A DNA stretch of 64,000 nt from Lingula anatina (Eukaryota > Animalia > Brachiopoda): positions 23,008,401-23,072,400 of the forward strand of contig CM120641.1 in the NCBI GenBank assembly GCA_051362555.1, read 5' to 3'. Made by a program: the position numbers and the translations under genes. Within the stretch, counting starts at the first letter, position 1, and the number at the start of each line of letters is the position of its first letter. The notes under the pieces were generated by a model. It was not told the origin of the DNA, made no database searches, and worked only from the letters and a program-made list of their open reading frames with translations. This document shows, piece by piece, positions 1 through 64,000 of this stretch.

Positions 1-98
1 GGGAAACAAGATTAGCACTTGTCGAGTTCTCCGGTGTATCCCAACCTCGGGATGGCAAGTTTTCCTCTAGAGAACCCTCCAATATAACCCAGCCTTGG

Positions 99-116
99 AT
101 TGTCTTAGTTTTTCAC
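99..116 (-). promoter_or_regulatory. Non-tRNA primer-binding-site position GTGAAAAACTAAGACAAT (also 4811-4828 and 9522-9539)
   Basis: Directly abuts the LTR 3' end, lacks the TGG of tRNA PBSs, and is complementary to the spliced LTR junction. Confidence 0.65.
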
Positions 117-177
117 TGTAGCGGACCACGAGTAATTGAAGCAACACCATTGGATAATACTGCCGTTTATTCACGCA

Positions 178-246
178 GTGAACAGAACTGAACAGAATCT
201 GAACAGAAACTGAACAAAAACTGAACAGAAACTGGACAAAACTGGT
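178..246. repeat. Short tandem repeat of about 10 nt (CTGAACAGAA-like, about 6 degenerate copies) in the LTR
   Basis: gtgaacagaa ctgaacagaat ctgaacagaaa ctgaacaaaaa ctgaacagaaa ctggacaaaa; present in all three LTRs. Confidence 0.85.
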
Positions 247-251
247 GAAAA

Positions 252-417
252 CTATAAAAAGAAAAGAAAAAAAAAATTATAATAACAATACAGTGAAATA
301 AAGATAAATAAACTATATATACTAAACAACTTAATTTATGTGATCTTAACAACAAATAATTGATCTTTGCATGTGTGTAAGTTTTTACTATTTATTATTT
401 AATTTTAAAACACTCAC
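252..417 (-). other. Predicted 166-nt GT-AG intron inside the LTR (also at 4964-5129 and 9675-9840)
   Basis: Consensus donor GTGAGT at 417-412, AT-rich interior, and a long pyrimidine tract ending TTTTTATAG at 253-252. Confidence 0.7.
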
Positions 418-937
418 ACTAAGACAATATCCAGACTCGCTTTCTCCGCTAGCAACTGGCTGCTCAGATACGGCCATAGCAATCTGAGCTGGTACTGTAA
501 ATTTATTTGATAACATAAATATACATGTGCGTGTTGGTCATGAAAATGCCACTCCCATACTAACATCAACTTTAATAAACACGATGCTCATAACTTATGT
601 TACTGATTAAACTTAAGTAAACTTATGTAAACTTTTGTAAACTACACAAAATATCTCTATATAAGTGAATTACACTTTATTTAACACAAATTTTACACAA
701 TCTACACGTAATATCGTAACATACCTCCACTCTGCCAGTAAGTATATAAATGACCGCGCAGAGTACATGCAACATCGGCTTTTATACAGTTCATCACATG
801 ACTAGATGAATAGATGTTACTTAATATTGAGCAGTGTTCTAGTGTCTTCTCTAACACAATATAAATAAACATAAGAACAGCGTGGAAAATATAAAATAAA
901 AATGATAACGTATATAATTTCTGCCGTGTCGGCAACA

Positions 938-949
938 CTCCGCATTTTA

Positions 950-992
<43 letters not shown>
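938..992 (-). other. Degenerate PPT (GTAAAATGCGGAG) preceded by a U42 tract (U41 in the second unit, 5663-5703)
   Basis: Lies immediately 5' of the LTR start on the element strand. Confidence 0.6.
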
Positions 993-995
<3 letters not shown>

Positions 996-1062
996 TAACA
1001 TCACATTTGCAATATATATACACTATATGTATGTACACTGAAAGATCATACAATCCACATTT

Positions 1063-4000
1063 TCAAATTGCATTTTTAAACATACAAATATCTGAAGCGT
1101 TGTCATTCCCTTCCAATAAAACAAGTTTTGTGATAGGTCTAGTATACGTGGACGTTTTAGTGCGAATGACTGCACTTCGAATTAAACCATCTCTACCGAC
1201 GTTGGTGCTTTCTACTATGGCCAGAGGCCAAAGTCCACGAGGAATTGATTTGTCTACTTCAAGGACAATGTCACCGACTTTCAAATTCCTCTGAATGCAA
1301 TGCCATTTTGAACGTGCCTGCAGTGTAGGTAAATATTCTCGAGTCCATCTTTTCCAAAATTGAGACACCAGAAATTGGACATGCCTCCACAGCTTTCTGT
1401 AAGTGTCAGCAATATCAAATTTTCCCCATGGATAGGAAGGAATTCCTCTGATTGCTAACAAATGATTTGGTGTGAGCGCATCACAATCATTCATATTCTC
1501 ACTGATTTTAGTAATGGGTCTTCCATTTACTATACACTCACATTCGCACAATACAGTCTGCAAAGACCAATCGGTTAAAGACTTAGCACAGTTTGCCAGC
1601 ACAGCCATCAAAATTTTTCTTATTGTCCGAATCATTCTCTCCCATACACCACCATAATGAGAAGCGTGTGGTGGATTAAAAATCCAATCAATTCCCTTTC
1701 GTCTCATTTCTGACATGATCTTTACTTTGTCTAACTGCCGTAAACATTTGTTCATTTCATTCACCGCCCCTACCAAGTTTGTGCCGTTATCACTGTAAAC
1801 TTTTGTGGGACAACCGCGTCTCGATACGAATCGTATGAAACCGTTGAGAAATGCGCTTGTTTCTAAATTTTCTAACACCTCCAAGTGAATCGCTCTTGTT
1901 TTAAAACACGTGAAAACGCATCCGTAGCGTTTAACTTCTGAGCGACCTACCCTGACTTTGAGAGGTCCAAAAATATCGATTCCAACTACATCAAAGGGGG
2001 GACCTCCTCCAGAACACCTATCACCGGGCAAATCAGCCATTTTTTGAATCATTGGCGACGCATACAAACGCCTACATACAACACACTCTCTTTGTATCTT
2101 TCTCACCAAGTTTCTATCACCCACTATCCAAAATCTTCTTCGTATCACACTTAGAGTCCATTCCGTACCTAAATGTGCACTTTCATGCGCTTCTCGAGCA
2201 ATCAAATTGGAAACAACATGCTTTCTAGGTAAAATCGATGGTTGCTTACACTTCAGTGCAGAATGAATTAGTCTACCACCGACAACTAGTGTGTCATTCT
2301 GAAGGACGGGAGAAAGATCGTGAATTTTACTTGATTTCGAAACTTGGCCTGTTTTGTTTAGAGACTTTAACTCGTGAGAGAAACTGTCTCTTTGTACCGC
2401 CTTGATGATTTCATCTTCCGTGATTTTTAGTTCAGCCGCAGTAATATGCCCTTTGTCTAGCGTCTTTGAGCAAGGGAATTTCTTAAATTTCTTAAGCTTT
2501 GAAACATTGTCTTTGTATGGGTCATACAGGCGTTCATTTGTGAGTTTCCTTTCTAAATTTTGCTGCCCTTTAACGGCCACACACCGATTGTTAGGAAATT
2601 TCGCGCAATTGTCTTTCCACGGGATTGGAAGAACATAATGACCGTCTTTCATGGAAACATTGTTTTCCCATAAACGGAGCACACTTTTGTCTTCATGAGA
2701 CAATTTTGTCCCCTTATCAATACCATCCCAACATCTGCCCTGAATTACATTCACAGACAAATAATTTACAGAGACATGAGGATTGAACGTATCATCTACC
2801 AACCCGTTGATAGTCCACCCTAAACGCGAACGCGCCGCGTATATGCCTGTTGTGCTATTTTCATCAACACGGACTTCTAATGGCATAATCAAATGGGCAT
2901 TATCCATTCCTATGATTATGTCAACTCCCTCTGCAGCAGTGCAGTTACTCAGAGGTATTCCCTTCAAATGCGGGAATGATTCCACATCAATCATGTCATT
3001 TGCTCTCACATTTACGCGAGGAATGACGAAAACATTTGACACGCGGTATTTCACCGACTTATTTTCAATTGGTGACGCGTCAAAAGAAACCACAGGTGAT
3101 CGCGCGCTCCTAGAGCCGTCAATTGTGTTCAAATGATATTCCACGGTGCTTTTAGTGCTGAGCGCTGCAGTGGACACTAAACGCTCCGAAATAAATGATG
3201 AAGTCGACCCACTGTCTAACAACGCTAATGCTTTGTGCACGCCATTTATCATCACTGAAACTATCGGTAGTTTCACGCTTTTGAGCTCGCCCGAATTAAT
3301 ACTGGTGTTCGTAATTTGACTTTGAGATCTGATTCGAGAATCACCGGCACTTTCCGTATGCGCGCGTGGAGGATTTTGCAACCTTGAATTTACATGAATG
3401 AACTTTGAATGTTTTTTACCGCAGCCCGGCACACTACAAACAGCAGGATTTCTGCAGTTACTTGCAAAATGTCCGGCAAACAAACAATTGAAACACAATT
3501 TATTTTGTCTCACAACATTCAAACGTTCTTGCACTCCTTTCTCTTTAAAAGCACTGCACTGAGATAAATGATGTTGACTACCACACAACACACATGGGAA
3601 AATACCATTCTTTTCATTCGTCCTTTGATCAACAGACTGATCACACGGATGACGTACGGGACAGCCATTGATATTCGACCCAATCACGGAGTGTTGGGTA
3701 GAAACAGTAGCAGTTACAAAAGAGTGATTTGACACATTTGCATATACTGACTCACCACCGTACACTGGGTCACTAGCATCTGCAGCAGTTTTTACCATGA
3801 AATCTACAAATTCCTGAAATTTAGGATATCGATCAATTTTGTGTTTGATTTCTAATGCACGCTTTCTCCATCGCTCAACAATCCAACTTTTACACCTACC
3901 CAGAATCTCCAATATGATCTTTTGATTTTCTATCTCACCTTTTAAGTTCAACTTTTCTAATGTTGTACACACAACTTGTAATTCATCAGCTAAACTCTGT

Positions 4001-4677
4001 AAATCTTTCACTTTCATAATCTTTTTACCATTTTTGAGATTTTCAATCAAAGAGCTAGCCACCAAATGATCATTTCCAAAACGGACCTTCAGAATCTGTC
4101 TGGCTTTGGTATAACCCTCCAAGCCCCCAATTAATACGCAATTTTTAATTGCTTCTTTGGCAGAACCAGTTGTAAACTGTATTAATCTGTTTAATTTCAT
4201 CTGAGGGTCTTTCATTTTTGAATCGATCATTTCGTCAAAAACCGTCATAAAATAATGAAAATTTTTGGCGTCTCCTTCAAATTTATCAATTGAGCAATGT
4301 GGGGTGTTTAAAAAAGTAAACAAACTTGCTTCATTGATTAAACTTGTTTCTGATTCATTTGACTTTTGCTTAAGAGAGTTTAAAAAAGTCATACCAAGTT
4401 TGATACCCTTGATTACTTTTTCTTCCACTTCCCGAAACCAATCTTCGCTTGCATCCATCTCTTCCTCGTCCAGATAACTGTGGTATTCATCATGAGCAGC
4501 CTCGAACGAAGAAAACGTCTCTTTCAACTGGTCAACCTTGCTGGCTACCATTTGAGTGTCCTCAGCAGCAACTGCCCTCTCGATGGCACCCAAGCACTTC
4601 GTCACGGCACCTTTTCGCGCCCGTCGTAGTTTTGACAGTCTGTCAATGTCCGGCTTTTCCTCTCCTGAGTCAGTCAT
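1063..4677 (-). CDS. BEL/Pao Gag-protease-integrase polyprotein, RT/RNase H deleted (about 1204 aa from the first ATG)
   Basis: Pao-type Gag (IDKFEGD) with Cys/His knuckles (CVLCGSQHHLSQC, CFNCLFAGHFASNC, CSVPGCGKKH); protease LLDSGS; integrase HHCC (HESAH...CVVC), GIDIFGP, SDNGTN, GVWERMIR; C-terminal LTPNHLL/FWKRW/RPITKL. No YVDD-type RT or DAS-type RNase H motif. The ORF-track start at 4794 is a TTG. Confidence 0.93.
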   Translation of the reverse strand: MTDSGEEKPDIDRLSKLRRARKGAVTKCLGAIERAVAAEDTQMVASKVDQLKETFSSFEAAHDEYHSYLDEEEMDASEDWFREVEEKVIKGIKLGMTFLNSLKQKSNESETSLINEASLFTFLNTPHCSIDKFEGDAKNFHYFMTVFDEMIDSKMKDPQMKLNRLIQFTTGSAKEAIKNCVLIGGLEGYTKARQILKVRFGNDHLVASSLIENLKNGKKIMKVKDLQSLADELQVVCTTLEKLNLKGEIENQKIILEILGRCKSWIVERWRKRALEIKHKIDRYPKFQEFVDFMVKTAADASDPVYGGESVYANVSNHSFVTATVSTQHSVIGSNINGCPVRHPCDQSVDQRTNEKNGIFPCVLCGSQHHLSQCSAFKEKGVQERLNVVRQNKLCFNCLFAGHFASNCRNPAVCSVPGCGKKHSKFIHVNSRLQNPPRAHTESAGDSRIRSQSQITNTSINSGELKSVKLPIVSVMINGVHKALALLDSGSTSSFISERLVSTAALSTKSTVEYHLNTIDGSRSARSPVVSFDASPIENKSVKYRVSNVFVIPRVNVRANDMIDVESFPHLKGIPLSNCTAAEGVDIIIGMDNAHLIMPLEVRVDENSTTGIYAARSRLGWTINGLVDDTFNPHVSVNYLSVNVIQGRCWDGIDKGTKLSHEDKSVLRLWENNVSMKDGHYVLPIPWKDNCAKFPNNRCVAVKGQQNLERKLTNERLYDPYKDNVSKLKKFKKFPCSKTLDKGHITAAELKITEDEIIKAVQRDSFSHELKSLNKTGQVSKSSKIHDLSPVLQNDTLVVGGRLIHSALKCKQPSILPRKHVVSNLIAREAHESAHLGTEWTLSVIRRRFWIVGDRNLVRKIQRECVVCRRLYASPMIQKMADLPGDRCSGGGPPFDVVGIDIFGPLKVRVGRSEVKRYGCVFTCFKTRAIHLEVLENLETSAFLNGFIRFVSRRGCPTKVYSDNGTNLVGAVNEMNKCLRQLDKVKIMSEMRRKGIDWIFNPPHASHYGGVWERMIRTIRKILMAVLANCAKSLTDWSLQTVLCECECIVNGRPITKISENMNDCDALTPNHLLAIRGIPSYPWGKFDIADTYRKLWRHVQFLVSQFWKRWTREYLPTLQARSKWHCIQRNLKVGDIVLEVDKSIPRGLWPLAIVESTNVGRDGLIRSAVIRTKTSTYTRPITKLVLLEGNDNASDICMFKNAI

Positions 4678-4828
4678 GGTCTGGTGTGACGGTGAAACAG
4701 CGTGTACCCTCGGGGAAACAAGATTAGCACTTGTCGAGTTCTCCGGTGTATCCCAACCTCGGGATGGCAAGTTTTCCTCTAGAGAACCCTCCAATATAAC
4801 CCAGCCTTGGATTGTCTTAGTTTTTCAC

Positions 4829-5649
4829 TGTAGCGGACCACGAGTAATTGAAGCAACACCATTGGATAATACTGCCGTTTATTCACGCAGTGAACAGAAC
4901 TGAACAGAATCTGAACAGAAACTGAACAAAAACTGAACAGAAACTGGACAAAACTGGTGAAAACTATAAAAAGAAAAGAAAAAAAAAATTATAATAACAA
5001 TACAGTGAAATAAAGATAAATAAACTATATATACTAAACAACTTAATTTATGTGATCTTAACAACAAATAATTGATCTTTGCATGTGTGTAAGTTTTTAC
5101 TATTTATTATTTAATTTTAAAACACTCACACTAAGACAATATCCAGACTCGCTTTCTCCGCTAGCAACTGGCTGCTCAGATACGGCCATAGCAATCTGAG
5201 CTGGTACTGTAAATTTATTTGATAACATAAATATACATGTGCGTGTTGGTCATGAAAATGCCACTCCCATACTAACATCAACTTTAATAAACACGATGCT
5301 CATAACTTATGTTACTGATTAAACTTAAGTAAACTTATGTAAACTTTTGTAAACTACACAAAATATCTCTATATAAGTGAATTACACTTTATTTAACACA
5401 AATTTTACACAATCTACACGTAATATCGTAACATACCTCCACTCTGCCAGTAAGTATATAAATGACCGCGCAGAGTACATGCAACATCGGCTTTTATACA
5501 GTTCATCACATGACTAGATGAATAGATGTTACTTAATATTGAGCAGTGTTCTAGTGTCTTCTCTAACACAATATAAATAAACATAAGAACAGCGTGGAAA
5601 ATATAAAATAAAAATGATAACGTATATAATTTCTGCCGTGTCGGCAACA
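4829..5649 (-). repeat. LTR copy 2 (shared between units)
   Basis: Matches copy 1 at offset +4712 and has TGT...ACA termini. Confidence 0.85.
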
Positions 5650-5661
5650 CTCCGCATTTTA

Positions 5662-5706
<45 letters not shown>

Positions 5707-5773
5707 TAACATCACATTTGCAATATATATACACTATATGTATGTACACTGAAAGATCATACAATCCACATTT

Positions 5774-8700
5774 TCAAATTGCATTTTTAAACATACAAAT
5801 ATCTGAAGCGTTGTCATTCCCTTCCAATAAAACAAGTTTTGTGATAGGTCTAGTATACGTGGACGTTTTAGTGCGAATGACTGCACTTCGAATTAAACCA
5901 TCTCTACCGACGTTGGTGCTTTCTACTATGGCCAGAGGCCAAAGTCCACGAGGAATTGATTTGTCTACTTCAAGGACAATGTCACCGACTTTCAAATTCC
6001 TCTGAATGCAATGCCATTTTGAACGTGCCTGCAGTGTAGGTAAATATTCTCGAGTCCATCTTTTCCAAAATTGAGACACCAGAAATTGGACATGCCTCCA
6101 CAGCTTTCTGTAAGTGTCAGCAATATCAAATTTTCCCCATGGATAGGAAGGAATTCCTCTGATTGCTAACAAATGATTTGGTGTGAGCGCATCACAATCA
6201 TTCATATTCTCACTGATTTTAGTAATGGGTCTTCCATTTACTATACACTCACATTCGCACAATACAGTCTGCAAAGACCAATCGGTTAAAGACTTAGCAC
6301 AGTTTGCCAGCACAGCCATCAAAATTTTTCTTATTGTCCGAATCATTCTCTCCCATACACCACCATAATGAGAAGCGTGTGGTGGATTAAAAATCCAATC
6401 AATTCCCTTTCGTCTCATTTCTGACATGATCTTTACTTTGTCTAACTGCCGTAAACATTTGTTCATTTCATTCACCGCCCCTACCAAGTTTGTGCCGTTA
6501 TCACTGTAAACTTTTGTGGGACAACCGCGTCTCGATACGAATCGTATGAAACCGTTGAGAAATGCGCTTGTTTCTAAATTTTCTAACACCTCCAAGTGAA
6601 TCGCTCTTGTTTTAAAACACGTGAAAACGCATCCGTAGCGTTTAACTTCTGAGCGACCTACCCTGACTTTGAGAGGTCCAAAAATATCGATTCCAACTAC
6701 ATCAAAGGGGGGACCTCCTCCAGAACACCTATCACCGGGCAAATCAGCCATTTTTTGAATCATTGGCGACGCATACAAACGCCTACATACAACACACTCT
6801 CTTTGTATCTTTCTCACCAAGTTTCTATCACCCACTATCCAAAATCTTCTTCGTATCACACTTAGAGTCCATTCCGTACCTAAATGTGCACTTTCATGCG
6901 CTTCTCGAGCAATCAAATTGGAAACAACATGCTTTCTAGGTAAAATCGATGGTTGCTTACACTTCAGTGCAGAATGAATTAGTCTACCACCGACAACTAG
7001 TGTGTCATTCTGAAGGACGGGAGAAAGATCGTGAATTTTACTTGATTTCGAAACTTGGCCTGTTTTGTTTAGAGACTTTAACTCGTGAGAGAAACTGTCT
7101 CTTTGTACCGCCTTGATGATTTCATCTTCCGTGATTTTTAGTTCAGCCGCAGTAATATGCCCTTTGTCTAGCGTCTTTGAGCAAGGGAATTTCTTAAATT
7201 TCTTAAGCTTTGAAACATTGTCTTTGTATGGGTCATACAGGCGTTCATTTGTGAGTTTCCTTTCTAAATTTTGCTGCCCTTTAACGGCCACACACCGATT
7301 GTTAGGAAATTTCGCGCAATTGTCTTTCCACGGGATTGGAAGAACATAATGACCGTCTTTCATGGAAACATTGTTTTCCCATAAACGGAGCACACTTTTG
7401 TCTTCATGAGACAATTTTGTCCCCTTATCAATACCATCCCAACATCTGCCCTGAATTACATTCACAGACAAATAATTTACAGAGACATGAGGATTGAACG
7501 TATCATCTACCAACCCGTTGATAGTCCACCCTAAACGCGAACGCGCCGCGTATATGCCTGTTGTGCTATTTTCATCAACACGGACTTCTAATGGCATAAT
7601 CAAATGGGCATTATCCATTCCTATGATTATGTCAACTCCCTCTGCAGCAGTGCAGTTACTCAGAGGTATTCCCTTCAAATGCGGGAATGATTCCACATCA
7701 ATCATGTCATTTGCTCTCACATTTACGCGAGGAATGACGAAAACATTTGACACGCGGTATTTCACCGACTTATTTTCAATTGGTGACGCGTCAAAAGAAA
7801 CCACAGGTGATCGCGCGCTCCTAGAGCCGTCAATTGTGTTCAAATGATATTCCACGGTGCTTTTAGTGCTGAGCGCTGCAGTGGACACTAAACGCTCCGA
7901 AATAAATGATGAAGTCGACCCACTGTCTAACAACGCTAATGCTTTGTGCACGCCATTTATCATCACTGAAACTATCGGTAGTTTCACGCTTTTGAGCTCG
8001 CCCGAATTAATACTGGTGTTCGTAATTTGACTTTGAGATCTGATTCGAGAATCACCGGCACTTTCCGTATGCGCGCGTGGAGGATTTTGCAACCTTGAAT
8101 TTACATGAATGAACTTTGAATGTTTTTTACCGCAGCCCGGCACACTACAAACAGCAGGATTTCTGCAGTTACTTGCAAAATGTCCGGCAAACAAACAATT
8201 GAAACACAATTTATTTTGTCTCACAACATTCAAACGTTCTTGCACTCCTTTCTCTTTAAAAGCACTGCACTGAGATAAATGATGTTGACTACCACACAAC
8301 ACACATGGGAAAATACCATTCTTTTCATTCGTCCTTTGATCAACAGACTGATCACACGGATGACGTACGGGACAGCCATTGATATTCGACCCAATCACGG
8401 AGTGTTGGGTAGAAACAGTAGCAGTTACAAAAGAGTGATTTGACACATTTGCATATACTGACTCACCACCGTACACTGGGTCACTAGCATCTGCAGCAGT
8501 TTTTACCATGAAATCTACAAATTCCTGAAATTTAGGATATCGATCAATTTTGTGTTTGATTTCTAATGCACGCTTTCTCCATCGCTCAACAATCCAACTT
8601 TTACACCTACCCAGAATCTCCAATATGATCTTTTGATTTTCTATCTCACCTTTTAAGTTCAACTTTTCTAATGTTGTACACACAACTTGTAATTCATCAG

Positions 8701-9388
8701 CTAAACTCTGTAAATCTTTCACTTTCATAATCTTTTTACCATTTTTGAGATTTTCAATCAAAGAGCTAGCCACCAAATGATCATTTCCAAAACGGACCTT
8801 CAGAATCTGTCTGGCTTTGGTATAACCCTCCAAGCCCCCAATTAATACGCAATTTTTAATTGCTTCTTTGGCAGAACCAGTTGTAAACTGTATTAATCTG
8901 TTTAATTTCATCTGAGGGTCTTTCATTTTTGAATCGATCATTTCGTCAAAAACCGTCATAAAATAATGAAAATTTTTGGCGTCTCCTTCAAATTTATCAA
9001 TTGAGCAATGTGGGGTGTTTAAAAAAGTAAACAAACTTGCTTCATTGATTAAACTTGTTTCTGATTCATTTGACTTTTGCTTAAGAGAGTTTAAAAAAGT
9101 CATACCAAGTTTGATACCCTTGATTACTTTTTCTTCCACTTCCCGAAACCAATCTTCGCTTGCATCCATCTCTTCCTCGTCCAGATAACTGTGGTATTCA
9201 TCATGAGCAGCCTCGAACGAAGAAAACGTCTCTTTCAACTGGTCAACCTTGCTGGCTACCATTTGAGTGTCCTCAGCAGCAACTGCCCTCTCGATGGCAC
9301 CCAAGCACTTCGTCACGGCACCTTTTCGCGCCCGTCGTAGTTTTGACAGTCTGTCAATGTCCGGCTTTTCCTCTCCTGAGTCAGTCAT
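5774..9388 (-). CDS. Second identical copy of the Gag-protease-integrase polyprotein
   Basis: Translation is identical to that of 1063-4677. Confidence 0.93.
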   Translation of the reverse strand: MTDSGEEKPDIDRLSKLRRARKGAVTKCLGAIERAVAAEDTQMVASKVDQLKETFSSFEAAHDEYHSYLDEEEMDASEDWFREVEEKVIKGIKLGMTFLNSLKQKSNESETSLINEASLFTFLNTPHCSIDKFEGDAKNFHYFMTVFDEMIDSKMKDPQMKLNRLIQFTTGSAKEAIKNCVLIGGLEGYTKARQILKVRFGNDHLVASSLIENLKNGKKIMKVKDLQSLADELQVVCTTLEKLNLKGEIENQKIILEILGRCKSWIVERWRKRALEIKHKIDRYPKFQEFVDFMVKTAADASDPVYGGESVYANVSNHSFVTATVSTQHSVIGSNINGCPVRHPCDQSVDQRTNEKNGIFPCVLCGSQHHLSQCSAFKEKGVQERLNVVRQNKLCFNCLFAGHFASNCRNPAVCSVPGCGKKHSKFIHVNSRLQNPPRAHTESAGDSRIRSQSQITNTSINSGELKSVKLPIVSVMINGVHKALALLDSGSTSSFISERLVSTAALSTKSTVEYHLNTIDGSRSARSPVVSFDASPIENKSVKYRVSNVFVIPRVNVRANDMIDVESFPHLKGIPLSNCTAAEGVDIIIGMDNAHLIMPLEVRVDENSTTGIYAARSRLGWTINGLVDDTFNPHVSVNYLSVNVIQGRCWDGIDKGTKLSHEDKSVLRLWENNVSMKDGHYVLPIPWKDNCAKFPNNRCVAVKGQQNLERKLTNERLYDPYKDNVSKLKKFKKFPCSKTLDKGHITAAELKITEDEIIKAVQRDSFSHELKSLNKTGQVSKSSKIHDLSPVLQNDTLVVGGRLIHSALKCKQPSILPRKHVVSNLIAREAHESAHLGTEWTLSVIRRRFWIVGDRNLVRKIQRECVVCRRLYASPMIQKMADLPGDRCSGGGPPFDVVGIDIFGPLKVRVGRSEVKRYGCVFTCFKTRAIHLEVLENLETSAFLNGFIRFVSRRGCPTKVYSDNGTNLVGAVNEMNKCLRQLDKVKIMSEMRRKGIDWIFNPPHASHYGGVWERMIRTIRKILMAVLANCAKSLTDWSLQTVLCECECIVNGRPITKISENMNDCDALTPNHLLAIRGIPSYPWGKFDIADTYRKLWRHVQFLVSQFWKRWTREYLPTLQARSKWHCIQRNLKVGDIVLEVDKSIPRGLWPLAIVESTNVGRDGLIRSAVIRTKTSTYTRPITKLVLLEGNDNASDICMFKNAI

Positions 9389-9539
9389 GGTCTGGTGTGA
9401 CGGTGAAACAGCGTGTACCCTCGGGGAAACAAGATTAGCACTTGTCGAGTTCTCCGGTGTATCCCAACCTCGGGATGGCAAGTTTTCCTCTAGAGAACCC
9501 TCCAATATAACCCAGCCTTGGATTGTCTTAGTTTTTCAC

Positions 9540-10360
9540 TGTAGCGGACCACGAGTAATTGAAGCAACACCATTGGATAATACTGCCGTTTATTCACGCA
9601 GTGAACAGAACTGAACAGAATCTGAACAGAAACTGAACAAAAACTGAACAGAAACTGGACAAAACTGGTGAAAACTATAAAAAGAAAAGAAAAAAAAAAT
9701 TATAATAACAATACAGTGAAATAAAGATAAATAAACTATATATACTAAACAACTTAATTTATGTGATCTTAACAACAAATAATTGATCTTTGCATGTGTG
9801 TAAGTTTTTACTATTTATTATTTAATTTTAAAACACTCACACTAAGACAATATCCAGACTCGCTTTCTCCGCTAGCAACTGGCTGCTCAGATACGGCCAT
9901 AGCAATCTGAGCTGGTACTGTAAATTTATTTGATAACATAAATATACATGTGCGTGTTGGTCATGAAAATGCCACTCCCATACTAACATCAACTTTAATA
10001 AACACGATGCTCATAACTTATGTTACTGATTAAACTTAAGTAAACTTATGTAAACTTTTGTAAACTACACAAAATATCTCTATATAAGTGAATTACACTT
10101 TATTTAACACAAATTTTACACAATCTACACGTAATATCGTAACATACCTCCACTCTGCCAGTAAGTATATAAATGACCGCGCAGAGTACATGCAACATCG
10201 GCTTTTATACAGTTCATCACATGACTAGATGAATAGATGTTACTTAATATTGAGCAGTGTTCTAGTGTCTTCTCTAACACAATATAAATAAACATAAGAA
10301 CAGCGTGGAAAATATAAAATAAAAATGATAACGTATATAATTTCTGCCGTGTCGGCAACA
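9540..10360 (-). repeat. LTR copy 3 (outermost 5' LTR)
   Basis: Matches copy 1 at offset +9423 and is bordered by non-element sequence at 10361. Confidence 0.88.
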
Positions 10361-11079
10361 GTTCCTGACGCCTTTTTGACATTTGACAACCGTTTTGGTG
10401 GGTTTTTCTCTCTTAAAAATTTGCTTACAGCTAGGATAGACGATAATAATTTTGGTCCTAGCTTACAGATAGCCCCCCTACTCCCTTTCGGCCCTTTGAC
10501 CGTAGATAACTGATCAGCATTTTCTGACCAAACTTTCAAATAAGAGGAAACACGTGCTGCGATAAATCATTAAACAATAAGTCTGATTTTAAAGAAGTAA
10601 GACTGATCAAGGATGAGAACAAAGACAAATTGTTTAAGTTTTTAATCGTGCCGTTGAAGCTAAATGGTAGGCCTATATTATCTACAAATCAGCGGATCTA
10701 CAATAAACAACAACAAAAATATGACAATAACCAAATACTTTATTAAAACCTAATTTTCCATGAAAGTTATTCACAGTGGATAGAGGGTTAAAACAGTCTG
10801 ATTAGAATATGTTTTCAGCACATAAACAGCTGGCACATGCACTGGGTGCAATAGGCCTATACCTGTCTGTTGCACAAAGTTGAACTCCCTTGTGCACACT
10901 AGTAATGGATCTCTGTTTCTGTTATGCCTTTAAGTGGAAGTTGTAGACCAACGTCAACAGCATATCCCAAATTCTGCATTATTTATAAAAAAAATTCATT
11001 GCATTTAAGCTTTATCTGACAGAATTTAGTCACCAATAACTTGCAGCCGCTGCCATTTCTCTGTATGTGTGTCTGCACG

Positions 11080-11470
11080 TCCGTTTCTCCATTTTCATTC
11101 ATAAAATGAAAATCAGAAAAACGAACGGACTTTCGTTTTTCTATTTGAATCGAAAACTGAATAATGAACACTTTTCGAGCCTGTCATTTCCTCAAAGACA
11201 CGGATAAAAGGGTATTTTATGATTTATTTCACCTGTTAAACATTAGAAAAAACGAAAACGGTCGATATTTATATTTTTGTATCACATCGGGGATCTGTCG
11301 ATATTGTATTTTGCATTTTATAGTAAAATATAAAAAACGAGGGCAATTTCCGTTTTTCCATTTTTCATTTTAAATGGAAAAACGAAAACTGAGTTTCATT
11401 TTCCACTACATTTTGGCCATTTCTATAAAATGAAAATGAAAAACGGCCGTTTTTTCATTTTCTGACGAAA
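11080..11470. repeat. Degenerate repeat with internal inverted TTTTCATTTT/AAAATGAAAA motifs; partial second copy at about 14390-14460
   Basis: Shared block ttttggccattt...aaaaacggcc.ttttttcattttctgacg at both places. Confidence 0.55.
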
Positions 11471-12630
11471 TGGAAATCACTTTGCCCCCCCCCCATACAC
11501 TGACACCCCCCCCCCCCCCCCCCCCCCCCCCCATACATGGACCAAATATTGTCAGAAAGATTCAAATTGTTCAAGCACTTGGTGCAATAGAAAACAGTGT
11601 TTTTTTGTTGCTGACTGAAAAATAAATTGTGATTCCATGATAGTCTGACATTTCGGATATGATATTTGGATCACGAGGGGAAAATAGTTTATTTAATACT
11701 TATTTTACTGTCGGACCCCCCTTTTTTAATATTCAGTGACAAGCAAAGTAAAGTTCCTCAAAAACAATTAAACCTTTGGTATTTGTGACGGTAACGTCTG
11801 TTCTTTTGGGATGTTAAATGATGAATTATTTTTACTATTCATGGTTCTAGGAGAGCGAAACTTGGATACATGTACAAAGTTCTTCATGTGGGACCCTAAA
11901 TAATCAAATATTATTTGCAATCTGTGCACTAAATATTTTTAAGAGCATGCCTGTGACCTCATCATCAGCAATTAAAGGACCCATAGTTTGTACTGCTCCT
12001 TTTCATGTGTTTTAAGGGTTGTAAAAAATATTTTTCTTACGTTAGCACCGGCATTACCGGCATTTTGATGTGTCAAACATATCACTCAGTTATGGCATTT
12101 TCAGTATGTGACATAAAACATGGGTCTGCCCTTAACGATTTTAGCAAAAAATGCCTATTTCTTCGTGATTTTTGAGTTATGATGGTGAAAGCGGTTTTTA
12201 TCTTGTTCTTTGTGGGTAAAATATACAGGTATATAATTATGATTATCTTGGCCTTTGGTACATTAGGAGGGGCAAATACCATGAAAAATATGCTAAAAAT
12301 CAGTAATTTTTAATATCCCAAACTTCACAGGATATGTACAGGGAATTAGTGAGGTATACAAATTCTAAAAAAAAATACTTTTAGGCACAGCCCCATTGGA
12401 AGAATAAAACATAAATGACAGACATTTCGTATTCTCAAGCAGGCCCCGAACATCATTCTCGTCTGCCCCAGTACAATTTCATTTAAATATGCCATCAATA
12501 GGTATTTGAAGAAACCCTGTTATGAGAAAGTCACTACTATGCATGCAGCTAATATAATGAATGTGAAAGCATGCATATGAATCCAGTAAACTTTGAGGTT
12601 AATCCCTCATCCTCGATTTATTTTTTATCT

Positions 12631-12797
12631 CAGGAGCGGATTTAGAGTTATTTTCTTAGTCTTCGAAATTATTTTTGTTGACCCATCTTCCATTTTTGAC
12701 CATCTTCCGACAGAAAAAATTAGATGCCCGTCAATTTAAACTTTAAAAATTTCCACCGTTTTCCGGAAGACAAAAAAACTGCTTCCATCCGCCCCTG
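12631..12797. mobile_element. hAT-like MITE
   Basis: TIRs CAGGAGCGGAT / ATCCGCCCCTG with TATCT duplicated on both sides. Confidence 0.6.
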
Positions 12798-13892
12798 TAT
12801 CTATTCTTGTTGGCGAAAATAATTCTCGTAAAGCGCCGTCTGATAAAGCAGTGGTACGCCCTATTTTTTCAATAGCACAACATATAAATCAAGCTGTTAC
12901 GCGAGATATACCCTCTGGTATCACAGGGGCCCAGGGGCCTCTAAAAGTGTATACAAAATTGAGGAATACAATAATACAATTTATGTAGCAGACCACCAGC
13001 GGACCCTGTGGTCATAGAGTACCGCGGCAGATATATTGTAGTTATGACGGTGAACCGTATGACCATAAAAAAAAAAGAAAAGAAAAGAAATAAAAATCTT
13101 AATTAACTTTTGTATTGCATCACTTCCACTGTATGACTTTATGAAGGTTATAGAAACTAGACTTTTGATAAGAAGTCATTGTCGAAACTAAGGGGATGGA
13201 GTTGTGTAGTAACATGACATAATGCCGAGAGTTCTTGTGCAAGCCGCAGCAGATAGCAGTGACATTATCGAGGAATCAATTGATGGACACAGAACAAAGA
13301 TGTTGCTTCCCGATTATTTATCAAAGACTGCAGCATGGACCTAACCCATAGAATGTCCGAATGTTCATGTGCATATTACATGAGAGGCACAACATATAGG
13401 CTAAGTCAAGCTGTTACGCGAGATAGGAATGAAGATAGTAATGAAGATAGCCATAAAGATGAAAATAATGATATTTTGTAAATGTTGTAATGATACATAT
13501 AAGTTCATGTTGTTAATGGTTTTATTGAACAGTAACGCACTGCGTTAGTGAAAAAACTACAATACCTGGTTTTACCCATGTGCTAAAATTTTGAAATGCA
13601 GCATATTGACATTTATTAGTTTCACCATTCTGACCTAATATGAGAAATATGTCTTGAGAAATATGGCAAATTTGATTATTTAGCCTGCACATTGACGCCT
13701 TTACGTGTGAAATAAACATGTTTTAAGCTAGTTTTTGTTAAACAAAAAAAGTGGTTTGATGGTCCAGAATTATTATTTACGATGTTTGATGGGTAGCATA
13801 ACGGCGTATAGTGAAGTAATACAAGTGTAACTTCATAAGGAAAATAGAAATATAACTTTTAATGGACAGGAAAAATTGTATTACTCTCAGTG

Positions 13893-13895
<3 letters not shown>

Positions 13896-13947
<52 letters not shown>
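13896..13947. repeat. (TA)n microsatellite
   Basis: Direct reading. Confidence 0.95.
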
Positions 13948-13948
<1 letters not shown>

Positions 13949-14665
13949 CAAAGTCACAGTCACCTCAACCTGTCTATCTATAACAGGGCATCGAGAACTG
14001 TCAATTTTGTTAACTTCACTCCATCACATTTACAGCGACTTATTCATCCTAGTGTTAGCTGACCTTGCAAGGAAGTTTATTGGAATGTATTTCTGAATAA
14101 CAAGTTAAGAAAATTCACGAGTTCACTAAAGACACAAAACAATTGTCACTTTTACTTTAAAACATTTTTTATTATTTTGATAAAGTTAGTTACAGTATTG
14201 ATAAACAAAGTATCACGTTTTCAATAATTAATATTTTAAATAACAATTCATGTCTTGCATCACGACGATCAACGTTGATTTTATGTTGAATTTAGGTAGA
14301 TCAATTGCATTTCAACGTATCAACCTGTTTTCAACGTTGACCCAACGTCACCATGCCTGCTGGGGAGGGAATTGAATTGAAATGAATTTTATTTTCCATT
14401 AAGTTTTGGCCATTTGTATCAAATGAAAAGGAAAAACGGCCATTTTTTCATTTTCTGACGGCCTCAAACGTCACCAAAATTGTGCAAAAAACAGAATTAT
14501 TACCGTAAATGTGACTCGTTCGTGCGGATTTTCAATAGCAACCTGTCTCTTTGCCAAACAAAGCTACTCAGAGATTTTAAAAGTAAACAAAAATATGGTT
14601 TGGTAGTTATGGGGCAAACGTCACCAAAATTGTGAAAAAAAATTAAATGTCAGTGTCTGTATATG

Positions 14666-15650
14666 AAACAAGGCAGCAAAGCTGTCAAATGTACAGACAA
14701 AAAGCAGACAATAACAATGCACAAAATAGGCTACTGTCAATTCTGATGCGAAAGTAAATTATGCTTAACTGCAAATTCAACATCAAATTTTAATTATGCT
14801 CAACAGGTAATACTGACGTAAGTAAAATGTGTAACAAGCATAAGGCTTCAGGCCAATGGGAGTTCAAGTTCACACTTTGAAAATGCCAGAATGAGAAAAA
14901 TGAAAATTTCACACAAAACTGCATAAATTCAATAATAAATGATAACCCTATTGAGCTGTTTTTCTAATTTGAACTGCATGCCAATCCTAAAAATCATACT
15001 TGTAAGTTAAAAATAATTATAAGTAATACAGTTTTCTTTTCATAATGTTTGTAGTAGCAGTGCAAAAAGATTTTTGCCAATTTTGATGTAACATTACATA
15101 ATAAATAACAGAATAATTATCACCAATTTTTGATAATTGACTATAAATAGTATGGAAATGTAGAAAACTTGATTACCATTCAGCTTCATGTCCATGGGAG
15201 CTCTGAGTCCCACAATGAATATGCCAAAACGATAATAATGAATATTTCACTAAAAACTTCCAGAAAAAGAAGCCAATTAGACTGCTTTTCCAGCTCAGGC
15301 CACATTTTAGTCCCGTGTTTCTTTTTTGAAAGTTTGACAGTCATAAGTAACATGGTTTTCCCATAATGGTCATCATGGCAACAGCACCAAAAATTGTATT
15401 TTCTTCTATTTTGATGCAACATTACATAATGCTTAACAGCATAATGACCATCAATTTTTAATAATAAAATAAAACCTATCATGGATTTTCAGAAAATGTG
15501 ACTAGCATGGGTCTTCAAGCCCGTGGAGGTTCTAAGTCACACCTTGAAAATGCCAATATGTGAAAAATTAAATTTTCACAAAAAACTGTTTAATTGCCAG
15601 AAAATCTGTGTCTGTACATAAAAAGGGACACCATCTCTAGTGTTGTGCTT
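14666..15650 (+). repeat. Interspersed repeat beginning AAACAAG with internal degenerate subrepeats (family shared with 23412-24230; fragment near 25765)
   Basis: aagctgtcaaa.gtacagacaaaaagcaga.aataa..atgcacaaaatagg at 14679 and 23426; recurring cacac.ttgaaaatgcca...gaaaaat.aaa.tttca units. The right boundary is approximate. Confidence 0.65.
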
Positions 15651-16030
15651 GACGAGCTCTATGAAATGTTGTAAAGAAGGGTTCTTAATATTTTTGTAGA
15701 CAATTACAATTTATAACAAAATCCTGGGGAAAAGTAAAAGGTCCAATCCAATGTTGCAGTAAGATTGTGAACATAAGACTCCCAAAACACTGACAAAGCC
15801 CAAAATTTAGATGGATCAAGTTCACAGGGTTCCCAGAAGAAGTGCTCTTTTGGTGGAAAAGATTTATTGTTATATATTGTTATACAAAATTTGATGTTAG
15901 TTATCAATGTCAACTGATGGCCGGGGGGAAAAAACATTTTTTCAGAAAAAAACTCTTGAAAATTGTCTACTTAGGCCTGGAATTTGCTAGTAAGATCCTA
16001 AAATGTTCTTATATTTTAATTTCTTTATAG

Positions 16031-18238
16031 ATGGCTGAGGCAAGTGAGAACAAGCAGGCAGCAAAGAAAGTTGAGAACAGTTTGATTGCTATGACTAAAG
16101 GGGAGAGCAACACCAATCTCAATATGGAACTTGTAATGAGATCTTATGCAAACTGGGAACATTTCCTGACCCCAGCCCCAATGTCAATTGCCATGTTAGG
16201 GGAGCTGATGATAATAGCAAGTGAGACCGACTTCTCCCTGGCCAAAAATCCTCCAACAGAAGGTTTTCAACACATGAAGCATCCTTCATCTTTTCGTGCC
16301 TCATTATTACAAGTATCCAATGCTGCTTATGTGGCATTTGACCAGGCTAATTCCAGTATGGACCAGATTCGTATCCGAACATTAGCAATCCCTTCTGATG
16401 TTAAGAATGCCTTGAAGATCATCATAGCAGGTGAAAATAATGAGATCAAAAGCATTGTGCCCAGGAAACTTGTCAGGATTAAAGAGTCAGCGGATAATTG
16501 TCTACAGTTGGCAAAAGAAACAGAGTCGAAGTTTCAGAGTGTGATGTTGCTGATAGCTGAAATCCTGGAGGCATGCACAAAAACCCAGGGCGAAAATGAC
16601 CAGGAGGTGGCAACCGCTCTAACTACCATAAAATTTTTGAAAGAAAGGGTGGAAAGATATCAACAAGAACAACAAAATGAACAGAAAGACCTGCAAGAAC
16701 TGAAAGAAGAGGTCCGAAAAGCCCACAAGCAGATAGAAGCTGCCATGGATGGGATGCCCTCTGCTTGGGAAACCTTGGGAATGTCTGTCATTTCGGCAGT
16801 TACCACTGGTCTTGTACATAAGTTTACCGGGATGTTAGGGTGTGTAGCAACTGCAACAGCTCAGTTACAAACACAGATAATTGAAAGTGCAAAAGAATTT
16901 GCTAATTCCAGCCAAGATTCTACTCTGAACCCTGATCAGGCCCAGCCAACAACACCCGTACAAAAGGCTAATAGTAATGTATTCGGGAAATGTTCAGAAA
17001 TATTAAAGTTTGCTGAAATCCTTAGTGATTTCATCATCAAAATGAAATCAGGCAATGAGCAGGAGACTAAGCTCAAGCTCTCGCAATATATACAAGACAC
17101 TGAAAAAGGTTCAAAGTATGTGCAGCTTCAATTCAACGCCCTTAGAGAAGAAGTGGAGAGGGAAATTGATGCTGATGAAGGAGTCAGAGGTCCTGCCATC
17201 GAAATATGTACGACAGGAGTAGAAATTGCCCAGGATCTTACCAAACTCAATGGTGAAATGAACCAACATCAAAATGAGATCGAAGAAATCAGGGGACGAG
17301 TGAAAAAGCTAATTAAAGAGGCGCAATTGTTTCAAACACGTGCAATGAAATGGCTTAAAGTTCCTCCATTTCCTTCCACCACACCACAACATGCTGTTGC
17401 ACAAGAGAAGTGTGCCTTGTCTGCAGGGCAAGATGTCTCGATTGCATTCACTGAGACTGCACGTTTTAAGACAGAACAGGCAATAAGTCTTCTAAAGAAT
17501 GCTGAAGAACGGCATGACAAAATGGCTAAAGAAATGAGGGAAAAAAATGAGGCTATCATGAATTTGATGCAGGAAATGTCAAAGCAAGATGTACGTAGGC
17601 TGGACTTGGACACCATCCGATCCACTCTATCGCGTGGAATGACTTCTTTGGCAAGAATAAGGGACCAATGGGCAAAGCTTGTAGAGTTCTTCAAAATGAT
17701 GTCCCATATAATGGAATGCGCTCTAACAGAATCCCTTGAAAAGTTCACCATCACTGTGGATGGAAAATGTGAAGACAAAACAGCGGGCCCTTTGACCCTT
17801 TCCCAGGCTGTCCGTGATGTGTTATTTGAAGAGGCTTACATGGCCATCAAGATCAGTCACCTGGTCAACATGCTGTCCACCACATATTGTGAGGTTTCAA
17901 AGGACCACATCATGGGTCGTATTGGGGTCCTCTACCATATCGTGGCAATGGACCCAAAATACCAGTTAGAAGATATGAAACATCAGCAAAAACAACTTCT
18001 TCATGGTTGTCAGGAAGCTCAGAGGAAGATCCAAGAGCTTGCTTGCTCCAATGCTGAGGAGTTTCATGCCACCATCCAAGGAAGAATAAATCGTATTGAG
18101 CATGAAGTCAACGCTTTGCTGCCTCCCCCAGCAACCCCCGAAGCAGCTGCTGCTATAGAGCAGAAGAGAGTTGAAATCAAGGAAGTCATTGCAAGAGCTG
18201 ACCAGGAAGAAGATCAAAATGTAACTGAATGGTTGTAA
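16031..18238 (+). CDS. Uncharacterised 735-aa all-alpha/coiled-coil protein (zgc:162509-like family; possible ClyA/Hbl-type pore-forming fold)
   Basis: Long uninterrupted ORF with a splice acceptor (ttttaatttctttatag) directly before the ATG. N-terminal YANWEHFLTPAPMSIAMLGEL...HPSSFRASLLQV motif recalled from this family. A central hydrophobic segment lies between coiled coils. Confidence 0.85.
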   Translation: MAEASENKQAAKKVENSLIAMTKGESNTNLNMELVMRSYANWEHFLTPAPMSIAMLGELMIIASETDFSLAKNPPTEGFQHMKHPSSFRASLLQVSNAAYVAFDQANSSMDQIRIRTLAIPSDVKNALKIIIAGENNEIKSIVPRKLVRIKESADNCLQLAKETESKFQSVMLLIAEILEACTKTQGENDQEVATALTTIKFLKERVERYQQEQQNEQKDLQELKEEVRKAHKQIEAAMDGMPSAWETLGMSVISAVTTGLVHKFTGMLGCVATATAQLQTQIIESAKEFANSSQDSTLNPDQAQPTTPVQKANSNVFGKCSEILKFAEILSDFIIKMKSGNEQETKLKLSQYIQDTEKGSKYVQLQFNALREEVEREIDADEGVRGPAIEICTTGVEIAQDLTKLNGEMNQHQNEIEEIRGRVKKLIKEAQLFQTRAMKWLKVPPFPSTTPQHAVAQEKCALSAGQDVSIAFTETARFKTEQAISLLKNAEERHDKMAKEMREKNEAIMNLMQEMSKQDVRRLDLDTIRSTLSRGMTSLARIRDQWAKLVEFFKMMSHIMECALTESLEKFTITVDGKCEDKTAGPLTLSQAVRDVLFEEAYMAIKISHLVNMLSTTYCEVSKDHIMGRIGVLYHIVAMDPKYQLEDMKHQQKQLLHGCQEAQRKIQELACSNAEEFHATIQGRINRIEHEVNALLPPPATPEAAAAIEQKRVEIKEVIARADQEEDQNVTEWL

Positions 18239-18633
18239 TCATTTCCTGAGTTAATATCTTTGAAATAAGACAGGAGTGACTTTTACATGACAGCACAAAT
18301 GATATCTGTAGTGCTGTCTGCATGCCTGTACTAAACATTCCACAGGAATTAAAAAAAACTGTTAAAGGATTCCAAGTCAATAAGCCAATAAGTCTTAATT
18401 TTTTCTGGGGTAAACAGCATTTCCCAACCCCAATTTACAAACCTTCGATCTTCCTTTTCTGACACTCGCCCCAACTCTGTAACAATTTTAGAAAAGCAAA
18501 AGATAAAACCTGTGCTTATTTGTAAGCACAGGTTTCAGATACACCAATCACTCAGTGACTTGTCTTCTGGGTATCACAAGTCTCATGCTGTGACTCAGTT
18601 AAAACTAGTGCATGCTGCCTGTGAACCCAAATT

Positions 18634-18674
18634 GGATCAAGATGGTTGACTACTGGATCAAGATGGTTGACTAC
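18634..18674. repeat. 21-bp tandem duplication GGATCAAGATGGTTGACTAC(T)
   Basis: Two adjacent copies. Confidence 0.9.
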
Positions 18675-21031
18675 CAAGTTGGACAGGGGACGGTGAATAT
18701 CATTAATTTCTGTAATATTAATTAAGGCAATTTATCTGTATTTGTACATATGTTTTAAAAGTTTTGTCTTCAGATAAGTTCAACAAGAAGTGATTCATGC
18801 ACTTACAATGCATTCTTAATCCTGGCTTGGATTAATTGCTTTATGTATATAATACTGATTCTGTGCTGTGAGAATTCTTAGGATTTTCAATGTTTTAGGT
18901 GGTTTAATAAGGTCAATCTAGCATCCCGCACAGCATCTCATATCTCCAGTAAACATCTGACACAATTTTGTAAGACTATTTTTCTTTTAAAAAAAATATG
19001 AAAAGAAAGGAGCAAATGTGAAATGGAAGGAAAACACTTTAGAATAGCCCTCCAGTATATACTGTTAATATTAGTCTATGCCCTTTTACATTTGACACTG
19101 GGAGAGGTGAAAATTTGCATCTTTACTTGGCATTCAACTGAGTTGAAAAGTGTATAAATTATAAGAACATCAGAAAGTGAGAAAGACACTAAGAATATTT
19201 TTTCCATTATTATTTGTTTGTTCATGTATGGAGTGGGGCAACAAAAATAGCATGTATCAACCATGAACCCTGCTCCTAACCACTGAAACTTAATCATTGT
19301 GGAGTGTTATACATTAGGTTTATATTAACATAAGGTCACACCTGACAAATCTTTTTTGTAAATAGCCTCTTTATCATATTTGTTAAATTGAAAAAACTGA
19401 AAACCAAGAAGTTGTTGAAATGATAGTGTTATCCAATTGAATGTGTTAACTGATAAAGTAAACGTGCCAACATGTAACATCCATGCTTGATCATTTGTGA
19501 CCTCTACAAGAGGTGAAGAAATGTTATTTTGCTAGTAACAAAAAAAATTTCAAATTGTTTAAAAATGGTTTATTTATCTTTTATTTAATGTAAACAAGAA
19601 ATGGCACAAATTCAGTTAATCAAAAGAATACTAATAGGTATTTCATCAATGAAAATGACAATTTTTGACAAATGTAATCAAGTAATACTTACAGAGTGAT
19701 ACATAGTGATATTTCCTTTACCGGAACTAAATGTTTCAATTTCAACATGTGAGAAAAAATGGTACTCTCACACTATTTAATCAAGTTGATAAGTGCACTT
19801 TTAATGAAAAATTACCACAATTGTGTATCACAGTAATAAATTGTATTTGTAAGCTGTAATTTTTTCCACAATCAGTAAACAACTTTGTTATGTATAATAA
19901 AAATTAACATTTTGCACCCATTTTGAACATGTTCTCATGTATTAATATAATATTCCTGACAACTTGAAAAGGGAAAAAAATGATAACAAAACAAAACAAA
20001 AGTTACCAACAACTTCCCCTCTTAGAGTCCAATCAATAACAGAAAATTAACAGAGCTAAAATTACAATATCTCATTGATAATTTGGAAAAAATAATCAGG
20101 GTACATCATATAATAACAGTGGTCTGTGAAAGTCTGCACATATAAGAGATACAAGTTCAAATAGAAAAATAAATTTCACCAAAATGCAGAAGTGATCTAC
20201 CAGTACATGTCAATATTACAGTGACAAGTTTTGTAATCATTGAAATACTTTTTAGTACTACCTTGACAACCAATGTAAAGAGATTAATTATGAAATATCT
20301 CTCTCTTTAATTTGGATGTACCCTTAATGTTTTAAATAAGGCAGTTTAACATGCTATCTCAATCTTGTATGAATAGTTTTAAAAAATCACGTTCGTATGA
20401 AGTGTATTTAATACATGTAGCAGTTTATACCTTTATCATGGAAATGTGTCAGTGTGAAAGAATATTATTTTTATTGCACTCACTGAATAATTTAAGCAAT
20501 GTAATACAAGGGAAAAATAATATCAAATCAATAAAAAAAATAGTAATATTTTCAACATTAAATAAACAATCACTCTTTTGTCAACAGAGGAATAATAAAT
20601 TATAATTTGATAAATGAACAAATTCAGTTATACAGCCATTATTATCATATTACAACTACTTTGGCTGTAAATGCACATGTAAACGGCCCATCACGACTAC
20701 TGGGCCTTACCTCAATTCTTGTACCTACTTAACAAGGCATTATATGACATTTCATGGTGGACTGGATTGGAAGACCTAATCAGCAGTGCATAATCACCCA
20801 AACACCACAAAACAAACCGACTCATACATCTTGATCAAACTTGGAATCATTTCTGATTATTTTACTTCGTCTGTCAAAAGTTTTGTATGAAAGTAACTCA
20901 CTTCTACAAAAATTATTTCAGGTCAGGTGGAAAATTACAGTATACAACATATACTCCAATCTTCTCTCCAAACTCTTGGTTGAAACATTCAGGACACGTG
21001 GCAGTGGCATTGATAAAGTTTAGGTCTTGGT

Positions 21032-24000
21032 TTAAAATGACGATGTTCCCACAGTTTTCCTCACTTTCTCATATGTTAACCAGAATGTAAGAGACCAGGG
21101 GGCCTGTAAGTGCAATATTACTTTAAGATAGATACGAAAAAGGGAATGTACAAATGTATGTAAAACATGTATGTACATTTGGATTGTTTTTCATCTGAGT
21201 CATCTAATTTTCCTCTTTTGTCTAATAATAAATGGGATAGTTTTCATTGCTTTTACAACACACCATTAAACAATATACTGAGGGCACTTACATATAATGA
21301 GGTATACAGATAATTAAACTAAGAAGATATGATAAAACACTTAACGGAGTGTCAAAAGAGAGAAATCAACAGTAATATTTGATCAATTAATGGACCTTGA
21401 AAAATGCCATCAGCCTTCAACTACTGATCTTTGCACTTACCATTCTTGCCCAAATGGGCAAGAGGCCTTTATAGAGAGCTAGGAAGCCTTCATTTTGAAC
21501 AGTTTTTACTGCACAGTTTAAGGATGAGGTATACAGAAGGCCCCTAAAATAAATGACATGAAGTTCATACATCCTTGGCTTACACCATACCCTCGTGACA
21601 CCTTTTTTTTAAGACTGTCGCTGGCTCCAAGAAAGACAGAATTTAATTTGAAATATGTCATTTACAGAAATTGGACAGCCAGTGAGAGTCATGCATCATA
21701 CACCTTCTGACAAAACTAAGAAGGTCAAAAGGAAGGCAAATATGCCTTGTGGAAACTGGGCATTTGTATATACTGTGCACTGCAAAGCTTTGAAGCGAAC
21801 TGCTCTCGACTGTAAGAGGTTAAGAATTTAGCTTCTATTAAATCCATAATGAAAAACTTATTTTAAAGAAGTTTTATGACGTCTGAGTGATATAAAATTG
21901 TACTTCATGAACAAAAAGTGATTTCCAGATGATTGTTAAATACAAGTATATATCAGTCAAAGTGTTCAAATAAATAATGGGATTTTCTTTAAAAATATTG
22001 ACTATTGAAAAAACTTTAATTGACCAGCAGCCCCTATATAATTTTAAAGACAGAATGACATCTTTACAGATAACTTACTTTCCATCTTTTGTTGGTTGGT
22101 TCATAATTCTAGTTTTTACAACATCTGCTGGAGTACCTACTAAAGCAGCAACTATACCTGACATCCCACTGAAAAAAAATTAGATCTTTAATATCTCACT
22201 ATTCCTTTTGTGATATTGATGTAAAAAGGTTAAAATACAGGCTGAGACACATCTGTGAATATCAAAGGAAAAAGTGAATTTACTGTCCTGGTAGAGGGTA
22301 AGGGCCCCTTTACACTGGACGGCGTCCTTTCTGCGTTCAAAAATGTGGTCTAACTCATATTTTTTCATCGGTTCTAACCAGATCATCCAATAAAGAACAT
22401 TTTCAGCACACAAAACAAATAAGTGGGAATAAACGCTTTAAACTATAGTGATGCAAGGTCTGCATGGACTGATATAATCAGCCAGATGCTCATTGTTATC
22501 ATTATAAGAAGGATCGACAGGCGCCTTAAACGAGAAAGTATGACTGACACAACATAGAATATATATTTGAATCTGTTTTCAAATGATGCATTCTTCAAAA
22601 AGTTCTGACAATTAATGCATCTTGTAAAAAAGGCAAAAAATTCATTTTATAATAACCTACAAAAAAAAATGGATCGTTTCATGAATTTTAGGGGAAAAAA
22701 CAACCGGAGGCTGATATGAGACCACTGTTGCCCTTAGAATTCCTGTCTGGTGAAAAATACCTCAGCACGGCCCCGTTCAAGAGTGAGAAAAATGTTCTAC
22801 GTGCTGAACACTGGAGGATCTTTGAGTTTTCATTCTGCAACCAAAGCAATGCTTGTGCCTTCTTTCTATGACCACAGCGATGCTTGTGCATCCCCTCTGC
22901 GACCACGGCGATACTTGCGTCCATTGAGCAACCATCCTCCATCGCGTTCTCTCTGCGATTGTTCTGAACATGCTCAAAACTTCTCGGCGTCCATGGCGTC
23001 CTCAACGATGCTTGAACGTTCTTTGTGCGACCTTGGCGATCACTGTGCGTTCTTTCAGCGTACGACGGCGTCCTAGCCAGTTTCATGGTCGCACAAAGGA
23101 TGCCAAAAGGACGCAGTGTAAAAGGGGTTTAACAAAGGCCAAAGAGTACACACTTTCGCCACATACACATGCACTCACTCCCCAGTCCAGTCCTGATAAC
23201 AGTATATAACCCACCTTGCTAAGGAATGTGTTACATAATTGTCTTGTAAACTTGTGTGCCTCAATAGGAAATGTTTTGCCGTATCATAAGTTGCTAAATC
23301 TGAAAATAGAGAAATAAATATAAAGATCCATTCAAACATTAAACATGTGTAAGAGATTGCGTACCTGCTTTTCCAAACGAAATATAAAATGGAAAATCAT
23401 ATAAAATATCTAAAACAAGGAGGCGAAGCTGTCAAACGTACAGACAAAAAGCAGAAAATAATGATGCACAAAATAGGTTACATTACATAATCTTTAATAA
23501 TGTACTTTTGTTTATGTGGAAATACATAAAATGTTACTAGAGTAAGTAAAGGGCTTCAATGTATGGCAGTTTGAAGTCTAATCTTAAAAATGCCAATGTT
23601 TGAAAAATGAAAATTTCATAAAAAAAGGATAACCAATAAAATTCCAATATAAAATTCCAATAAAAGTGCTATTCAAACTAAACCTGTATTTAAATGCCAC
23701 TACCCATTCCAGTGAGTTTGAGTTTACATGACGCTTAAGAGTATTATTTTATTACCATGGATTTTTGATTATGTATCACATGTAACATGAATATTCAAAT
23801 AATGTAATCAACAAAGTGCTTCGGATCAATGGATGTTCGAAGCCACACCTTGAAAAATGTCCATATGTGAAATAGGAACATTTCAAAAAAAAAACTTCAC
23901 AATTTACAGTGACAAAGCAGAGAATGGGGGTTTCATCAGTTTCGCAGCAATGTTACAAAATGCTTAACAGCATAATCATCACCAATTTTTAAAATATATA

Positions 24001-25813
24001 TAATACAGGTATCATGGATATTCAGAAAATGTAACTAGAATAGAGCTTCAGGCCCTTGGGAGCTCTTAGTTACGAGAAAAAAAACTGCATTACCTCAAGA
24101 AAAGGAATCTAATTAGACTGGTGTTCCAACTGAAACTGCATTTTAGTCCTATGAATCTTTATGTAAGTTCAAGATTAATAAGAAACATGGATTTCCAGAA
24201 ATGGTCATCTTTTACAGCCATAGGAACTCTTGCTTGAGTATTTGAGAATATAGAAACCCTGCTGAATCCAACAGCTTGCTCTATTTTAACTTTAAGGTGT
24301 CATCATTGAGGTAAAAAGCAGAGATACAACAGCCCAATACTTGCCTCCCATGTTGACTAATGCAGCCCTCTGTACATTGGGCACACAGCCCCTCCACAGG
24401 CCTCTCACACCACCCTCCTTTCTTAGGCTGGAGAAGGCATGCCAGGTGCTTTTTACTCTGAAAATCAAATCCAAAACAAATTGTCATTATCTCCACAACC
24501 AAAGAAACCTACATGAAAATTAAACATTTCTCATATGGCGAAGTATAAATTTTACCAACAAATGTAAAATAAGTAATGTCTCAAAGCATCCATATGGTAT
24601 TAGAAATAAAAGAAGGCACAGAATGAGCAAATGACAGCTGTTGCTCTGTGTATGATTATTAGCAACATTCCTATGGGAGCCTGCTTAGACTTTTCCAGCT
24701 CCAGTTACATTTTAAAGAGAAACCTATAAGGCCTTGTATATTTTTTATTTATTCTTTATTTCAATGTGATGGGCTGTGTGCCCTATTTAGTTATGACACA
24801 TTCATGTATCTTAATTGTGGGCCAATCATTCTTTAAAGCTCTTAGATCAATATTGTAAAGTCTGTGACCTGATTTTTGCAATCTGAGCTTAGCCCAAGAA
24901 CCTTTAGTGATTCTCCTGACCAGCTTCCACTCTGTTTTATTCCAATATTCCTACATGTACTAGTATATGTACCTGGGTGGGTGGCCTTCTAATCGTCTTT
25001 TTCCTTCCATCTGCATCTGGACCTTAACTAAGTCAGTTGGACTAGCAATAAACTGGCCAAAAGCACCTGCACTTAGACCTCCTATAACAGCTTTCCTGCA
25101 AATGAACATGAATCAAAAGCAAAGCATTTAAAAATGATGCCGTATGATGCAGACCTTTACTCTGGCATGGCAATGACTTAACAATGTCATACATGCATGA
25201 CAAGTTATAGGCTTTATCAGTTAACTCTTTGTTTGACTGTCCCATGTGAATATTACACACTGTCACATCATGGCTTACTGGGTATGTTGATATTATATCA
25301 TGCAATGAGAGTAAACCGCACATATAATTTTGCTTTGGCCTTTGGTATAAACTAGTCAAATATCAAAACAACCTCCACCTATCATCAATGTATAAAATAT
25401 TAGAGGAGAACACATGTACAACTGAAGTCACCTGGTGAGCGTGCCCTTTCAGAGTGAAGTACTAACTCTTACCATAATGGAAATGACCCATCTTTATCTT
25501 TCTTCAGTACATTTTCTCTCAAATATTCATAGCACCCCATTCTTGCTCCTGTATACACTACAAATGAAATTCAAATAGTACATGAAAAAGACATATTCAA
25601 GAACCATACACAATTTTCATGTGTAGGACTAAGGTGACTATATAAATTGTATATGCTTTCATGAACAGGAGTTGACATACCAGATTTTGCGCTCAACAAT
25701 CCAACTCACAAGATGGAATCTAGTCTAAACAGATTTTTGTGTCATGCCAAAAACAAAAAACATAGCTGTCAAATGTACAGACATGCAAAAACTGAAAAAT
25801 GATGAAGCTGGTG

Positions 25814-25889
<76 letters not shown>

Positions 25890-27702
25890 ATGAAAGAGAC
25901 ATTTTGTGAAACATCCAATAGTTTTTGGATCAGTTTTGTTATGATCTTACAAACATTCAGGGACCTTAAATCAGGGACCTACAGTACATTTCTTAAATAA
26001 AAGAATATATGATCTTTCATGCAGCACGAGTAGCTCATATAACTTATGACTTTTCTTAATAAAAAAGATGAGCATTCATAAGAGCCATACCTACCAACAT
26101 GTCTATATAGGGCTGGTGTAACACCCTGCCAAAGTTTAGGAAGCCCTTCTTCACGAACTGCAAACCAAATGCATAAAAAGTACTTTAATTAACACATATG
26201 TTGCAACAAATGAAGTTTTGTAGACGAATTATAAAGAATCTATGGAATTATTAAGGAATTTTTAAATTATACTGTGTCTTGTGATTGAGCCATTTGGACT
26301 TGGATAAATAAGGGACTAACTCCCTCCCCTGCCATCTACCTGTATACCTACAGCTTGCAAATAGTTCAACTGTATTTATAAGTTGATCCACTGAGGTATC
26401 AAAAAAGTCTGTTAAGTTATGGGTATCTCGCATGGGATCCGCATACTATCCAGCAGCTCTACTTCTTGGACTGCATTCCCACAGATTTAGATTGATCCAT
26501 CTGGATCGACCTAACTCCCAGGGGGTTCATGCTAAATTCCTGTCAGCCGAGGGTGCACAGAAGTTAATTACCCCCTCACAGCTTTTAGTAGGCGGGGCAG
26601 ACATTTAAGCCAGCTAAGCTGACACTAGTGAGTCTCCCCAAGGGGATAGATTGATCTAAAATCTGTGGGAATTAATTTAATGAACTCTGATAATTAAATT
26701 GATAATTCAATGCAATTGATTAATTGTAGATATTTTATTCCACAAATAGTTAAGGACAACATGTCAAGACCACCATACATATTTCACAAACCTATGCCAA
26801 CTGCAGTTTTTAACATGCCCCTGTGTGAAGCTGCCTCTTTGACCCCCTCAGAAGCCTGATGGGTGAATGCATGGTGGCAATGCGTTTGTTCTCCTTGGAT
26901 CTGTAACCTGGTTTTTGTAAGGTCTAATGGATACGTAACTGAAATAAACACGTTGATCATAATTTGCAACAAGAACCCTCAAACATGTAAGTCTTTGACC
27001 TCTGGCATTTTCTAAATTCAGTTACAAGGTAACTTTGACAAATATCTTTGTTATCAATTAATGAATCACATGTTTAGTTTTGTAAATTGCAAACTACTTT
27101 TGGATATGCAACATGTACTGAAATTAAATCAGCTCTCATTACATTAGAATGGGCTCATAATTTCTTGTAAAACATATAACAATCAAATAGCGGAGTCATT
27201 GATCAAAATAATCTACCACAAATGAATGTAGAAAAACGTACAAAATCAAATAGACTGTGACGGTAAATGGTACAGGTACTGTATAGGTACAGGTGCTTTA
27301 ATTTTTGCAAGGCAATGGCTTTTTGATAAAAATAAAAGAGACAGAAAAGCTGTCAAATGTAAAGTTAACATGTAATTATAGGCGCACTTCAGCATATTTG
27401 AGGGTAAAAAATGGAATGGTTATACATGTACTACCAGTATATCCATTCATTTCGTTTCATATGGAAAAAGTGCACGGAGACATATACGTAAAATGTATGT
27501 GCCTATACGTAAAAAGTCGGACGAGGTGCGACAATGTTGTAAGTATTCACATGTATTAACTCTTATTCACTGCATTGCATGCATGTATGGTAATTTCTGA
27601 AAAAATCCCAATCACGTTACCAGATTCAGCTACAACAGCAGCAACAGCAGATAATGCAAACTTAAACATAAAGGTCTCATGAGAATTCGTTTTATCCGCC
27701 AT
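21032..27702 (-). CDS. SLC25A27: Mitochondrial uncoupling protein 4 (10 coding exons)
   Basis: Exons 27702-27621, 26938-26792, 26157-26095, 25557-25473, 25095-24973, 24457-24345, 23299-23215, 22168-22079, 21543-21441, 21103-21032. Three carrier motifs ([33 protein letters not shown]), plus [15 protein letters not shown] and [12 protein letters not shown]. Confidence 0.95.
22302..23129. mobile_element. PIF/Harbinger-like non-autonomous element in a UCP4 intron
   Basis: TIRs CCCCTTTACACT / AGTGTAAAAGGGG, TAA on both sides, CpG-richer interior; related to 36424-36810. Confidence 0.7.
23412..24230 (+). repeat. Second copy of the AAACAAG-start repeat family
   Basis: Similarity to 14666-15650; boundaries approximate. 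Confidence 0.6.
25818..25886. repeat. (TA)n microsatellite
   Basis: Direct reading. Confidence 0.95.
26475..26672. mobile_element. About 200-bp MITE (TIR ATTCCCACAGAT...ATCTGTGGGAAT)
   Basis: Long imperfect TIRs; an inverted second copy lies at 40185-40382. Confidence 0.7.
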
Positions 27703-40836
<13,134 letters not shown>

Positions 40837-42291
40837 TCATAACAAATGAACATGCTGTAAGTGTTGGAAGTGGACAAGATAAGGACCTGCTTGTGTTGCC
40901 TGTGCCTCAAACAAATAAAAAAAACCTTGAAAAAATGCAGTATTTTGTGCATTTTTCAATATTTGTATATTTGGGTATGCTTTTGTATTATCAAATACTT
41001 AAGACAGTCCCATGGTTTTTGTAATGATAATCAGTAGGGCATGAAGTCATTTTCATGATATTTATGTTGGTTTCTCAGTGAATCAGGGGAGAATGCTGAT
41101 AAGTCCTCCCTTCCCTCACTCTTTTTATTTATTTATTGTATTTTTTCTGTATGTCAACAACAGCCCAAACTTTTTTTAATAAAACGAAACAAATACATGC
41201 TTGTTTTGGCCTTTGGGCGTCTTTTTTCCTCATGCAGAATTCACCCCTTTGTCCTAGAAAGGGAAGGGGAGCTCAAAGGGTTTATAATTATATCATGTCA
41301 AACAATAACAGAGAGTCAGAATTTTGTTGTGAGAAATTAAGAATGGAACGATTCCTGTTTGGGACTTCTGTCAGTTGTTGACATTATTTATACAAGGTTT
41401 AAGATCAAAAATCTTTTAGGCATTATTTCTAAATAATTCAGTTGGTTTGGGGATACAGAACTAACAACATACCTATAATTTGGTTGTCCTTTTTTTCCTC
41501 CAAATAAACCTGAGACGGGGAAAAAATTTTAACATACAGGAATGTTTTTCACATTAGGAAAAAAATTGAGGATCAACATATTGCCTTTTGGTAGATTGAA
41601 AGAGTGTAAATAGCTGTTGTGATTTGCTTTCACATAAAAATACCTATTTTGCAGGCATTATATTTTGGTAAAGTTTTGCTCTGTATGCAAAGAGAATATC
41701 TTTATGGCTCTGTACACAAATTTGCAGTCTTATAATGTTGATCTGCAGTAACTTACTGTTATATTACAATATTCATATATTGAATAGCCTTTAGTAGCTT
41801 TTTTCTCCTTTAAGAAAAAAATCACTACTACTCTTAGAAAAAGATATTGCACTATTTTTGTTGCAGCTACTAAGATAAAAGTTGCAAGTATTATATTGTA
41901 ACACTAAATGAAATAAATGGTGCAATGCCATCGAGTCCATTGGCTCAAAAGAGGGGCACAGGAAGAGAATATCTAGATGTCAACTTTTGTTATTGTTAAC
42001 ATGGACAGACCTGTGCATTGGGGAGGTACCCTGCTTTATTTGATTTACAGAGTTTAAATATCAAAACTGTCAATGATAGTCTCAGTTCAGGCATGTGTTC
42101 ATCTCTGGGATATATGTTTTCACTTTTTGGTAGATAGTGCTTTTGATGCTCTTAAATATAATTTTTCTTTCCACAAATCGTAATAATTAACAGATTTATT
42201 TTGACCTGTATTGGAGTGCAATCAAGCTAAATGATTACATTGCTGGGCATTGGATTATTTTGGTTATGCTCTCAAGAGCTCCCAATGTATA

Positions 42292-42292
42292 C

Positions 42293-42328
<36 letters not shown>
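42292..42328. repeat. (TA)n(GA)n compound microsatellite
   Basis: Direct reading. Confidence 0.9.
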
Positions 42329-44531
42329 GTTTTTCGCTACACTCCTTTTGCATGCTTGCTATGACCAACCAAACCTGTGCACTGCTGCGTTTTACTGATA
42401 TAAATAGGATGACAAGTGCCTGATGTATGCTATATTATAGCAGTCATTTAATACATAAGAAAGCTGCTTGACTGCTATTTTTCATTTGGTGTTGGAGAGA
42501 TGCATTCAGTAAAATGCTGCATGTATTTGTTTATGTACCAAGGTAGCTTAAATTTGTCACGTCTGTTTGCTGAATACCAGTTAAACACTGCTTTCTTATT
42601 ATTTTTTTAAACCAGATAAACATTGTTAGTAGGCTTGGCAATAGTCATCTATACTTGCCTTTTATACATTTCATGAATTCAATGGAAGAGCTATAATGCT
42701 GTACTAGCAAGCTTTCAGCCTAAAGATTTCATTACATCATTAGTGTATTATTTTCAATAAGACAAGCTTATAGAGTCTACTTTATAATAAGATTATTAAA
42801 AAAAACTATAGAACTAACATTGATTTTGTTATTTTTTAGACTGGGCCTACAACTTAGTATGGTCACCTGCGGGTGAGGTCACCTCTGGGCTGCATTCCAC
42901 CCAGAGCTGGGATAATTGACAAATTATCCCAACTTTGAGATGAATATAGTCAAGAGGTGACAGAAACAAAGTCTATTACTGTTTTGTTACATGATCATGA
43001 ATTTTGAAAACGATACATTGCAAGCATTAAAACATAAAGCAACAGACCCACCACAGTGCAATATCACACATGAGAATGAAAATATGAAACTAGTCGACCA
43101 GTTTCAGTACCTTGGGTTCATAAACATTTGCAAATCTGTCCATTTCATCAGTCTGTTATGCAAATGGGTCCCAGAAGATAGAATTGGAAAGTCAAGTGCT
43201 CTTCTACAGCACATGACACGAGGGAGCTAAACAAACAATGTGTAAACACGAACTGAAACAGTCCCATACGCTCTGCCTTATAAAATTAGTTTGACATGCC
43301 TCAAAAGTTTTTATGGGGCTTTAAAATCAATACTTTATTAATTCTCAAGCTATACAGTTAAAGAGAGGTATGTACATATATCTTTTGAGACATTTAAAAA
43401 TAGAACAAGAATTTTTATATTACGGACTACAAGACAGATTCATAATGGAAATGTTTCAACAAATCTCGACCTATCTAATTCTTAGATTGTTCATCAATAC
43501 TGAGTGGTAAGGGTTATTTTATTTATTTATTTTTTAATAAGTAAAAGCGTGTAAGAGAGATACTTACATTAAGTTTTGAAATGTTCAAAAGTGTGATGAG
43601 CTGACTGTCCCAAACTGATTTATATACACATTGGGAAGAAATGATAAAGTACCTCCCGATTCCCGATATAGCACAGTTGGGAGGTCAGTATAGTCTGATA
43701 TTAACCTTGCCCTCAACCAATCAGTGAGTGTCAAATTCATGATCATGTAACAACATACAACTAATGACTGGGTGAGGTCATCTTGGCGATTTATTGACCT
43801 GAAGATGGGATAATTCACCAATGCCAAAAGCAAAATATCCTAATATCTACTGCATTTTATTCTATCAATCAGACACTCATATTTTTAGCATGTTAACTAA
43901 AAAACAAACAACTGATATGCTTTCAGACTAATGAATTCAATTAAGAACCCCAAATGTCACATTAAACTATAGAGATAGTGCAGATAACATGATATGGGGT
44001 TTCATGCACAACTTGGGACTAAAAAGTTCAATTTGAAGGCTTTCATGAGAATCAATGGAAAAACTTTGTTTCTGAAGTTTTCAAACACACAAAAAGCATT
44101 ACGATTTATTTTAATTCCATGCTGGGGAGACTGACATTTTGAGCTTATTTTTTTCTGTAAAATTCTTTTTGCTTATTTCAACATTTTTTGGGAACTGTCC
44201 ATTCTCCTTCAACATTCACAATACTGTTGCCAATGTTATGCTATAAAGTGTCAAATTAACACACAGAGGACACTTTCATGGACAGTAAAAGTTTCTATCA
44301 TTTTGGAAAACTGATTCCTGTGGTGGTGCTCTTCCTTCATTTTTCTTGCAGTGGTAATTAGGCTGCATGATGCAGTATACTTATATACCTACAGATGTTA
44401 TCACATTGAAACAGCCATCCATATCATTAATAACATCTCTGTCTGATATTAAACTAGCATCTCATTTTATATGAACTAAGAAGGAATTCATTTACCTCTG
44501 GTGAAGACAATATACAAAGAATAATGTATTT

Positions 44532-46694
44532 TCATCCTGGATTTGTGCGTTTCCTTTGATGTTTTCCTCTTATAATCTTTTCAGCCTTTCTCCTCTTGTC
44601 CCTTTCTTTTTTGAGTTTATGTTTATCTTGTAGATGGGTCATATTTTTATGCTTTGGTTTTCCAGCTTTCTTCAACTGCATTTTACCATGTTTTGTAATC
44701 TTCAATCTGGAAAGCAATAAAACACCATGCTGCAACAAAGTTTTAACCCATAACACGGGGGCAGTATTCCAGAAGTTACCTGAACTTATAGTGAAAAGAG
44801 CAGTGTACAGGTCCATTGTCAACTTTTGTTTTTCTGTTTTATTTGTTTTTCTTTTCTTTCTTTTTTGATGTATTGATCATTACCATGTGGCATATAATAA
44901 ATGAAATTACTACCTCCTGCTAAAAAAAAAAAATCACATTTTTGGTAACTGAGGAAGCATGGAATACATAGAACAATTCAAAGCTAACTAAAAAAGTGCT
45001 TTCAATTTAGAAACTTGATTTATCAGTGGTTGAACTTGTTGTAATATACTTTCTGCTCTAATGCTCCTTTGATTGTGAATACGTTACAAACCTCACCTGG
45101 CTTTTACTTTACCCTTTCCGTGAACGGTTTCTTTATTGTCAGTGTTGACTTCAGCATCAGATTCATCCTGAAATACACAATATTATTTCAATGCTATCCT
45201 CATAAAGCATTTTCACTGAAGACATTTCTCATATTTTAAAAAAATTATTATACCTGCATGGAACATAACAGAAAGATATAAAAGAATATTGCAACATACC
45301 CTATTTACTCCAAGGAAGCCCCTGTTGTTCATAATCTCAGAGTTATCTATCTCTGTGACTATCACAGTATGTTGTGGAAGGTTGTATGTCTTCTGCTCCA
45401 CAAGATGATCAACCTCAGGAACTGGCGTAAAGTTCTGCACATGAGCTTTCCTGAAATCTCTCGCCTGGAATGTAAACAGATGAATGGATAGTTTCACCTC
45501 TTTGGTTTTAAAAGTGATAAAAAGTGGATATAAATACTAGTATACACAGCTTTTGAGAAAAAATTTTTGAACCCAACATAATGGCCTGTGACACTCAACA
45601 ATTTCAAGGATAAATGCAGGTAATCAGAATACAAACAAATACTTATTGTGTCCTATTACGAACACCACTTATTGACTAAACTTTCCTTACCTCTTGTTTA
45701 ATTCTCCTTTTCTCTTCTTTCAAATGCCTTTCCATTTTCTCCTTTGCCTTTTGTCTGCGTTCATTTTTTCTCTTCCTAAACCCAGTTAGGTACTCTCTGC
45801 AGATTATGAAAAGTGGAACAAGATGGGCAGACATATTGTAAGATTCCCTGAGCTAAGGTGGAAAGGTACATTAACTTGTTTGTAAGTATTTAAATTATCC
45901 ACTGTCCAAAATGTGCAACTTCCCCAAACTAAAAATGCAAGGAAAGCATACAATTGTTTACTCACCTTAAACAGTTTGCAATCAGAAGAAAGACTAATTT
46001 TAAGCATTTTTTGTATTCCTGAATTTTATACCAGTGGGGTGTTGGTCATTGAAAACTAGATACCTGTAACTGTTGATGATCTCATAAATGCACCTTAATG
46101 CCATTCCTCATCCCCAAACCTCATGTACAGTCTCTTTCAATCATGAAAATGTACATGCTATTTTCTCAACAGGGGGAGTGGAAACTTGAGGCTCTATATG
46201 TGGTGTCACTAACAAATGGCAGAAGTGGAGCAAAGCGTTTAATAAAAATACTGAAGCGTTATCAAAAAAGTTTGAATATTAATAGCCTCGAGAGTTTCCA
46301 ACACAGGGTATAATGAGGCCTTACCTGCGCATTAACTTATTTTGTAATACCAAAAACGGAGATGGGTAAATTATAAATATCTGCACTGAGGTCTTGAAAA
46401 CATGGCCATGTTTGTAGTAGATCTATCAGGGCTCGATCGAAATTTAGAATTATGGTACACTACGATATACAAGTGTGGTATTTTCAAATCGTTTTGCGTG
46501 CTTCCCTTTAGATTCGCCAACCAGTCAGGGTGGCAACCAATCGTGTACAGCTGTAGCGAGTAACTACCGTATTTGGAAGTTTCTTTAAATTAAAATTCAG
46601 TTTGAACTTACTTTCGGGCTTTTTCGTCAAATATTAGATGCACTTTTGTCTCTCGATTTTTGGGACCACGTTTTCGTTTTTTAACAGGACCCAT
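44532..46694 (-). CDS. NOL12: Nucleolar protein 12 (Rrp17/Nop25 family), 5 exons
   Basis: Exons 46694-46612 (MGPVKKRK...HLIFDEKARK), 45796-45691 (EYLTGFRKRKNERR), 45464-45300, 45167-45097, 44706-44532 (Lys-rich tail). Confidence 0.9.
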
Positions 46695-47920
46695 ACTGCT
46701 TATATTCAGGTTTCTCTTTAAAGATACATTTTGTCACTGGAACACACACACGTTTCTGTTCAGTCGCTAATTCGGGTCTCCCCTTACGAAAGAGTGTTTC
46801 CTTCAAGTGGAACGACGATAATGCGGAAGTAGCGTACAGTGAAAACTAGCAGAACATTTTTATTAGGAAAAAGTGAAAATTAAGATACTACGATTGACTA
46901 AAAATGAAATATTTCAAAAGTTCTTTCTGTGTTTTTTATATTTGACAGAATATAAACACACTATGCTGCAAACGTTTTAAACTGTCAGTACAGAAATTAT
47001 AATTATTAAAAAAATTTCTTGTAATTTTAAATTTTTTCCAAAAAATTTTTTTTCAAAGTCATGCTTAGATAGCAAGTACCAAGTAGACCATGTGGGAGGG
47101 GGGTAATATTTGCAGGGCACCTTTACTTAAAACTTTGCTCCAGGATATGAATTAAGTATTGGGTGTTGAAAAAAAATGAACCTGCATCATGTGGCAGTTA
47201 ATAGATTGTTGTTATTTGTAAAATAAAGCAATTAAAAAGCCGAATGTTTTTTCATAATAAGAGTGGTTCAAATAAAATTAAATATTATTAAAAGTCGAAG
47301 ATCAATTTGATATTTGTATCTTTATACTTTATTTTTACAAGTAAGTGTTGTGTACAGCCTTAACATTCCTGTAAAATATATCTTTGGGGCAGTGCACAAT
47401 GAATTTTGTCTAATGCACACAAACTCCAAGAGAACTCTTGCTGAATGTAAAAGAATAACACACCTCCTCTTGTTTCCTATATACCCTTATAATCACCAGA
47501 AAGAGAAGGCGTGTTAATCTGATTACATTCAGCAAGAGTTTCTGTGGAGTTGGTGCGCATTAGAAAGGTGGACAAAATTCATTGTGAATGGTCCCTTTAT
47601 CACAACAGTAGTACACATCTACAGCAAGTGCACTAAAAAAGCATTCTTTTTAAAAATTACATAGCCTGTGTACACATTTCATGTAACAATACCAGTAACA
47701 AACTTATTTCTCTTTAGCAACATACTTGTGAAGTTAATTGCCCCTAGCATTATTTGTTTTCCAATTTTCTGAGTAGTGTGTCTTTAAAGAGTAGCAATGG
47801 GAATCAACAATAAGAGTTAAATGGCCTATCCTTATGTGGAACTGTAAACTGTCTCTTGGAGAATCGACACCACAGCCATAAATGGGAAATTTCAAAATTG
47901 TTTTAAATGTCTTGCCAGAT

Positions 47921-50900
47921 TTATTTTTTGTTGTCCTGAATCCATAATTTGATTTTTTCTCTCAGTTCATCATGAGGTTTCAACATCTCCATTGTCAGAG
48001 GACTCCTGTTAAATGGGTCTGTCTGGTCACTGGAAGTAATTCAAAATTCTTAAAAGTTAAATCTGATTGAAAATTTTAGAAAAGTCACTGTCATTAAATT
48101 AATGATATTAAAACAAATATATGAACTTCATTTTACACAAATTAATATGTATATCACACAAAATTGAAACTGTCATCTGATCAAAGTTAAAATACAATCA
48201 ATGGAAGATAAAAGAGTTGTGATTACAAAATAAAGTTTCATCTCTCTCAGTAACCCTTTACCTGAGTAAATGTCTGGCAATTGTGCTTCTGTCTACAACT
48301 TGTCCAGATGGAAGAATGACAGGATCCTTCATCACTGTCCCCATGATGGCATCTTGGAATTCCTCAGGAACGTCACCTAAGAGTTCCTCTTCTTCCTTCT
48401 GCTGAGAGGCTACAGACTGAAAAATGTGATATGATAATTCACGTAAATAATAATAATAATGATGTTTATTTGCAACTAAAATAATTGAATTGTACAATGT
48501 ATGAGTCAAATATAAAAAGTAAAATTCAATAAATGAGAATAAGATTAATGAAATTATAAATCAAAAGTGTTAAGATAAGTACTATGAGGATATTAAAAAA
48601 TACATTAAGGTTAATTTTAACTTCAAAAACACACTAAAAGTAAGGTCAGTATTTATAAGTAGTCAGTGCCCAAGGTATGAATGTCTTGGCTGATCTGTTA
48701 GTTCTCAGTTTTGGCACAGTAAATTTTTGGGTTCAACGCAGAGTGTATGGCATACTTCTAATCAACTGGCAATAAATTAATTGATTCTACTCCATTTCTG
48801 GTTTCACTACAACTAAAATAATCTGTCATGCTAAGTATGCCAAAGACTCGGTTTTTGGTTTAGAGGCAGCCCAGATGTACCTTAATCTCCTCAGCAAGAC
48901 CAGCAAACTCTGAGATCATTTGCACAGGTTTCCCAATTCTCTGGAGCACTCTCTCTGCCTGTGGCAGAAGATCTGGAGAGTAAGATCTGCCGTCTGCTGT
49001 CACTGCCAAACAGAAATCCTCATGGCTGCCCAAATTCAGGTAGATTTGGCAAATATCTGACACTATGAGCTGGGGCTTAAATTCAAACTCCTCAAAGTTT
49101 TTTACTTTTAAGTTCTTCTTCTTTGGACCCACCTACATGTAGGAAAACAGCTGATTGAGAATCATTCTTAAATTTATGGCAGAAATAGAATGGAAAAGAT
49201 CTTTAAACATATTCACAAATTGGAATATATATACATGCATTAAACCTGCATAAGGTAAATGAAAAGACAGTAAAAAATTTGTAAACCCAACCCTACTGAG
49301 ATGTTCAATGGATAATATACCATCTTTAGAACGGTGTCCCAAAATAGTCTAAAAACTCACCAGATGTATAAGAAAATAATTCAACATTGCAGCTATCCTA
49401 TCCACCATAATATTATGTATAAACAAAGTTTGTATGTCCCTGGTAAGAAGCTCCAAAATATGGATAGTGTCTCTGCTCATCAAGTTATGAAATCTTGATA
49501 ACATGGTCAATTGCTGCAAATTACTCTCTTTCTCTCTTTGCTGGTCTTCAGGCAAGTTTTGCCAAGCCCCAGAGTCTTTCTCTTCCTGCTGTTCTTTGAT
49601 CTGGCTCATGTACTGCATGACAGAATAAGCAAAAGTTAATTTTATCTTATCTTAAAAAAATGCTGCGCATATCGCAGGGTAAAACAGATTTTATATTGTC
49701 TATTGGGTATGATGATCAAAATAATAATGTTTCTGGAGAGACTAGACATGATATTTACCAATGAGGCATATTGAGAGAGAGATGTTAGGTTAAACAAAGT
49801 GAAAATTTTGTCAGTTTACAGTATTTTCACCTCCCTAGTAAGTAACATAAATAGCATACTGGCAAGGAGACCCCACTATCAGTAATATCTATATGATACA
49901 GACTGAAAATCAGTAGATCATCTGTCAGATCAAATATTTAACACTTTACTTTTTGTTATCAACCTTTAAAATTTAATTAAGTGTGTAAACATCATGTGTC
50001 ACGGGTGAAGGACACATTCAGTCTCCTTAATAATGATTTATTTTTTCATCATCACTGCTGATATTCTAAACTGCATCTGTATGTGACAACGGAAATTTGA
50101 AGACCTGCGTTTGAAGAAGTTCACACTATTTTATGTTGAACCCACCATTAAAGCTTCATCAAGAAGAAAAGTGGCATCATTCACAAGAAGATTTATAAAC
50201 CGAAGAAAAAGAGGAGCATCTGAATCTTCTATGTGCTCTTCTGCATGTGCTGACAGCCTCTGTAAGTATAATTTAAAACAATGATGTTATACATCTTTAC
50301 AATATGATCCATAATAGATCCATAAAACTTGCATCTTGCTTTAAAATGACAAAGGAAGAAAATTTCTAACTAATACTTAGGTGCGAAATGTTTGGTTTGC
50401 AAATGTGAGTATCTGGCGAGTACACTGCTCAATCATCAAAAAGCTGAGTATACTAAAACTGTAACCTTATATGCTGTATACTAACCTTCAATGCCTCATG
50501 GTGGATTTCAATATTCCAAATGTAATCCAGTATTTTGTACATGGGCCTTCTGTAGTTGAATTTCTGTTCAAATTGCACTGCCTGGCCTGTCATCTCTATG
50601 CTGACAAACACATGCAGCAGGGTCTCAGCAAGATGCTGGATCAGCGGGTGCTTCACAAACAGCTGCTCCCTGTGATAGCTAGAGGAAAGATTTCAACACA
50701 GTTTGAAAGTAGTTTGATGCCTGGTACCATGAGAACAAAATTCCACCCAACTTACAAGGTTTAATTAATTTGCTTTTTACTTCTTAAAATCATCATTGAC
50801 ATTTCAAATTTCAATATCCTCTGAAGATTTTAGAAAATATTTTAAAGCTGTATTATTCAAACAAAGAATTCCCATGCATTCTCACTTTGCTATCAATCCA

Positions 50901-53900
50901 GCCTTCATCTCATTCTGCACTGGCATGAGATTTTCTAGCGTCTGAGCCAGTTTTGCTCTCAAGTGAGGGTTCTTCATTCTCTGGGGGCTTCCCATAAACA
51001 CTAGGATCAGAGAGGCAAAGTGCGATATATCACCACCAATAATCTAAAATGATACAAAATCAACTCATCACAGCATGACTAAATCTACCATATTTTTTGC
51101 AATGTGAAAGGTCTAGATTAGAAGTTACATGTGTCTTCAGGAAAAAACTGAACATGTTTCACTATGCACTGGGTACTCATAAAAATATATATATATATGC
51201 CAAAGGTTAGTAAGTCATTTTAACATAAAACATGTAAATAGTATTTACATGTTTATAGGAAAATATATCAAGAAAGCTCACTCCAAAATTGACACCCTTT
51301 TTTATTTCAAAATCCATTACATAACATTTACTTAACTCTTTGTGTTTTTTTAAAATGGAGAAATTATATTTTTCAACAATAGTACCTCAAATGTTTCATC
51401 TCTGAACCTTCTAATAAATACAACCAAGTCCACCATGTTTTCCACCAAGAACTCTGGAACAACTGTTAGCACCTCAGGCACTGGATCAGGGAGTGGGAAA
51501 CAAATTTCCTGTAAGAAACTCTCTGCTCCTCCGGCAGCCAAGTTGACTAATAATGTTGCTGAGGCAACATGGAGCTGAAGACTCATTTGGACAATTTGTG
51601 GTTCCAGCAGGGCCGCCCTTACACACTGGAACATACTCATTCCTGGAGAAACAGAAAGAATAATTTTTGAAAACCTGTAAAAATACTGTTGATATAAGAG
51701 GTACATGTAGATGCAATACTCATGTACAAGTATGTTATCATTGAAAACTGAACACAATCAAAAAATGGCCAAATAGACCATTAAGGATAATGTAACATTT
51801 TTATATAAACAGTGTACAATGTTCATAAAAATCACCTAAAACATACATATTACTTTTCTATTTAAACAATTTAAAACGTTTATACAAATCTTCTTCAATA
51901 TGCCATACACACTGAAATAACTTGTATGTACATGTACATTAAAATGTTGTCATGTTTACTTTTTTCAAACCTATCCTTTAGTTGCCTCCCAATGGCTGAG
52001 CCCTCTGCCCCTGAATTGACAAGGTCTCTATAAGCCCCCTCTAGCTGACCCATCTCCTGATTCAGCCTCATGAACTTCTCATGAATGACGTGAATTCCCA
52101 GGTGGAGACAGTAATGGGTCATCATGAAGCACTCTGTCAGAAAGTTGAATTTGTCTTCTCCTGGATATGGCACACTGCCCTCTGGTGGAGGAATCAGAGA
52201 TGTCTCTTTGTTCAGCCCTGGAAAAGGCATAATTAGCATAAACACTCAAATTGCAGCATGCACTTAACCTAGTCATTGTTGCAAATTGATTCACAAATAC
52301 AGCTGCTTGGATCTACTGTCAAGAAAATGCCACTTATGGACATCTTGCAAATGTCTTTAAAAAGGGGGCATCCTACAAGGGGCACACATTTCAACTTGAG
52401 TTAAATTGAGTTGTTAGCTAGTAATGAAATCTATTTTGCATTCCACTTAATGCCTGCTTGTTAGACTTTTTTATACATAGGAGGTTTTTTGGAAGACAAA
52501 AATTCCTGTTTTTTTTTCTATTTTTTTTCAACCTGTGAGCCAACTAAAAAGTAATTAAAAAACTTATCTGTAGGCATGCTAAGTAAAACTTGTTATGTAC
52601 CTTTTAAATGCATATTTCTCTCTCTTCCTTCTTCTACAGTTTTCATTTCCACAGCACAGTATGATAATTGTATTTTGAGCAGTTTAGGAGACTGGGCTGC
52701 ACAGAAAGGTTTACACAGACGAAGCAATACAGCACACAGGTTGATGAAGAAACCATCACTACAGTACATTCTGTTAAGTAACTCTGGCGGAAGATGATTC
52801 GACCACAGTTTGGCCCGACCTGAAAATTATGTCATAAAATTCTAAAATTAATCTGATATTACAAACATCTCAATTTTGGGCAAAAAAATGTGCTACATTA
52901 TTAAAACACTTGGTCAAATTTGGTCATCAGCACCACCTACCCTGATTTGCAGTTAAACAGTTTCCCAGCCACTCCAAAGTTCTGTGCTTGAGTTCTTCAG
53001 ACAATTTCAGCAAGTTGTAGATCATTTTGTGGACTTTCTCATTCAAAATTGCTATAGGCTTGAAAAAGTGACAAATAAATAAATAAATTTTATACAACTG
53101 CCTTTTGGGTATCCAAAGTTCATTTCTGATTTGAATATGGGAAATGGAAAGCTGCTGAGTGTAATATGCACACCCATTTTAAATTTGTACATAGTTATAT
53201 ATTTTGTTCTAAGAGAAAAAACCTAACAAAAGGCTTCAAAATAGTTCTTTAAAAATTGAAACAAATGAATAATAAAAAATAAAATTAAACTGATCAAAAA
53301 ATAATAATATAAATAAATTTTGGGACAGTCTAAACCTTACCTGCCATAGGCTGTGCATTGTCATTTCCACTTCACTGGGTCTCATTGTAGAGGGCTCAGT
53401 GAAGAACTGATATGGTCCCTGAGGGTTCTCTGGTATACAACTTATGGAGAGAGTACACCCAAGTAAAGACATTTCGAAATTCTTAGCAGTCTTTATGTCC
53501 CTAGGGGTTGTATAGTCCATAAAAACCTGGAGATTAAGAATGGTCAACATATAAATATATATCAACAAAATGTTTATCAATGAAGAATTGATGGAAACTG
53601 GTAAGGTCAATATGCAATCATAATACAGTTAGAACTTCATTTTCATGTCAATTGGCTAAGCATTTCACTCACCATTTACTAACATAATTTTAGTTTTCAC
53701 TTAAATGGCGATCATTGTTTTTTGTAATTTAAACAATAAGTACTTAAACAAAAATTTACTTTTCCGAGACACTCTGTCCTTGTCATGAATAAGACAAACT
53801 CTACAAAGTCAAATGTCCTAGGATTATTAAGCCCAAGTTCTTTGTGAAATGTGGTGGTAACTTGATCTAAAACTGGTCTCAAGATGTGAGCTAAACTGCC

Positions 53901-56900
53901 ATCTTCTTGGTGGCTGTCAATTTCTGAGGCAACTAACTCTAAAAATTCCATCATAATTTCAGAATCTGTAAAAACATGGAACATTTATTAATGTTTGTTT
54001 GAAAAACCAATCAGAGACTCAGTGAATATATGTCACTCATCTCAACTTTCATTTACATCCCTTAATTCTTTAAACCGTAATATTTTAAACTACCTACGTG
54101 TATTTGTTTGTATACGTAATCAATTATTCCTCTTCATTAAAGATTTGTGCTCCATCTCTTTCAACTGAAACTACTTTCATTCGATGAAAATGTAATGTCA
54201 GTCAAAATAATTTTGAATATTACCAGAATTTCTGTGCTCCTCCATGAATATATCCAAAAACTGTTGACCAGGGTCCTGCCCAACAAACAGTGGTGCCGTC
54301 TGGAGGCTTGTTTTACCATTTCTGATGATGATATCCTTTATCACAGTGACAAAGCTCAGGTAGCTCTCCTGAAAGACAGATCAAAAATAAAGATATTCCA
54401 GTCTTGAAAAAAATTTAGGGCCACGTAGAAATAAGACATAAGTAACTGATGCATATGCAGTACTCTTTAAATACACAAGTCTTGTGAAATGTTGGCATTT
54501 CATTTTAGATCTAAAATCTAAATGTATGTCTGACATATTATTATTATTATTTTTGTAAACAAACACATGCATTAATTAGGCCCTAATTCTAGTAATTCAA
54601 ATGTTTGTTTGTTTTTATTAAAATTTCATCAGAACAGGGCAACAGCAAGAGTACATTTGTATTTCATGTATTCTTCATTGATACATGTATGAAGAAAGCA
54701 GTCATCTTGTTTTGATAAAGTGTACTAATCAAAAATAAATGCAATTATCTTCTTTTGATAAAGAGTGCTTTTCAAAAATGCAATAAGTACAACTACAAGA
54801 AAAATGTACTATTGTTTAGAATGCTTCTCAGACATGCTCCATAAAACCATTAGTGGGTTAGACTGAGCACCAGCTCCATCCAGGGAAAACATTTCAAGTG
54901 AAATAAGGTACTTATAAATCAACCATCAGGAAGAAAGAAATTACATATCAACCATTATGTGGAAAGCAATGGAAATTTGAAGAAAAGTTAAATGACAGTC
55001 ACAGCACTGACACTCGATTCTTGATGGACTTTGGATAATGAAGTGAGGGAAGGGACAAAAAAATAGACCTGCAACTTTTGCCCCCCTCCCCTCCCCCCAA
55101 AATAAAAAAAAAATCTGCTTTAATGTACAAATGATGTGCCTTTAAGTACTTGAGAGGAGCCTATACGTTTTATCTGAGTTTGCATTCACAATCAACAAAA
55201 ATGCCAATAAAAAACTTCTTGCTAGCATTTTGAGATTATTCATTGGTGCTAAATCATGTTTTGTATGTGTAGGTATTGCACAGAGGCAATTCTCAAAGGC
55301 TATTTGTTACTTAATGTTCATAAATACTGCACAGTCTATCTTGCATTGCTTTTCATTAAATAAGATCATTAATTATTTTTGACTTGCTGCAGGTCTTGAG
55401 CATGTCTGCGTGAATTTTTAGGGAACGTAAAGGAAAAATAATGGAATGTGTTCCTCTCCTGAGGACATCACAATATAATGCCATATGCTCCCTACTGAAT
55501 TTGAAACAAGTCTTGCATATGGCACACAAAGTACTTATCAAACTATTTAGGTTATATAATATTCATATTTTCAAATCCATTTACCACTCCTTGTCTCAAA
55601 TTGGTCAGTTATATTCTCTCTATGAAAATATCAAATCTTTATAGTCTTTGAATCATTTGGTACCCTATATACACAGAACATAAGCTTCGCCATAGACACC
55701 TCACCCACAAAATCATATAAGAGTACCCTAGATAAGGCACTGTAACAAAGTAAAAACATCATTCCTATTGAAGGCAAATCAATATCTAGATTCCCTGCGG
55801 CTTATGCTTCATTACACAATTATCTCAGCCATCTGTTCTGGGAACTGAGGTTGTTCAGAGTTAGGTTAATGTATGTATATATGCCAGTATTGATTCTGGG
55901 TTTGCTACAAAGATCAATAAAACACAGCTTCCAGACACGCGCAAAGAGAAATTACATCAAGAACAAAGACATTAACTTCAGTCAGGTCCGAGATTAGATC
56001 CTGATGTGATCTAGGATATTTTTTGTCTTTGAACTCTATCTGCTCAGTGTGACAGACAGACACGAAGAGGATGAGAGACTTATTACTGCTACTAAAATAG
56101 AGAAAACCCAAGATAGCATTATCATTGTGAGCTTTTTTCAGAGGTGACTTCAAGAGTTCTTCCATTAACAAAAACAATAACAACAGTTATTTGGATTTTA
56201 TATTTACATAACTGAACAACACTGGGGGAAATGGAATCTGGAAATATGTGTGTTATATATCTTTTGTTCAGTTTAAGCAGTATTTCCCAGATATTTTGCT
56301 TTCAAGACAGATATCCAATACCAAGGGGCAAGTTTGTTCCAGAATCCCCTCTGAAAGATGATGGGTTGACAATATTAGACTGTGGCCTGACAGTCACAGA
56401 GTTGTCAGCCATGAAGATGGAAAAGTATATCTTTATTGATAGAGCAGACATTATCTACTTAACCCTAAACTTTCCCCCAGGGACTAAAATGGACACGGAT
56501 GTTTCCATTATGGTGGAGCTGAACAAGTGGATCTGGGTGGAAAATCACTCTGGGAAGCCAATGCTGGAGATGGACTTCAGGTTTGCAGCATATTCTCTGA
56601 ATACTTTATCTTTGCATACTAAAAATTTGGAACTGGACATTACATTGCACCCGCCATTGTGTCTGAATACACTCAAACTTGAGCATAAGATTTTACTCAT
56701 CAAAACAACAGTCAGAGGTATATTAGGGAAAAATTCTACCATCAAGTCATCCTTGTGTTATTCCCGCCTTGCGCCATATCAGCAGGCAGCAGATAGTTTC
56801 TACTTCCAGCACAAATGCTGTGACTTGGCCCAGCAAGACAAATATGACAGTGTAAATATCACCCACTCTGGTTTCGGCTACTGCGAGTACCTGTTGTTAG

Positions 56901-59900
56901 AAATAGGTGGGTTGTATATGACACTGCTGTACACCCTGATATTCCTGGTGAGCCCATTGGCCATCAGCCTGCTTCCCACAGAGGAACAGGTGTATACTGT
57001 GAACAGACTTGGGAGGATCGCTAACCTGAGAGAACCTTGCTACAAATATAAAAGAATGGACTCTGTGGGACATAACATGAAGGGTAAATGTGTCCCCAAA
57101 GAGTTGATATGTGGAAGACCAATGAGTGTAACTTTAGAAAGTCCACAGAGTCCTCCAGTTCTACAAAGCAATGGTGTTGAGGGCACTGAAGTTGCAGGCG
57201 TGGCTGCAGATGTTTTGACAGATCAAAATTGTCCAGGACAAAATGATGGCGTAAGGCAGCAAGACCAAGAGCCCATACATCAAAATGACCAGCTGCAAGT
57301 ACTCCCGAGGCAGAAACACGTCAGGTTGTCCATAGAAGGTGAAGACACCACATTGCCCCCTGGTGACCAAGATGTCTGCCCGAGTTCTATGGGGAGTACG
57401 ACAACCCAGCACCACATTTGCTTAACACTAGAGGAGCCCCTGCATAGTGAGAGGATTGGTAACAGGTCCACTGACGCCTCACCAACTGATCAAATGACAA
57501 AATCATCAAACTGCCATGTCAAGAAAAGAAACACTGTTGTCATTCTCAGCAATGCTGATGAAGCCGTCACCATCACTGAAGATGTAGCTGTGGAGGAGAG
57601 TGATAATCTTCAAAATCAAACTCTGGACAGAGCTGCTGGAGCTCAGAATCAGCATCATCTGGCAAGAAATGATGAGCAGCCTGAGGAAGAGCAATGTGGG
57701 TGCCCAAGCCACTATATTCCCCTGAACTCCTCCACCCCAGTTCGCATCTCTCATCCATTCAGTTACCTCTTTCTGATGCATGTAAGAAGTAGCTGGGTTT
57801 GTCGCCTTAGGAGGCTGGTGTTTTTCCTGGTGATATACCCCAGTGTTGTGTACGCTGTCATTGCAGTGGATTTCCTAATGTATCACAGTGATATCAAACT
57901 GAGGGAAAAATTAGAAACTAATCTCAGCATCTTTGGAAAGATAGCAGATTTTGACTATTTTGATCATTACTTAAATGCCAACTCCTACACTGAGCCATCT
58001 TTCATGGTTGGGCTTCTCTATCTTGTGATGTATGTTATAATGTCATTCTTCAGTGCCATAGAAGGCAGTCTTACATCAATGGTGGATCAACTGATGGTGA
58101 ACAACAAACACCTTGGTGTGCTGCGGCTCCCTGACTGCTTACACATACCGGAGAGGGAGCTTCACACTATAGAGAAAATGTATCACAAAATGGCATTCCG
58201 TTTATCACTCATTGCGGATCCAAGATTCTGGAAATTTTGGGTTTTGGAAATCAAGGAGATCTTGTTTAGCTGTTCAGGCAAATCCACCAAAGAAATTTTG
58301 GTCAAACCATTCAAATTATTGATGTGTTTCGTGTCCCTGGCATTCCTGTTTCCTTTGGTCAACTGTCTCCCCTGGGAATACTTAGTAACTATGGTAACAG
58401 ACCAGGCAGAGGCTAACAGACTGATCAGCTACTGTAAAACTAGATACAAGAACTTTGGAAAAGGATTCTTATTTCTAATTGGTGGAAGCATCACTGTGCT
58501 GGGTCTTATGTTTGCCCACCTGATATTCATAAAAACATGCCAGAAACTAACCCTGGTTGTTCTGTACACCATAAAAGGCATTGTGAAATACTATGCTGAT
58601 ATACTTCCCATCCTGACCATCATTTTGGTAGGGGCCTACTATGTCTTCAGTACCTTCTACAAACTAGATGAAAAATACAGGTCAGTCAAAAAGATGATAT
58701 TTGAGGAATGTGAGAAAGAATGGGAAAATCAAAGAATTAAGGCAGAAGAAGCAAACAAACCACCCCTAGCTCAGTCCCTGGTAGTGTATAGAAAAGATGG
58801 TATTCCCATGATTCCCAGAGCTCTGTATAAAATCATAATTGACAAACATGTGCCTGTGCGTGAAGCAGAACTCCCTGCCCTAGCTAAACTGATACTGATA
58901 GCTTTATTTCTCTCATATGTGGCTGAAATTGTGGATGTTTTCAGTATTCACAACATCACTGGGTTGGGACATGCGGTGGCCACATTTTTTGCTGCTACCC
59001 TACCAAAGCTGCTCGATTTCCTACACTCCAAGAGTAGTATTGAAGAAGAGTGTCTAAAACACAAAATAAGAGCCACAATTAAAGATTACTATCAAACAAA
59101 TCTTGTCATCACTGAAGAAGAACTACTGAACCACACGAATAACAATATCCTCCTTGACAATGAAGGGTTTCCCAGGGAAACGTTTGTGTAATTGTCTGCC
59201 TAGGTGATATGGTTTCTGGCCAGCATATTTTATGCCATAAAATGTTATACATGTTTTCCAGAGTGAGCTGTACATGTACAAGGCACAACATATAAAACTG
59301 CACATTAACATATTAATTTGAAAGAATTAAAATTCAATCATGAACATCTCTTCAATTTTATTTCAATGATTCAGGCTAAAATTCACAAAAGATGATGAAA
59401 TAATTTGCTGTGCATGTGACATGAGTCAACTGTTGGCAAAAAAACAGTTCACTCTATTCAATTCAGCATAAAAGCCACTTCAAGCTATTGAATTATGAAT
59501 AGTCACTTACAAGTCAAGATCATCGAATTGTGAAAAAAGTATGAATCACTACATCAATATTTCACATGCTATTAGTTGGCTTTAGATTTGATATCTTTAC
59601 ATCTATGAGTTCTCATCAGATCATACGCATTGTGCACATCCATAAAAGTGCAACCAAATGTGAAGCTGTGATTAAAGCTTTGGCCAATTGTTACTTGAGT
59701 TAATGAGTACAATTTCATGTACAAATTAGACTGTGTATCTAAATAAACATTAGTTCATTTGCTTCTATCTCTGTAATTTTTTCCTAGATTACTTATGAAG
59801 TAATTTTGTATGAGAGCCTGTCTAATGGCAGGAATATTTTTAGAAATGCTTGCATAAACAATCTTACATCTAAAGATGTGGCATCCTAGGTTTAAAAGAT

Positions 59901-61390
59901 AAAACTATTAGACAGAATAACTAAAGTATACATAAATGTTTAAATGCTAAAACTTTAAAATCATAGTGCCACTAAATTTAATGAATGCACCACTAACATG
60001 CATCTTTAGGAAAAGTATTCAATGTGCAATAGAGATTTCAAATAAATAATTTATCAAAATAAGTAAATAAATAAATTTTGAAAAACGATAAAATGGGTTT
60101 TTTTAAACTTACATCCTCTATCTTCTTGGTTTCCTGTACAGCTCTTACATAGGCATAATAAAGATAAAACAGCACTCTCCCCTCTGTCACTGTCCTGTCA
60201 GGTTCTCCAGTCTTGCTTGTCTTTACTATGTGCTTATCAGGCTCTTCGAGAACTAGTCTTTCAAATAAACACTACAAACAAAGATAATGAATAACAAAGC
60301 TAATTACATTTAGCAGGTGTAAAAAATGCAGATATATTAAGGAATCTCTGGTGAACTATGTACCATTTAATCAGGTAATGCTGATGAACTTACCTTTTTT
60401 AAAATACATACAATCAGATATTTTCAATAAACTTTCTCAAAACAAAACAAATAAGCAAATTAAATCAAATCAACCAGACAGTAAACACTGGCAGGCTTTG
60501 TCAATTTCCCCATTGTGTTTATTTCAAAAGGCTGTGCATTCCCTGCATGTGCATGTGCTGAATATTTCTCCTATGAAGAATGTACAGACCTGACATGTGT
60601 GGCACCAACATAAATATGTATACATATACACAAATAGTCTTCACTTACAGTTTCTAAAATCTCTAAATCCAACCAGTCTTGTCCTCCCAGTGTTAACTGA
60701 AACTCCGCCATGAAAACTGCCTTTGCAGGTCTGAACTTGTCCAATGTGCATGCTGGAGTAACAAATAAACTAATATTAAACTTATCTAATCTGTAAACTA
60801 ATCTGTAAATGCTTTTGCTGACAATAATCAAAGTAGTTTTTTTGATATAATCACTATAAATGCATGCATTTTTATATCTAATAAAGCAATATTTATGATC
60901 TAATATCTTATTAATGTGCACAATACTTCACAAATTATTTCCAATTCATGAGTTACTACTAACAATATAACAGTATATGTATAAACACAGGTGAAAAAAT
61001 TTACAATGTTTTTCAAAACTAAAAATAAAAAGCCTTAAAACAAACTTACTTTGGTCTAAAGTAATTAAGAATATTCTTTCAATGAGGTTATTAAGGTGGA
61101 CTACTTCCTCAGCTTTCCCTTGGTCACTGAAAATGGACTCACTTATGTCTTGAACAGAAGTAGCTGAAAAGAAATGAAAACATCCCATTTAATGCATAAC
61201 TACTGCAAATTTAATTATGATATACCAATACCATAAAGAAAGAAAAGCTGCAGCAATGGGATGAACACAATGAGGTTATCTCACCTAACGCATCCTTGAC
61301 TCCAGCTACATATTGCTGAGCATCTAACACTGATGGAAAGAGGGCTGTAAATGGGTTGTTCTTCAAGTCTGGCCCACTCATTCTGCTCAT
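47921..61390 (-). CDS. UBE4A: Ubiquitin conjugation factor E4 A (Ufd2 core + U-box), about 18 coding exons
   Basis: N-terminal NNPFTALF (61390-61285); [21 protein letters not shown]; [21 protein letters not shown]; U-box [23 protein letters not shown]...[23 protein letters not shown] probable 5'UTR exon donor lies at about 62282. Confidence 0.95.
56231..59191 (+). CDS. Uncharacterised 986-aa multi-pass membrane protein, single coding exon, nested antisense in UBE4A intron 54369-60112
   Basis: 2961-nt open frame. Signal-peptide-like N-terminus, Cys-containing ectodomain, one TM at about aa 225-250, a polar loop of about 270 aa, then about 7 further hydrophobic segments. Confidence 0.88.
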   Translation: MESGNMCVIYLLFSLSSISQIFCFQDRYPIPRGKFVPESPLKDDGLTILDCGLTVTELSAMKMEKYIFIDRADIIYLTLNFPPGTKMDTDVSIMVELNKWIWVENHSGKPMLEMDFRFAAYSLNTLSLHTKNLELDITLHPPLCLNTLKLEHKILLIKTTVRGILGKNSTIKSSLCYSRLAPYQQAADSFYFQHKCCDLAQQDKYDSVNITHSGFGYCEYLLLEIGGLYMTLLYTLIFLVSPLAISLLPTEEQVYTVNRLGRIANLREPCYKYKRMDSVGHNMKGKCVPKELICGRPMSVTLESPQSPPVLQSNGVEGTEVAGVAADVLTDQNCPGQNDGVRQQDQEPIHQNDQLQVLPRQKHVRLSIEGEDTTLPPGDQDVCPSSMGSTTTQHHICLTLEEPLHSERIGNRSTDASPTDQMTKSSNCHVKKRNTVVILSNADEAVTITEDVAVEESDNLQNQTLDRAAGAQNQHHLARNDEQPEEEQCGCPSHYIPLNSSTPVRISHPFSYLFLMHVRSSWVCRLRRLVFFLVIYPSVVYAVIAVDFLMYHSDIKLREKLETNLSIFGKIADFDYFDHYLNANSYTEPSFMVGLLYLVMYVIMSFFSAIEGSLTSMVDQLMVNNKHLGVLRLPDCLHIPERELHTIEKMYHKMAFRLSLIADPRFWKFWVLEIKEILFSCSGKSTKEILVKPFKLLMCFVSLAFLFPLVNCLPWEYLVTMVTDQAEANRLISYCKTRYKNFGKGFLFLIGGSITVLGLMFAHLIFIKTCQKLTLVVLYTIKGIVKYYADILPILTIILVGAYYVFSTFYKLDEKYRSVKKMIFEECEKEWENQRIKAEEANKPPLAQSLVVYRKDGIPMIPRALYKIIIDKHVPVREAELPALAKLILIALFLSYVAEIVDVFSIHNITGLGHAVATFFAATLPKLLDFLHSKSSIEEECLKHKIRATIKDYYQTNLVITEEELLNHTNNNILLDNEGFPRETFV

Positions 61391-62014
61391 CTAATAAAAT
61401 CAAAATGCATTATTGTAATATGTAATTAACTTGGATTGCAGTAGGCATCACAGACATTAGAAATGTACAATAATCACATTTAAATGGAAAAATTCACATA
61501 CATAGTAACATGTACAGTTGTATCAGCTGTATCAGTTGTATTTCATTATTTTTAGATGACTTGGTCTAATCCCTTAATGGATATGAGTTAAACATTTAGA
61601 TCATGCTATTTCACCTGACAAATATTACTAGAAAGTCAACTTAAGAGTAATGTGCTCTGTAATACACACTACATGTTAAAAAAATGAATTAAATAGTTAA
61701 AATATGAAAATACAAAGATTAAATGAGTAATCGACTCCTTGTCCAGAGTAAAAAAGGTTTAAGCATAACAAAATATGTAATATAACATAATGAGATGGAA
61801 TATTTAAAAAAATAATTAACTGTTAACTGGTCTAAAGTAATTAGTCATGGTTTAGTATGGTTGTTTGACGTTAAATACCAGTAAACCCTATAAATATGGC
61901 AGATAACCCTCCCCCCTTCAACAAACTCTGCCTCAGTTATAGGATTTAAATTACTCGATTTTATTCACCTTACCTAGCTTCATTTCTTTATTTTGGGCCT
62001 TTACTTACTCTCAC

Positions 62015-62053
62015 CCTCTCTCTCTCTCTCACTCTCTCTCACTCACTCACTCA

Positions 62054-62108
<55 letters not shown>

Positions 62109-62122
62109 ACACACACACACAC
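62015..62122. repeat. (CT)n/(CACT)n/(CA)n compound microsatellite
   Basis: Direct reading. Confidence 0.95.
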
Positions 62123-62282
62123 AGTGACACATGCACTAAATTAAATAGTAAGAGCTATAGGACTTTCATTTTTAAGTGAAGACTTCCAAGTTCCAAGAAA
62201 AAAATTGGTGATATTGAACGCTCCGATTTTTCAGTAAAATACATCTGCCAGTATACATGATATGACAGTGGATATCACTTAC

Positions 62283-62688
62283 CTTAGACAATACAAAACC
62301 AAATTTACATCATTAAATTCACTTTAGCTACCTAATCTACAACACGTCGATTTTAGCCTAGCCACAGCCTGCAAATATCCACTTCCAACTTCCGGGAAAT
62401 AGTCCTTGTGATAAGTGCTAAATAAAAGCAAAATAATACACTAATTACCACCTAGGCTGCCTTTATAAGTTTTTCTTATGCTTACAGTATATTTTGCTGT
62501 TATAAACTCAAACTGAACGCATTTAACCTGGGACATTAATGATATTTTATTCCGCACTGCAGCTCTTTTGCATTTGAAGACCACAATTTGCCAAGACGGC
62601 GGAAATTTTGTGACAACTTATTTTCGTATTGAGAAATGAATGCTTTTTCTGCTAGCTTAAAAGAACATATCCGAGATCTATACTTCAG
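62283..62688. promoter_or_regulatory. Bidirectional promoter region between UBE4A and HAUS2
   Basis: Divergent 5' ends within about 400 bp; CpG-richer; ETS-like ACTTCCGG near 62388. Confidence 0.55.
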
Positions 62689-64000
62689 ATGATTATGGAG
62701 GACGTTCCTGACAGTCAATTCAACCCGTGGGTCGATGATGATAAGGCGCTAGGTACAATAAGCAGCGTTTTGAAAATTGCCGAGAGAACTGGACACATCA
62801 AAGGCTTGAAAGTAAGGGGGCGAAAGTAAGGCGACTCATTGCCCCAATTTTCGGCCTTACGTGCTACGTAAATGAGATCTCATAACAACCGTGTGTTAGA
62901 AACTCTGGAGACCATAAATACCCACAGTCTTGTGAATTACCTTGTTGTATATCATTGTAATTTAAGTAATTTTGTATCGGTTCACGCGCCAGTTTGATAA
63001 CGTTTAAAGGTGCTCTCCACCGGATTTTCATGCCAAAATTAATTTTACGGGATATTTCCACATTTTGGAAATCCTCCACAGTCATATTTATGTCCTTGAA
63101 AGCTTCTTTTATTTCCCAATTCAGGCTCTAAAGACAATAATAACCTTTTACGTATAAGTTAATCCTTGGAAGTAAATCGACTTCCATGATTTATCTGAAG
63201 CATGCTGTACTGCCATTATTATAACTTCTCAGTCTCTTAGGGTAGCCATGCATTACCAGTATGCATTGTCTGTATTATACATGGCACATTTATAGTTATA
63301 GTTATTCTACCCTATGCACAGGTGTCAGTAAGTAAGTAAGTAAGGCTTACCAAGTGACATTTAATATCATTTGTTTTTATTGCAGGATGCTTGCATCCCT
63401 GATGATGATGTATCCAGGAGGAGACTCTACTCAGAAGTTTCTTCTCTTAAATTTATCACCTTGCTGAGAGAAATTTCCAAAACCCAGAAACAGCTGGATA
63501 AGGTAAACTTGAAGTAAAAATTTCTCTATTTGTGCAATTTGGAAATATGCATTCACTTCTTTCAAAGCTTCATGCAGACACAAGCTATTTATTTATTTTT
63601 ATAAATTGCTTCTTTTCGTTCTAGGCTAATCTAGAAATTCAATGTCGGTTTCAAGATAAAGAAACTAGAGATGTTACACACATGGACACACTTGGTAGGT
63701 ACACAAATTATACAGAGTTCTTGTATCAAAGGTAATTGTGATATTTCTGTATAACATGAACTTTCTTGGACTATAATAATAATTGTGACTGAAGCACTTA
63801 TGACTGTTATTATTTTAGAGTTTAAAAGTATAATTGTTTTCATAGTCTAGTTGACATGTCTCGGTATTGTAGAGAAGAGATCTGCAGACATCACCAAGCT
63901 GTGCACTCATCTCCAGTCCATTGTCAACAATAAAAGTCATTTAATAGGAAGACTACAGCAGCCATTTGTTGGGGATTACCTTAAAATTGAAGCAACTTAT
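62689..64000 (+). CDS. HAUS2: HAUS augmin-like complex subunit 2, 5' part (runs off the window)
   Basis: Exons 62689-62811 (FNPW), 63386-63502, 63625-63694 (NLEIQCRFQDKETRDVTH), 63873->64000 (HLQSIVNNKSHLIGRLQQPFVGDYLKIEATY), matching recalled HAUS2 motifs. Confidence 0.82.

Follow-up and report, generated by a model that had tools for sequence, protein, structure and literature searches.

A BEL/Pao derivative of Lingula anatina that carries Gag, protease and integrase in one open frame and lacks reverse transcriptase and RNase H

The initial 10.4 kb of the window (the whole stretch of DNA analysed here, 64,000 nucleotides of Lingula anatina contig CM120641.1) are occupied on the minus strand by a head-to-tail array of a single LTR retrotransposon type, the units of which share their LTRs and encode Gag, protease and integrase in one uninterrupted frame that lacks reverse transcriptase (RT) and RNase H. 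The element is a derivative of BEL/Pao (Belpaoviridae) rather than a complete member of this group, and without RT and RNase H it cannot be autonomous. We consider it probable that it belongs to a small semi-autonomous BEL family that would depend on an intact BEL helper for the RT by which it is copied. The array and its parts are laid out as follows:

1..116, minus strand: leader of a third internal domain that exits the window, so that the array comprises at least three units
117..937, minus strand: LTR common to copy 1 and the further unit, displaced by 4712 relative to the LTR at 4829-5649
938..991, minus strand: T-tract of about 40 nt and purine-leaning stretch before the 3' LTR, at the position of a polypurine tract (PPT); also at 5650-5702
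952-991 and 5663-5702: sense-strand T-tract, about 40 nt long, directly in front of the PPT position
1063..4677, minus strand: Gag-protease-integrase ORF, copy 1, 1204 aa, without RT or RNase H
2478..2495, plus strand: perfect 9-bp tandem ATTTCTTAA at the junction
2493..2496, minus strand: in-frame junction L728/K729, at which the pre-RT segment meets the RNase H-integrase linker (from the alignment to P0098)
4811..4828, minus strand: post-LTR site without a TGG tRNA primer-binding start; its part 4811-4821 (11 nt) is complementary to LTR positions 5130-5140
4829..5649, minus strand: LTR common to copy 2 and copy 1
5774..9388, minus strand: Gag-protease-integrase ORF, copy 2, protein the same as in copy 1
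7189..7207, minus strand: the same junction and tandem in copy 2, with the join at 7207/7204
9540..10360, minus strand: the array's outer 5' LTR, 821 bp long with TG...CA ends and with loose ends at 9540 and 10360
from about 10361: host flank beyond the outer 5' LTR

When positions 1-5649 are compared with positions 4713-10360, the sole difference is one A in a homopolymer. The two junctions in the window therefore represent one event and are not independent of each other. The earlier note had placed the same junction at about 7180-7230, and it is indeed present there, but it cannot serve as a second observation. The LTRs are 821 bp long and possess the TG...CA ends of BEL/Pao LTRs; their limits were set by the loose ends of contigs from other sequencing runs, at 9540 and 10360, together with a matching end motif in RT-bearing relatives. 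The array likely arose after the deletion by LTR-LTR recombination, a process that does not require transposition. In the accessible part of a study on Cassandra, head-to-tail arrays of LTR and internal domain are attributed to recombination (PMC7215508). Elsewhere in the window, two long stop-to-stop frames are present on the plus strand, one of 991 aa at 56216-59191 without a Pfam match under E 0.05 or a usable Atlas match, and one of 735 aa at 16031-18238 with only weak, sub-threshold Pfam matches. The window furthermore contains a diverged local duplication (33173-35841 and 38485-41677, spacing about 5.3-6.1 kb, blocks of 76-88% identity) and, at 14660-15585, three copies of a repeat about 335 bp long.

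The ORF runs from 4677 to 1063 on the minus strand, encodes 1204 aa free of stops and frameshifts and is repeated at 9388-5774. Its Pfam matches are DUF1759, aspartyl protease, Integrase_H2C2 and DUF5641, the last of these at the C-terminus as in BEL/Pao; the same scan, which the earlier note had proposed, returned no match to RVT_1 or Peptidase_A17 in the ORF at E<=0.1. A motif check along the alignment identified the protease LLDSG, three Gag Cys/His knuckles and the HHCC and D, D, E residues of the integrase, and found YxDD and the RNase H motifs absent from the ORF. The claim that Gag, protease and integrase are intact in an element devoid of RT and RNase H is thus borne out. DUF1759 combined with three Cys/His knuckles is the Gag make-up of BEL/Pao; the order PR-RT-RH-IN of this group is not present, and a single ORF with the protease before the integrase and without RT and RNase H is found instead. 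The absence of an essential enzyme next to an intact partial ORF is one of the features of semi-autonomous LTR families, and the element has it. In a tree of integrase sequences, which contains no non-BEL outgroup, the element is nested among RT-bearing BEL proteins as sister to a Lingula protein with 96-100% support. The exact 1204-aa protein had no match in a collection of 15 billion proteins, and viral contigs yielded no relative of the element.

The nearest RT-bearing database relative is P0098/P0242 from Lingula anatina, the integrase of which is 72% identical to that of the element. Measured against P0098, about 543 codons are missing, so that RT and RNase H are gone in their entirety, together with the first helix of the following linker. 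A profile of 60 full-length relatives is matched by the element at positions 5-712 and 1254-1721 only, and homologues align nearly always in two blocks with some 530-560 residues of their own in between (best 120 of 912 homologues), P0119 and P0025 being the exceptions. The precise in-frame loss of RT and RNase H described in the earlier note is confirmed, as the join at 2496/2493 introduces neither a stop nor a frameshift. Its statement that the frame jumps to the post-RNase H linker holds in so far as the linker is reached in frame, but the deletion extends further than had been noticed, since the conserved Y/FSSYYRL..AV.WL helix in the RNase H-integrase linker is lost as well.

The junction is marked by the tandem ATTTCTTAA, the sole perfect tandem of at least nine bases in the ORF. 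Tandems of this kind occurred in two of 100 shuffled ORFs and once in 47.7 kb of natural BEL coding DNA, a rarity that ties the 9-bp repeat to the junction. The earlier note had regarded the tandem as a possible microhomology. A microhomology-mediated deletion leaves a single copy of the repeat. Here, two copies are present and they align almost wholly to the linker on the integrase side; we have therefore rejected microhomology-mediated deletion at this repeat, and duplication at the joining fits better. The tandem is likely a short duplication that would have formed when the break was joined, by repair synthesis or by a template switch of RT.

Parts of the element were found as contigs in ten public runs from four studies, none of which is recorded as RNA, a listing that says nothing about expression; four of the runs were compared with the window over positions 5710-11000. 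In run X1, which may be close to the source of the window, contig 1 covers 5710-7490 including the junction without a single difference; the junction is therefore not an error of the present assembly. Contig 18 of run X5, from another study, crosses the junction over 7096-7380 without gaps and differs from the window at 28 of 285 bases (90% identity). It has more than 100 bases on either side of the junction and exhibits the same deletion of the same length in a copy that is diverged by about 10%, from which it follows that the junction is older than the array; this bridge is provided by a single 285-base contig in one of the four runs. No loose end lies at the junction among the 24 listed (of 214). 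In run X9, the alignment of the main integrase-side contig (contig 25, 98.9% identical) ends at 7182 with 43 letters left over (7182-7225), which could reflect a full-length parent or another junction. The 5' ends of the LTR run on into several flanks that differ from one another (two contigs each in X1 and X2, seven in X9), and in all four runs the depth of the LTR is several times that of the interior, contig depth not being taken as copy number. Solo LTRs or families sharing this LTR are therefore dispersed. Further loose ends, at 7626 (three runs) and, in X9, at 6606, 6643 and 7570, point to more diverged relatives in the same host as candidate helpers. A diverged relative that skips 7431-8836, about 1.4 kb of gag and protease, is present in X2, X5 and X9, that is in three runs from three studies.

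Among the best-supported 40 of 393 differences between copies, 21 fall inside the ORF. Eleven of these 21 listed differences are synonymous and ten are replacing, and none creates a stop. By chance, 22-29% would be synonymous (binomial p 0.002-0.02), and pN/pS amounts to 0.27-0.40 for the 21 listed differences; the integrase side alone contributes three synonymous and three replacing ones. The compared copies may include RT-bearing parents, and the synonymous excess would then be that of the parent. The lean towards synonymous change is weak evidence of selection on the ORF.

The start of the internal domain does not resemble that of a typical BEL/Pao element in that no TGG start of a tRNA primer-binding site follows the 5' LTR. 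The junction ACA-GT(A/G)AAA found in its place is common to the RT-bearing relatives L031, L037, L045, L056, L057, L061, L065, L066 and others, and the missing TGG start is therefore a trait of the lineage. No tRNA gene is present in the window. The LTR's end and the bases following it can pair with the LTR interior in two nested inverted repeats of 11 and 10 nt (4811-4832, 5001-5010, 5130-5140). An 11-nt match arose in 45 of 2000 shuffled LTRs and both matches together in none of 2000; complements of 9-11 nt also occur in a few RT-bearing relatives. We take the nested repeats at 4811-4832 to recall self-priming of the Tf1 type, to which the fit is inexact, as the 11-nt arm of the element begins 7 nt from the LTR end. 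No report of self-priming in BEL/Pao was found in the literature searched.

Forms without RT are not confined to this lineage. Our searches, which were built to enrich forms with protease and integrase, collected 78 metagenome loci, of which 52 carry the protease/pre-RT region and the integrase in order. One of these 52, L005 (325-5043, on a metagenome contig with 22x coverage by its name), is a BEL element lacking RT and RNase H in one unbroken Gag-PR-IN frame of 1561 aa from the first Met, with intact-looking motifs and a different junction (profile position 682 to 1170); L027 is a decayed case of partial loss. Database proteins add the following junctions in profile positions:

P0119, RT/RNase H-less database protein: 681 to 1239
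P0209, RT/RNase H-less database protein: 686 to 1277
P0157/P0251, two gene models of Ruditapes philippinarum on different contigs, 97.8% identical: 741 to 1177 in both
P0253, Mytilus edulis: 758 to 1205 (P0169 is its C-terminal part on the same contig and is counted once)

BEL ORFs devoid of RT and RNase H and with other junctions thus exist in at least four more lineages, one of them (L005) checked in DNA. The database proteins, five of the six other RT-less proteins, may be exon skips of gene models or haplotigs. The integrase tree has 38 rows, and each RT-less row is accompanied in it by its seven closest RT-bearing proteins, chosen among 159 (P0209 is present twice). In this tree, the seven RT-less rows need six label changes, five of which are forced by well-supported branches. 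This argues that the RT-less form arises repeatedly. A single RT-less clade of four proteins, seen in a first tree, dissolved after the nearest RT-bearing relatives had been added. BEL proteins also exhibit deletions of RNase H only (P0025 and P0245) and further in-frame internal deletions. Since the searches enriched forms with protease and integrase and RNase H-only deletions exist, we make no claim about frequency beyond the one in 52. The recurrence may simply reflect how often BEL elements suffer deletions. A search for short relatives centred on Gag and protease gave four matches, none of which lacked RT and RNase H. It is a tentative proposal, and one we hold to fall short of an even chance, that BEL/Pao elements with only Gag, protease and integrase constitute a recurrent, selected class of animal retrotransposons with at least five independent origins, which would parasitise only the RT and RNase H of a helper and, by using their own integrase, would be free from matching the LTR ends of the helper.

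For the Lingula element itself, the semi-autonomous reading draws on observed features, namely the architecture, the intact motifs and LTRs, the presence of the junction in DNA data obtained independently, and the copy that is diverged by 10% and shares this junction. BEL elements produce one Gag-Pol polyprotein, so that a shortened polyprotein would be expected to assemble together with full-length polyproteins of a helper. In the proposed cycle, the shortened polyprotein would take up its own RNA in cis and form particles jointly with a smaller number of full-length helper polyproteins supplying RT and RNase H. These helper enzymes would make the cDNA, the particle would be matured by the protease of the element, and insertion would fall to the element's own integrase, the possession of which would loosen the need for LTR ends shared with the helper. 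Alternatively, still within the semi-autonomous reading, the frame might be kept solely for the stability and packaging of an RNA that is translated from end to end, with the integrase as a passive passenger. A close full-length parent may be present in the host. The idea of the earlier note, a non-autonomous family borrowing RT and RNase H, is partly supported, namely by the 90%-identical contig with the shared junction, by the synonymous lean and by the recurrence of the architecture.

The main competitor, which we regard as rather unlikely and nonetheless take seriously, is a single old in-frame deletion in an ordinary BEL copy that has been dead ever since and was multiplied solely by LTR-LTR unequal exchange or segmental duplication, its frame being open by chance (one in three) and youth. 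It would account for tandem units that differ by one base only, the RT-less form was not seen at any other insertion site, contig 25 of X9 departs from the window at 7182, and in-frame internal deletions occur in other BEL proteins. It accords poorly, however, with the gapless presence of the same junction in the 90%-identical contig, since a dead frame of 3.6 kb should gather stops at such divergence, whereas the 21 listed differences include no stop and 11 synonymous changes; nor does any of the 24 listed loose ends (of 214) fall on the junction. Much less probable is movement without reverse transcription, in which LTR-LTR recombination would release from the array DNA circles that re-enter the genome by recombination or by means of the element's own integrase. 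The shared-LTR tandem array and the intact integrase are compatible with such a route, but retroviral-type integrases act on the ends of linear cDNA and the retention of Gag and protease would be left unexplained. Arrays with shared LTRs, moreover, form in non-coding elements too, as the accessible part of the Cassandra study describes (PMC7215508). That the ORF is a host-domesticated Gag-protease-integrase gene with a cellular role is extremely unlikely: an intact frame with a synonymous lean would be expected of such a gene, but complete LTRs, a tandem arrangement, the occurrence of several haplotypes and, in three studies, a further derivative without 1.4 kb of gag-protease would not. We attach equally little weight to an assembly error by which a full-length element had two of its parts fused. 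The flawless match between the tandem units could indeed stem from an over-collapsed or duplicated assembly, but separately assembled contigs from two studies cross the junction.

If the semi-autonomous reading is true, RT and RNase H can be shared in trans within mixed particles even where Gag and Pol form one polyprotein, and the family opens the question whether integrase works in cis. Such families would be overlooked by surveys and classifications of LTR elements that are based on RT. Should the element be no more than a dead deletion copy, it is ordinary.

No report of a BEL family that lacks RT and RNase H and keeps integrase was found in the literature searched, most subscription journals and Repbase lying outside the search, and the accessible parts of PMC3286476, PMC6238403 and PMC12440569 contain nothing on such a family. 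With BEL/Pao elements, the nearest being P0098/P0242 of Lingula anatina, the element shares the single ORF, the DUF1759 Gag with three knuckles, the protease, the HHCC-DDE integrase, DUF5641 and TG...CA LTRs; it differs from them in lacking RT and RNase H as well as a portion of the RNase H-integrase linker. The division of labour, called unusual in the earlier note, is indeed so, but there are known semi-autonomous elements in which an in-frame ORF is retained, as the available portions of the respective studies on IAP 1-delta-1 and Sabrina make clear, and it is the Gag-protease-integrase form for which we found no report. According to the accessible text on mouse IAP 1-delta-1, the fusion ORF of that element acts in cis and helps retrotransposition, with Gag and Pol provided in trans (PMC6466679). 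An internal deletion, an in-frame gag-pol fusion ORF and non-autonomy are common to both elements (PMC6466679, in the same part). IAP 1-delta-1, however, lacks a portion of gag and depends on Gag as well as Pol in trans, whereas the Lingula element seems to have Gag, protease and integrase in full and is predicted to borrow RT and RNase H only. RLG_Sabrina_SA, RLG_WHAM, RLG_Quinta and RLC_Giselle from wheat and barley are described in the accessible parts of PMC9744471, PMC11302176 and PMC5738225 as having kept Gag or Gag-protease and as needing an autonomous partner; they lack integrase as well as RT, in contrast to the element studied here, which keeps its integrase. Cassandra, a TRIM, resembles it in forming head-to-tail arrays and differs in being a plant element without coding capacity, as far as the available part of the source states (PMC7215508).

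Follow-up and report, generated by a model that had tools for sequence, protein, structure and literature searches.

The window analysed here, a 64,000-nt stretch of the Lingula anatina genome (contig CM120641.1), begins with a tandem array of LTR retrotransposon units read on the minus strand (Table 1). The units are 4711 nt long and neighbouring units have an LTR in common; the array (1-10360) contains three or more LTRs together with two complete internal regions, identical except for one T. It could be real, like the Tf1/Tf2 arrays described in the accessible part of PMC11042837, or an assembly duplication. Its outer LTR edge (10360/10361) is also marked by 10 RNA reads that exit the window there. 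These reads, from one of the RNA runs described below (X4), track the flank, exit at the LTR edge 10361 and show two differences in the flank; they represent either an empty allele or a paralogous repeat.

Translation and Pfam searches identified the protein features of BEL/Pao elements, namely a DUF1759-type Gag with Cys-His boxes, a DSG protease and a DUF5641 integrase. All top homologues carry the BEL/Pao domain set, a Lingula anatina protein (73%) is its nearest neighbour on the integrase tree, and the LTR (821 nt, TGT...ACA) falls within the BEL/Pao range of 0.2-1.2 kb with TG...CA ends. Protease precedes integrase, and the reverse transcriptase (RT) and RNase H region carried by full-length relatives is absent; relative to one of these (P0020), about 545 aa are absent in frame, with the break near residues 771-774. 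The window element is a young non-autonomous BEL/Pao derivative and, having neither RT nor RNase H, must obtain these enzymes in trans. The T runs just 5' of the polypurine tract (PPT) are unusually long on the element strand (41 nt at 5663-5703 and 42 nt at 952-993). Elsewhere in the window, two intron-less ORFs with no Pfam match were seen on the plus strand, one at 16031-18238 (735 aa, helical or coiled-coil by look) and one at 56216-59191 (991 aa; a signal peptide is likely, and several segments are hydrophobic). Diverged duplicated blocks at 33173-35841 and 38485-41677, about 5.3-6.1 kb apart and 76-88% alike, are probably tandem gene copies.

Table 1. Features of the BEL/Pao array at the start of the window, in the order of the element strand.
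Feature	Position	Strand	Remarks
LTR, 821 nt, TGT...ACA, 5' LTR of first unit	9540..10360	-	identical to 4829-5649 and 117-937
TATA-like box	10202..10209	-	motif position
Upstream extension of predicted primer duplex, 7 bp	9854..9860	-	RNAduplex; pairs with 9521-9514 across bulges
Exon-1 half of predicted primer, 11 nt	9841..9851	-	pairs with PBS positions 8-18
Predicted GT-AG intron, 166 nt	9675..9840	-	donor GTGAGT at 9840; pyrimidine tract and TATAG end
Exon-2 half of predicted primer, 7 nt	9668..9674	-	pairs with PBS positions 1-7; 3' end of the primer predicted at 9668, at a putative cut
AATAAA poly(A) signal	9589..9594	-	3' of predicted cut
PBS, non-TGG (starts GTG)	9522..9539	-	exact complement of the predicted spliced junction
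Open frame, 1253 aa	5774..9535	-	first ATG 9388; Gag (DUF1759), protease, integrase (H2C2, DUF5641)
41-nt T run, then short purine-rich PPT-like stretch	5650..5703	-	before next LTR
Second LTR	4829..5649	-	common to tandem units; same predicted intron and primer halves (exon-1 half 5140-5130)
Second internal region	1063..4828	-	PBS 4828-4811, ORF 4824-1063; equals the first but for one T in a run
Third LTR with PBS	99..937	-	LTR 937-117, PBS 116-99; array continues past window start

An earlier note on this DNA had proposed that the sequence following the LTR, the presumed primer-binding site (PBS), is matched by two separated LTR segments that become adjacent when a candidate intron is removed. 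On re-reading of the minus strand, all of its coordinates were right: the 18 nt after the LTR begin GTG and not TGG, the joined LTR halves are the exact reverse complement of these 18 nt, and the best unspliced matches are only 11 and 7 nt. Lacking a TGG start, the PBS excludes a mature tRNA 3' end as the primer, and ARAGORN found no tRNA genes in the window. The GG extension of the duplex described in that note is real and belongs to the 7-bp upstream extension (one G-U pair, two bulges), with which the duplex reaches -31.7 kcal/mol. Copies of the arrangement at 99-428 and 4811-5140 are indeed present, but they lie in identical LTRs of the tandem array (0 mismatches), and the three copies therefore count as one independent case. 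That the match ends exactly at the LTR boundary agrees with the TGT...ACA termini and with the relatives described below, with the qualification that every LTR in the window precedes internal sequence, so that a 3' end is not displayed there.

Among all GT-AG pairs in the 821-nt LTR, the 18-nt match was the best junction match, the runner-up reaching 10 nt, and about 5e-6 matches of this length would be expected by chance (1617 GT-AG pairs, 17 split points). The segment from 9840 to 9675 also looks like an intron in its own right, to judge by its splice sites and composition: its acceptor is the most pyrimidine-rich AG in the LTR (19/20), its donor is tied second best, and its GC content is 18%, compared with 40-41% for the flanking sequence. 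A YTRAY branch motif was not found in this predicted intron. A second candidate LTR intron can be seen on the minus strand at 10147-9918, from the best-scoring donor of the LTR (10147) to an acceptor at 9918; one read pair from RNA run X6 halts near 9920, which is compatible with splicing of this second candidate and does not demonstrate it.

To extend the comparison beyond the single case in the window, an alignment of 56 proteins was used to collect related loci (prefixed L), comprising the best 80 of at least 377 metagenome loci and 26 loci in genome contigs; a search of viral contigs gave no relative. In 13 loci the LTR end was fixed by a second LTR copy, and removal of 2 duplicates and addition of the window element gave a set of 12. 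A non-TGG PBS was found in 11 of these 12 fixed-end elements, the relatives among them being drawn from the best 80 of at least 377 metagenome and 26 genome loci. Under a strict splice filter, 5 of the 12 had a junction-spanning complement of 11-18 nt that started 0-3 nt from the LTR end, whereas swapped PBSs gave no more than 5 nt in 130 pairs. A relaxed filter, set after L059 and L100 had been seen by eye, gave junction-type complements in 7 of the 12 (18 nt in the window element, 15 in L047, 11 in L082, L093, L100 and L104, and 10 in L059) and contiguous, intron-less complements in another 4 (11 nt in L029, L069 and L084, 10 nt in L021). Random internal 30-mers were as good under this filter in at most 3 of 1000 draws, and swapped pairs reached at least 10 nt in 1 of 130.

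The modal perfect match among these elements is about 11 bp, and in L082, L093, L100 and L104 the perfect part on the exon-1 side is only 3 nt. The cleanest case is L100, which has a 5-bp target-site duplication (TSD), an ACA end and a junction match running from the first base after the LTR; TSDs of 5 bp were seen in 4 of the 12 related loci checked. A poly(A) signal lies 3' of the predicted cut in the window element and in the 8 other complement-bearing fixed-end elements for which one is listed. The sole fixed-end element with a TGG PBS, L098, had neither a junction nor a contiguous LTR complement. This locus (NZ_OU909470.1), a complete BEL/Pao element of the tRNA type that has a 5-bp TSD, lies within a Wolbachia chromosome assembly, and the other hits among the 26 that fall in prokaryote genome contigs are probably animal DNA in bins. 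A search without anchoring, restricted to perfect matches of 14 nt or more, was set aside; only L046/L047 and L052 were credible there, most matches being 10-12 nt long.

The held-out set consisted of 49 other loci with 5' sequence (44 without such sequence were excluded), and every ACA was tried as the LTR end. Complements of at least 10 nt were found in 20 of the 49 loci, compared with 63 of 1960 null draws, or 1.6 loci expected. Eleven of these were junction-type, two of them being the same element, and nine were contiguous. Three held-out hits are doubtful: L023, L052 (best hit elsewhere, with a junction hit found in other passes) and L096 (an unrelated inverted repeat). A second pass, in which the spacer was widened to 6 nt and the 3' LTR was included after some negatives had been inspected, gave 21 of 49 loci with at least 11 nt (58 of 1225 null draws), 12 of them junction-type and the longest 16 nt (L037). 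Taken together, the passes contain 21 distinct junction-type and about 13 contiguous relatives from the listed loci. A few of the 10-11 nt matches may be due to chance, and 29 of the 49 held-out loci (28 in the second pass) had no match above threshold, several of them having no LTR sequence in the contig. In L078, a 10-nt junction match over a 37-nt intron with a non-consensus GTTTGT donor was seen by eye at about 170-215; it was missed by the filters and is not counted.

A chance match or an assembly artefact would be conceivable for the window alone, where three identical copies make one independent case and the array may be an assembly duplication. Against the expectation for the window given above and the held-out excess of 20 over 1.6, such an origin is largely refuted by the fixed-end and held-out tests and retains next to no probability. 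From these sequence comparisons, complementarity of the PBS to the element's own LTR is a real, lineage-wide feature.

The PBSs themselves are diverse, with 26 different 10-mers in 27 elements, none of them TGG and 21 of them starting GT after a short spacer; with this diversity, a fixed host RNA cannot supply the primers. The predicted primer ends in ...AC in 21 of the 27 (the PBS proper beginning GT after a spacer of 0-4 nt), mostly followed by C or G in the LTR, which could reflect a cut-site preference. The narrow position of the intron, 4-8 nt from the primer end, was excluded as evidence because the search itself demands 3 nt on each side.

The earlier note had predicted that in related BEL/Pao elements the spliced LTR junction should co-vary with the PBS, and this was found: non-TGG PBSs track the splice junction of their own LTR. 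Two sister elements, L082 and L104, agree at 78 of 87 positions around one splice site and at 101 of 109 around the other. Their exon-1 halves differ at -3 and -1, and both changes are matched by changes in the PBS, with a third, more distal PBS change unmatched; cross-pairing the LTR of one with the PBS of the other abolishes the junction match. Across about 20 elements, the start of exon 2 co-varies with the start of the PBS. These comparisons point to the following reading, to which we assign a probability of roughly two in three: in the window element, as in most of the relatives studied, the non-tRNA PBS is complementary to a stretch of the element's own LTR that serves as the primer of reverse transcription, and in the window element this stretch is split by a GT-AG intron, the complement being predicted to form only once that intron is spliced. 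Taken separately, derivation of the primer from the LTR is very probable, and its assembly by splicing in the intron-bearing families is likely.

That note had further suggested that splicing would be coupled to replication competence. In about 13 relatives, however, the complement is not interrupted by an intron, and for the lineage as a whole splicing is thus dispensable. The intron was present in both LTRs in 5 of 5 relatives checked. In L069, an acceptor immediately precedes the exon-2 half in the 5' LTR, whereas the PBS complement in the 3' LTR is contiguous, and the homology between them breaks exactly there; this locus may be a chimera or hybrid, its LTRs being 88% alike and its donor lying outside the contig. 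On a quick tree of 40 rows, built from the integrase only and with L104 dropped (84-aa hit), intron-split and intron-less types are interspersed, with 9 changes of which at least 5 are forced and no clustering relative to shuffles. A single origin was not supported on this tree (support 94, with L052 outside). Such mixing would be expected from repeated intron loss when spliced RNA is reverse transcribed, and is also compatible with gains.

RNA reads were taken from seven runs of the same species label (X1-X7), 6-25% of each being read, and 0-18 reads per run could be placed; X2 and X3 had none on the window. Read depth over the LTR is mostly 0-2, with a maximum of about 6 (antisense, X6), and under the usual strand convention the majority of reads on the LTR are sense. 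No read with the spliced joint 9840/9675 was found in these seven shallow runs (threshold 3 reads, with 9672-9714, which spans the acceptor, skipped), a result compatible with splicing as well as with its absence. In X6, a run that also has antisense reads, at least one sense read crosses the donor unspliced. Sense reads cover 9841-9971, possibly from the 3' LTR copy, and the TATA-like box precedes the donor by about 360 nt; transcription would start about 30 nt 3' of this box and hence about 330 nt 5' of the donor. Three sense fragments end at about 9840 (X4, within 1-2 nt of the donor), 9847 and 9853. As primer 3' ends these were rejected as evidence, there being three fragments and binned depth only.

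In predicted folds of unspliced RNA, the probability of pairing between exon 2 and the PBS was 0.00-0.04 in the six elements tested. In spliced folds it rose to 0.95 in the window element, 0.91-0.96 in L100, 0.39-0.91 in L047 and 0.32-0.92 in L059, whereas in L082 and L104 it was 0.00 in cis even when spliced. The folds of these last two would speak either against a simple cis fold-back or for chaperone-assisted or trans pairing.

The folds and reads also bear on self-priming without splicing. Here the PBS would act as a splint for both halves on unspliced RNA, forming a three-way junction from which the intron loops out; alternatively, the free exon-1 end produced in the first step of splicing would prime alone. 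The intron would serve expression only. The 11-nt exon-1 half of the window element does pair with the PBS in unspliced RNA (P 0.77), unspliced sense RNA exists, the three fragments include one that ends beside the donor, and an intron without a role in priming would persist without special rules. The near-absence of exon-2 pairing in all six unspliced folds argues against such priming, however, and covariation of the exon-2 start with the PBS would be unneeded if exon 1 alone primed. The 3-nt exon-1 part of L082, L093, L100 and L104, which nevertheless co-varies in L082 and L104, is likewise at odds with it, and priming without splicing is considered unlikely.

A second alternative keeps a host primer. 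The LTR-PBS duplex would then be a structural or regulatory stem, acting in packaging, translation control or PBS protection, and a host tRNA, tRNA half or other small RNA would prime. Priming by tRNA-Arg or tRNA-Gly is indeed given for the family in the ICTV profile (PMC8742986), and half-tRNA primers occur in Ty1/copia elements according to the accessible part of PMC6317226. Such a primer is difficult to reconcile with the missing TGG start and the PBS diversity described above, with a match that ends 0-6 nt from the LTR end, where priming must begin, and with the lack of an LTR complement in L098. In addition, no Rfam family scored above its gathering score at 9400-10400, the one weak match being far below its own. 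This alternative was judged to have a low probability.

The complement could also be a relic or by-product, left by template switching or an old duplication and no longer priming in a non-autonomous copy. The window element has no RT or RNase H, and tandem arrays with shared LTRs can come from recombination instead of transposition (PMC11042837, in the portion available). Yet all 18 nt match perfectly, the match persists with other letters in relatives that have only about 40-50% integrase identity, and it follows the exon boundaries, which requires spliced RNA at some step. A relic is considered highly improbable.

Under the preferred reading, in which the primer comes from the element's own LTR and is joined by splicing, the cycle would run as follows. 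Its starting point is visible in the DNA: the 18-nt complement spans the junction, ends at the LTR boundary and co-varies in relatives. A transcript beginning in the LTR upstream of the donor would be spliced at 9840/9675, and the spliced R segment is predicted from the folds to pair with the PBS, primer and PBS being on one molecule or on two. The RNA would then be cut 3' of ...UUCAC, probably by the RNase H that belongs to a trans-supplied RT, and minus-strand DNA would be primed from the 3' end so created, by analogy with Tf1. Strand transfer to a still-unspliced 3' copy of R would allow the intron to be inherited; the poly(A) signal (9594) lies 3' of the predicted cut, so that R overlap for this transfer remains. 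Copying of the primer during plus-strand synthesis would rewrite the PBS in each cycle, which would explain the tight covariation, and occasional use of a spliced 3' copy would give rise to intron-less families.

Priming by the element's own spliced RNA, as originally put forward, is partly supported, in that the comparative predictions held. In a simple cis form, the intron would disappear within one cycle if the 3' LTR copy did not stay unspliced, as RT copies the 3' R after transfer. The intron would be kept if splicing favoured the 5' copy or if the primer came in trans from a separate LTR RNA that is spliced. A broader and more tentative proposal is that a large animal BEL/Pao clade may be tRNA-independent, with a primer built by the host spliceosome and the intron acting as a switch between the two R copies. 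The cap-proximal copy, or a short trans LTR transcript, would be spliced, cut after ...AC and used as primer, and the 3' copy would stay unspliced, offer no competition for the PBS, accept the transfer and transmit the intron.

Belpaoviridae are described as having an 18-nt PBS complementary to tRNA-Arg or tRNA-Gly, and BEL/Pao replication is called poorly understood in the same ICTV profile (PMC8742986). With the tRNA-primed members of this family (Semotivirus), the window element has in common the DUF1759 Gag, the protease, the H2C2/DUF5641 integrase and TGT...ACA LTRs, and its relatives the 5-bp TSDs; it differs in having no tRNA-Arg or tRNA-Gly PBS. Because its PBS starts GTG instead of TGG, it is filed as a variant of the BEL/Pao lineage and not as a canonical semotivirus.

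The closest parallel in priming is Tf1, in which the transcript's initial 11 bases anneal to the PBS and the cut by RNase H falls between bases 11 and 12 (accessible text of PMC7175516). The Tf1 primer is copied into single-stranded PBS DNA (PMC11042837, in part), and Tj1 as well as plant Tcn1 and TAR (Houba, Osr-1) are proposed to self-prime in the same way in the available portions of PMC4600332 and PMC6317226. As far as these partial sources go, the likeness to Tf1/Tf2/Tj1 and Tf1/sushi lies in the absence of a tRNA, a PBS complementary to the element's own LTR RNA and the presumed need for a cut to free the primer 3' end, as well as in length, the Tf1 primer being 11 nt and the modal perfect match in the BEL/Pao relatives about 11 bp. 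The differences, within the same limits, are that the Tf1 primer is contiguous, unsplit and formed by the first 11 nt of the transcript, whereas the predicted BEL/Pao primer sits 100-500 nt into the LTR, probably far downstream of the start, and in most positive elements is interrupted by a predicted spliceosomal intron. The complementarity of the window element reaches 18 nt only across the predicted junction. Tf1/sushi elements also have Ty3/gypsy chromovirus proteins, and with its BEL/Pao domains the window element is not one of them. Cer7, a BEL/Pao element of C. elegans, has reportedly been proposed to supply its own primer, from a separate tRNA-like segment of the element and not from an LTR splice junction.

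The statement in the earlier note that no described case was known agrees with a literature search, in which no BEL/Pao self-priming or splice-built primer was found; supplements, Repbase reports, GyDB and subscription journals lay outside its scope. A term search of the accessible text of three BEL/Pao papers (PMC3118150, PMC6238403 and PMC554778) returned no mention of PBS or tRNA priming, and the available parts of PMC3601003, PMC8220671 and PMC3286476 contained nothing on BEL/Pao self-priming or splice-built primers.

If true, a splice-assembled primer would represent a novel mode of initiating reverse transcription and place transposition under host splicing control. It raises the question of how one RNA, or a pair of RNAs, keeps spliced and unspliced copies of the same repeat. 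Self-priming in BEL/Pao elements would explain the failure of PBS finders on such elements. It would also extend self-priming from some Ty3/gypsy and Ty1/copia groups to a third LTR superfamily, and would bear on whether self-priming preceded tRNA priming, a question posed in the accessible part of PMC3601003.
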